A stretch of 63,776 nucleotides of DNA, the filler included, from Reticulomyxa filosa (Eukaryota; Protista; Foraminifera), in NCBI GenBank assembly GCA_000512085.1. It is 20 parts of 20 records of this genome, joined end to end, with 100 filler letters (N's around TTAATTAATTAA, not from the genome) between each part and the next. Parts side by side here need not be neighbours in the genome. Positions count along the whole stretch, not along the records: positions 61,953 to 63,776 come from ASPP01000851.1; 19 more parts are not named here. One strand, 5' to 3'. Below are positions 1-63,776 of this stretch, piece after piece (within the stretch, counting starts at the first letter, position 1; each line of letters opens with the position of its first letter). The notes beneath the pieces were generated by a model that saw only the letters and a program-made list of their open reading frames with translations, had not been told where the DNA came from and did no database searches. A program made the position numbers and the translations under genes.

Positions 1-1
1 T

Positions 2-52
2 GGATCTGCAGATAAAAGTGTTCGTTTGTGGGATATTCGGTCTGATTCATAA
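2..52 (+). pseudogene. WD40-repeat fragment (GSADKSVRLWDIRSDS*)
   Basis: Manual translation gives the WD40 end motif 'S.D..VRLWD', followed immediately by a stop. The 5' part is cut by the contig edge. Confidence 0.6.
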
Positions 53-1473
53 AATTGACATCAATTTTATACTAAAATCTTTGGATTTGTTATTCTTGTA
101 TGAACTCTAATTCATATAAATTCATTGAATTAATACTTTTGCCGATAATACTCGAATTTTGGAATTATAGTCCAAATTGACAGTAACATTACCATTATTG
201 CATAATCTTTCCTTGTCTTTGCGTTGCAATGTGGTAATATCCAGTCTTTGTAATGATAGATAAAACATTTCTTTTGAACATATTTGGGGACATGGAAATA
301 CTGATATTGAACATTGATGAACATTAGAAGGACTGCAAGAATGAAACAGCAGTCACAAATGGAATGACAGATTTGTGAGCAATGCAAGGTGCAAATCATT
401 GCATTATTTTTTTTTTTGCAATTATAAAAATATCGAAAGAAATCCACTACTCAAAGTAGAATTACAATCACGCTAAGAAATCTGTGATAATATTCGCTGA
501 TAAACCCTAATACAAGTCGATATCATATTTCAATTCAATTATGCACGTGATAATATTGAGGAATATCAACAACATATGGGTCACAAATACCCACATAATT
601 ATCATTCTTATATGATTATCAATGATACAAATTATACAATCAAAATACACATTGATTGCAATCACGCATTGTAGCTATTTGTTGATGGCAAATCAAAGCA
701 ATATTTTCATTGTAATCATCACAATGTACATATAATAGCTGCTTGAAATGTTATTACGACCATACATACAGCAAAGTAAACAATCTGCAAGCGCAATTGG
801 ATATCATATCGTAAAAAAATAAAAGGAAAGTTTCAGTATCTTGATTATATTCTTTGTGCCTATCATTTGTTTGATGGTATGATAATTTAGCATCAATCGA
901 CAAAAATGATATACTATCATGTGCGTCAAAGATAGTACTCCAAATATTAAAATAATCATACTAATGTATAATTAACATTTGATTCTATTGATGTAAAAAG
1001 AAGATATCCAGCATCAGTAAATACAAATACAAATGGTAATGATAATAATAATACAACAACTACTAATACAAATTCTACAACTTAATTGATGAGCATAAGA
1101 AATTGTAGAAGGTGATGATAGAAGATGGAATACATCTGATATATTCTGATTGTATTATTTTTAACACAACAGTATTTTGTTCTTTTCATTTTCAGCATAT
1201 CTTTCCCTTTTTTGACTTTAATATAAGATAATGAAATTATATTAAATTTCATAGCTTTTAGTTTTTATTTTAAATAGTAATTATCAACACTATTTANNNN
1301 NNNNNNNNNNNNNNNNNNNNNNNNNNNNNNNNNNNNNNNNTTAATTAATTAANNNNNNNNNNNNNNNNNNNNNNNNNNNNNNNNNNNNNNNNNNNNGTAT
1401 ATACATATATGAAGTTTTAAGTAGTGCTGAAAAACAAGTGTTTTCTTTCACATTCGCGTTGTCGCAACAATAG

Positions 1474-2267
1474 TGGTACTTGAAACGAGGCTTGGGGATT
1501 TTGCAAGAGGAAGGCACGGTTGTGCTCAATTTTATTCCAAAACAAGACCGAACATGTTCTGATGAATTTTATCAAAGCGAGAAAATTAATCAATGTGTTG
1601 TTTGTGGAGCCAAAGAGCTTTTAGTCAAGTTTAACACTTTTTTTTTTTGTCTGAATAAATTGAATGAATAAATAAATTTATTTATTTATTTATTCATTCA
1701 ATTTATTTTTCCACAAAAAAAATTAGATATTATGTGGTGCCACAATGCTATCGAAAACATTTTCCTTTGGAATTGAAAGCACACTCTTCACACGATATAT
1801 TGCTACTTTGTCATGACTGTCATATTAAAGCATCGAAAAGTGAAGAGTTATTTCGGAGTACGTTGTGCAAGGAGTATGGTATTACATCTTGGAACGCTTC
1901 TGTCACAGAAATAGAGGACCAAGCCAAACAAGAGGCTTACAAAGCTGCTACTGCCTTTTCCAAAGCAAAACACACAATGCCATTGGAGAGGAAAGCACAA
2001 TTGCTTCAAGTCTTGAAAGATTACTTTTCTGAAGAAACTATGTCGGAACAAGAGTTGGTACAACAAGGCTGCAAACTATTTCAAAGCAGCAAATCCAAAA
2101 AGCAAGACATTCAAAAGCAAATCTTTCAAAAACATCTTGACGATATTTTGGAGTATGTGTGTGAATCGAATTGGAATACATTGATTGTTAGATGGAGAGA
2201 ACATTTTGTCGAAACGATGAACCCCCAGTTTTTACCAAAGTGTTGGTCTATTCATGCCGCTTACTGA
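1474..2267 (+). CDS. EXD2: EXD2-like 3'-5' exonuclease, C-terminal HNH-like region; 5'-partial, exons 1474-1628 and 1727-2267
   Basis: WYLKRGLG...KINQCVVCG / VVPQCYRKHFPLELKAHSSHDILLLCHDCH ... RWREHFVETMNPQFLPKCWS matches the EXD2 C-terminus (WYLDKGIG, ENLCVVCG, YRKHFPIEMKDHNSHDVLLLCTSCH, WRQHFLDSMQP). GT-AG intron 1629-1726 keeps the frame. Confidence 0.88.
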
Positions 2268-2774
2268 TGTTTTGAAGTCGTATTACTTTTGTTGTCTACT
2301 GCAAGGTTTAAGTAAATGGCTAACATTTTGTCCATATTTTTTGCAAGATCACAGTATTGCCAGTTCATATGCTTATTCAATATATTTCGGACTACTGATC
2401 AATTCTTCAGCTTCTTAAGAAATTTCTCTTTATTTTAGCACTTTATAGCTTATTCTCTCTTTAGTACACAGTTAAAAATATAAGATTGTGGATTCTTCAT
2501 ACTATTCTACATTAACATTTTGAAACATTAGACTATATTCTTTAGCCTTACAAGATAAACATTATTTTTAGCAAAGGAGGTAACGAACAAAGTTACAAAA
2601 CAAATAACATCCATTACCAAAAAAAAATTTCATTTGTAGAAAATTTGTTTTCATTTTATATTCGCAAAACTCACATAAGAAAATGCAATTATGAGGAATG
2701 AACAAGTAAAAAAAGAAGTCAATCTTCTTGTGTTACTTGTAAACTAAAACATTGTAAATTTAAAACTACCTTCA

Positions 2775-4951
2775 ATGGCGCAACAAAGTAGATGGACCCG
2801 AACAGAATACTATCTTCAAAGCAACGTATATTTGTCTAATTATCGAGTCTTTGAAAACGCTCCACAATCTTTTAAAGGCCACATTTTTATTGCCAAAGAC
2901 AGCACTCGACAATTGCAATTGACAGCAATAGAGGAACCTTGGGGACAAGGTTAGTTGCTGCTTTTGTTTCCTTTTATTTTTTCTTATTGAAAAAGTTTGT
3001 TGGTCCCTTTTAGACAACACAACGTTATATAAGTACTTGGACTATACATTTCGTCTGGCTGCAATTGAGAAGGAAGTATACGCATTTGATTGTATTAGCA
3101 GAAGACCAGGTTCAACAAATGTCATATTAAATAAATAAACTGCTAAAATATTAGAAAAATCCAACACTCTTTACTTTTTTAAAAAAGATGGCCAATGGAC
3201 GGAACCCATCGAAGAAATGGATAATATGTTGGGAGGTCCTCAATTGGGAAACCCTTATTCCACTGTTGTAAACACGGGCCATTTACACACTTGTGCTGAC
3301 TATTGCCCCTCTCTTAACACAATTGCAAACGTTTGTGTCCAAGTCAAAAATGTGTTAGGTGTTGGTCTGTTGGGCCAACACACAACCAACTGCGGACATT
3401 CGAAAAACAGTGCGAATGAGCGCAGTGGTTGCGAAGTGGTAACAATGATGAAAAAATCGTGCGAAATGGTTATGGTTTTCAACAGTGGCTTGCAAAGTAG
3501 GTTTTGGGATGGATTTATTTACATACTTATCCATGCCAATGATGGACGGTTGAAAGCAAAAGAAGCGTGGAGAGTGGCTTACGGGGATCCGGAGAGAAGG
3601 TACAATCCCGCCTTCGTTTCGGCTCAGTGGTTGAACAAATTTGTTCAGGGTTGTACCAACAAATCACTTCCTGGATGTTTTAAGTTGGTTACTATTTTTT
3701 TTATATTACATTGATAAGGGAATTTTAATCCGTTTGAAAATGACATGAACATCAAACGATTTTTTAATTTATTTTAACAGGTACCCCTGGTTACGTTCAC
3801 TACAATGGAGAAACGCCACTGGTCATCTTTTTGACCCAAGGGAATCTCCATCACCCAAAGCTAACACTGAAACAAACAATTACTCTAGCACAGACTCGCC
3901 TTTGCACAATGTTGATTGGGCAAGCTCCGTCTGCAAACCTAAGTTAGCGATTGAAATAAATTGTAAAGATGCTGAGAAAACGTGTGATGATGCAAGAATT
4001 CGTGAAATGATTGAAGACTGTTTGTTTCACAAAATTATTAATTTTTTTCTACTTTTAATTTTTACTTGTTTAAATATATAAAAAGATTGCCGCTCAAATG
4101 TTATAAATTGTCCAAGCAAACGTAATATCATAGTGAACGTAAAAAATATTAAACAGAGGTTATTAGAAGAAGTTAAAAAGTTGTCAGACATAAGAAATGT
4201 TAAAATAGCCTGGATGACACCAATGCTATTTGTTCGTCGCCAAAATTTTGATTTAGAATTTTTGTATCCAATTAATTTGGACGCTGTCAAATTTGCGATT
4301 TGTATGGAAACCAACGCTTTAAATACAAAGAAATTGAGTTTGACAAATCATTATTGCTGTTATTTAACAGCAGTCGCTGCTTTTCATGTTAAACAATGGG
4401 AAGCCGTGAGAACAAATGAAACCAGTGCTGAAACATTTCAAAACGATTCCTTACCGGAAATTATTTTGCAGTTTAAACAATTTTTGACTGTTAACATGGC
4501 TTATAGCAATGCTCGTTTAATTGGCCCTATCTATCGAACCTCATGGTTATTATCTTTTGCTCCAGTTTTTGATCAAAGCAAAATTAATGCTGAAAGGATT
4601 GAAAATCGCCTACGAGTTTATTATTTTAACTTTGATGAAAATAAATTCAATTATTATTCTACTAATGTTGATCAGCGTGTATGTGATAAAGTTGTGAAAG
4701 AAAGTACAGTTTTACAACAACAATTACTTCAGTTGTACAACTTGTTTCGAAAGTACGGTGAAATCATTAGTATCGTTCCTTTGAGACATTGCACTCCCAA
4801 TCCAACCTCAGCATTTCGTTGTTTTTTGGGAAATGGTTTCGAAGTTTTATTTCAAGATTCAAATTCTGTTGTTGAAAGCTATTGCAAATATTTGAAAAAC
4901 GGGGGGTTCACCAACGCCGGATTTATGCTGGATTTTGTCGAAACAGTTTGA
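2775..4951 (+). CDS. Five-exon hypothetical protein with possible C-terminal RRM-like segment
   Basis: ATG at 2775. Exons join in frame across GT-AG introns (about 2950-3013, 3110-3187, 3684-3780, 4020-4133), linking ORFs 3217-3714 and 4133-4951. The C-terminus 'LYNLFRKYGEIISI...GNGFEVLF' resembles an RRM. Confidence 0.6.
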
Positions 4952-5533
4952 ATACGTTTTCTTTTTTGGCTAAAATAATGAGATAAGTTTAAAAAAATTT
5001 GGTTATAGCGTGAATTTGCTCTATGGAATAACTCATGTCTCCTCTACGCAACATGCAAAAAATGTAATAAATTAGAGAATGAAGAAGAACTAATTAATAA
5101 AAAGGATACAGATTTAGTAGCTTTTCTTTCAAAACCTTTTGATAACTTAAGCGATGATTTTCTTTGCCAATCTGATATTGACACAAGTGAACTAATCTCA
5201 AAATATTTGGAACAAGACACATCGATTGTTTCAAAGTTACAAAATTAAAAATTGGTTTTTGAATTCATTCGCAGTATTCAACATAAATATTGAAAATCTA
5301 AAATGTAAATGAAAAGATTATCCATTTGACATTTTTCAAAAATAATGTAAACATTGAATAACTCGTTGCTTTGTTTTAAAATTTAAATGTAAGCCATACA
5401 TTTTCAATTATTAATGGATAAGCAGTGTGTTGTCCGAACTCTTATATCGACTTTACAAACATCCTAATGGACTATAAAGAGTTGAAAATAATGTATCCAT
5501 TTTAGGCAAAGCACTACAACAAAATTTTTGCAA

Positions 5534-6653
5534 AGATTGCAAAAAAACTGCATACATAAATAGTATACTTATGACGAAAATTGATTTTCTCCATGAAAAA
5601 TAAACATTTAAACCTAATTTTTTTTGCATTAAAAAAAACTACAAATCTTGTAGTTTTTAAAATATGAAATTGGTTTTAATAACTTTTTTCTAGGTTGGTT
5701 AAAACATCTTTTTTTCATATGGTTTTTAAAATTTCGCATGCGTAGCTCCTTTCGAACAAAGCAAGCTCAAATCATTATATTTCTGGTACTAGAGACTTGA
5801 TATTTGAATGACAGATTTTTCTGATAGAATCGCAGTTTGTACATTTCGTCATAAAAGGTTCCACTGACTCTGTTTCTTGATTGTATCATCTGCAGTCAGG
5901 TGACTATGTTCTTTTTATACTATGTAAATATTAGTTGAATTCTACTTTTCCTGTTATTAGTTTGCAGACAATCCTTCGTTTATATGTTTGTAACTGATGC
6001 AGCAAAGTATTTTCAGACGATTGCGCTTCGATTAAATTTCTCAAAAATTGTTTTGGATGTTGATGTCTTTTGACTTCTGCGCCTTCATTTGTCCAGTGAA
6101 GATTCCAATCTATTGCAAAATATGGAGACCGTTATGTGATATTCAGCAATAATTTTTTAATGTACAAAATTTGATTTAGTCCTAGTTGAATATTTTCAGC
6201 TTTCATTCTTGCATTTTTTGCCTGTTTGTAAGCTTTTTCGTTGCAATATAATTTTAGTGATTATGTTCTCCAATAGACTGTAGAATATCTTGACATTAAT
6301 GTATTTGATTTTCGTATTGTTCTGGATGGACTTTGTTTAGTATTGCATTAACTGCAAATTTACAATCGCTCATGACAACTACTATTTTTCTTTGCATCTG
6401 TAGTTTTCTCTGACGTTTTTTCAGTCATTCGACTTCACATCATACAGTAGATTGCAAAAAAAACTGCCATACCTAAATGTCACTATATGAAGAGAATCGA
6501 TTTTCTCCATGAAAAATAAAGATTTAAACCTAATTTTTTTTTTAAAAAATATCTACAAATCTTGTAGTTTTTAAATATGAAATTGGTTTTATGATAAGTT
6601 TTTCCTAGGTTGATTAAAAATATGATTTTTTAAAATGATTTTTAAAAATTTCG
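5534..6653. repeat. Diverged ~200-bp direct repeat (5534-5736 and 6449-6653)
   Basis: Shared blocks GATTTTCTCCATGAAAAATAAA.ATTTAAACCTAATTTTTTT and CTACAAATCTTGTAGTTTTTAAA..ATATGAAATTGGTTTTA occur in both copies. Confidence 0.85.
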
Positions 6654-7299
6654 AAGGACTTNNNNNNNNNNNNNNNNNNNNNNNNNNNNNNNNNNNNNNN
6701 NNNNNTTAATTAATTAANNNNNNNNNNNNNNNNNNNNNNNNNNNNNNNNNNNNNNNNNNNNATAATAAATGAAAAAGAAAAAAAAAAAATGAAGTGAAAA
6801 AAAAAGAAAAAAAGTAAAATATAAAGTTAATTTTTAAATTTTTTTTATGTTGAAAGTAATGATTATCCTGCATGAGGATAACAAACAAAGTTAAGTTACT
6901 TATTCTTTTTCTTTATGTATGTTTGTTTTAAAAAACAATTTGAAGATACTTATCACATTATAGAAATCAAACTGCTATCCTACATATCGCGCGACGACAA
7001 TGAAAATGATTATATCAAATCGCAAAGATGTGTCAATGCCAGCTGGCAACAACAATGAGAACGATGAAGAAGAACATAAAATATTGGATATGGCAGATCA
7101 ATCTTTGAAGTGAATTTTGGCTATTCTCAAACATTTGTCTTAAATTCAAATCAATGTCAACAATATCGATATTTACATGTCTATTAGTCAAGCATTAAAT
7201 CACACAATACAAGATCGAATCATCATGCCCAATATCGCCATCAAAAGTAGAAAATATTAATTGTTGAATTTAATTTGAAAAAGTAGTTATCTTTATCTT

Positions 7300-9450
7300 T
7301 CTTTAATAATCTTTAATTTGTGTGTTATTTATGTACATATTTATGTATATACAAGATTTGAAACAAAACTCGTTATCCAAGTGAAAGCGTAGAGACTATT
7401 TATCATTTGTTCAAAACAGAGTGTGTATATAATATGTGTCCCATTACTGATTATCTAAACTCAAAACATCAAATTCAAGGAGCAATCATGGTAATTCTAT
7501 TTCCAGGTTTTTTATTATTATTATGTTTTCAGTTGTTGTAATAAATATATATTAATTAAAACAATGTGAACATGAACCTCTTCATTATATAGCAGGTGTG
7601 GAATAAAGCAAAAGGAAATGAAAAAGCAGAAGAATATATTAATGACAACACATGGAGACGTTCCCAAGATACAATTGGCACGGATGGAATTCCTTTGAAA
7701 GAATATTGAAGTTAAAAACATTAATTACTTTGTTTTTCTTTCTGGACAATTTGTATTAATTGTTGTTTGTTATTTTTGTTTTTACAACAACAAGTTCACT
7801 GTTGGTATAGGAATCGCAAATGAAGAAGAAGAAGTGCAGAGCAAACGATGCTGTCTTGATTCGAATGGAGGCGTCACAAAAGATACAACAAAAATGTTAC
7901 TTGCAAGCGATATGCCGAAAGTAATAATATAGAGAACCTCACATAATAAACGGTGAATGATGTCAATGCGAAAGACACATGAAGATGTTGAATTGGTCTA
8001 ATATCGGGAGTACAATCTCCAATCGGTCAATACAATTAGTGGATATTTTCCAAGGCAACATTCATTCGAGTCAAGAAACTTCAATGTCACGTCATGTCGT
8101 TGTGGTGATGTCCGCGTTCTCAATGATCACTCATCTCGTCAATATATGAGCAGTCCTGCAATTGTGAATACGAAAGCAATTCATCATTCCTCGTTGATGC
8201 AATACTGGTCTACTTGGCCAAATCCTAAGTTCACAAATATTTCCATCAAAAGTAGAAAAAAATAAATTGATTGATTGTATTTAGTAATGTCCAGAAAACA
8301 AATAATTTGGATTGGCTCCACAAATCCATCAATCGACAATCAACAATTACATTACCGATATTAAAATGTAGCCCTATCATGAATCACAATCAAGGATAAC
8401 AAAGACAATGTGGACCTAATTCATTAACAAAATGTAGCTCAATTGTGACCATGTCTTCTCTTGGTATGCTGTAATCACAATTCAAAAAGGATTACTTTGT
8501 GGTACGTTCATAAATATATACACCCAATAGACACAATCCATGAAAGATAGCTGTATTAGAGTTGTGATAAATGCAAATGCAAGTGGTGCTGAATAGAGGG
8601 GGATATTCGAGTAAATAGTATCAATCATGGAAGGTCTACATTACTTTTATCATATTTTCAGTTGTTGTGATATATCTTGAGCAAAACATTATAAACATGG
8701 ACCTTTTAGGTTTCGAGTGAAAAAAAAGTAAATTAAAAAAGTGGAAAAAAAATATCGATCAAGCATAAGAACTATGTCAAGAGATATAACAAATGTTCAT
8801 GAATCGTGCAAGATGAACTTATCGATAGAAATAAATGGACAACGTAAACAAAGGCAATTGATGCAATCGATCAATAAAATGTGGTTCGTTTTAATTAATA
8901 CATCCACTACAATCATAATTTTTGTGACATATGTCGACACAGTGACAATAGACATTATATACTTATGATTACGCAATAACATCCGGCCTGATATGCAATC
9001 AACTCATCATATGCATAACCAATAAAATACCAGTCGTTGTCATTCATATGTATTTGCAATTATATATGTGGCTCCACCAAAGATGCATGAAGACATTTCC
9101 GATATAGAATTGGTATGATCTTTGTGTTGATTTGGTGGAGGATATCAATGCATTGGTATATTGCAATTGGATTGCAAACGAACATTGGATATTGAGTCAA
9201 GGAAGATTGGAAGGAAATTATTGAATTGAATGAATTCATTTTTTTGTTATTATCATATATTTGAAAGATTGAAGTTAAAAAAGCATTGCTTATTTTTGTC
9301 TACCTTTCAAAGCAGTTTGAATTAATTGTTGTTTGTTGTTTTTGTGTTTACAACAACTAGGATATGCTAAGTCCACTGGTAGTGCATGTTATGGAACCGC
9401 AAATAGAGATGAAGAAGATCTTGCATTGAAACAATGCTGGTTATCTGCTT
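7300..9450 (+). pseudogene. Decayed DEAH/RHA-helicase-like gene fragments (at least two partial copies)
   Basis: Motif IV-like GAIMVILFPG (7479-7508). Motif V-like KMLLASD(I)AES with a 1-nt frameshift (7891-7922). Motif III-like HVVVVMSA (about 8093-8116). Many stops. Block ~7706-7860 is repeated at ~9268-9440. Boundaries approximate. Confidence 0.5.
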
Positions 9451-9464
9451 GAGACAAAGTAACG

Positions 9465-11975
9465 ACTCAACACATTGAACAATGACCAAGCATTGTATTT
9501 AATGTGAATAAAAATAAGGCTATAAATAATGCCTTCCAATCGATTGACACTTGTATTGGTTTTGTTTCGTCACTATTGTCGTAATTGGGCACTTGCAATG
9601 ATGTCGATACCATTGTGTAATTTTGGGATCACAGTTGTATCACTATTTTCTTTATCTCCTTTGCTGATTGCATTGACTGCTGTTAAAGACAAATTCGATT
9701 GCACTAATGGTTATCATCGAGCAAAGCAAGACTTATCATGACATCGGAGTACACACAAAGGCAAAAATGAAAGCAACATTGCCACAATATATATGTATAT
9801 ATATTGGCAATATTGTCTGCACAATTTCTTCGATGATATAACAAATCAACACATTTATTTGTTTTATGTTATGTTCTGTTTCTTTAATGCAATTCATTGC
9901 ATTGTGTGATTTGTTATTGTCATTGAAATACAAGTGTGTTTTACTCTAACTGTCGTTGTTTTTCAAATGTGGTTGTATTTTGATATCTGAAATAAACAAT
10001 CCAAATAAGGTCCAGATTTTAACACTTCTTGCGTTCTTCTCTCTTGGTGCAGTTGAAAATATCTTTTATCTCCAAGTGTTTCCTCTTTGGATAGTTCGTT
10101 TGTGCATTCATTTTTCTATTTCCCCAAACTTCTGCAATGAATAATATTATTTGAAAAAAAAACAACATCATTTTCTTTTAAAAATACAAAGTAAAAAGAT
10201 AGCTCTTCTTTTATATAATCAAATTAATTCCCGTGAAAGTAAGGTAATATTTCAGACTAGTTTGTAAGAAGGGTGGCGACTTAAGTGTAATACGAGAGTG
10301 ATTTATTACTGAAATGGATTTTCAATAAAACAAAAGTAAATTAAATAAGAACATAATTTACAAGACAAATAAAAACAAGAAAACAAAAAACTTTTGATGA
10401 AATGAAAGTTTTAGGAACAAGGGTTCAAGCCCCTTTTCACTTTGATAACAGTTGGTAGGTGTTGTTATCCAGAACAAATAATGACAGAAAAGTATGGTAT
10501 GGCCATGAAACTAATTTCCCAAAAATTTTCTTTTTTTTCTGCTTTAATTCCGTTTCTAGTGAAATCAGCTCGAAGAGCAATCCTTCACATTTTAGTCTTA
10601 CAAGTTTGTTGCCATGCCTCACTTTCTCAACTAATTCAGTTGTTTTTTTAAGGAAAATTCTAGCTGTAAAATACGTAAAAAACAAAAACAAATATACTAA
10701 TATTTATTTAGGAATCTGATGAATTTATAAGACTTATGCAATTTTAACAAATTGATTTGATTTATTATCGTGGAAATATAAAAGAAAAATGAGTTGTAAA
10801 TTGCTACAATGTGCGATATTTCACATTGCATTTATGCTCCAAATTAAATAGAATTGGTTTATTTTGTACAAAAAAATTACAAAAGCTAATTCATTTGGAT
10901 TATCCCTTTAGGAAATGAAAATTATTTAATCTCTAAAAAAAACGAATGTCTTTGACGTAATTTTTGCCATCAATATTCAAATTATATTGTTATCTGAACA
11001 AAACACAATAGTTTGACTACCTAGAAATATTTCAATTGATTCATACGATAAAATGACCAAATAATATTTTCAATTCTTTTTCTGTGTCGACATCCCAAGT
11101 TGAATTGTTTTGTTGAATGAATATAACACAACGACTCGCAAAACTTGCTTCCATTCATGATCATAGACTCAACACGTTAAACAGTGACCAAGTCATTGTA
11201 TTTGATTTGAATAAAAAATAAGGCCCCAAATACTGTCTTACAATCGATTGTCATTCCCATTATCATTTCTATTGTCGTCATTATGCACTTGAGATGATGT
11301 CGATAACATAGTCTAATTTTGGGATCACAGTTTTATCAACCTATCTTCTTCACTAATTGCCAAAGACGTCTTCGATTGCATTACCATCTCTATCATGAGA
11401 TGAATTCTTATTGTAAAGCGTGTTATTACTGCGCCAACAGAAGCAAAGAAAGTACTTATCACGATCTCGAATGTGCACAAACACGAAAATGAAAACAATA
11501 TTGTCGCAATATATATATTTTGGTAATTTGTCCGTCCAATTCCTTTCGATAATGCAAAGTATGATATAACAAATTAACACATTGATTTGTCTTTATTTTG
11601 TCCTTTTTCTGTTAATGAAATTCTGTGATTTGTTATGTTGCAATGTATTATATTTTCATTGCTATTGCTATTTCTAATATAGTTGTTTTTTTTATTTATC
11701 ATTTCAATCATTCTTGTTATTATCAATATCAGAAGCAGTCGATCTGAATAAGCAGCCAAATAAGACCAAGTTGATCCATATTCATTTCCCGGATGAGATG
11801 TATTAAATGAAATTGTACCCATCCAACGATTATTCACTCGCATCAAAACAGAGCCAAATGTTTTACATAAGCTCAAATAAGTACAATCTTTATGATCAAC
11901 CATCAAATTCGTCTCACAACAAACATCTTTAATCTTTAAGTGTTTTCTCCTTGAAGAGTTGATTTGTGCATCCAT
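9465..11975 (-). repeat. Two diverged copies of a decayed gene (about 9465-10110 and 11168-11975)
   Basis: Minus-strand starts MNAQTNYPKRKHLEIKD and MDAQINSSRRKHLKIKD. Shared DNA such as GATGTCGATA.CAT.GT.TAATTTTGGGATCACAGTT. Interrupted frames. Confidence 0.7.
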
Positions 11976-12658
11976 TTTTCTATCTCAACAAAATTTTGCG
12001 ATGAATAATGTTACTCGAAAAAAAAGACAAAAAAAAAAAATGAGCAAATGATCAACCCCCCCCAATAATAAATGTAAAAAGATCACGCATACAAAAAAAA
12101 TTATTAATCACCAAAGATGATCAAGGACATTTATCCAAGAGATCTCCCACGGCGGCAAGTGAAGGTTCTTCTATCCATATTTATCGATTGCGATTGTACC
12201 ACTTTGATCTACGTATACTTATCGATCGGGGAATTACTTACGCCTTCCGAAAATCCATGATATGTGCATGGCCTGAATAAGGTCTAACGAAAACCCAAAC
12301 GACTTAGTTGTGTTCGAATATCATTTGTTGATGTTGCAAGGATAAGTCAGTGTGTTGTGGAACACAGTGTGATATGTGAGTGTAGCCATGCTCGTAATTC
12401 TTTCAGTTTATTTTCTACAACAACCCCTTGTCGTGAGTGCACACGTTGTATTGGTTTGTTTGCAATGTCACACCATCCAGTCTTCTGTTGAACAGTCTTG
12501 CACTTGATTACATCCAATGCAAGAGTCGTCCGATGGATATGCGTTCATGTCTCTGGTCNNNNNNNNNNNNNNNNNNNNNNNNNNNNNNNNNNNNNNNNNN
12601 NNTTAATTAATTAANNNNNNNNNNNNNNNNNNNNNNNNNNNNNNNNNNNNNNNNNNNN

Positions 12659-13850
12659 CGCCAGCGAGCCGAGCAGCGAAGTCAGCCAGGTTACCGGCAT
12701 GTACTTGCGCAGACCACCCATATTGCGCATGTCCTGATCGTGGTGCATGCCCATGATCACGGAACCGGCTGCCAGGAACAGCAGTGCCTTGAAGAAGGCG
12801 TGGGTCATCACGTGGAACATGGCCACGGAGTAGGCAGACGCGCCCAGTGCCACGGTCATGTAACCCAGCTGCGACAGGGTGGAGTAAGCCACCACACGCT
12901 TGATGTCGTTCTGCACAATGCCCAGGAAACCCATGAACAGCGCGGTAATCGAACCAGCCACCATCACGACGTTCAGCGCGGTGTCGGACAGTTCGAACAG
13001 CGGGCTCATGCGCGACACCATGAAGATACCGGCCGTCACCATGGTGGCGGCGTGGATCAGCGCGGAAATCGGGGTCGGGCCTTCCATCGAGTCCGGCAGC
13101 CAGACATGCAGAGGGAACTGCGCCGACTTGCCCATCGCGCCGATGAACAGGCAGATGCAGGCCACGCTCAGCATCATCCAGTCGCTGCCCCACAGCGGGG
13201 CCGGGAACTTGATCTGCGCCAGTTCGTTCGCCTTGGCGAAGGTTTCGGTGTAGTTCAGCGAGCCACCGTAGGCCACCAGCAGGCCGATGCCCAGGATGAA
13301 GCCGAAGTCGCCGACCCGGTTCACCAGGAAGGCCTTCATATTGGCGAAGATCGCGGTCGGCTTGGTGTAACCAGAAGCCGATCAGCAGGTAGGACACCAG
13401 ACCAACCGCTTCCCAGCCGAAGAACAGCTGGATGAAGTTGTTGGACATCACCAGCATCAGCATCGAGAAGGTGAACAGCGAGATGTAGCTGAAGAAACGC
13501 TGGTAACCCGGGTCTTCGTGCATGTAGCCGATGGTATAGATGTGCACCATCAGCGACACGCTGGTTACCACCACCAGCATCATCGCGGTCAGGGAGTCCA
13601 CCAGGAAACCGACGGAGAATTCAAAACCACCTACCGTCAGCCAGGTGTAGACAGGGCCGTTGAATACCTGGGCGCTTCCATCAAGGAAGCCCTTCAGTAC
13701 GCCGATCGACAGAACCGCCGATACCGCTACGCCGAGAATCGTCACGACGTGAGCAGCACGGCGACCAATCGCCCATCCAAACAGGCCTGCAATGATCGAT
13801 CCCACCAGCGGTGAGAGCGCGATCAGCAGGTATAAGCTCTTCATATCCAT
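12659..13850 (-). CDS. nuoL: NADH-quinone oxidoreductase subunit L (3'-truncated; one frameshift at 13369-13370)
   Basis: YQRFFSYISLFTFSMLMLV, GWEAVGLVSYLLIGFW, then in the other frame KAFLVNRVGDFGF, GKSAQFPLHVWLPDSMEGPTPISALIHAATMV. High GC; nuo operon context. Confidence 0.97.
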
Positions 13851-13886
13851 GTTTGTCGTGCTTTTTAGAATTGAAATCCGGTTTCT

Positions 13887-14192
13887 TTAGCCTTTGAGGC
13901 TGCCCAAGTCTTCTACGTTGATGGTGTCCAGGTTACGGAACAGAACCACCAGGATCGCCAGACCGATGGCGGATTCAGCAGCTGCCACGGTCAGGATGAA
14001 GAAGACGAAAATCTGCCCTGCCGAATCCGACAGGTAGTGCGAGAAAGCGATGAAGTTGTAGTTCACCGCGAGCAGCATCAGCTCGATGGCCATCAGCAGC
14101 ACGATGAGGTTTTTCCGGTTCAGGAAAATACCCAGCACGCTGATGGCGAACAGGATGCCGGCCAGCACCAGGAAGTGTGTGAGTGTAAGCAC
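13887..14192 (-). CDS. nuoK: NADH-quinone oxidoreductase subunit K
   Basis: [41 protein letters not shown]. Likely GTG start at 14192 with a GGAGG Shine-Dalgarno at 14197-14201. Confidence 0.97.
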
Positions 14193-14214
14193 GTGTCCTC
14201 CCAATCTACGGCCG

Positions 14215-14862
14215 TCAGGCCTGTTGCTCGTTAGAATCGGATACGGCGTCGTCTTGGCGCTTCACAGCGTCCATTTTCACGACACGTACGCGGTCTTTGC
14301 TCTGCACGCGTACTTGTACCCCCGGATCGACATACTTGCTGTCCTTGCGCTGACGGATGGTGATGCCGATAGCAGCCACCATGGCCACCAGCAGGATCAC
14401 GGCCGCGGCTTCAAAAGCCAGCAGGTAGGTGGTGTACAGCTGACGACCCAGCACCTTCACGTTGCTGATCTCGCCGGCGGCAGCGGCCGCAGCGGCCGGC
14501 TTCACGTCGGCCAGGTGGGCTTCCGGGCTGGACAGAATCAGCACCATCTCGGCCACCATGATCAGGGCCACGAAGGCTGCCTGCGGGAAGTGGCGCCAGA
14601 AGCCTTCACGCAGCTTCTCGACGTTGATGTCCAGCATCATCACCACAAACAGGAACAGCACCATGACCGCGCCGACGTACACCAGTACCAGTGCAATCGC
14701 GAGGAATTCCGCTTGCAGCAGCAGCCAGTGGCCGGACGCCGTGAAGAATGCCAGCACCAGGTACAGCGCAGCGTGTACCGGGTTTTTTGCCGTCACCACG
14801 CGGAAACCCGCGAAGATCAGGATCGCCGACAGAATATAGAAAACGACAGCCTGAAAGCTCAT
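14215..14862 (-). CDS. nuoJ: NADH-quinone oxidoreductase subunit J
   Basis: [53 protein letters not shown]. Confidence 0.97.
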
Positions 14863-14871
14863 GAATCCCCC

Positions 14872-15360
14872 TTAGCGATACTTGGCATCGGCAGCCTTGT
14901 TGGCCGCGATTTCGGCTTCGTACTTGTCACCTACCGCCAGCAGCATCGGTTTGGTGTAGTACAGATCGCCACGTTTCTCGCCGTGATATTCGAAGATATG
15001 CGTCTCGACGATGGCATCCACCGGGCAGGCTTCCTCGCAGAAGCCGCAGAAGATGCACTTGGTCAAGTCGATATCGTAGCGGCTGGTACGGCGGGTGCCG
15101 TCGTCGCGCTGTTCGGACTCGATGGTGATGGCCATGGCCGGGCACACCGCTTCGCACAGCTTACAGGCGATGCAGCGCTCCTCGCCGTTAGCGTAACGGC
15201 GCTGGGCGTGCAGGCCGCGGAAGCGCGGCGAAATCGGAGTCTTCTCTTCCGGGAACTGGACGGTGATCTTGCGGGCAAAGAAGTGACGACCGGTCACCAT
15301 CAAGCCCTGCACCAGTTCTACCAGCAGGAAGGTTTTGAAAAAATTGCGGATCATTTCCAT
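14872..15360 (-). CDS. nuoI: NADH-quinone oxidoreductase subunit I (2x[4Fe-4S])
   Basis: [12 protein letters not shown] and [12 protein letters not shown] ferredoxin motifs; SPRFRGLH. Confidence 0.98.
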
Positions 15361-15373
15361 GCTTTATGCTCCA

Positions 15374-16384
15374 TCACTTCCACAGCGACAGCGGACTCAG
15401 CATCCACACGCCCAGAACCAGAATCGAAACCAGCGTCACCGGAATGAACACCTTCCAGCCCAGACGCATGATCTGGTCATAGCGGTAGCGCGGGAACGTT
15501 GCACGGAACCACAGGAAGCAGAACAGCACCAGCGACATCTTCACCAGCAGCCACAGCATGCTGGCAGTACCCAGCGCGCCCCAGCTGGCCGGGAACGGCG
15601 ACAGCCAGCCACCCAGGAACATGATGGAGGTCAGTGCCGCCACCAGGATCATGTTGGCGTATTCGGCCAGGAAGAAGATGGCAAAGGCCATGCCGGAGTA
15701 TTCCACGTGGAAACCGGCCACGATCTCGGATTCACCTTCGGCCACGTCGAACGGCGCACGGTTGGTCTCGGCGACGCCGGAGATCAGGTACACCAGGAAC
15801 AACGGGAACAGCGGCAGCCAGTTCCAGGAGAAGATGGAACCACCGGCAATGCCCTGCCCTTGCTGATTGACGATGTCGATCAGGTTCAGGCTGCTGGTAA
15901 CCATCATCACGCCGACCAGGGCAAAGCCCATAGCCAGTTCGTAGGACACGATCTGTGCCGACGAACGCAGCGCGCCCAGGAAGGAGTACTTGGAGTTACC
16001 TGCCCAGCCGGCAACGATCACGCCATACACGCCCATCGAGGTGATGGCCATGATGTACAGCAGCGACGCGTTGATGTTGGCCAGCACCATGGTGTCGTTG
16101 AACGGAATCACCGCCCAGGCTGCCAGCGCCGGCATGATGGCCAGCACCGGAGCAACCAGGAACAGCCCCTTGCTCGACTGGGTCGGCAGGATGATTTCCT
16201 TCATCAACAGCTTGACGCCGTCAGCCAGTGGCTGCAGCAGCCCTTTCGGGCCGACGCGGTTGGGGCCGATACGGATCTGCATGTAGCCGATCACCTTACG
16301 CTCGGCGAGCGTCAGGTAGGCCACACCAATCATCAGCGGAGCAACGATGGCAACGATCTTCAGCAGTGTCCACACTGCCAGACC
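15374..16384 (-). CDS. nuoH: NADH-quinone oxidoreductase subunit H (5'-truncated by contig edge)
   Basis: [56 protein letters not shown]. Confidence 0.97.
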
Positions 16385-16519
16385 NNNNNNNNNNNNNNNN
16401 NNNNNNNNNNNNNNNNNNNNNNNNNNNNTTAATTAATTAANNNNNNNNNNNNNNNNNNNNNNNNNNNNNNNNNNNNNNNNNNNNTTTTTTTTTTATGCAA
16501 CACCGCGCAATATACACAA

Positions 16520-17800
16520 CCAATTATGGTAAAGAAAAGCAATTTGTGCGTCATTTCAGAAGACAACAACAAAAAGATTTTTTTCCAAATGGAACATCGA
16601 TTGAAATGAAAGGTTATGAATTAAAAATAATTTGTCGGCATATATAACACGTATAATTATACTTTCACCATCGCATCCACAAGTGGAGTATCTTTAATGG
16701 CCAACTTTTCATATCCCATTGCAAACTATATCTCGGGCTGTTGTGCAAGCATTGAAACCCACAACATTTGAATGGTGTAGTGAAAGCATTACACGCATTA
16801 TCCTCGACAATAGGTGGATATTGGTACTGTCCGCAGACACTTGACCACCTCCGACAATATCGTCACTCAAATTGCTTGCCTGTCAAATTCGTATTGTCAC
16901 AAACAATCAAATATCGAACCAGCGTATTATAAAATGGCTTCCAATTCGTCGAATAGGTGCATCATTGGGCAAAGGCACTGTTGGAAAACTATTTGGACGC
17001 AATTGCACGTGACAACGTATCGCAGTCAGGCTAAGCAATTTTCGAAGTCACTCAACAAAATGATCGATTGTCATCTCGGGAGCAAGTCACAAATGTATCT
17101 CTGTCACATCGGGGATGAGGGAAACGACGTGAATTCATGTCTATTGACAAAACACAGTGCAACCGTGTCGTTATCCAGCTCAATGTCCTCTTGGTACTTA
17201 TCACCAATTACATATCAAAAGTGTATATCGTGATAAGTTTATACAACCAGAGGAAGAAGGAACGAGAGGACAGTTTTATCGAAGTTGTTATAGTGAATGC
17301 ACCTTTAAACAATGGCAGCAGAGAATGATGGAGAATATTTAAGTGGATGCATACTTCACAGAAAATTTTCCTTGGGATGCAATTCTGACATTATTCAAGA
17401 TCAAAAATACAATGGATATATGTTGTCCAGAACAATAGGGGGGGAGGGGAAGACCATATGAAATAAAAAGAAAATACGAGAAATAGGCCAGAAGTGAAGG
17501 ATGCAGCTTTAGTTGAATGTTAGCATATCCAATCAAAGAAGTATATGCCGTCGTGAGAAGCAAGGCATGCCAGTTCATTGAGACAATGTGGACGAAGATG
17601 GCGACACAATAATCTCTTGGAGGTGCGTCACGCTTTTTACTAAGTCCACCTATTCGTTATCAAAATCGATCAAAAAGCAAAGCAATTGAAGTTAGACATT
17701 TATTATTGTTGTCTTTTTTTCTAAGCAATTTAAATTAATTTGTTGTTGTTTTCTATCTAAGGTTACCAGAACTGGGGTATACTAAGGCTGCAAGAAGTGA
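16520..17800 (+). pseudogene. Decayed DEAH/RHA-helicase-like copy related to that in contig 3
   Basis: TRIILDN (motif II-like, ~16791-16811) directly followed by ILVLSADT (motif III-like). Block ATTGAAGTTA...TTAATT(T)GTTGTT at ~17685-17750 is shared with 7706 and 9268. Boundaries approximate. Confidence 0.4.
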
Positions 17801-20610
17801 AGGTTATTGTGAACGAGTGATGGAGCCACAAATAAATAAATACTACTGCCTTGTCTGGGCAACCCAAGTCGAAGAAGTACAATCAAAATGAAGAACGCTT
17901 ATTTCTGCAAAAAAACGATTGCCCTCAGCTAATCAATCTCAAACGAAAAAAAGAAAATCATTTGCTGAAATGAAAAGACTTTTGGACATATAGCATTGAA
18001 ACATTATCTCAAATATGAAAACTTTTTGCAGCTGTTACAATAGAAAAGAAGTCTCAATAAACTGAAAGTGCCTGTTTGAAGAAATATTATTGTATCAATG
18101 GAACAGAAATATTTGGCAGTCTTCACATTGAATGAAAGATTATGGACAAACAATACACTTGGTGATATTGGTGCAAAGATGCAGCTTGGATTATCACAAG
18201 TATAGAATTAATTTTTGTTGTAAGATTTGATACACTCTGAGATGCTCAACATATATACAGCAAATGAAAAGCGATTTATTTACATTGAACACAGTCGCTG
18301 GTTGCTGTCGATATTCATTGAATATTTGTTATCATTGTTTTGAAAATAGTCCAAGTATTGAGATTTGATGTTAAGTAATTTATGTTAACACACTTTAGTT
18401 CTCTTTCTTACATGATATGACAATGTAAGGACATATACCACATTTGATTAATACAAAATAAAATAGTATCAAGAAGTAAATCTCATTTCCTCTCCGATCA
18501 AGTGAAATAGCAGTTGATGACAATGGACAGAGTTGCGTGCAAGCTATCACGATCAAAGGGGCATGATTTTCCAATTGTAGATTAAAAAAAAGAATTTCGT
18601 TCAAATTAACGAAGCATTGGCCCGAGATGAATTAACGTCATCGTTAAAGCATTTTTAATGTACTCATTAAAAAAAAGCTTGTTTGGGGAGTGACAGTGTA
18701 TTGGCTTATTTCCAAATTTTTTATCACTGACACCTTCAAACATTCTACATTCAATCTCCAAATTTTATGATTAAATAAGGGAACTTGTTGTATATTCCAA
18801 CATTCAATTATTGAGCATTTGAAACATTAAATATTCAATCTAAAATTTTGTAATTTTTGAAAAAAAGAACTGATTTTTATTGTTTTATTTAAAAGTAATT
18901 TGTTTTTCAGTTGTTGAAAAAACTTGATTCAAAAGGATATTCTCAAATTGATTGAACATCTGAATTACTCAAAGCATTCGAAAAAAATATTTGCTGAGAA
19001 TATGCAAGATAATATTTTGTGAACCCACTTAATTTTTTGCATGAAAGCCTTCAAAATAAAAAAAGAATGAAAAATCAAAATAAAAACATACACCATAACC
19101 AAAGACAACAAAACCTAAGTAAAAAAAAATTATACAAAAAATTGTTGAAGCAAGCATAATCAATATAATAACAAAAAAACTCCATGAAAAAATTTCATCC
19201 AACACTGTCGTTGTCAACATCAGGACTCACCTTGAAATACTATTCAACTTATAACAGAGAAAGAAAAAACGCTAAGTGTTTTAAGTTTTTTTTTAAGTTA
19301 GTTATGCTGAAATGTTTTGTAAGAAAAAATTCTTTGTTAAATAAAATCAATTTTAATCAATTCATTTATTACAAAAATTCAAAATACAGAATTCTTAATG
19401 TCAAGAACACTTGATCATTAAGACTATTTATACGTTGACATATAATATACAAAAAATTCGCTGGTGACCACATCAAAAAAGGGCCAAGACTATAGGGCCA
19501 ACACACCAAAAAAAGGGTGTATCTATTGTCCTTTTTTTAATTATCGCTTTTACAGGCATTACCTGCACCAACTAAGAATAATTGAGAATGCACCAGAGAA
19601 TTGGCCATTCTTTTTTGCAATTATTACAAAATAGATGTTATTGTCTTCTCATTGGCAATCATAAACTATTTGCTCGTGGACTTAGTGATACTTTCTGCAC
19701 AGTATTATGTCTCGACTTTTTTTTTGTTTCATTTTGAAATCTGTTCTTTTGTTTTTTTTTTGTGCTATTTATTTCAAAATGAAAAAAAGTTGGGTAATGT
19801 TCAACTTAACTTTAGGAGCTCTTGTACGGTGTTTTCGTTGTAGCAACGTCGTAAGAAAAACTTTAAAAAACTTAGAAAGTCAAGATGTCAAGGAATAATA
19901 ACGCGGTACTGGTTTTCATTTAAAAGGTCTTGTTCAAATGTTGATAGATTTAGATCTTCAAAAAAAACTTTTTTAGTCTAGAACTTTTTTTTTCCTGCTT
20001 GATATGAAAAGTATCGCAAAGTTATCTTGATCAAATATTTGAATCAAAAGTATTTTATTTTGATGAAATATGTTAATTAAAATTGAAAATTACAATTTTC
20101 TTTTTTCAGCAGTTGAGTAACCGTAAACACCTTTTTTTCTTTTCTTGGTCAAGTCGGAGTTCTGGGCTGGCGTTGAAGGATGGCCACACTGTACCAATGT
20201 TCCCACTCCAATAATGCACACATCATTAATTTGGCTGTCGGCACACTACAAGTCATTTCACTACAGCCACGTCCAACGGGTGCTAAGACCGTGTCAACAG
20301 CCATCACATATATAACCACACAGACAATCACATTAACAAACATCACAACGGTCATTCACACTGTCATCACACAAATTGGAATGTACGGGCAGCAGATGTG
20401 CGCCCAATCACGAAATTTGAAAAAAAAAGAGTCACTATTGTGACATTGCAATCCAGTAAGTTCATCATGTATTTCTTTCAATTAAAAAAAAAGATGGAGT
20501 TATGTAAAAANNNNNNNNNNNNNNNNNNNNNNNNNNNNNNNNNNNNNNNNNNNNTTAATTAATTAANNNNNNNNNNNNNNNNNNNNNNNNNNNNNNNNNN
20601 NNNNNNNNNN

Positions 20611-20860
20611 TTCAAGTTCTTTATTTTCATGTTCAACGTGTAACGTCCGCAGTTTGGATACATGCACAATCTTTTCACTCTTGATCTTAAGAGTTACTGG
20701 CCCCATACGTTGAATAACTGTATAAGGACCAACGAACTTTGGTAACAATTTGGACTTGTTTCCTACTCTTTGATCACCTACTCCGAAATTATCTTTATGT
20801 TTGTTCTTATTTTCGAATTGTATGCGTTTGTTGTTGTAATTTCTTTGTGCTGATAAATTT
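20611..20860 (-). mobile_element. Remnant of Ty3/Gypsy-type LTR-retrotransposon integrase C-terminus (GPY/F module)
   Basis: NFGVGDQRVGNKSKLLPKFVGPYTVIQRMGPVTLKIKSEKIVHVSKLR matches the F.VGD / KL.P...GPY.V / VHVS.L pattern. No core integrase domain is visible upstream. Confidence 0.7.
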
Positions 20861-21109
20861 GAAAAATAGAATTAATAAAATGTGAAATCATTTATTCAAT
20901 ATATCTATCAATATATCATTATATATGATTTACAAATAAAACATTTTTGTTGTTGCAGTTAAATGAAGTCAGGAACAAATGAGGAAATATTTTTTGATGA
21001 ATTTTTGAATGAAAAATGTTAAAAAAAAATAAAAAGTGATGAAGATGTATGGTACAAGTTAGTACAATAATCGACTTAGGTACTGTCTGCTTAAACAACA
21101 AATATTAGT

Positions 21110-21217
21110 TACGTTGATTCTGCAGTTCGGGAGAGACATGATGGTCGGCTTGAGTGTCTCGGTTGCTCATATGATCCAGCCCAGTGGTCATGTGAGCTAA
21201 CCCCACGCCGTTTTTTT
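21110..21217. ncRNA. Candidate structured small RNA (unassigned)
   Basis: GC-rich island with stems GAGACA/TGTCTC (21133-38/21155-60) and GGTT-GCTCATATGATC / GGTCATGTGAGC-T-AACC (21161-21202), followed by T7. Confidence 0.4.
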
Positions 21218-21575
21218 CTGACAATTTTTTCTCATCTTTTTACATTTTTTTAAAGAAAATACATGAAATTTATATTTTTTTTTCAAAAATACAAAAATTT
21301 GATTTATTTTAATGAAAAATGCGTGATAAATATGATTATCAACTTAATTAATGTTACAAAAAAAAATTCTGATGTAAAATTATACATATAATAAATAAAT
21401 ATATTTCAATTTTGAAATATTCCTTTTATTCACCAAAAAAAAAATGGTGCAAGTTTATAAAACAATGCAATGCAATCATAAAATTTATTTATACAAAGGC
21501 ATTACCAATATTGAAAAAATAGATATTGTTGAAAAAAAAACAAATGATATATTCGACTTTGATTTTCATTTTTAT

Positions 21576-22917
21576 TTATTCTGTTACAACATCAATTGCT
21601 TGGTCCCAAATTGCAACACAACCAATTGATTTATTTTTACTAGTCAACCATCCACGATACATTCCAGACGAATTCATACCAATACCAATATTTCCATAAC
21701 GATCGACACCAATCATTCCACCAGTGTCAGGTTTAAATGATTCATTAATATGACTCTGAATGGCTTGTTGAATGTCCATTTCTAAATACTTCATACGTGC
21801 ATGACAATCATATGCAGTGACATTTCGCACAAAGTCTTCTCCAAATCCAGTGCCAGAAATAGCGCAATATTCACCAGCATAATTTCCTGCTCCAATGATT
21901 GGAGTGTCACCAATTCGTCCACACATTTTATTTGTTCTTCCTCCAGTGCTTGTTGCAGCTGCTACACTGCCCTTATACATCACAACACAACCAACTGTTC
22001 CAAATCCATTTTCAGTTGATTTTTCTTGGATATGTTCATTTCCATTTATTTCAATCTTCTCCGTGACTTGATCTGTTTTGCCTTCGTTTTCACTTTTTTT
22101 TTTTTTTTTTAAAGAAATTTTTTTTTGCAACGTGTATACTCCAAACTTTTGTTAAAGTGTAAAAACAAAACTCTTGAGATGATTGAAGGTTTGCACGAGA
22201 TTCTTTCAGTTGTTGATTACGGTATTCGGTACTGAAATATGTGTTATCGACCAATTCGTGAAAAGTTCTTGGTCTGTATGACACCAAGTCACTTTCCTTA
22301 CTTGCAAACTCTTCTGCACCTTCTCCGACGAGCATTATATGAGGGGTACATGTCATTACATCACGAGCTAAACGGATTGGATTTTTAATATGGCGTAACA
22401 AGGCTGCACTTCCGCAATTTAAAGTTTTGCCTTCCATTATACTTGCTTCCAATTCGTGTTTGCCTAATTTTTTTAAAAGAAGATTTGTAAACATTTTGAT
22501 TTTTTTTTTTAATACAATAAAAAAAAATAAACCTGCAATATTGAAAACTGCTCCTTTTCCTGCATTAAATAACGGCTCATTTTCTAATAATATAACCACA
22601 TATTCAGCAATGTCACAAGCAGTTAATGATTCTTTTCCTTTTTTAATTTGCTCTTGAATGTATTTTGAAGATTCTCTTAGAACTCGAATTAATGCTTCGT
22701 ATCTCGATGTTGAATCAATGTTTGTTGCGATCGTTCCCGCACCGCCATGAAATACTATTGCATACTCGAGTTGGTCATGGTTTTTTTTTGAACAAGTCAA
22801 CAACGACAAGGCTTTTTTTGCTAAACCAGGTCTTAATTTTCTCATTACGTAAATTGCACTTATTAAAAACGTCAATAAGGCAAGTCGTTGAGTTGGTGTC
22901 ACGAAGCGGAAAGGCAT
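21576..22917 (-). CDS. Isoaspartyl peptidase / L-asparaginase (Ntn-hydrolase, ASRGL1/IaaA type), spliced
   Basis: HGGAG, LENEPLFNAGKGAVF, ELEASIMEG, NPIRLAR, nucleophile motif GTVGCV, AAATSTGG, GRIGDTPIIGAG, SGTGFGE. Likely ATG at 22917; two short introns. Confidence 0.93.
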
Positions 22918-23201
22918 AATTATTAATATTAATATTAATTTTCTAGAAGTTTCTTTTACAAAAAAAAGAGCACTGAACTTGGCCCTGTCTATAGTGATCA
23001 TTTAGAATTCTTTGTCTTTGAATATTTTTTTCCAGCAAGATTGTTTTGAATTAAACGTGTGGAATTCAATTCAAATTATTTCTTCAATGTGTTTCCATTG
23101 GAAATATTTGCCGAAAGATTTTAAGTATGTTGTAACGTCACTGAATGGACAGACGCAGTAATTTTTATATAAATTTTTTTTTATATTATAAAAAAAAAAA
23201 A

Positions 23202-23938
23202 TCATTTTAAACTGCTAACAACAAAGCCTTGACCTTCAAAAAGATTTCTTTGATCGGGATCATGGAACCCTTCAGCCCTTCCCACAATTGAGTAGGCAAC
23301 TTTGTTGTTTTCAAATGCATGCTTTAAGTGCTTATCAACAGCATTTTGCATAGTTTTTTTGTTAACACCGAGCAATTGTTCTCGATGCTCTTGTCTTATT
23401 GTTTCATCGACCCCTTGTGACAATTCATCCCAGCCTCTGTCGGAAGGAGAAATGGGGCAATCCAACGATCCAAAGATTCCCAACAAGGCTTCGTCGATAT
23501 GTTTTTCTGTGACCTTGTCACTCAATAACCATTCAATGCCACGTTGAAAGTTGTGAATGGTTTGAATGGACTGTGGGTCCCGATAACTAAACATTTTAAA
23601 CAAGTGTCTGCTCTGTGAGCTGCCACTCCCATAAGCCCCACCTTTTTCGCGAATTTCATGATGCAAAAAATTTGATCCTAGTACTTTGCCAGCAACACGC
23701 AAAGCAGCGCAGTCCACATGTCGATAAGGGACAGTAGGAACGGCGGCAGCACAAAAGTTTACTTGTGAAGAAGGAACGCCAAAATAATGTCGCAGCGGCG
23801 ATGTCTGTCGTTGAGACGCAGATATATTTTTAATGGCATCGCCGTGTTGCATCATTTCAAACAATTGGGGCCATAACTCGCGATCTGTTTCAAACCAATT
23901 TTGTTGTCTGCTATTGTGTGATGATGATGATGATGATG
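23202..23938 (-). CDS. PITRM1: Presequence protease / pitrilysin-family M16C metallopeptidase, C-terminal part
   Basis: QVNF, FLHHEIREKGGAYG, FSYRDP, IDEALLGIFGSLDCPISP. 5'-partial. Confidence 0.88.
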
Positions 23939-24379
23939 NNNNNNNNNNNNNNNNNNNNNNNNNNNNNNNNNNNNNNNNNNNNTTAATTAATTAANNNNNN
24001 NNNNNNNNNNNNNNNNNNNNNNNNNNNNNNNNNNNNNNAAAGACTAATTGATGAGGACACTGCCAATTCATAATAAAAAAAAAGCTTACAATAATGCGTT
24101 TTTGATTTTCAAGATATAACTAATTTGTTGTTGCTGTCGTATAAATGTTCTTTTTTCTTTTTCATCTGTGTGATGCATACGCAATTGAATAAAGAGTCCA
24201 GTTATTCAATCGGGATAGTAGATGTATTCTAACGGTATGCATAATGATCATTTATCACGTTTGTTCACTGATTTAGTTGCTCCCTTTTTTTTTTTGTTGT
24301 TTCAAAATAATTTTGAATATGATATATTGTTCATTATTTGTCTGTTTTTATACAATATCCAACATTTCTAACGAATGTT

Positions 24380-24660
24380 ATTTGGCAAAATTGATATACA
24401 CCATTAAATGATGAAAACTCAATGACACGAACAGCATTAGCGTATCCATTGAATACTTGAAATTGTTGATTATGTTCAATATCCCGAAAAACGTATAATT
24501 TTGCCAGCAGATGAAAAGCAAATGAAATTATGATGGTGTTTTTGATAAAGATATAATGAAAATTTTACACAATTTACAGTTGTTGCATCTTTATTGAATG
24601 AATGGATGAGTTTGTTAGTATTTAAATCACATACTACTTGACACAAAACAGATATATTGA
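24380..24660 (-). pseudogene. Decayed WD40-repeat gene of the expanded lineage-specific family
   Basis: NKLIHSFNKDATTVNCVKFS...ICFSSAGKIIRF / QFQVFNGYANAVRVIEFSSFNG, with frameshifts. Confidence 0.6.
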
Positions 24661-26673
24661 TGACAATTAAGTATTGAATCAATACTATTCGAAACAGTGT
24701 CGAACGAAAAAGCAAATCTTCCTTTTACATATACTTCTCTTTTGTATGTCACTTTAAATGACTCCAGATTACTTTGGGGATTATTTGATTATATCTGTTG
24801 ATAATGTCACGAGTTTTCTGTATTATAGTGCTTCTATCATAAAACATAAGATACAGAATGTTCGAAATGTGAAATAGTCTTACTAACAAAAATGTGGCAA
24901 AGAGAAAGCGTTGCTAACTTATCGTTGGCAAGTCCAACATGTTTGTGTTTTTGTTTATTTTTTTATTTTTAGCAAACAGAAGATCCAGTTTGTAGATCTT
25001 AAAATTTTTGAAAAAAAGTGATAATCTTTGTTGAAAATGCAAAGATAAAGTTTGAATTTAAAGTTATTANNNNNNNNNNNNNNNNNNNNNNNNNNNNNNN
25101 NNNNNNNNNNNNNTTAATTAATTAANNNNNNNNNNNNNNNNNNNNNNNNNNNNNNNNNNNNNNNNNNNNTCTTGGAAAAGCAAGTTGTACGATTTGTACA
25201 TTTGTCTTCATGTGATTCAAGGCAACTTTGTCATCGTTTTTATCACAATCGATAGGAATCTCTTTCGTATTATCAATACCATAAATAATATTCAATTTCT
25301 TTTTATGTTTCAAAATCTTTTTATTTTTGTTATCAAATGTAAATAATGACTTTTCAATCTTTTTGTGTTCTCGCACAATCTACAAACAAAATATTTTGAC
25401 AAAATTGTGTTGACTTTGCAAGACGTTGCGTATAGTCCGTAACTTCAAGTCAAAGTTCTGTTTTTGCGTCAGCTGTTCAAACTAGTGTTGTTCAAATTTT
25501 ATTTAGCACATGCACGCTAGCCAAGTAGTTGACAACTGTAGCGCTCATACACTGATTTGATCGTGAATATGCAAAAATTTGCACTTATATCATATAATGT
25601 GGATCACACGTTATTGTCGCAGATGCGTTTTGATTCAATATAGTCGTACAACGCGAAAGTGTAAAATGAATGATAATACATTAAGTATATGTTATTGCCA
25701 AATATAGCGACACTTGTTTCACTTAAGTCTGCAATATCTTGACTAGCTGCTGACAGGCGTCGAACAAGCACATTGACATGTAATATTAAACTTTATTATA
25801 GTGCATCTTCTGCATGTTTTCCTCGATCAATTGCAGCTAATGTGATCAATATTTAATTTATATATTTAGTTTGAAAAATTAATATCATTCGACAACTAAA
25901 AAAAGAACTCACTAAAACGAACACCTATGAACATTCACGTATTAATTTTGAAGAAATATTGATTTTTCATGAATATTTTTTAAATAATATTTACTGGTCG
26001 TAGATAATCCAAAATGTATTTGGTTTTTAATAAAAGTGTAGAAACCATGAAAAATCGTTAACGTTTTTTTCATTTTTGAAAATGATAAGAAAAATCAATG
26101 ATTCGCTACGATAAAGATAAAAATATTACACTTTTTATTTTGTTTTTTTTCTTGTACTATGCCTTTAGTATTTGGTAGTCATTCCTTTGCTATGGACTTG
26201 TTCGCATCGTGTTGGCATCAATATTCTTTGGATCATATCTTTAGACTTTGGACCTCAATATAAGTTTTTTTATACTTAATTTAAGTAAAATAGATTATTC
26301 ATTATGGAATAAAACGTTTTTACATTGTTCAAAGTATATTCTTTGTGTTTAATTGCATATTGTAATCTGATGATCTTCATTTACAAACAGTTTGCTGCCG
26401 ATACAAAACTTTACAATCATGCTTTGTGATATATATATATCTTTAAATACAGTTTCTAGTATCATATTGGCAGAATTAAATCGACAATATCTGTTCTGAC
26501 AGTTGAGTTTTGCACTGTAAATTGTAAATAAAATGGAAAATAGAATAAAACATAAATTAGGATTAAATTGGAAGAAAAGAGCGTAAGAAGATAGTGATAT
26601 GGCAGGAAGAGAAAAGAGTGATTGACAAAAATACATGTAATCAAATATTTCTAATGCTAACACAATACTATGA

Positions 26674-27916
26674 TCACAAAAGATAGAGTAAGAAAAGCAA
26701 GAAGACATCGTCAGGCATATTCCAATGGTAAACACAAAGTTGTTGCAACAACTCTGTAATTCGGTTTTGTCGTATGATCCAAGCATTGTCATAGAAGGTC
26801 ATAAAATCGTACAAATATTTGTTCCATTTGACCTCATTTCTGGGCCACCATCGCAGCGCTTTGTCGTGAGTATCATATTCACAAACATGCTCCACTGCAA
26901 ACGACGCATTTCCTTCCTCTGCCTTCTGTTTCAATTCGGTTTCAACAAGGGTCTGTAACTTTTCATTTAAAAGGCAGCGACGATATGGATCAATACACAT
27001 AATGCCATTCAATCCTATCGCTTTTTTTTTTTTTTTAAAAAAAATTATACATACACATATAAAAAAGAGGCTCTATGTTTATTTTCTTATATACGTACAC
27101 ATATAGTTATACGTCAACAAACACACAAACGTATCTATAAAGTATATGTATACATATACATATATTAATATGCATGTATTTGACCAGGATAGTAAGACAT
27201 AGGGACTCCAGCACAAACGATTTGATATGGGATTCCATCGTTGCGATATAAAAAGAGTTTGAGTTGTACGTGATAAAACGGATCGGCAAGTTTGTCATAG
27301 ACGACAAAGTAGATGGTAGAAGATGCCCCATGAGTAGCGCTTTCAATCAACAAACAATCTGCAAATTGCAATTCGCGCAAGTCTTGAAGCATGTTTTTCA
27401 ATACAAAGATATTAGTTTGTGTATTTTGAGCACTCCATTCTTCTGCCTCCAATTTTTTCAAATACAACTTCATTTGCTTTTTAATGCGCAAGATCGACGA
27501 GTCATGTAGCATTTCTTTTAATGGCCAAAATAAGCTACGGCCATTTCCTTGTTGGTTTGTTTTAAGATTTATCAATCAAAAAAAAAAAAAAAAAAAGAGG
27601 GTTTCTTTTTTTATTTTTTTATTTAATTAACAAAAAAAAAAAAAATAAGAAAGTAAAAAATCTTTGCATTGATACCAAGACTATATTGTGATCTTTTTTC
27701 ATTACATTTCATTACCTCGCCCAGTAAATTCACTTCTTTGGGCCACATCCAACGTATCACTCGACATCTCCCTTCTTCTCTCCAACTTTGAGGAAATGCG
27801 TGCCAAAACGCGTGTCCTTTCTTTGCTATTATAAGATTGTTATCCGCAATTTTCCTCTTTTTGCTGCATATTTCACTTCTTTCATCTTTTGGAAGTGCTC
27901 TTTTGCGTTGCAGCAT
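26674..27916 (-). CDS. Three-exon hypothetical protein with N-terminal basic NLS-like motif
   Basis: ORFs 27623-27916, 27165-27575 and 26674-27012 are separated by AT/poly-T-rich GT...AG segments. KRK-type motif 'SKKRK'. No family recognised. Confidence 0.55.
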
Positions 27917-28307
27917 TATATTATTTTGTGTATGTGCTTTGGATATATTATATCTTCAAAAAGAAAAAGGGACTTTCGGTTCACTTTTTGAGGTTTTTTC
28001 ATTTAATCAAAATGTTATATAAAAAAGAATGCGATGCAAACTAGCGCGAAGAAATTTTAAAGAGGATTCATTGAATCTCAAATGGGTGGGAAACTTCAAG
28101 TTAGAAAAAAGATTAAAAATGTGCGTTTCGTTTGTCACAAGCCACATAATATGTAAGATCATCATTTTTCCCCCAGGCATGGCATAAGAAGGAGAAAAGA
28201 AGTGACAAAGCACATGATTTTTTTTCTTTTTATCCAAAGACAATGAAAAAAAAAAACGGAACATTTAACTGAAAAAGAAAAGAAAAAAAAAGATTTAAGA
28301 GTATTAT

Positions 28308-28831
28308 TTATTTACTGTGTTTGATAAGCCAATTTAAAGTATTGTCAATGTTAATAACCTCCTTACATGAAATTTCATAATAACCAATTTCTCTGTCCCC
28401 TAGGCTTTTCAGATCTCTAATAGTTTCCACATACAACATTGTATATGCATATATGTAAATATAAGTATGTACATGTATACATATATGTATTACATGGACA
28501 TATATGTACATACATACGACAATGACATTAACAAACAAACCAAAAAAAATAAAAAGTTGCGACGTAACAGTATGTCAATGATTTCAGCATCACTTCTAGC
28601 ATCTGGGAGATCATTTTTATTGAACAATAAAAGCAAGGGAATTTTCTCCAAGTTGGGCGAAGAAAGCAAATGTCTCAATTGTTTTTTTGCCTGAGGAAAT
28701 TTTTTCGGATCTGCCGCGTCAATCATAAATCTGTTTTTTTTTTTGTTTTGTTATTGCTTCTTGCTATTCTTACATTGTCCCAAACAAAGGCAACGGCACT
28801 TACATGATCGCATCGTTTTTGCGACAATATC
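28308..28831 (-). CDS. ARL8: ARL8-like small GTPase, C-terminal exons (5'-partial)
   Basis: Spliced: [17 protein letters not shown]...[13 protein letters not shown]...[29 protein letters not shown]. Matches ARL8 hallmarks RYCR, NKxDL, DREI..Y.ISCK, WLI.HSK. Confidence 0.9.
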
Positions 28832-28991
28832 NNNNNNNNNNNNNNNNNNNNNNNNNNNNNNNNNNNNNNNNNNNNTTAATTAATTAANNNNNNNNNNNNN
28901 NNNNNNNNNNNNNNNNNNNNNNNNNNNNNNNAAAAACCCGGAATTCAAACCCTTTCGGTTCCAACAACAACTTTTGTTTATTTGTTAAACA

Positions 28992-29940
28992 ATGAACACC
29001 ATTTGTGAATGGTGTGGGTTGGCTGTCGAAACAGGAAAAGGACAATGGCGGCCGAAAAAGAAGGAAAGCAATATGGTGATGTTCGACCACGAAAAGTTGG
29101 AAAAGTCAATGGAAAAAGGAGACAAACTGTTGCCCTCATTGAAAGGCAAAGATATTGGTGGTGATGTACATTTGCAGGGTACTGCCACAAGTGCAGATGC
29201 AAGTGCAAGTGCAAGTGCGGGAGCAGAAGTGGCAACCTCGACAACTGTCAATAACATCACAGGAGCAACAACAACTGCAAAGGCACTTGGCCCACAAGGC
29301 AATGGTGTGCAGGGCCAAAGTATTACTCGTGTGAAGCCAGTTGTCCATAACCGACAAGGCGAACCGACCATTCAAGATATCAAAGAGGCGAGCAAGCACG
29401 TGCACATGATTCGTGTAGATGCTGCTACGGATAGGTATTTCCAATACTTGTATTTTTTTTTTTTTTTTTATTGGGTCCTATCCTCCTCTCTCCTTATTTA
29501 TTTTGTTTTATCTGTGTGTTGTCAGTCATCGTCCTTACAATCGACCATTACCACTGGCTCCAGGTGTGGTGAGAAGTGGCACTTTTACGGCGGCGGTGGA
29601 ACCACGAGAACGTTCTTCGAATGCTCCTCCTTTGCCGCAAGGGGAGGTTGGAGTCGCTCTCAAGTTCAATCCGCCTCAAGCTCCTCATGAAGTGCCTTCG
29701 CAGACGGCAGCCCACTTCAATCGTGGCAGTGGCAGCAGCGGCAGCAGTGGTGGCGGCGATGGCGGCGGTGGCGACAGTGGAGACGACAGACATCAGCACA
29801 GACATTCCAAAAAACGACAACACCCGCAAAAGTGGTCTCACAACGAAGTGCACAGCGCCGCACCATCGCACCACCCTCAAATGCAGCAACAGATACAGCA
29901 ACAGATACAGCAACAACAACAACAACAACAATATATCCAA

Positions 29941-29996
<56 letters not shown>

Positions 29997-30000
29997 TCAA
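28992..30000 (+). CDS. Low-complexity hypothetical protein ending in polyglutamine (spliced, 3'-partial)
   Basis: ORF from 28992; intron about 29434-29525; second exon with Gly/Ser-rich and (CAA/CAG)n poly-Q running to the contig end. Confidence 0.55.
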
Positions 30001-30336
30001 NNNNNNNNNNNNNNNNNNNNNNNNNNNNNNNNNNNNNNNNNNNNTTAATTAATTAANNNNNNNNNNNNNNNNNNNNNNNNNNNNNNNNNNNNNNNNNNNN
30101 CATAGGCGTTCAGCCATGTGTGATAAGGGCTTGCCCTACAAATAAAAGAACATCAATTTTAAAAATATTTTTTGAAATTTTTTTTTGATTGAAAACTTAA
30201 TAGTCAAGAGAAAAATGATATTTTCTGCTTGACAAATAATCAATAATATTCACAAGTTCACTTAAAAAAAAGTCTGTTATTGGGGGGGGTTTGTATAACC
30301 TTCTCCTAAAGTTTAAAAATATATAGTATTCCAGAG

Positions 30337-30452
30337 GCTACGTACTATGCAGTTTTATCCTTTATGATGGCAGTGTGACTTTAGCATCAGCTGCCAGACC
30401 TACCATTTGGGGGTAAGTGCTCGTAGCGACCGCACCGGATCCCATTTTTTTT
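30337..30452. ncRNA. Candidate structured small RNA (unassigned), related to 21110-21217
   Basis: Terminal stem GCTACG/CGTAGC (30337-42/30422-27) and inner stem TGGCAG/CTGCCA (30368-73/30391-96), followed by a T-run. Confidence 0.4.
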
Positions 30453-30853
30453 CATTTTTTTTGCAGAAACATGAAATTTTATGCATTTATATTGATGAAT
30501 TAATTGAATATGATATATTTTTGATTAACAAATTGAGTGAAATATGATATGTTATTGTTAATGAAATTCAGCAAAAAGCAAAAGATCAAATGCGGATTGC
30601 TTTCTGGATTCATTTTGAAAAAAAAAAAACATATAGTTGCAAAAATAATCTTTCACTATAAAGTCCTCCCTCCCTTTTGCAAAAAAAAAAAAAAAAAAGC
30701 AAACTGAATACTAGAGATACCACATCGATAGTGGAGTTATTTGATTTATTTACAACAGTAATCAACAAAGTCAAAATTTTTTATTGTATCAAAAAAGCTT
30801 TCAAATATGCACATATAATGCGTACTATTATTATTTTTTTTTGTTTAATTATA

Positions 30854-31960
30854 TCAATCCACATGACTCTTTTGAGTGGCTCGAAATGCCAACAATCTTC
30901 CTTCATTCCCTTGCCTTTCTGCATATCGATAATCAAATTCTAAAGCAGGTCTGTTAGCAGTAACTTCATTTTCAATTTCATCACTGTCCATGATCAATTT
31001 CGTTGTTTCTTCTCTACGTAACTTGACGGCATACCATATAAGCAACGCGTGATACACAAGTAAATATACTGCGCAGACCCATAAGAATATGCGATCTATA
31101 TGATTGGAATTTTTTAAATTCAATGCCGCAAGAAATGCTGTCTCTAGATTCATTGCAATTAAAAATAAGTTTCCTGATAATATATACTTATCCTGTCAAT
31201 CCACAACATTCCATCGAAATCCAAATTATAAAAAATTACCAATACAATTACAAAAAAAAAAAAAAAAAGAGTTAACTGAACTAAGAATGTGAGATACGAG
31301 ACAGGAGGCAAGTTTTGTTTAACAATAAATAAAAACGCCACTGCTGTTAAGACCAATGTAAAGCCTAAGTTCAATCGATCACCAGGGTCGATGACAGGAT
31401 CTATGCTAAATGATGATAATGCCAACATTTCAATGCATGACATTAAAAAACACACGTTCCACATGGTGCTTCCCCATCGACGCTTCATCTTCAATCTGAA
31501 CATATTTAATTCGTTCAAATGAACAAACAAACAAACAAATATAACTTGTGGGCTATTTCTGTATTATTGTTCCAATTTTTTTTTTTTTTCCCTCCCTTCA
31601 TCTTTGTCTCAATCTCATTTCAATTGTGCATCCTTACTGTAGTTCAGAGTTCCCCGATGAAAAAGGGTATATTTGCCGTTAGCAAAAGGAGGGAGAGAGA
31701 GAGAGGAAAGATGCAATGCAACGCATCAAACGAAGGAAAAAATAACTATACCTGAGAATAATCATCGGATAAGTCGTGGAACTGCGACTGCTCCCAGCAT
31801 TGGTTTGACCCAATTCAATACGAGCAGCTTCCATATCCCATTCGTCAATAACTGAATAACGCGGATCTACACTACCAAAATGTTTTCTACGTAATTCGGG
31901 GATAAATGTTACTTTCACATCAGTGCTATTCTCACGCATTACTACACCCAAGTCTTGGCA
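30854..31960 (-). CDS. Pentameric ligand-gated ion channel subunit (protist Pro-loop type), 5'-partial, spliced
   Basis: ECD tail ..CQDL..EWDM..; pre-M1 RR; M2 DRLNLGFTLVLTAVAF; M2-M3 LPPVSYLTFL|DKY; M3/M4 hydrophobic helices. Two GT-AG introns. Confidence 0.85.
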
Positions 31961-33624
31961 CTTCATGTACATGTACATGTACATATACACGTTCACACAC
32001 ACACACANNNNNNNNNNNNNNNNNNNNNNNNNNNNNNNNNNNNNNNNNNNNTTAATTAATTAANNNNNNNNNNNNNNNNNNNNNNNNNNNNNNNNNNNNN
32101 NNNNNNNCAATCGTGATATGGCATTATAACAGTTGGCAAATAAATCCCGGACAATCTTGATTTTATAGTCGAGCGGCACCAAGGTCCAGTTTCCAAGATA
32201 AAAGAAAAGGAAAATGTGATGATATCGCACAAAGTACTAACGATATGAGCATTACGGTGTCGCAGCAACGGGATTTATTGAAGGAGTAGAAAAAGGTGAA
32301 TAAAAGGACGTGGACGTTGTTACATGTGGCGTTCGAGTAAACCACGACATGGGAAGAATCGCTTCATATGCGAAGATTCAATTTGGTGGAGTAGTTATGC
32401 AACGCTCAAGCCAAGATCATTCGCAAACAATAAGGGAAGAGAGAGATAATAAACAAAAGAAAGATAGCGCCAAACTCCGGGGAGTTATACCGCGTTGGAT
32501 TTTTAAAAAAAAACTTTGTCGGCTTTGCTGGTTGTGGAATGATTATTCACACACGCAAATAGCGACTTTACGCGCTCTCGGACATGCACTAACTTCATAA
32601 TGTGCCAATCGAAGCTGCTGGATGATCGTGACAATGTCAAGAGAAGTGGCAATGATGATATGGCAATGGTGATAACGAAACGCAGCCCATGCTTTTCATT
32701 GTCAATTGTTGCAAGATATTGGATTGGTGTTGTGTGTGCGCCGATATTTGCATGTCATTTTTGTATTCCAGAGACTTTGGCTCGATTTGCGCAGAAGATC
32801 TAATGTTGCTACACCATTTATTACGAAGAGCAACAACGTCGTACCAGTCGATAATTGGATCAACGATCCAAAAGCCGCTCCACCATTTGGCGAAACAAGG
32901 TAATGAATTACTTCGATGTGTTGGAGGGCTCTGGGCCCTGCTGGGGTGGATACGTGGACAACGTCAATGTCAACAATCGATCGTATTATACCCACTTCTC
33001 CCGAAGTGTGGTCGCTGTGGATACGTATTTGATTACCACAAACCGAATTACTCAGACTTGAGAAGTTGAAGTATTTGTTATTGACAAGGCCACCACTCAA
33101 GAAATGATAGCGCTATAGTGGACGAGCCTTTCAATGTCATCAACTTCCCCCAAGTCTGTTTAATCGTCCAAAATGAATACGTGATGTGGCATTGCCATGG
33201 AATTTGAAGCGCGCATTCGAGCAAAAAAGAACTCAATTTATAGCATCACTGACTTCTGTTATAGTTGGTCATTTATGTGCGCCTGTCACTTTCCTGTTAT
33301 GCCTGACGTTATAAATTATATTTGGGTCCATTGCACGAAAAAGTTTTTATTTGTATATATTTTTTTTTGTAAGTACATGTCCAATAACTATTATACGTAT
33401 ATTGATTATATATTTATATGTGTTGCTTCAAATTTTTGAATAGATANNNNNNNNNNNNNNNNNNNNNNNNNNNNNNNNNNNNNNNNNNNNTTAATTAATT
33501 AANNNNNNNNNNNNNNNNNNNNNNNNNNNNNNNNNNNNNNNNNNNNCAAAGCATTTTTCAAAAAAAAAAGTTCAAAAATTTTTACCTAACACTGTATTTT
33601 TTTCAAGAACGACAGAAATTTGAA

Positions 33625-35372
33625 CTATCCTCCAATCCAAGACATGTGATTGGAATAGTTTTCAATAACATAATTGACACGAAATTCAGTTCTGTCAGTT
33701 TCTGCTTGTTGCAATACAAGTGAGTATTGCGGTGTAAAGTTTGGACAATATTTGAGTCGGTACCGTCCAACCGCTTCATTCATGAACTTATGTATATGAT
33801 ATAACATCCACAAGTTCCCAGCGCTTACACTTCGATCGCGTTTCATAAACATGTCAGTGATAGTCGTTTTCTTCCAAAAGTGGTGTTTCAATTCCAAACT
33901 TGGATTTTCATCTTTATCGAACAAAAAATCGTAAACATTTGCAAAAGAATTTGCATTTGCTAAAGGTAGTTCAACCAACAACGGGATTTCACATTCAAAG
34001 AGAAAATCACGAGGTAATCTTTGTTTTCCAAACATGAGACCTCCCAAGCGAATGGTCCCTTCATCTTCTACCCTTCCTCCCATAAAATACAATGCACAAT
34101 AATGCAAAATATGAACACGATACTTTTCTTCATAAATGCTAATATCTTTTTCCAAAAAGTCCCAATTTAACAAATGGCTCCAAAGTTCTTCATTGACCTC
34201 TGGATTGGATAGCATGGTGAAGAGATTGGCATGGCGTAAGTCATAGTATGCACTAGCAATGGCAAACGAGTACATCTCTGCAAGCATGGATGGAGGCGGT
34301 TCCAGCCTTAGGCTTTCCGGAGAGAATTCCACCCATTTGGGCGCCAGTTTCAGCCAGTCTTCCACGTGCATGATATAAGGAGGGCCAACACTGTAATGGT
34401 TTTGGCCATGTCTACGAGCATAATTGCATCCAGTATTACGGTTGTTCATGGGACACATATTTGTGTCCCAATGCACCCATTTCACTCCAATTCCATACCG
34501 TTGAGACACCGGTTTCCCTTCTCTTACCCAAAACATATCTTGTTCGCTCTCTATCACTGGTTCGTTCAGCAAGCTTTTAAATTCTTTGTAATAATCACGA
34601 GATTCTTTTTGCAAGTGAAATAAAAAGGGTCTGAGATTTGTGTACACTGCTGGCTGTGTTGTGCATAAATATACACAATATATACATATACAAATATATA
34701 AACATAATAAACAAATGTACGCATATATGTATATATTATTAAATCATCACACCTCAAAATAATCATGTCTGGGTCAATTAATACAATGACCGATTCGTAT
34801 GTCGATCTTTGCCATTGATTCTCAAATTTATCATGGCTAGCAGTGTCCGCCAACCAATGGTTGAAACCATAAGGCTTGTTGAAGTACGAGAATTTTCTTG
34901 ATGTTCCGTCGGTTTCATTCACGTCCACTGCATAATCCGGGACAAAGTAAAATAAAATACGCTGTGCTTTGTTATCAAGTGCGGTTTGCATCGCCATCTT
35001 TTTTTCTTCTTCACTTTTGCAGCCGGCAACAATTCGTGTTATCCTCCCTGGGGAACCACAGCTTGCCCACGAATGCAACAAAAGCTCACTTTGCCAGTTT
35101 TGAAAGGCGTTGCATCCTGTGCTAAACACAATGTGGATATCATCTCGTGAACCAATTACTGCACGCTTCCATTCTTTTGAATACATTTCCGGCTCGTTCT
35201 CTGCTACTAACAAGATTCGCGAATTAGGGGTTGGAGGTTGTTGTTCAGCCCATTCAAAAGAAAATAACATTTTTTGCGTTTGTAACGTTAACATCAACGA
35301 CACCCAGATTAAACATAGACATGGTAATGCAAACCATAGCAGCTGTGTCCAAGATGCGGATTCGTATGTCAT
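33625..35372 (-). CDS. HPAT/SRGT1-like (hydroxyproline arabinosyl-/peptidyl-serine galactosyl-) transferase, type II membrane protein
   Basis: N-terminal TM; HIVFSTGC..QNWQS, GRITRIVAGC, YFNKPYG..HWL, LIDPDMII(LRP) DxD motif, VGPPYIMH, AEMYSF. One intron about 34631-34753. Confidence 0.85.
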
Positions 35373-37859
35373 GTCAAATTTTATTTTCGTGGGTTTTTTC
35401 TTTGTAAAACACAGACTACAACGGCGTAATCAAGATCATCAAATTAAAATAGATGTAATCTTTATTACGTAAAATTAGCAAAACTTATCTTTTGCATATC
35501 TTCAAAAGTTTGAACAAAAACTAATAATAAATTTTAAAACAAAAATTATGCGTATCTAAAAACAAAGTTAACCGACAGTGTTTAAAAAAAATTAAAATTA
35601 GATGTTTGTTTTTCAGGAGAAAACATTATGCACGATACATAAACATATGATCATAATTAAAGAGGTTGTTTTTGAAATGTTGTGAGAAAACTGCTGTTGA
35701 AAAAGGGTTTATTCTATTAAAATGATTGTTCTTTCGGGTGAATTTCAACAAAAAACAAATTTAAATAAGGAAATAAAGCTTTATGTCGATAATGGGATCA
35801 CTTTTGTCTAAGACTTACTTGCAATATTTTACTCGTTTTCTTTTTTGTTGTTTTATTGATTATTTCCTTGATTTAACTATTTTATTTTTGTTAAAAATTG
35901 CTTATAGCAATATTTTCATATTACACTTTGAGGATCAATTGTAGTAGCTTCTAAGACTGGCACAAACTGAGCAATCTTTGCACGAGCACAAGATTCATGT
36001 AAACAGTTTTAAACGCCTTCTTTATCTTTTATTAAGTAATAATTATTTTCCATTTGACAAGGACCTTATTGTCGATAAACTTAAAATGATTGATTTTTTG
36101 ATTGCATTGCAAAAACAATCATGGATAAATTTTAATTTAATTATCATGAATGAAATTGCTATTATTTTGATTCGATGGAATAAAATCGTGCAAATCAGTT
36201 TTATTCAAAATGTAAAACAATAAAGAATTGATTTTTACGAAAATAAAAATAAACAAGAAATAATAAATTATATTGAATATTTTCCAAAAATCCAACTATA
36301 AAAATTTCACATTCAACAATAACTATCTTTCACAGTTAATTAATGTAATTTTTTAAAATTAACATCAAATAAAAATTGTATCGATAATCCTACAAAGAAA
36401 AAAATAGATAAAGTATTAGATGATCAACATAATGATAATGTAATTGATCCGATATTTTTGAATAAATTTCATTGTAACAATCCGAATTGTTTACATAGAT
36501 ATCAAAATTGAAAGAAAGCAATTTCTTCAAAAATAAAAAATAAAATAAAATATTTGTATAACAGTGATTGGTTCAATAATTTTCAATGATGAAAAGAATT
36601 GTCTATCACTGACAGAAGGATCATTTTTGAATATAAATAAAAAAAGAGGTCCCAATGATGGAAGTATACAGACCATTACTCAAAATGTTGGAAAGATTGA
36701 CAAAAATCAAAATCAAAATTTTTCTATTCCAGATCTAAACAAACATGATATTGTATTTTATCATTCGAACAAAAATAGTAAATTTACATATTTATTTATT
36801 AAATTTATGAAAACTATTTCAATGTGTATTTGTGATAGAACAAAAAATTGCAAATAATAAGGAAAATAGCAACATACTGAATCAAAATATTTTGCAATTG
36901 TTTTTATCATGTCCACCCCACCCCTTTTACAGTACTCTTGTCCTTCCCCTTTTTCTCCTTGCAAATTCTTAGAAAGGGAGTAAAAGTTGTTTTTATATGC
37001 ATTCCAAAAGGAGAGGAAAAAAAAAGGATTTCACATTCTAACATCATTACATCGTGTTTGTAATATTTTTCTTTAATTGGAGCGGCTCTGGCTAGGTTCA
37101 CAACAAATAATTAAAACAAAAAAGCTATGTCTTTCTTTTGGTTAAAGCAATAGTCCATAACACAAATCTAATCTTCCAAACCAAATTATTCGTAACATAT
37201 AAAGCTAAGCAAAGCTATGAACAATCAAAATAAATTACGACATTTTAAACACCAAAAATCAACAGACTTCATATTTTATCTTTGCAGCTTTTGAGTTGTA
37301 TAGCTAACAAAACATTATTTTTCTTTAAAAAAAAGAAAAGCCCTAGAGTTGTCACATTTGATCGCATGTTATTAGTATTATTGTTGTTGCTAAGTGTCTC
37401 TAATGCTAGTTGTTGATGGATGTTTTGTTACTCTGGTCGTGTCAATGTTATTATGTGGAATTGGGACATATCTTTCTGGAACGCCGGGACTGGAACATCT
37501 ATCACACAAACCAGGACCAAACTTTTCCACATAATCAACATTGACATGCATCACTCAGAGTTTTGTCAATTCACATCATGTTAAGCATTTTTCATTTTCG
37601 GTGCAGCAACTTCAAATTTAAACTATTTTTATTAAATTATTTTTTTATGCTTTCGCAAAATGCTACTTGATCTTCAACTCACATTGCTTTTCTTGATAAT
37701 AATATAGATCCGTAATTGATTAGGTTCACAAATTCTCTTACCATTTTTTTTTTTTTGTGAAATTTTAGTTTTTCTTTTTTTTTAATTATAAATGATTATT
37801 GGTTATATCACCATTTATACTTGGATATTGAACTGACACTCCAAATACATGATTTGACT

Positions 37860-38075
37860 ATGTACATTCTCAGATACAAGGACAGTGTACGGGCAAATTT
37901 CCCGATGATCCAGAGATTTTACAATTGTTAATTCAATATTTGTTATAGAAACTACCTTGACAACGCTGGTACTTTAAAAAAAGTGTTTGGTTTTCACAGG
38001 TGAAAGTGAAAATTGTTTTATTGAAGAGAGATGCAGCTTGGATGAAAGCCTTAAAGAAAGCAATCAATGACAAAA
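37860..38075 (+). pseudogene. Possible PH-domain C-terminal fragment
   Basis: 'QRWYFK...RDAAWMKALKKAIN' resembles the PH beta7/terminal helix. An in-frame stop is nearby. Confidence 0.3.
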
Positions 38076-38332
38076 AATGTTGAAACAAAATCAAAAGTAG
38101 ATAGTTGTGGTAACAACTAATTAAGATATGGTTCTTTTACCCAGCACAAGCCAACTCACTTTCTAAAATCAGAGATAGAAATTATTAATAATAAATAGAA
38201 ACAATTAAAAGAGATGAATTAATAAGGAAACAAATTTCGAAAAAAGAAAATCGAGAAAACAAACAGCCAGTCAACATTTGGGTTACCATAAGATGACAAG
38301 ATAAAGGGTTGTACAAAAAATTTTTGTTCTCC

Positions 38333-38960
38333 CTACCGTCGATAAGGGCAATGGAAATTTGGAGCACATAATGGTTGTGCACTTTTATTTGTTTGAAATT
38401 GCTTTTCCAATTCCAACAAATGCAGTTCCGTGATTACTCCAATTAGACGTGAGTATTTGGTAACATAAACATTTTCAGGTTTTAAAATATGAAATAGAGT
38501 GTAGATTTTGGATAAAGGCATTTCTGCAATGACCTGAAAAGGTGCCAAGTGTAGCCTCTCCAAAAATCCACCTGCCATCAGTGAGCAATGACGCCTTCGT
38601 ATTTCTTTGGAGGGTGAGTTAGTTAAGACATTGTTTTTGTTTTCAAAAGCATTTTTTTTGTCAGCGTCAATTTCGGTGCGTTCAGGAGAATGTACAGGAG
38701 CATTGATTTTTTGTCTTGAAAATAGTTGTCGAGATTTCAATTTCCAATCGAGTGCTTTTAGACGAGATTCAAGTTTGTTTTCTGAGACTGGCGGTCCCTT
38801 ATTTTGATTAGGCATATGTGCATCCCGAAGTTTTGCAGGAATTTGCTCGACATAAACATCAGGGGCGATTGTTTGCAAAAAATCCATCAGCACGTTTCGT
38901 CGGACTTCGCCAACCAGCACATGTTCACCTGCAGCATGAACTAATGGGAACCTTGAGTCA
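38333..38960 (-). CDS. CLC chloride channel/antiporter C-terminal CBS pair (last exon)
   Basis: CBS1 RFPLVH...VLVGEVRR and CBS2 LAPFQVIAEMPLSKIYTLFHIL...VYVTKYSRLIGVIT, as in ClC-1/2 tails. Confidence 0.8.
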
Positions 38961-39119
38961 ATCAATCAATCAATCAATCNNNNNNNNNNNNNNNNNNNNN
39001 NNNNNNNNNNNNNNNNNNNNNNNTTAATTAATTAANNNNNNNNNNNNNNNNNNNNNNNNNNNNNNNNNNNNNNNNNNNNGGGGGTGGGGAAGGTCAATGT
39101 AACAAACAAAACTAAACTT

Positions 39120-41944
39120 GGTTCAACAGCACATGAACTTTGTGTTGGACCGAATTGGCTTGGTTTTGAAGTTTTTGATTAATTGTCAGCTCTCCGGAAA
39201 GGGCATCAAGCAAAGCAGTCACTTCTTTTAAAACTTGTACGCATGTCGATTTTTCAGCGGCTTGCATCGATGCGCTTCCTCCATTTTTTATGAGAGGACA
39301 AGTTGTTGTTGTTCGTAGTGCCTTCATAGTCAGGTTTAACTCCTTTGTCGTCATGAATGACGCCATTCTCTGTCACTTTATTGTCTTTATTTGAACCTTT
39401 CTCGTCATTTCGATTATTATTAATATTGTTGATGTTCTTCAAAGATATTGTTAATTGTGGCTCTTTATGTTTGTTGTTATTGTGATTTAACTCTGCCACT
39501 TCTTCTTCTTCCTCCTCTTCATCTTCATCTTCATTTTCTTCATCTTCTTCTTTTTCTGCAAAGTTTGGAAATATTTGTTTGGAAAAAGTTTGAATAATTT
39601 CAAGTATTTTTTTGCAATGCAACTGTCGCACTCCAATGAGAGCCAAGTCTTCTGTGTTTAATTCAAATAACAGCACACCGTCAATGCCATGAGATTCAAA
39701 CTTTGAGGCGTATTGATTCAATGGAGGCAATCCCTCGGCCCATTTTTTGATATCTGCGCTTTTCCAATTCAACACGTCCACAGTATTCACTTCCTTTTTT
39801 TTTTTAAAAAAAAAAAAAGTGGCTTTTTTGACTACGAAAAGTAAAAAAAAAAACAAGTCAACTTTGGAAATCGATTTGTCCATTTGTCTTTGTATTTCCA
39901 ATGACAACTTGACAGCGTGCAACGCGGGCAAACCCATCCCAATGAACTTTTCTTCGTTCATTTGTTTCAACTTTTCGCCATCAATTGTTCGAAATTTCGG
40001 GACATATTTTTCATAAGCGCTTCCCAAACTTTTCAACCATTCACAAACTTGTTCGTTGGCCCAATGATCCAATGGTATTTCCTGTTTTCCCTATTTTTTA
40101 TTTTTTGAATGCAACACTTTTATAAATATTAAACTTTTTATTTTTATAACACATGATCTCCCCCCCCCCAAGTTTAATTTATTCTCGTGAGTTGTTGTCC
40201 CCTCCCCCACCCCTCCCATTCATATTAGTCATTTTTTAATCTTAATGTATCGTATTGAGTGAACCTAGCATAGAGAGTTATAAAGACACCAACTTCTTTT
40301 TGCTTTTCTTCATTTGCCGCTTCATCTTCTTCTTCTCCTTCGGGGTTTTCTTCAACATCGTCTAATTTTTTTGCTCGGCGAAAGTTCTGCGTGGCTGGAT
40401 ACTGCCACAATACGCCAGTGCATGTACGAGCAAATGGTGGTGCTCTTCGTTTGAAGCTTAGTTTTCTTTGCTTTATTTCTTCGTCTAAATTTTGTGAAAC
40501 GGGTTTTTTCTCCTCAGTTTCTCCGTTTTCAGTCTTAATTATTTCCCCCCCCCGATATTGTGCACAAAACACATAACAATTTTTTTAAAATAGGATTTTT
40601 TGTTGTTTCCCCCTTTTTTTTTTTAAAAAAAAAAATCTGTATCATGTAGTGGTCATCATACCGGAACAGGACGGACATCAGTGGAAAAGCGTTGAACTTG
40701 TTTGGACATTGCTTCACCGTTTTCTCGGTTCCAAACCACATTAAGCCATTCGCCCTCCTCATCTTTCATTACATCAATTATTTCAGCTGTATACCATTCC
40801 TGATGCGTATTAGAAAATATTTGGACTTTGCCTCCTTTGCCCCATCCGACACGAACCTAAAGAGTTTCGGATATGTTTTTTTTGTTTTTTTTATAAATTT
40901 ATAAATTTTACTTTTCTGTATCATCCCAAAGGAGAACAAGGGGGGGGGGGGAAAAAAAAGAAAGAAAGGACAGGGACAAGAATACGGCACAAACGAATTT
41001 TTGCAAATGAAAAACAAGCCCTCTTGCAAAGTGGATGATGAATTATACTTTGGATACCAAAAACTATGGTCCCAACTTTTTTCACATTTCAATGAACTTA
41101 AAGTTTTTAGATTTTTTAGTTCAATTGCGAATAGAATATATGTCCCCCCCCCCTCCTTACAAAGAGAAGAAGAAGCAGCAAGTTACGAAACTTCCATTTC
41201 ATGTTCTGGAAATGGTGCATTTTCTTTTTCGGCTTTTTGTCTGGCCAGTCTTTGTTTTAGCTCTTGAACTTGTTCATCCTATTCATACACAACGCAAAAT
41301 AAATCTATACATATATGTAATGTATATACACTTATAATATGACTCAGATTTAACTTGCATTTATTTTCAAGTATCACTTTTTTTTTTTTTTTTAAGGGCA
41401 GTTTTTTTAATTGTAAGCACAAAGTTATGAAATGTCTAAAAAAAAAAAGACATGAGGGAGAGGTTGAAATCAACATTATAATAAAACAAACAATACAAAA
41501 AAAAACAAAACAGAACTGTAGATTTGATATCAGTACTAAATCTTTGTACTTGTTTGGACATTGACTTGTCATATCTTATCTGTGTGTATGTTTTTGATTA
41601 TTGTTCCCACCCCCTTTTTTTTTTTGTGGTTTGCTTCGAATACTTTTGTATACGTTATGATTGAAGGAGATCTTTTAACTTCTAGCCACTCCCCCTCCGA
41701 GTCGTGAAATATTTGTGCTACTTCTCCTACAAACCATTTCTTCTTTGAATTGGAATAGATTTGTACTTGTGAATTTGTTCGCCATTCCTTGCGAATCTAT
41801 TTATAATCATCGCTCAAAGTTTTTTTTCCTTTGTTAACTAACTTTGTTTTCAGTTGTAAAAACATGGTTTTGAAATAGAATGTTCCTTGGATTGAGGGAA
41901 GATAAAAACAGCCGTACCTGTGCATCTTCTTCAGTGCTAGACAT
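39120..41944 (-). CDS. Multi-exon protein with N-terminal Tudor/Agenet-like segment and two SAM domains
   Basis: ATG 41944 (MSSTEEDAQ|). Exon IRKEWRTNSQVQIYSNSKKKWFVGEVAQIFHDSEGEWLEVK. SAM1 HWANEQVCEWLKSLG..IDGEKL; SAM2 NWKSADIKKW..HGIDGVLLFELNTEDLALIGV. Probable poly-A frameshift near 39285. The joining of exons is inferred. Confidence 0.7.
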
Positions 41945-44639
41945 TTTTATCCAATAAACGGAAAAGTTCAAATGCTAATGGAAAAAACCGAATTTTTAAC
42001 GTTCAAAAAAAAACAGACAGCTACGCCGTCAAGTTGACATTTCTTTTTTTGTCTTTTTTACATTTTGTTCATAAAATAATTTAAGACTAGTTGCAAAAAT
42101 ACCAATTATAGCTTTTATAGACAAACATCTTGCTCAAAATATTTGATGATATAAATTATTATGTAAAGTGCAACTAATAATCAACAAAAAATTAAATTGA
42201 ACTTTTTATTAAAGATCATTTTAGCGATGGCCGTTTAACCAAATTTTACAGCTAAAGTAGTTTGCTTTCTAAAACATTAACTAAATATTTTGAACAATCA
42301 ACTTTAAAAAAATGCAAATTATCTTTGGCAACTAGTTCGCTGGTCTTCAAAGAAAAAATAGTATTAACTGGAAAAAAAACAAAAACAACTATTGCAAAAC
42401 AAATTAAAACAAAAATAAGTTCTTAGGAAATATTATAGGTGACCGAATTCGCTTTTTTTACGTTCAGTTCATAATATCGAAAACTTGTCGACGTCGAAAA
42501 GTGGTTATTAGTATTGTTGGAAGAGTTGGAAGAATTAACATTTATACTTTCGGACAAAAACTGTCCTTCCTAAAAAAATAATAACAAAACATTTAAATGA
42601 AAAAATATATATACTTAACTTGTTAGTGGAGCAAATAACATGACCAGACAAAAAAATATCGCTAACAACGTAATGCAAATCATTGTAGACTTTGGATCTG
42701 TATCAAAATTAACAGAATATAACATCGCAGAGATACTTACACTTTGAAGTAATATAATTCCGCAATAGTAACAGCAATTTGAATGCTGACGTATGTCGAA
42801 AATTTCATTTAAATATATCTTGCATATTAATCAGTTAAAAAAATGAGGGAAAATGAAGCAAAAAATTTATTTTTTAAACTTAAAAATTTTCATTATTGAA
42901 AGTATTTCTTTTTTTGTATTTTATTTCTTGTTTATTTAAATTTTTTATGATATAATTATTGTAAATCTTTAATTTATTTCAACATTTCTTACAATACCTT
43001 TATAAGAAAATTTTAAAAACAGATATTTTTTAAATTTTAAGTTTTGAACTTTATTCAAACCTATCTTCGTAAAAAAATAAAACAAAATTTGGATCAAGTA
43101 ATTTTCCAGAATTTAGACTAAATTTTCATTTATCCATGATTTGTGATCCATCGATGTGATATTTTTCTTTGTTTTTGAAGAAAAAAAGAATGATATTTCC
43201 ATTCAAAAGACAATCAGGTTAAAGCAATTGTAAATCATAAGAGTTGACGGAATTAAAAAAAGCTTATTATTTTGGTATTGTTAGTAATTAAAAAGAAAGA
43301 TTATAAAAATGGACAGTATAGATTGATTATATTTTAAAAAGTTATTTGTTAAAAAGCAAAAAGGAATGCATATAAATTAATTAATCTTTATCTAAAAGTA
43401 TTATATTAAATTTGAATAGTACAAGTTTTTTAAATGACAACCACAAATATTTTTTTTGTAATGAAAAAACAAAAATATGTATTACTATAAAGAGAGTAAG
43501 CAACAAGAATATCTAAAAAAAACTGTTGATATTGAAGAGTTGCAAAGCTATATAAAGTATTCGAATGATAATTTTTAATAGCTTTTTTATATGTATTTTT
43601 GAGTTTCAATAAATATTAAATATTTACAATTGTTATATCATAGAAAATTTGAATAAAACAAAAAACATTTTCAATACTAACAATTTTTTAAAGTTCAAAA
43701 AATTCATTTTTTGGTACATTTCCCATTATTTTTTGTTTCGTTATAATGCAAGAAAGAAAAAACCAATTCAAGATATATTTAAATGAGCTTATCTCCAGAT
43801 GACAGCGTGTAAATTGCTGTCCGTATGGAGGCTAGTAGTCCAAAGTTTAAGCGTAGTTGGTTTGCTTTATGGAATATATTTTGACAAGTATAACACATTT
43901 GGAATTATATGTGTTACGGTATTAGCAATATTTTTTGGCTTAATTTTGCTTGTTGTTCCATTAACAAGTTAATTATATACTTTTTTTTCATTTAGATATC
44001 TTGTTTTTGTTTTTGTTTTTCTTAGGAAGGACAGTTTTAGTTCGTGAACACCGTAGCGTTAATTCTTCAAGCGCTTATAACTATTCAAGTAATCCAAACT
44101 ATCACAATAATCACAACAATATCAAATATCAAAATTCAAACTCTAACAACAATTCAAACTATAACACTACCACAAACAAGTTTTAGAAATCCAAGATTCT
44201 TTAATTATGACATGAATTTTGTTGTTTTGATCATTTTCATTGATATGTTTGTTTCCTTGAAAATTTTGCAAGCACTTTACATTGTGATTTCAAAAAAACG
44301 AATCTTTTCCTTAAAAAAAAATAAAGGCGACAACTCTTTTATTAATATTTTTTTTGCAATGTCTTTGCTGGCCAACACAACTAAAGATAATTTGTTGATT
44401 ATTTGCAATATTTTTTCTTTTGACTGAGCGAAAGAAAGTCAAGAGCTAAAAATCAGTGGCATACGACAGTTTGTTGGAAAGAGATATTGCAGCATGGACA
44501 CATAATAGTATGTATGAAATATCAAACGAAGAGAAAAGAGTTTTGAAAAGGTAGAGTCTGCAATTTTCAAAAAACGTGTATAGTTAAGTCTGTAAAGGAT
44601 TTTATTTTGTTTTACTTGTTCGTTCACACCTTTCATCCC

Positions 44640-45435
44640 CCTTTTTCACTCAGTGGTTGGTCTTTACTTTACGTTTCTGGAAAAAAATAAAAGGTAACAC
44701 TGTATGTGTGTATTGCACAAATCCCTATGTTCAGTTTTATGGTCGGCTATTTGTTTAATAACGAACCTCTGTATCCACGTCACAATTCGGAACGATCATT
44801 GTGTTATTGGGCGTGGTGTTAGTGGTGGAGCCTTCATTTATATTTGGGTCGAGTCTGACAGACAAAACAGAACAACCAATACTCGGTTACGTGGTCGCAT
44901 TGATGGGCACCGTGCTGATTGTTTGCAAAATGGTGACAGTTCGAAAATTGCATAATCCAATTATCGTTGGAAGAGATAAAGATAATTATTGTGGGGCGCG
45001 TGCGATAATTGGTGGAAGTAATAACAATAATTTATTATTTATTACTTATTTTCCAAGGAATATTAGTGTATTTGATTTAAATGCATTTCAATTTATTAAT
45101 CACGATTACTTTCAAATTAATAATGTAATAAGCGTTCATTGCTTTGTATCAAAATCAGAAAACGACGAAGAAATGATAGGACGAAATGATGAAAATATCA
45201 TAGTACAAACTCACACGAAGACAAAAGTGCGTGTATGGGATATTTCACAGTTGGTAATAATTTTTTTTTAATTTATCAAATATAAAATAAATTATACTTG
45301 ATAAAATTAATTAATAAATAATAAATAATCAACAGTCAAAAATGAAATAAAATTTGTGAATCAATATTGGGTTCGAATTTTAAAGATAAAATTAGGATGG
45401 ATCGATGATTTTGATCAAATCATATTTAAATACAG
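44640..45435 (+). pseudogene. Chimeric relic: EamA/SLC35G-like transporter fragment fused to kelch-like family fragment
   Basis: PMFSFMVGYLFNNEP / GTIIVLLGVVLVVEPSFIFG...GYVVALMG...VRKL joins in frame at ~44950 to PIIVGRDKDNYCGARAIIGGSNNNNLLFITYFPRNISVFDLN...HCFV...THTKTKVRVWD, then QYWVRILKIKLGWIDDFDQII. Confidence 0.65.
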
Positions 45436-45627
45436 TAAAAAGAAATAAAGTTTATAATTAATTTTTTTAATTAAAGAAATTTCGTGATATTTTAAGTAAA
45501 CAAAAAAATGGATAATCATATCTTTCAAATTTTTTCTTTGTTCTTCAAAAAACAAAAATGACAAGCAAAATAAATTCATTTAAAGTAAATATGATTCAAT
45601 TTTTAAAAAAGTTTACTTAATATATGT

Positions 45628-45824
45628 TTATCCCCAAATATGAATAAAACCCCCACCTGAACCGTAATATAAGTTCAAACCAGAATTATTGTTCTTTTCT
45701 TTTTTTTTCAATCCTAGAAACTTAAGACAATATATCCCATAATCTTCTTTGTCATTTCCTTTGATCATATACAATACATTTTTATTTGATCGAATATCCC
45801 AAAAACGAATTGTATTATCTAATG
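45628..45824 (-). CDS. WD40-repeat protein C-terminus (5'-partial)
   Basis: LDNTIRFWDIRSNKNVLYMIKGNDKEDYGIYCLKF...LYYGSGGGFIHIWG*. Confidence 0.75.
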
Positions 45825-45948
45825 NNNNNNNNNNNNNNNNNNNNNNNNNNNNNNNNNNNNNNNNNNNNTTAATTAATTAANNNNNNNNNNNNNNNNNNNN
45901 NNNNNNNNNNNNNNNNNNNNNNNNAACAACAACAATAATACCTTACAG

Positions 45949-48299
45949 CTGAACGTGGATTTGTTAGTGGCACTAATGTAAGTGCCATTGACGTGGGGCA
46001 AGTCTCTTCAATCATTTTGTCATTGGAATTGTTTCACACTACGGTTTGTCTGTTTTTTTTTTTAAAAAAAATAACAAGTGTTGTATATAATATATACATA
46101 CAATATACATATATATGTACATATTTCAGAATGAAAGATCTTCGTCCACAATTCCAATCGCCACGACTGATGGCTGTGACGCATTTGCGATGAATCTGAC
46201 CACGATATTTAACATTGGAGTAGTCGTACACCGTTTTCAAATGTGTGGATTATTACTTTGACAATTCTTTCCAATGGAATAGTGTGGTCATTTACAATGA
46301 AACGTCAATCTGTTTGCCCGTCAAAGTGAACTAATTCAAAATCACCATCAGCACGCAAACGTCGTCCGAGCCTATCAACTTTCAACACAACTTGCTACAT
46401 ATCGCTATCGCACTTGCTTGCTCACTCATTATCGGATGGTTTTTCTTTCAATTCGTATGCAATCAGGATTTACTTCCAATATTAGCTTATGCTAAAAGTA
46501 TTTTTCCATTTTGTTTTTTTTTCCCTCAATACATATATTATGTATTTGTGCATATACACGTATATTTTTGTATATGTACATGTATATTTACATACATATA
46601 ATATTAAATAATACCAAAATAGCAAAACACAAGATGATATGTTCAAACACACGACTTTGTATCAATTATTGTGGATGGTGATCATTGCCAGTTTTGTGTT
46701 TTGGGCTATTTTTATTTATTCGTCCAATGACTCAGCCTAGTCAATATTTACTTTTCGTGGTTCCAAAAAGACAGACCACGCAATGAGAAGAAACATCGTC
46801 GATTTTGTCTCTGTCTTATCTGCTCTGGGACACTTCTTGGTCCTTGAGACATGAGCTCTTCTTGGAACCGGTTGAACCTAATGAAAGAGGGCTATCTCAT
46901 TATTACACCGAGTGATCGAAGGATAGTGCAGGAGGATGACAACAATGTTACAAAATATCCCCTATTTCTCTCTCTTTCTCTCTCTCTCCAAATCAAACAC
47001 AACCACAACAAATTCAACAACCACCTGCTGTTTCGTTTGTATATATGTATATGTATGTACATATATATGTATGTGTATGTACAGTGTATATGCTTACATA
47101 AGATGACGTATATTGTGTCTGTGCACAAAAAAAAAAAAAAAGGAGAGGTGATATTGGAAATGCAGCAAACAAGAAAGTCCACCCATGACACATTTAGAAA
47201 ACAACTTGGGGCGATCACACAAAATTTTGGAAAACGACTTGAACGTGATCAATTACCAAGAGACACGGCAAGCTTCTCGAAGAACGTTGTGGGAAAAAAT
47301 TCGGGTTTGTTTTTTTTTAAAAAAAAAAAAAAATAAGAGAGTTGTAATAGCATTTTTTTGTAATTGCCTTGATAATGATGATGACAGTAAGAGATGGAAT
47401 AAAGATTCGATCATCACAGTCAGTACAATCATCACGAGTATCGCGACTGTCTCTGCCTTCACAACACTTGCAACAACCAATACATCTCACACATAACCCT
47501 CAAATGAGACAAATGGGCAAGAAGCTTGAAGACGCAGAAGAAGATTCGCAAGAGAAAAAAGCGAGCGAATACGTTACTCCGGAAGGGGACGACGAAAGAA
47601 AAGACAAGGATAAGGACAAGGACAGTACAGGGATGATGAACACCCTCGATCGAACAAAGGAAAATAGACTATCAGCGAAATTGCACGATCCGTTCGAACA
47701 GTGAGGGGCGGGGGGGGGGGACACACAGTGGACATAAAGGTGACGACGACGATGACGATGATGGAGAGGATGCAGGTGATGTCACATGGTTTGAAAGTGG
47801 AGTTGACTAAGAGTGTCGACGAGGCCAACGACACGGCCAAGCCTCTGAAGAAAACGTCGTTGCCGATGGTGTTCATTCCCAGAAACGACCAAGAGAAAAT
47901 AAAGTACATAAAGAAGGCCGCGCAAGAGTTTGATTACAGCGAAGAGTAGACCAATTTGAAATTGGTCGAACTTGTATTGTCAGAACGAGGAAGAGCAAAG
48001 AAAAGAAGAAGAAGAATGGCAATGATGAAAATGAAAATTTAAATGAAGTGCAAGAAAAGGAAGTAATGTCCGCAGAGAAACGGAAAAAAAAAAAAGACAG
48101 AAGCAGTTGATGATTGACCAATTGGAGGCCATGTCCAACTTCGATAAGCGGAGTTAACTCGTCGAAGACTGCTGTTTCAAGATTATCCTTTGCCACATCG
48201 CCACAAGTACTGTTGCTTTATTCTCATGATCTCGCCATCGCCATTTTGGGAGTGCATTTCGGAAATTCCACCACCGTCGTCGTCGTCGTCGTCGTCGTT
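45949..48299 (+). CDS. Fragmentary multi-exon membrane protein with charged low-complexity tail
   Basis: Coding-like exons between AT-microsatellite introns; hydrophobic segments (HIAIALACSLIIGWFFF; LLWMVIIASFVFWAIFI). Several apparent frameshifts prevent a clean model. Confidence 0.35.
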
Positions 48300-48419
48300 N
48301 NNNNNNNNNNNNNNNNNNNNNNNNNNNNNNNNNNNNNNNNNNNTTAATTAATTAANNNNNNNNNNNNNNNNNNNNNNNNNNNNNNNNNNNNNNNNNNNNT
48401 TTTTTTTTTTAAATTCAAC

Positions 48420-51400
48420 GTGGTATCCTCGGATTTCTTTTTATTCATCATAACATCTTCCTCCTCATGTCTTCTTGCTTACTGATGATGTAGACTTGAG
48501 TTTCCACCAAATTGAGTCACGATATCGGAAGGATAGTTCCATTTACTCGACGGTCATATGTGATTACCTATTTCCTACAACATCCGTATCCTCTTATTTT
48601 TTTTCTTTCATTTCTTCTACCAATCCAACCGCTGCTGTTGTTGCGATACCGCAATATCAATATCGTTTACATTTTGCGCGATATTGTCACATCTTTTTTT
48701 TTTCTTTCTTTTTGGCAAGCTCGCCTTTGTAGTCGGACAGCGCCAAGATCCAGACCGTCGACGATTGAACTGGTATACTTTTTTTTTGACTGTTTCAATG
48801 CCATACAATGGATATTCTCTAAGCACCAAATTCATTCGTTGTCGTTACCCTCGTAAATGAGATACACACTTTGTCCTTGGATCATTGTTGCTATTGGAAG
48901 TTCTTGCATCCATCACTATACGTCCATTCAACAATTTTTGGATTGACATCTGGTGATGAATGGTATCATTTGCACTTCCTTTTTTGGACGTATTCTCTGT
49001 TGTTCTTCTCGTCTGCTTTCTTGATTGCCATCCAATACGTCGCTAATGGACAATAATCGATACTTGAGGCAGTTCAGCAAAAATTATATGCACTCTTTCG
49101 ACAAAAGTAAGGCACACAACTCTTGCAGTAGTGGAGTCAGAAAATGCAATCATCTTTCTATGTCCACCAATTATCAATGCCCAAGATTGCATGCGAGCTT
49201 ACGATTTCTCTCATCAGCACGCATATGATTCAAAAAATTTGCACACACACACACGACTAGTTTCGACATTGGTGCCCAATTTCTGCGTTTTGATTGTTGT
49301 GCTGCGTTTATAAAATTAGAGCAACTTCCATAACGACAGAGTTTTCCTTGATCATTGGAGCCAGTAGATCGCAATTGGACATCATCTTTGCGGATAATTG
49401 TTGACATGGCAAAGCGCCAGAGACTTGTGCGTTCGGGACTTTGGATTACCGCTGCTAGACATTATCATATTCGTTCCACATTTTCCATTGGGGGGTGTAT
49501 TATGTGAAATTAGTCCATATATAAAGTGCGCAAAGCCGCCACTCGCGAATGTGAAGGATCTTCGGATTTCTTTCTATTCATCATCACATCTTCCTCTTCT
49601 TGCTTGCTGGTGATGTCAGCTTGAGTTTCCACCAAATTGAGTCACGATATCGGAAGGATAGTTCCATGTGAGATTGTCTTACTCGACGGATCATATGTGA
49701 TTATATATTTCCTACAACATCCAGCGTGTTTTTCTTTCATTTCTTCTACCAATCCAGTCGCTGCGGTTGTTGCGATACTGCAATATCGATATCGTTTCCA
49801 CTTTGGGCGATATTATCACGCCTTTTTTTTTTTTTCTTTCTTCTTGACAAGCTCGCCTTTGTGGTTGGACAGCGCCAAGATCCAGACCGTCGACGATTGA
49901 ACTAGTTTTTTTTTTTTTTTTTCCACTGCTCCAACGCAATTATAAAATGGATATTTTCTAAATAACACATTTATTCACTCTCGTCGCCCTTGCGATAAAA
50001 AACACGCTTTGACCTTGGATGATTGTCGTTGCTGGAAATTCTTGCATCAATCACAAATGCGTTCATTCAATAATTTTTGAATTGGCGATCTCGGTGAGGG
50101 ACGGTACCATTTGCATTTCCTTTTTTTTGGACGTGTTTGCTGTTGTTATTCTTTCTCGCTTTCTTGAATGCCATCCAACACGTCGTCCGTAATCAACAGT
50201 CGGTCATGGAGGTAGTTCGGCAAAGACTATATGCGTTTGTTCGACAAACGCAAAGCAAACAAGTCTTGCAACGATGGAGCCGGAAAATGCAACAAGTTCT
50301 ATATATTCACGAATTGTTAATGCTCAATGTTGCCTACACACATGATTTAAAATCCAAATTTGCGCATGTGCGCACGCATGCGGCCAGTTTCGACACGAGT
50401 GTTCAATTTCTGCGTTTGGATTGTTGTGTTTATAAAAGTAGTGCGATTTCCATAACGACAGAGTTTTTCTTGGTCATTGGAGCCAGTAGATCGCAGTTGG
50501 ACATTATCTTTGCGGATAATTGTTGACATGGCAAAGCGCCAGAGACTTGTGTTCGGGGCTTTGGATTACCGCTGCTAGACATTGTCAATTTTCCATTAGA
50601 ACGCATTATGTGAAGTTAGCATACGCCTGCGAGTGGCGACTTTGCGTGTTTCCGAACGTAAAAAGCAATTCCATAACGAAAGCCAATAAAGCCGGCTGAC
50701 TGTTTGTTTTTTTTTTCTCCCTCCCCTTTTTAAACAAATCATCACCCTCATACTCTTTCTTTTCTTGCTTGCTGGTGTCTTGTGCGTTTCAAACAACTAA
50801 GTTAAACCACTCTTCATGGGCCAATTCATCCGATGTACTGTGGTTTCCTCGATCAAAATGCCAATTATTTTCTTTTTTTTTCATCGTTTTCAACTTCTTC
50901 GTCAATCCAGCCGCTGCCGCCGCTGCTACAACATAGTTGACATCGCTTTTACTTGCACGATACCATGGTTCTCTTTTTTTTCTTACTGACGAGTCTGCTT
51001 TTATATTCTGACGGCGCCAATGTTTAGCTTCTTTGGGATTGATCTGGGAGAATCTTGCCAACTGTTCCAGCTCTATATCGCAATGTCTTCCAACTACAAG
51101 TTCATCTATTCTCGTCGCTGTTGTGATGAGAAGCATACTTTAACCGATCGAATGGACGCAAGCAATTGAAAGGAGTGTATTGTACTATTAGATGTCTTCG
51201 TCGTTCCTGTTTTTTCTTGCTTTTTTGATTGGTACCCAACACGTCGTTCGTAGTTCCCGGAAGCAGTTCGTCAAAGATAATAGGCGCTTTCTCGACAAAC
51301 ATAGGGCGCATAACTCTTGCATAGACGGAGTCGGAAAATGCAACCAGTTCTATCACTTTCTTCACCAATAAACAATGTCCAATGTTTTGCGAGCTCAAAG

Positions 51401-51660
51401 TTTCTCACATCAATATACGCACGATTCAAAATCCAAAGTTGTGAATGTGAGCAATCATAATGAAACTAGTCGAATGTGTGAGCGATCTATGCATTCACAA
51501 ACTTAGCGTAATTTTCATAACCATTGTTCGTTGGTGCCGATAGATTGAATTTCAACGCTTTTGGCGCTTTGCCGCACCAACAATTATCCGCAGAGACTTT
51601 TGTACGCGTGTGTTGATAGTAAACATTATTTCCAATGCTTCGGGCTGCCACTGTTTGAAA
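48420..51660 (-). repeat. Tandem array of three ~1.1-kb decayed coding-like units
   Basis: GAGTTTCCACCAAATTGAGTCACGATATCGGAAGGATAGTTCCAT at ~48498 and ~49623. AATCCA..CGCTGC at ~48622, ~49751 and ~50905. GGAG.C.GAAAATGCAA at ~49133, ~50276 and ~51327. Confidence 0.85.
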
Positions 51661-53346
51661 TCGCCGAACTCGTTTATAATTTTCTATTGGGGCGCGATAT
51701 TGTAAGTTGGTTAACGCCCGCGAGTGGATACTTTTCGAGTTTCTATTCATGAACAACCATTTAATAGTCAGACTCAACAAAGCCTGCTGACTGATTTTTT
51801 TTTTACCTAACCGAACACGATATGGGTTCGATATTCTTTTTATTCTCTTCATCATCACACACATATCCATCTTCTTGCTCCTGTCTTGACTCGAGCTTTG
51901 CCAACTACTATTCGCCAATGTCTATCGCTTCCTAATATTGGCACAATCACGATCCAAATCCAAAGTGCGAAAACTCGTACGCACACAATAAGTTTGATAT
52001 GAGCGACAAGTCTCCGCTCCTCAATTGCTCCAAGTTTTTTTTTAATTTTTTGCATTTTTTTTCTTTTTTATATCTTTTTAATCTTTTATTTTTTTCACAT
52101 TGTCTTTTTTTTTTATTATTTTTCTCACATTGTTTTCTTTTTTTTATTATTTTTCTTTTTCATTTTTCACTTTTCTCATTTCTTTTTTTATTTCTAATTA
52201 TTCATTTTTTATTTTTTACTTTTTCTTAAATAAAATTTTCCCAACAATTTTCCCTCTTTCCCATTCATTTTCCCCATTTTCTTTTCCAACTATTTTTTCA
52301 ATAATTTTTTCCCCTTCCATTCTTTTCCCCACAATTTTCCCTATCCCTCTCATCTCAAATAAAAATATATATATATAAAATAAAAAATATAAAAACTTTA
52401 CAATCTCTTTTTTGACCATTGAACTCTATAAACAAATCACAAATTAAAAAATTTTTCATTTTTAATAAAAATAAACAAAGCATACTTTTGTGGTGGGCTA
52501 AAAGCTCACAATCCAATCATCTATTTTTTTTCCATTTGTAACAGGGATGGGGCAAATACTTTTTTTTTTTGATGGGTGCATGCCTATTCACCAACACACA
52601 AACGTTTGGAAAAAAATAAATAAATAAATAAATAAAAAAAAGTACAAACTCTTTCATTTTTTTTTTAATGCGGGGTGGCTTCAACCCCGAAGTTTTTCTT
52701 TGGATGTGGTGAGGATGTGTACGTATAAAAAAAAATTTTTTGAGTAGACGGGTTGAGGCTGTCAATCAAAAAACAAACAAAGTTAATTAAGTTTAAAAAA
52801 ATATATAAATATAACCAAACCTTTTGTACTCCTTGCGGAGACGGGGGGCCTTACCCCATATTCAAATTTTATTTTTTTCTCTTGCAGAAAGAAAGATGCA
52901 CAGGATCCAAACAAAAAAGACATTTTTTTTTATTTTTTTCAGAGTTTGCAAACTGTTCAAAACAAAACAATACCAAACCACTTTTTAAGTTGCAAAATAA
53001 CTTAAAAAAGAAAAAAGACGTACCAGTGTTTTGCTACGAGGGCGATTAGCACCCTAATTACTGACTTGTACGGTAGAGATACAACAACAAAAAAAAAGAC
53101 CTTTTTTTTTTGGATAAGACGTAGATACACAACTCATAAATATCTTGCAATTTTTTGGAATATTTTGTCATTTTTGACAAAATAACTTAAAAAAAAGGAT
53201 TGTTCAAATTTTTGTATGTTATTTCATTTTTGGTTCTAAAAAACGGNNNNNNNNNNNNNNNNNNNNNNNNNNNNNNNNNNNNNNNNNNNNTTAATTAATT
53301 AANNNNNNNNNNNNNNNNNNNNNNNNNNNNNNNNNNNNNNNNNNNN

Positions 53347-55365
53347 AAAATCATTGTGTATAAACTTTTTTCCAAAGACTCCACGTCATTCCATTCCTCG
53401 ATATCGGAGGTCTCTGTTATTTCTTTTTCTTTTTCTTTTTCCTTTTCCTTTTTTATTTTCTTTGTGCCTTCGTCACTCACTTTCCCATTCAACTCAAAAT
53501 GTGTAATGCCATTGTGGTGATTTCCGATTGCAAACCCCCCTCCATGGAAACTCGACTGTGGCTGCGTCTTTCACAAGTTTTTTTTTTTTTTTATGTGTGT
53601 ACATTTCTTACGCTTTTCACGTTTCAACATAGTTGGAAATAAGAGAGAGAGAGAGAGAGAGCAAGAGGGAACAAGGGAGAATAGTGGCATTGTACCGTGG
53701 ATGAATGATAGTCGGACGATTTTGTCGTGCATTGATTCAAATTGGGCAATGCCAATGGAGGACTATTGTCAAAGTTGTGTGAAGATGGCACATTTGACTT
53801 CATTCGACGGATTGCTGCACTATCATTCATTTCTATGCATTCGTTTTTTTTTTTTTTTTTTTTTAATAAATAAAAAAATTAAAAAATTGAATGTAAATCC
53901 AGTTTGCAGTGTTTCCTCCTCGCATTGTTGTCTCACCTTCAAAGTTGGTCATAGAAGAAGAAGAAGAAGAAGAAGAAGAGCGAGTGGGGATATGTACGTT
54001 CATTTCCGTTCCATCATTGTTTAAAACAGCAGATTTGTCTGTTTCTGAAGTGGTTTTGATTCCTAGACCTCTTCGCAGTTTCACCAGCAATTCGTTATGT
54101 TTGTGATTATGGTGATTGTGATTGTGATTATGATTGTGATTGTGATTGAGATTGAGATTGTGATTGGTAGTATCAAACAGTTGACCATTAATCCGTGGAA
54201 ACGCTATATTGTCTGGCTCATTCAACGGAGTAACCATTGCGGTGGTGCTATTGCATATCTTGTCCTCTCTCACCGCGGGGGCGTAAGTGGACACTGGACC
54301 ACACAACGTAGAAGCATACAAACAAGAGGGGGCATTCATAGCACCATGGGACATGACACGATCGCCAAGCGAATCCACATCGTTGGTGTCACTTACGTGA
54401 CTGTTGTCCAAGTGGAGCAATGAAAATTTAATGTCGTCGCCTCCTAAGGGCATCGACAGCGGCGCTGTCGTCGATGAATAGGCAATGCCACCAGTGCTCT
54501 TGTTACTACTAAAAAAAGATGTCGCTGATGTCGACACGGACACAGGGACTGATGATGACGCTGAGCACGACGAAGACGCTGAAGACGAGGAAGATGCATT
54601 GTCTCCCAAATTCACCATTGGCGTTGTTCGATTCGACATCCAATGGCTTTGTGGTTGGGTGCAAGACATACCCAAATATCCATTATTGTTGCCAATACAA
54701 TTTACTGGAGATGTCATACCGTCGCTACTCCCATTTGAGCTAACAAGATTGAGGCGAGATGCAACACCAAAAGGATTGGCATTATGCAATCCACGAAGAC
54801 TGCTATTTGTGCCCGTTGGACTATTCAATGTTGGAGATGTCGATGATGTTGAGGTCGGCGCCGATGCAAGTGGACCAGAAGAAGGTGTTATTATTGATAT
54901 TGGAAGATTTATTGAATTATGTAAATTTGAATATCCTGAAAGAGACAATTCTGACATTTCTATTTTTTCAAACAAGTTCATCCAATGTTCGTTACGTTCT
55001 TTTTATAAAAAAAAAAAAAGGGGGGGACGAACAAAAAAAAAAACTTGAATTGGAAGGTTCAGTAGAACATCTTTGCATTGGTGGTGAATCTGTGGACATT
55101 GCAAATACATCTAAGTTCTTTACTACACATTGCTTCTTTCTTTTACTCGCACATATACACATAAATTATAGTTGCAATATGTATATGTACATGTATATTC
55201 CATTGCAAACAAACCTATTTTAATAATCGATTTTACTAACTCTTCGTCTGCATCAAAATTAATTTCATTATTTCTATTGTACGGTGAAATGCACGGTAAT
55301 CCAAGATCATTTGGATGATACATTATATTATTAGTTCGAGTCACATGTCCACCTGATAGGGTCTA
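53347..55365 (-). CDS. Ser/His/Asn-rich low-complexity hypothetical protein (multi-exon, partial)
   Basis: 372-aa ORF 53863-54981 with poly-S and (HN)n, flanked by short exons and poly-T/poly-A introns. Confidence 0.55.
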
Positions 55366-55875
55366 TTATGGGATGAATATTTTTTATTTTCATATTTCAT
55401 AGTTTTAGATTTTTTCATCCTCGCTTGTCCATTTTTGGATATTTTTTTAATTGTTTTCTACCCACTATTTTTTCCTCAGTTGGCAAAATCCAAAATGTCC
55501 ATTGTTACACACATATGTTTAAAAAAAAAACGCAATATGCAAAAAAAAAAGGATAATGTATTGATCTTTCTTCATTGTGGAGTTGGGTAGATGTGTGTTT
55601 TTGTAATATTTGATCCAAATACACTTTGGATCTCCAAAGGACGTTTATTTGTATTTATCACAGATAGCATTATTTTTTCAATATTCGATCCAAAAAAAAA
55701 ATTTATAATAAATAATATGGGCAGCAATACAATCTCTTGAAAATGATCAATCATTTTTGTTTTTTTTCTCATTTTNNNNNNNNNNNNNNNNNNNNNNNNN
55801 NNNNNNNNNNNNNNNNNNNTTAATTAATTAANNNNNNNNNNNNNNNNNNNNNNNNNNNNNNNNNNNNNNNNNNNN

Positions 55876-56591
55876 CATTCATTGAATGAATAATGCATTT
55901 GGTATCATTTGAATTCCATTGTGAAATATGTAATTCATCGATGATGATTGACCATAAGTGTTCAATATCACTACTTTCATTTTTCTTTTCATCGTCACTA
56001 TTGTCATTAATGTGATGAAAAGCATTGATAATTTTTCTCAAAGGGATGTGCAATAGATACTGAAATCGATGATTCCACATTTGTTGATTTCCCCACAAAT
56101 ATGCAATTCTTTGAGACAACACACTTTTTCCACTCCCTGCTTCTCCTTGGATACTGATGTGACGTACTTTTGATTGATTTTCTTTGTCATTCCAAATATC
56201 TTGCAATTTGATATTTTCAGTTTGATTTTCATAGATTAATGAATAATCTAATGGATTTGGCCATTTTCCATTTTCTTCTTTGTAATCTTTATATTTTTCA
56301 TCTTCTTTACCTTTTTCTTTTTCTTGATTGTTGATCATTTTATGTTTTTTGTTGCTGGACTTGTTGTTGGGTCAAAAGGGTCAATCGAATGTAGCACGCG
56401 TCAATGGATTGTTCAGGATCATCAAATAATGGAGTCAATTTATCTTGTGATTGGTAGTATCGCTTCAGTTTTTGTTTGATTAAGTTTAATTGTTCGTTTT
56501 CACTTTGTGCTTTGCCGTTGTTGTTTTTTCCTTCGTTAATACTTGAAGTTTGTGCAAGAAGGTCCTCTTCTGCTCCTATTTGGCCGCCCAT
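55876..56591 (-). CDS. NACHT (STAND) NTPase, N-terminal part; frameshift in an A-run near 56340-56350
   Basis: LKRYYQSQDKL.PLFDD...CYIRL pre-NACHT segment; Walker A HISIQGEAGSGKS..QRIAYLW; FQYLLHIPLR. 3'-truncated by contig edge. Confidence 0.85.
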
Positions 56592-58371
56592 GGTACTTTT
56601 TCCTCTGAAATGTCGAAAAATTTTGACGAAGGGACTTGTTTAAAATTTTTTAGAGTGGATTTTTGTACAGTTTCAATATATTTCACGAGTTTTTCACAAT
56701 AATCTGTTAGTAAAAATATCGACAAGTATCACAAATTTGTTACTCATTTGAAAGAAAGAAAAGCTGAATTGTATCAAGACAGTTTTATTTGTTGGGATCC
56801 TTCCTCTAGTTGATGCAAATTATTTTTTTTGTTCAATTTGAGATGTGTTTGTTACTTGAAAACTGGAGTCATATTTTGTTGTTCCTTTTTTTTTTGTGAA
56901 GTGCTGTTATTATACAACAATTTCATTGTATCTTTGAAAAAAAAAATGATATGACGTACTGCCATTTTGACGTAAAGTAAGATTCACTTTAGTTTGAAAG
57001 CCTCGTCTTCTTCTTGTTTTTCCAGTCTGCTGTTCGTCAATAATCTCTATCACTTACTTGTTTTTGCTTATGCTCTTTTGAATTGTTTGTTTTGTTATGT
57101 TGTGAATGTATGAATGTGGAAAAAGACGAAAAAGTCTTGCAAATTCAAATTTCTAAATAAAAAGTGCTTGAGTAATATCAATAAGTTACATCAAATGTAT
57201 TTTATGAAATGTTAAACATTGCATGATTAAATACTTTTTAAGCTTTCGAAAATTTCAATTGGATATTATTTGTGATGGGTTTTCTTTTGCAAGGCTACGT
57301 TTCTACATTCAATCAATAATATTCTTTACAGATTTCTTTTTTTTTGTATGATATATGGAAATCTTCGTATCATGTTTATTTCTTCAACATAGTTTCAATT
57401 GATGAAATTTGTAAAGTATTTGAAACAATTGAAGAGTGCAGAATCTAGTAAATGTGTGCTGAGAACGGACTCCATTTCAATTGTAGTTTTGTGACAATTG
57501 GATGTATCTGTTTGATTGTAAATGGCTGACACAAGCTCACTGACTTTTTAATTCGTTCAAGAGGTTATTTCATTGTTTTTTTCCAGTGCAAACTCTATAA
57601 ATACCAAAGGTACAGTTCTTTGTGTTTTTTTTGTGTTTGTTTGAAAAATAAAAGTTGTAAAAAAAGAAAAAAACATGCACGCATATGAAAAAAAAATTAT
57701 AAAAGCGTGCATGGAAATGAACCACATCCATACGAGAGCAATGACGATAGCATCAAACACAACATAGACTTGGAGTCCAAAGATTTTGAAAAAAAAAACT
57801 GAAAGGCTACAACAAACAACATTGGATCACAAGTCAATGAAAATGATTGTGTTCACTGGGACTTTATCTCACACGTCCTCTTTTATTATGCAAAAAGGTA
57901 ATCTCTGTTTTGTCTATTTCGAGTAGTTGCATGATCATTTCATTAGCGAATGCAATGAAAACAGTCATAGTAATGTAGTGGGCAATTTTAATGGAAATGA
58001 TAACAAAAAAAAATTGATCCATTCAAAAGATTTGGATAAAATATCATTACCATTGAAATTATTGCTTGCAAATACAAACAAAATAATCTCCCATTTTTGT
58101 TTAATGCAAATTCCAAAAGAGACTGTGAAAAAAACTTTGGAGTATATATAACTACGTATCTGTATGCATTATCCCAATTTGAAACAAACAAAAAAAAACA
58201 CATTAACGCAAACATACAAATGCACATACATCTATAATAAATAAACACTTCCAATTGAAAAAGTGATCAAANNNNNNNNNNNNNNNNNNNNNNNNNNNNN
58301 NNNNNNNNNNNNNNNTTAATTAATTAANNNNNNNNNNNNNNNNNNNNNNNNNNNNNNNNNNNNNNNNNNNN

Positions 58372-58405
<34 letters not shown>

Positions 58406-58489
58406 ATAGTCTCCCCAACTCCAAACCCTTTTATTTATATAAATACGTATACGTATACATATACATATATAAATGTATATGTATATAAC

Positions 58490-59962
58490 CTAGTAACAAC
58501 CACAAATCAACGTCATTGTCAGGATTTAAATCAATTGCTTTAAGCAAATACTTTTGCGCGGTTTTGAAATTCTTTTCTTTCATGTGACAATAGTTAAGCA
58601 ACTTGAGCACATTGCTGTCAGCGCGAATAACATTTCGATTTTGATTGGACTGATTGAGCCACGAGTCGACTCCACCGCCACTGCCGCCGCCACTACTGCT
58701 GGCGCTGTCATGAAAGCCGGGCGTGTGGGCGTTGGTAGTGGACAGATCATAGACAATTCTTTCGAGACAGGTTTTGCAGTGGCCAATATTGAAAAACTTG
58801 TCTGTCAAATACATTTGCGCTAAGCCGAACAACGCCAATTCCAAATACGGACATAGCATGACGGACTTGTAATACCACAGGATGGCGTTGTCATAGTCAT
58901 TCTGACAATGATACATTTTGCCAATGACATAGCACGCCTCTGCTTGGCATTGCAACAGAGGATGCAAGCAAGCCGTCAGAGGCAGTTCGCCGTGTCCGTT
59001 CTGGGTGCCTCCGCTCATGGGCGTGACGCGGATTTTATTATTGAATTGCGACGCGTACTTGGAGGCAAAGTGATGACCTCCGCCGTGGTTGTCATGTACG
59101 CCATTATGGTTATGGTGATGAGTATACAACGTGTGATGCAGCTGCTCCATCCACGTGTTCCGGATGCCTTGCGCAATGTCGTCCTCTGTCGGCGTCATGT
59201 CGAACAACTTCGTGCTTTGCAAGCAAAAGTGGTACGCAGTGCCACCCAGCTTTTGCACCAACGTGGGATCCGACCAACTGAAGCCAAGGAAATTCGCAAT
59301 CATCGTGAGCGTCTGAGGATTGCTAGGGTCCATCTTCCACGCCTGGGTCAATTCGAACAATGCTTTTCGGAGATTTTCTCGTTTGCGTTGAAGGTCTACA
59401 CGTTCATCTTCTTCTTCATTGTTTTTGCTTTTTGTATCTGCACCTCTTCCCTCTTCGTCGTCGTCGTCGTCGTCGTCTTCTTCTTCTCTTTCTCTTTCTC
59501 CTCTTTTTTTCTCTTGCTTCACCGTCACCATATTCATCAACTTTTGGCAATCTTGGTCGCTGAAATCGGTTTGATTCAAGTACACTAATGCCAAGCCGAG
59601 ATGTGCTTGCATGGTGAGATTACGATCGCTTGGCTTTTGATTATCTGTTATCGTTGTTGCTGCAGCTTTATCCCTATCTAACTCGATGCACCGCAAAAAC
59701 GCAAATCTCGCAACATCCCACTTTTGCAGTTTGAGACAACACAAGCCAATTCCGAGATGGACGTAAGGAGGGGTGCTGCGTTGCCAGTCTTCCAGTAGTT
59801 TCCGAAAGCTTTGTAAGGAATGCTCGTACTCGCCAAGGGTATAGCAAAAGCAGGCCTTTCCCAGCAATAAAATGAAGCATTGCTTTTTTATTTCATCCGT
59901 GTTGGTTAGACGTGAACTGTTGTTGTTGTTGTTGTTACTGCTGTTGCCACCACCACCACCAC
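58490..59962 (-). CDS. CTR9: PAF1-complex TPR subunit CTR9 (internal exon)
   Basis: LLGKAC, LGIGLC..KL...ARFAF.R.IELD, AWKMDPSNP, QAEACY.IGK.YH.QNDYD.A, FGLAQMY, collinear with the CTR9 TPR array. Confidence 0.85.
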
Positions 59963-60062
59963 NNNNNNNNNNNNNNNNNNNNNNNNNNNNNNNNNNNNNN
60001 NNNNNNTTAATTAATTAANNNNNNNNNNNNNNNNNNNNNNNNNNNNNNNNNNNNNNNNNNNN

Positions 60063-60105
<43 letters not shown>

Positions 60106-60196
60106 GTTATTTGTATTGAATACACACACACACATATATATAAATATATATATATATATATTTACATGATGCATAATGTAACACGAAATATAAAAG

Positions 60197-61435
60197 ACGC
60201 TGGAGATCAAGTTAGCCAACATAAATGCTGCGAGTCCATATTGAGCGCATTGCTGCATTTTGCACGAGACAAAAATCTAAGTGTTCGATGCAAATGTTTA
60301 GAAGCATTGTTGCGTCTATTTCAATATCAACCGCATCCTTTTTTGGAAAAAATGCATGCTTACATCAAAGTTCGTTTGTCAAATGACACAAACAATAAAT
60401 AAACAAAAAGGATTGATAGTTCTTGCTTCTGATTCATATCTCTTCTTCTTCTTCTCTCTATCTCTCTATCTCTCTATCTCTCCTTTGCTTCTACTCTCTG
60501 TGTCACTCACGTAATCACTTATGTATTAATATGAAGTGGATATCTTTGTATGTGTGTTTTTTTGTTTGTATCCTCTCCGCTGAATCTTGCCGACTTTTCA
60601 ATCTCTCCTTTGTGGATTGATGGACCTTCTTTTGTCTCTCTTTCTTCTTCGTTGGAATCAAGCTCACAACCGATTTGATGAAAGACGCAAACGCAGACAC
60701 AAATGTCCAAATAATGCTATGCGACACAATAATAGTGACGATGAATGAGTATTGGGATCTGTACGATGACAGTGTGCCGGACGTGTTCAAGTTCATGTTG
60801 CATTGCACCAAGTCAAAAGATGAACAACTGGCCATGGAAGCGGTTGAGTTTTGGCCTTATTATGTGGTCGATCCCAACAAAGATAAACTTGTCTTCCAAG
60901 ATTACTTGTCCGATTTGTGTCCGGTCTTGCTCCAACGCATGCGATACACACCCGCCCTTTTGGAACTCATCGATTGGGAAAAAGACGATTGCAGCAAAGC
61001 ACCCGACAAAGAAGAAGACGTTATGCCTTTGCATTATCAATCTCGAACTGAAAATCAATCTCGAACTGAAAAATCTGATTCAATTCTGTTATGTCTTACA
61101 TTTTGTTTTTTTTTTTGGCTCCACACACACACACTCTCTCTCTCTCTCTCTCACTCTCATATTCATATCCGAATACACAACTAACACGGATATAAACATA
61201 TGAATATAAAGTGAGCAAGACGCAGACGACGATGAGACCAAATGGAATATTCGCAAAGGTGCAGCAGGTGCGTTGGACTGCATTACACGCTGTCAAGAAT
61301 TAACTCAGCCATTGTTAAAACAAATTGGTCCACTCATTGTCAATTTTCTCGGATCGTCGGATTACTTAGTTTATATTGCCTGTCAAAAACAATGCACATG
61401 CCAACATGCAATCAAACATATAAAATATATAAACA

Positions 61436-61470
<35 letters not shown>

Positions 61471-61761
61471 TCTCTGTTGTGTGTGTGTGTCTCGCGAAGA
61501 AAATAGTTTGTTTATTTTGTGAGAAAACAACACACAAAGCAAACAAGTAACAAGTGTGTTGGTGTGGCGGGGATTTAGGACAGAGAGGCAGGGTTGTTAG
61601 CTGTCGGCGCATTATGTGCGACGGGCTATGAATTGATCACGCCACAATTGCCAAAGATGGTTCCATATATGCTCATGCAAATGAAGGATGAAAATATCTT
61701 GGTGTGTTCCATTGCTTGTTGGGCAATCTCGCGAGTATCTCTTTGGTTTGATACGGAAGAT
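60197..61761 (+). CDS. TNPO1: Transportin-1 / karyopherin-beta2 (internal exons)
   Basis: LAMEAVEFW, LCPVLLQRMRY, PDKEEDV.P (H8 acidic loop), WNIRKGAAGALD, REAGLLAVGAL, SIACWAISR. Confidence 0.9.
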
Positions 61762-61952
61762 GTTTAGCATGCTCTTCTTTCATTTCATTTCGTTTTCCTA
61801 TTGCTCATCTATTTCTTTCTTTCTTTTCATACGAGTGTGCAAAAAAAAAAAANNNNNNNNNNNNNNNNNNNNNNNNNNNNNNNNNNNNNNNNNNNNTTAA
61901 TTAATTAANNNNNNNNNNNNNNNNNNNNNNNNNNNNNNNNNNNNNNNNNNNN

Positions 61953-63765
61953 TTATTTTTATTATAAACTTTTGGAAATGAAATGTAAACAGGAATAGGT
62001 CGCTTTGAATCATTAATATAATTATTCCATAATGATTCTTCTAAATGACGACAAAAAATGCTTTTTCCTGATCCTGATTTTCCTTGAATTATCATTACTT
62101 TTTTTTTATAGGATGGCTGTTGTTCTTGTTTTTCACTTTTTTCTTCTGCTTTATCTTCTTCTTTTTCTTCCAAAAATGTAAGCACATGTTGATGGCAATC
62201 ACATGTTTTTTCTTTGTCATCATCTTTGCCATCTTCATGTGCATAATTATTTGCTTGTAATGGAATATATGTTTCAAGTGCTTGTGATATTGCAATATCA
62301 TCTTCCATTTCTTGTTTTCTTGACTCTTGTAATATTGACGCAAAGTCATCACAACTAGCCGGATTCTTGTCTCCAATGATATTTTGTTTATAATATTCAT
62401 ATAACACCATATAAATAGCTTGCTCTTTTTCTCTTACTTTTTCTTTCTCTTTTGTGGTCATTTCCTTTTCTTTCTCTTTTGCATATCCTGGAGTAAAAGT
62501 GCAAAGCTGTTTATATACAAATTCTGCGATTTTTAATGAACTATTGCTATCAATTTCTGTTTTACTTTTATTAAATAATTGTGGTGGTTTCAAAATTCCA
62601 ATAGCTAAATGAGATTTATAACGTTTTGCAATTTTTTCTATTTCTTTATCATTACTCCATTCACAAATAATATCATTAATTTTGGTCAATGTTTCATCAC
62701 TCACTTGTTTTAGATCTTCATCTTCTGGACTATTTGGTTGCCATGCTCTAATATGTTCATAAAATAAATGACTTAATTTTGGATTGCTAAATATAGTATA
62801 TCCTTCCAATGTTGTAAATTTTTTTAATGTTGCTTGCATCTCCACATATACTTTATGTTTTGGAACATATAATTTAATATTGTGAAATCGATGATGCGTT
62901 TTTGATTGTCTTTCAAAAAAATCTTTGTCTTCAGAGACAATTAAATTAAATTGTTCTGCTTTTTTCATTACTCCAACTGCTGTTTGTAATTTAGTTCCAT
63001 TATCACATAAAATGGTAAATCTTCCAACATCAAATGCTCTCCTAAAAGCTTTGGTATCACCACCATAATCAAATTCAATCTTTTCCAATAATCTTGCTGT
63101 ATCTTTTACTTTTAATGGTTTTACCACTGTAATTAAATATTTTTGTAATTCTGTTACTAAATTCAATATCTCATTACTTACCATTGCACTTTCACTCCGA
63201 GTGATTAAATCTTCTAGACTTTCTGCATGTTGAAAAATTTTATCTGCTTTTAATGTATATGAAAATCCTAATTTGATTGGATAATTACATTGATAATGAT
63301 TACTTTCTACAATGGTATTATCGTCACTTGAGCAAATCGAGTGTTCTGAATTGAAAAACATTACCCTTAGAATTGATGAAACTGTTAATTGTTTACAATC
63401 TGGACAAGGATAAGATGTCATATTTGATACAAATGAAATAGATTTAAATTCTTCATTCACCCATACTGGAATTTTTGCTTTCGAAGCTAAGCAATTGTCA
63501 TTTGTGCAATAACCTTGCAAATTTATTCCTGGTTTTGTTTCTCCAACTTCTGTTTTTTCATCTTCTTTTTTTAATTTATCTACATTTTTTTCATCTTCTA
63601 AATCTTTTTTTACTACTTCCTTTTTTATATTAAATACAAACAAAGTAAAAAAAAAAAAATAGCATGTTTTAATTATGTACATATATTTTAATATATCATA
63701 GTGACCGGTTCATTTTCAATTTTGGGTTGTTCTTTCGTGGTCTTTAATTCTGCACTTTGCTCATT
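61953..63765 (-). CDS. NLR-like protein: Cys-rich module + RelA/SpoT-like nucleotidyltransferase domain + NACHT NTPase (partial at both ends)
   Basis: Exon 63765-63706, GT-AG intron 63705-63620, then an open frame to the contig edge. RSH-like motifs at 63127-62747; Walker A IIQGKSGSGKS at 62083-62060, followed by LW...IPVYIS. Confidence 0.8.
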
Positions 63766-63776
63766 CTATATATATT

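What the first reader, a model, noticed from the sequence alone, without database searches (positions are those of the whole stretch)
61953..63765. Spliced eukaryotic NLR-like gene with a RelA/SpoT-like (alarmone synthetase-type) effector domain fused to a NACHT NTPase
Seen: ORF residues ~186-312 (nt 63127-62747) carry, in order, KVKDTARLLEKI, DYGG, FDVGRFTI, EDKDFFERQSKTHHRFHNI, VEMQAT and SHLFYE. About 220 aa later comes the NACHT Walker A GKSGSGKS. The gene is AT-rich with a GT-AG intron, so it looks host-nuclear rather than contaminant. Established: small alarmone synthetases have Syn motifs R.K...S..EK, D..G.R (catalytic Asp), DY...K.SGYRS.H, EIQ.RT (catalytic Glu) and H...Y. RelA_SpoT is a described N-terminal effector domain of fungal NLRs, and toxic SAS enzymes act in bacterial antiphage defence. 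Inference: this is a protist STAND immune/death receptor whose oligomerisation switches on pyrophosphotransferase activity ((p)ppGpp, (p)ppApp or tRNA pyrophosphorylation). The putative catalytic Asp and Glu are retained. The guanine-stacking Tyr of GYR appears as His (THHR), hinting at changed acceptor specificity. I know of no description in Rhizaria, but could not search.
Basis: partly seen in the sequence, partly recalled or inferred. Interest (0 to 1): 0.92.

Follow-up and report, generated by a model that had tools for sequence, protein, structure and literature searches.

The report
Foraminiferal NLR with alarmone-synthetase domain
This is part of a gene of the amoeboid protist Reticulomyxa filosa for an immune-receptor-like switch protein whose front end is related to bacterial toxin enzymes that pyrophosphorylate ATP; this layout has so far only been annotated in fungi and has never been tested at the bench.

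Summary
The piece is a whole 1,824-bp contig of Reticulomyxa filosa carrying the partial gene RFI_00813 on the minus strand. One uninterrupted 576-codon exon holds four parts:
- a ~100-aa four-cysteine beta domain of no known family;
- an RSH (RelA/SpoT-homologue) synthetase-fold domain, aa 151-340;
- a ~190-aa linker;
- the start of a NACHT NTPase with its Walker A motif.

The RSH call rests on independent lines:
- Pfam RelA_SpoT in correct register, below threshold for this copy, in 38 of 40 paralogues.
- A family-only profile hits only Tas1, a (p)ppApp synthetase toxin, among solved structures.
- AlphaFold models match Tas1, SAS1/2, Rel and CapRel (Z 10-11.7), above other nucleotidyltransferases.
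- The Mg-binding Asp, the E-x-Q motif and the triphosphate-binding Lys/Arg are near-invariant.
- dN/dS is about 0.1.

Full-length paralogues continue into NACHT, pentapeptide and WD40 repeats, and there are at least 60 R. filosa records.

The main caveat is that the acceptor-loop Tyr is His here (H 29, Y 8, F 1 of 40), and Tyr-to-Phe cripples known RSH enzymes. Activity, product and immune role remain inference.

RelA_SpoT-NACHT-WD40 is already annotated in fungi. New here are the Rhizarian lineage, the Tas1-like clade and the extra N-terminal domain.

The parts
63706..63765 (-). Upstream coding exon of 20 codons, preceded by an AG acceptor at 63767-63766. The exon carrying the start codon lies beyond the contig end.
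   Evidence: Frame translations. The database protein P0001 (RFI_00813, partial) begins with this exon's 20 residues, joined to the large exon.
63620..63705 (-). 86-nt GT-AG intron, AT-rich with a poly-T tract.
   Evidence: Sequence. The junction matches P0001.
61953..63619 (-). Large exon, open to the edge of the contig. It encodes ORF aa 22-576 with all domains in one uninterrupted frame.
   Evidence: 100% identity to P0001.
63239..63529 (-). N-terminal all-beta domain of ~100 aa (aa 52-148) with four near-invariant Cys (C59, C64, C93, C96; CxNxxC...CPxC), probably a zinc site. No known family.
   Evidence: AF2 pLDDT ~94 for this part. Conservation. Only weak matches in PDB and Pfam.
62663..63232 (-). 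RSH (RelA/SpoT-homologue) synthetase-fold domain, Tas1/Apk-like (aa 151-340). The core motifs are at aa 191-312 (nt 62747-63112). Key residues are K193, R197, K201, D218, R221, H264, E281, Q283, H305, Y308 and R312.
62876..62932 (-). Strand beta3, acceptor ('G') loop and strand beta4 (EDKDFFERQSKTHHRFHNI). H264 stands where RSH enzymes have the acceptor-stacking Tyr.
   Evidence: Alignments A2 and to Tas1, RelP and RelQ. H 29, Y 8, F 1 of 40. Low pLDDT for the loop.
62123..62662 (-). Linker of ~180 aa (aa 341-520) with Lys/Glu-rich low-complexity inserts (for example nt 62420-62479). No family match. It is the least conserved part.
   Evidence: 41-62% identity to four paralogues; dN/dS 0.13-0.41.
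61955..62122 (-). Start of the NACHT NTPase (aa 521-576), with Walker A GKSGSGKS at nt 62060-62083. It is cut off by the contig end.
   Evidence: Pfam NACHT E=1e-3 for aa 529-568, profile 2-41 of 167. Complete NACHT in paralogues, E down to 6e-12.

Best explanation
The piece carries part of one member (RFI_00813) of a large Reticulomyxa filosa family of NLR-like STAND proteins.

Shown:
- The domain order is a four-cysteine beta domain, an RSH pyrophosphokinase-fold domain, a linker and a NACHT NTPase. Full-length paralogues add pentapeptide repeats and 9-14 WD40 repeats.
- The RSH domain belongs to the Tas1/Apk-like branch.
- It keeps the donor-ATP and Mg2+ catalytic residues and is under strong purifying selection.

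Inferred, by analogy with other NLRs and with fungal 'class 1' enzymatic effector domains:
- A ligand seen by the WD40 propellers releases NACHT-driven oligomerisation.
- Oligomerisation unleashes the RSH domain.
- The RSH domain transfers pyrophosphate from ATP to the 3'-OH of an acceptor.
- Because the nearest characterised relatives (Tas1/Apk1, MuF-Apk2) make (p)ppApp and kill by draining ATP/ADP, the most likely output is adenine-nucleotide pyrophosphorylation, leading to growth arrest or death of the cell or syncytial sector.

My odds: architecture 0.95; active pyrophosphokinase 0.6; adenine-nucleotide acceptor 0.35.
For: Identity and architecture:
- 100% match to RFI_00813.
- 55 of the 59 proteins found are R. 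filosa records, with further long and fragmentary ones.
- NACHT, pentapeptide and WD40 repeats are present in full-length paralogues P0060-P0062.

RSH fold:
- Pfam RelA_SpoT hits 38 of 40 paralogues, best E=9e-7.
- The family-only profile finds only Tas1 (6ox6) in the PDB, E=0.0058.
- The bridged profile scores Tas1 4e-22, RelP 5e-9 and RelQ 1e-5 over the full domain.
- AF2 pLDDT is 79 and 84.
- Foldseek's top hit is Tas1, E=1.4e-5, and all listed rows (50 shown) are RSH enzymes.
- An unbiased VIA search of 48,161 chains gives Tas1 Z 11.6 (166 aligned), SAS2 11.6, SAS1 11.5 and CapRel 9.8. Other NTases score 8.2 or less.

Catalytic residues:
- D218 39/40, E281 37/40, Q283 37/40, K193 38/40, K201 39/40, R221 38/40.
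- K193, K201, D218 and E281 are also invariant across the remote relatives.
- They correspond to FaRel2 D90 (Mg2+), E145/Q147 (donor adenine) and the basic triphosphate residues (PMC11782079).
- The D-x-x-R strand motif is shared with Tas1 (DLAR), in contrast to the D-x-x-G-x-R of SAS enzymes.

Selection: dN/dS of the RSH domain is 0.08-0.15 against four paralogues. It is the lowest of the four regions compared in every one of them, though only marginally in one (0.103 against 0.105).

Relatives: Tas1/Apk1 and MuF-Apk2 make (p)ppApp and deplete ATP (PMC10083569). A MuF-fused protein (P0097) is among the remote hits.
Against: - This copy is below Pfam's gathering score (19.9 bits against 27).
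- The acceptor-loop Tyr is His264 here and in 29 of 40 paralogues. Tyr-to-Phe at this site is the established way to impair RSH enzymes (FaRel2-Y128F, PhRel2-Y143F, FaRel-Y175F; PMC11782079). Activity or acceptor choice may therefore differ.
- Structural similarity does not separate (p)ppApp, (p)ppGpp and tRNA enzymes. Tas1, SAS1, SAS2 and Rel are tied within 1 Z unit.
- Nothing is known about expression, as no runs were listed.
- There is no biochemical evidence for any eukaryotic NLR-RSH protein.
- The gene in the window is truncated at both ends by the contig. Its own WD40 part is not seen.
- dS values are near saturation (0.9-1.7), so the ratios are rough.
Confidence: 0.55

Rival explanations
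1. The domain is active but is a tRNA 3'-CCA pyrophosphokinase like CapRel, FaRel2 or PhRel2. Activation of the NLR would then shut down translation rather than drain ATP.
For: CapRel is a clear structural match (Z 9.8-10.4, 155-157 residues aligned). FaRel2 is a weak hit of the bridged profile (E=0.16). CapRel is itself a sensor-coupled immune effector (PMC11782079).
Against: By sequence the family is far closer to Tas1 (82 bits) than to FaRel2 (15 bits). The family-only profile sees only Tas1. The region around the acceptor loop is rich in Lys, Arg and His (aa 258-270), more like the large positive patch described for nucleotide-using synthetases (PMC11782079). I did not compute a surface.
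Confidence: 0.15
2. The domain makes (p)ppGpp or pGpp, as the Pfam name implies and as was assumed for fungal NLRs. The product would act as a signal or a GTP-pool poison.
For: RelP and RelQ are significant profile hits (5e-9 and 1e-5). They are tied with Tas1 in Z. Some Tas1-like exported synthetases prefer guanine nucleotides or use both (PMC12691689).
Against: The D-x-x-R motif and the overall profile similarity point to the Tas1/Apk branch. The acceptor loop lacks the G-Y-R-S signature of (p)ppGpp SAS enzymes and reads T-H-H-R-F instead.
Confidence: 0.12
3. The domain is a catalytically weakened or dead RSH fold kept as a nucleotide-binding, adaptor or regulatory module. The true effector would be elsewhere, for example the N-terminal four-cysteine domain or a partner protein.
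For: His replaces the acceptor-loop Tyr, whose loss of the hydroxyl (Y to F) impairs known RSH enzymes. This copy is below the Pfam threshold. An extra conserved domain sits N-terminal to it.
Against: The Mg-binding Asp, E-x-Q and the basic triphosphate residues are near-invariant over 40 paralogues of 47-86% identity. The domain has the lowest dN/dS of the protein. Pseudo-enzymes usually lose such residues. Tyr and His alternate at the loop position (8 Y, 29 H), and unlike Phe, His can both stack and hydrogen-bond.
Confidence: 0.15
4. The juxtaposition is an artefact: a chimeric assembly, bacterial contamination, or a decayed pseudogene copy.
For: The contig is only 1,824 bp in a highly fragmented assembly. 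Some family gene models look mis-built (P0057 joins an RSH fragment directly to WD40). No read data could be laid.
Against: RSH and Walker A lie in one uninterrupted 576-codon frame. The same order is found on many independent contigs up to 14.8 kb. The piece has 27.6% G+C, a GT-AG intron and GC3 of 14%. dN/dS is about 0.1.
Confidence: 0.03

Closest known systems
Tas1/Apk1, type VI secretion (p)ppApp synthetase toxin of Pseudomonas aeruginosa (PDB 6OX6), and the MuF-fused Apk2 enzymes
   Same: It is the best and only PDB hit of the family-only profile. The bridged profile gives 82 bits over the full domain. It is the top Foldseek hit and the joint-top VIA hit. It shares the D-x-x-R strand, E-x-Q, H..YE..R and the basic helix.
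   Different: Identity is only 16-18%. Tas1 is a secreted bacterial toxin with a PAAR delivery domain and an immunity protein. Here the domain is internal to a eukaryotic STAND protein. Tas1 has the loop Tyr (G-Y-S-G), and this protein has His. The product here is unknown.
Fungal NLRs with an N-terminal RelA_SpoT domain (RelA_SpoT-NACHT-WD40, for example in Gaeumannomyces graminis and Sordariales)
   Same: The order is the same: an RSH-type effector, NACHT and WD40 repeats. These too are known from annotation only and have never been assayed (PMC4986451; PMC12258605).
   Different: The lineage is different (Rhizaria). The foraminiferal domain mostly falls below the Pfam threshold. None of the outside hits whose source I could trace was fungal, though many of the 73 were not traced. 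The foraminiferal proteins have an extra four-cysteine N-terminal domain, a pentapeptide stretch before WD40, and a much larger copy number. The direct relationship to the fungal domains was not tested.
CapRel(SJ46) and FaRel2, toxSAS tRNA pyrophosphokinases of antiphage and toxin-antitoxin systems
   Same: The toxSYNTH fold is the same (Z about 10). The logic is the same: a toxic RSH domain held in check by an attached or partner sensor or inhibitor domain and released by a trigger (PMC11782079).
   Different: Sequence similarity is marginal (E=0.16). Their control is by a pseudo-zinc-finger domain or an antitoxin, not by a NACHT-WD40 module. Their substrate is tRNA.
Small alarmone synthetases RelQ/SAS1 and RelP/SAS2
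   Same: The fold and catalytic motifs are the same. Profile hits are significant (5e-9 and 1e-5), and Z is 11.4-11.6.
   Different: They are housekeeping (p)ppGpp enzymes with D-x-x-G-x-R and G-Y-R-S motifs and a C-terminal tetramerisation bundle. None of these features is seen here.

Membership tests
RSH (RelA/SpoT homologue) synthetase superfamily, Pfam PF04607 | Score at or above Pfam's gathering cut-off (27 bits) | tested here: not met
   16.1 bits in the whole ORF and 19.9 bits (E=9e-4) for the domain alone, in correct register. 38 of 40 paralogues hit at E<=1, best 9.1e-7.
RSH (RelA/SpoT homologue) synthetase superfamily, Pfam PF04607 | SYNTH fold: a central mixed beta-sheet framed by helices, most similar to solved RSH synthetases | tested here: met
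   All listed Foldseek rows (50 shown) are RSH enzymes. VIA Z is 10-11.7 for Rel, Tas1, SAS1/2, RelP and CapRel against 8.2 or less for other NTases, including in an unbiased scan of 48,161 chains.
RSH (RelA/SpoT homologue) synthetase superfamily, Pfam PF04607 | Mg2+-binding Asp on strand beta2, the E-x-Q motif on beta5, and basic residues for the donor triphosphate | tested here: met
   D218, E281/Q283 and K193/R197/K201/R221 are present. They align with the equivalent residues of Tas1, RelP and RelQ and are kept in 35-39 of 40 paralogues.
RSH (RelA/SpoT homologue) synthetase superfamily, Pfam PF04607 | Acceptor ('G') loop Tyr that stacks on the acceptor base | tested here: not met
   His264 is at the aligned position. 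The family has H 29, Y 8, F 1 of 40, with 2 gaps. Y to F impairs known enzymes.
RSH (RelA/SpoT homologue) synthetase superfamily, Pfam PF04607 | ATP-dependent 3'-pyrophosphotransfer activity | not testable with these tools
   Needs biochemistry.
Tas1/Apk-like (p)ppApp synthetase toxins | Closer in sequence to Tas1/Apk than to (p)ppGpp SAS, long RSH or tRNA-modifying toxSAS | tested here: met
   The family-only profile hits only Tas1. The bridged profile gives Tas1 82 bits, RelP 40, RelQ 29 and FaRel2 15; that profile contains Tas1-like toxins, so it is biased. The D-x-x-R motif is shared.
Tas1/Apk-like (p)ppApp synthetase toxins | Delivery domain (PAAR, MuF and the like) and a cognate immunity protein or hydrolase | tested here: not met
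   No such domain is in the ORF or in full-length paralogues. The domain is fused to NACHT instead. Neighbouring genes could not be assessed on a 1.8-kb contig.
Tas1/Apk-like (p)ppApp synthetase toxins | Product is pApp, ppApp or pppApp, with ATP depletion | not testable with these tools
   Inferred only from the nearest characterised relatives (PMC10083569).
NLR-like STAND proteins (NACHT clade) | NACHT NTPase with a Walker A P-loop | tested here: met
   GKSGSGKS is at aa 534-541. Pfam NACHT matches aa 529-568 with profile 2-41, E=1e-3. The score is sub-threshold only because the contig ends 35 residues later.
NLR-like STAND proteins (NACHT clade) | Complete NACHT (Walker B and so on) followed by C-terminal superstructure-forming repeats | tested here: inconclusive
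   Not present in the window, which is cut at 61953. It is met in paralogues: NACHT E down to 6e-12, pentapeptide repeats, and 9-14 WD40 repeats.
NLR-like STAND proteins (NACHT clade) | Ligand-triggered oligomerisation and an immune or death output | not testable with these tools
   Inference from the architecture.
Fungal RelA_SpoT-NACHT NLRs | Common descent of the RSH effector domain with the fungal ones | not tested
   No fungal sequence was available by reference. None of the outside hits whose source I traced in the exhaustive profile search was fungal, but many of the 73 were not traced.

The most novel reading that the evidence does not exclude
This would be the first eukaryotic immune or allorecognition receptor family whose death effector is a Tas1-like adenosine 3'-pyrophosphokinase. 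Activation of any of about 60 or more NACHT-WD40 sensors in the syncytial foraminifer would convert ATP/ADP to (p)ppApp and kill the affected sector by energy collapse. The conserved four-cysteine N-terminal domain would act as a built-in inhibitor or sensor of the toxic domain, as zinc-finger-like antitoxin domains do for bacterial toxSAS. The clade it shares with Ank-RSH-NACHT and RSH-TPR proteins would mark an unrecognised RSH-STAND module that extends beyond forams; only one of those contigs (L007) shows eukaryotic neighbour genes, the other three could be bacterial, and a Guillardia theta protein is a borderline hit that was not placed in the tree.
Probability: 0.25. Interest if true: 0.85.

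Novelty: new variant of a known kind. Interest (0 to 1): 0.6.

Why it matters
Alarmone-type pyrophosphokinases are regarded as bacterial and plastid enzymes. As toxins they are known from bacterial secretion systems, toxin-antitoxin modules and antiphage defence.

RelA_SpoT domains on fungal NLRs have been listed since 2014 but never assayed. Here the same logic appears independently in Rhizaria. The domain belongs to the Tas1/Apk branch, its catalytic residues are intact, it is under strong purifying selection, and the family has been greatly expanded.

This gives a tractable single-domain test, by expression and nucleotide profiling, of two questions:
- whether eukaryotic NLRs can kill by nucleotide pyrophosphorylation;
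- whether (p)ppApp exists in eukaryotes.

It also adds a bacterial-conflict-derived effector to the list shared between prokaryotic and eukaryotic immunity.

If the domain proves inactive, it is still a clean case of an RSH fold recruited as an NLR module.

Tried and rejected
- Single-sequence phmmer of aa 151-337 against PDB sequences gave only chance hits. Profiles were needed.
- NCBIfam, PADLOC and PHROGs gave nothing for the window protein.
- The look-up of sequencing runs listed no run. Read laying was therefore not used, and expression, splice junction and domain continuity could not be checked with reads.
- The N-terminal four-cysteine domain was not identified:
  - The Pfam scan of 32 members gave only weak zinc-ribbon-type hits.
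  - The PDB profile search gave chance hits.
  - VIA gave one weak beta-sandwich match, Z 5.7.
  - The language-model atlas pointed to unnamed, mostly rotifer clusters.
I do not claim a new fold.
- Model coordinates are not exposed, so I could not measure whether D218, E281 and H264 cluster in space, or whether the N-terminal domain touches the active site.
- Literature searches for Reticulomyxa plus NACHT and for NACHT plus RelA-SpoT found nothing.
- Rejected readings:
  - Bacterial contaminant: rejected on the intron, 27.6% G+C, and the fact that the family occurs almost only in R. filosa records.
  - CD-NTase or other NTase: lower Z, and the RSH-specific E-x-Q and H..YE..R motifs are present.
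- Spliced model: I searched the large exon by reference only. The 20-codon upstream exon is too short to search. I made no joined sequence myself. The only spliced protein used (P0001) is the database's own record, and from it I queried only residues lying in the large exon.
Full report
**What is there.**
The piece (61953-63776) has 27.6% G+C and no N. Its only long reading frame is on the minus strand. It is 576 codons long, runs from 63682 to the edge of the piece, and has GC3 of 14%.

It is 100% identical to the database protein 'hypothetical protein RFI_00813, partial [Reticulomyxa filosa]', whose contig is 1,824 bp, so the whole piece is that contig.

That record starts with 20 residues encoded by 63765-63706. 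An AG precedes this exon at 63767-63766. An 86-nt GT-AG intron (63705-63620) joins it to codon 22 of the long frame. The first exon with the start codon and everything after residue 576 lie beyond the contig.

I searched the large exon by reference and built no joined sequence myself.

**Check of the observation.**

| Motif | ORF residues |
|---|---|
| KVKDTARLLEKI | 191-202 |
| DYGG | 205-208 |
| FDVGRFTI | 217-224 |
| EDKDFFERQSKTHHRFHNI | 251-269 |
| VEMQAT | 280-285 |
| SHLFYE | 304-309 |
| GKSGSGKS | 534-541 |

**Is it an RSH domain?**
Sequence evidence:
- Pfam finds RelA_SpoT in the right register: aa 192-283 against profile 3-88 of 113. The score is below threshold, at 16.1 bits in the whole ORF and 19.9 bits (E=9e-4) for the domain alone, against a cut-off of 27.
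- The protein has at least 59 relatives in the word-indexed search, 55 of them R. filosa records.
- In an alignment of 40 domain copies (A1, 47-86% identity to the query), 38 hit RelA_SpoT on their own, best E=9.1e-7.
- A profile of these 40 copies alone finds one RSH protein among all PDB sequences. This is Tas1 (6OX6), the type VI (p)ppApp synthetase toxin, at E=0.0058.
- An exhaustive profile search of 1.84 billion representatives gave 73 hits.
- Adding 15 of the remote hits (A2) raised Tas1 to E=4.4e-22 over the whole domain. It also brought in RelP (5e-9), RelQ (1e-5), Rel, RelA, the exported Streptomyces synthetase and FaRel2. A2 contains Tas1-like toxins, so its ranking is biased. The A1 result is not.

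Structural evidence:
- AlphaFold models have mean pLDDT 79 for the domain alone and 84 with the N-terminal domain.
- Foldseek ranks Tas1 first, E=1.4e-5, and every listed row (50 shown) is an RSH synthetase.
- A Foldseek-independent VIA scan of 48,161 chains gives Tas1 Z 11.6 (166 residues, rmsd 3.7), SAS2 11.6, SAS1 11.5, Rel 11.1, RelP 10.9 and CapRel 9.8. Other nucleotidyltransferases score 8.2 or less.

**Catalytic residues.**
In the HMMER alignments D218 pairs with the strand-beta2 Asp of Tas1, RelP and RelQ, and E281-x-Q283 pairs with their E-I-Q. In FaRel2 these are D90, which holds Mg2+, and E145/Q147, which read the donor adenine. Basic residues on the preceding helix hold the triphosphate (PMC11782079).

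| Residue | Kept in paralogues (of 40) |
|---|---|
| D218 | 39 |
| E281 | 37 |
| Q283 | 37 |
| K193 | 38 |
| K201 | 39 |
| R221 | 38 |
| Y308 | 39 |

K193, K201, D218 and E281 are also invariant in the 27-row alignment with remote relatives.

The strand motif is D-x-x-R, as in Tas1 (DLAR), not the D-x-x-G-x-R of SAS enzymes.

Pairwise Nei-Gojobori dN/dS of the RSH part against four paralogous loci is 0.08-0.15. It is the lowest of the four regions compared in every locus, though only marginally in one (0.103 against 0.105). dS is 0.9-1.7, so these values are rough.

**The caveat.**
At the acceptor ('G') loop the relatives have G-Y-R-D/S and this protein has T-H-H-R-F, so the stacking Tyr is His264. 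Across paralogues the position is H 29, Y 8, F 1, with 2 gaps.

Tyr-to-Phe at exactly this site is described as the well-established way to make RSH enzymes catalytically impaired (FaRel2-Y128F, PhRel2-Y143F, FaRel-Y175F; PMC11782079). Unlike Phe, His can hydrogen-bond, and the natural H/Y alternation suggests that both work. Even so, activity and acceptor choice cannot be read from the sequence.

**Architecture of the family.**
Full-length paralogues show the whole layout. Examples are RFI_29183 (P0060, 1,368 aa), ETO36350 (P0062, 1,734 aa) and RFI_03493 (P0061). The order is:
1. a short N-terminus;
2. the four-cysteine beta domain;
3. the RSH domain;
4. the linker;
5. a NACHT domain (E down to 6e-12);
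6. a pentapeptide-repeat stretch;
7. 9-14 WD40 repeats.

The N-terminal domain (aa 52-148) is modelled with pLDDT about 94 as all-beta. It has four near-invariant Cys: C59, C64, C93 and C96. I found no family for it.

**Relatives outside R. filosa.**
- Close family members occur only in a few environmental contigs: P0045 from JGI, P0053 from ENA, and P0075 from an NCBI WGS record (prefix AAFX01), which I believe is a soil metagenome but did not verify.
- The next relatives form a supported clade with the foraminiferal family (97/92). They are P0106 (Ank-RSH-NACHT), P0089 and P0088 (RSH-TPR).
- A further RSH-TPR protein, P0108, was not included in the tree. It lies on a contig with an acyl-CoA oxidase gene and a 7TM-RGS gene, so that contig is eukaryotic.
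- A Guillardia theta protein is a weaker hit.
- The other remote hits are bacterial or phage polymorphic-toxin-type proteins carrying eCIS-core, MuF or DUF4781 domains, and small stand-alone proteins. The MuF link matches the Apk2 (p)ppApp synthetases (PMC10083569).

**How it most likely works.**
Shown: a STAND/NLR layout with an intact-looking, constrained, Tas1-like pyrophosphokinase domain in the effector position.

Inferred: the WD40 propellers sense a ligand, NACHT oligomerises, and the RSH domains become active. They then pyrophosphorylate an acceptor using ATP. The acceptor is most probably AMP, ADP or ATP, as with Tas1/Apk1 and Apk2, which kill or arrest cells by draining ATP (PMC10083569).

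The rivals are tRNA pyrophosphorylation (CapRel/FaRel2-like), (p)ppGpp synthesis, and a weakened pseudo-enzyme.

A role in non-self recognition in a fusing syncytial organism, as for fungal NLRs, is plausible but is speculation on my part.

**Comparison with what is known.**
[quoted passage not shown] As far as those papers show, this is annotation only.

The library holds no paper with both Reticulomyxa and NACHT, and none with both NACHT and RelA-SpoT.

The kind is therefore known. What is new:
- the lineage;
- the Tas1-like subfamily;
- the His loop;
- the extra N-terminal domain;
- the pentapeptide stretch;
- the size of the expansion.

**Verdict.**
The mechanism is a well-founded hypothesis with one real caveat, His264.

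I rate it a new variant of a known kind, with interest 0.6.

Noticed in passing
window 63239-63529 (-), ORF aa 52-148: A conserved ~100-aa all-beta domain with four near-invariant Cys (CxNxxC...CPxC) precedes the RSH domain in nearly all paralogues. AF2 pLDDT is ~94. It has no Pfam or PDB relative, and language-model look-alikes are unnamed, mostly rotifer clusters. Two near-invariant Tyr (Y130, Y134) sit in a YxxxY stretch. An inhibitor role like that of the toxSAS zinc-finger-like antitoxin domains is only an idea.
   Followed up: partly
L007 3139-5778 (P0108); L008 508-2025 (P0088): Metagenomic proteins join a related RSH domain directly to TPR repeats, with no NTPase detected. The L007 contig is eukaryotic by its neighbours, an acyl-CoA oxidase and a 7TM-RGS protein.
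   Followed up: partly
L001 2745-6257 (P0106): An Ank-RSH-NACHT protein of 1,170 aa on an ENA metagenome contig is a second RSH-NACHT fusion outside the Reticulomyxa family. Together with P0089 and P0088 it forms the clade that is sister to the foraminiferal family in the domain tree (97/92). The organism is unknown.
   Followed up: partly
P0114 (Guillardia theta GUITHDRAFT_100517), residues 449-532: A cryptophyte protein of 1,281 aa is a borderline hit of the family profile (E=5.7e-4) and has no Pfam domain at E<=0.001.
   Followed up: no
P0063 (R. filosa ETO26992, 1,017 aa), residues 713-898: This paralogue carries the RSH domain near its C-terminus, with no NACHT and no Pfam hit elsewhere. 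It is named 'vcbs repeat-containing protein'. It is either an alternative architecture or a fused gene model.
   Followed up: no
P0057 (R. filosa RFI_31460, 321 aa): The gene model joins an RSH fragment (residues 2-110) directly to WD40 repeats, skipping NACHT. This is probably a mis-built model or a deletion copy. P0002 of the same family is misnamed 'viral A-type inclusion protein'.
   Followed up: no
window 62420-62479 and 62123-62200 (-): There are Lys/Glu-rich low-complexity inserts in the linker between the RSH domain and NACHT. The linker is the least conserved part (41-62% identity to four paralogues).
   Followed up: partly
P0060 about residues 880-925; P0061 984-1009: A short pentapeptide-repeat stretch sits between NACHT and the WD40 propellers in full-length paralogues. 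This combination is unusual for NLR-like proteins.
   Followed up: no
ESM Atlas fold search with model md25c563fc39c: RSH-fold clusters without Pfam annotation appear in Nucleocytoviricota, tailed phages and diatoms. TM is about 0.5 only, so these are leads and not findings.
   Followed up: no
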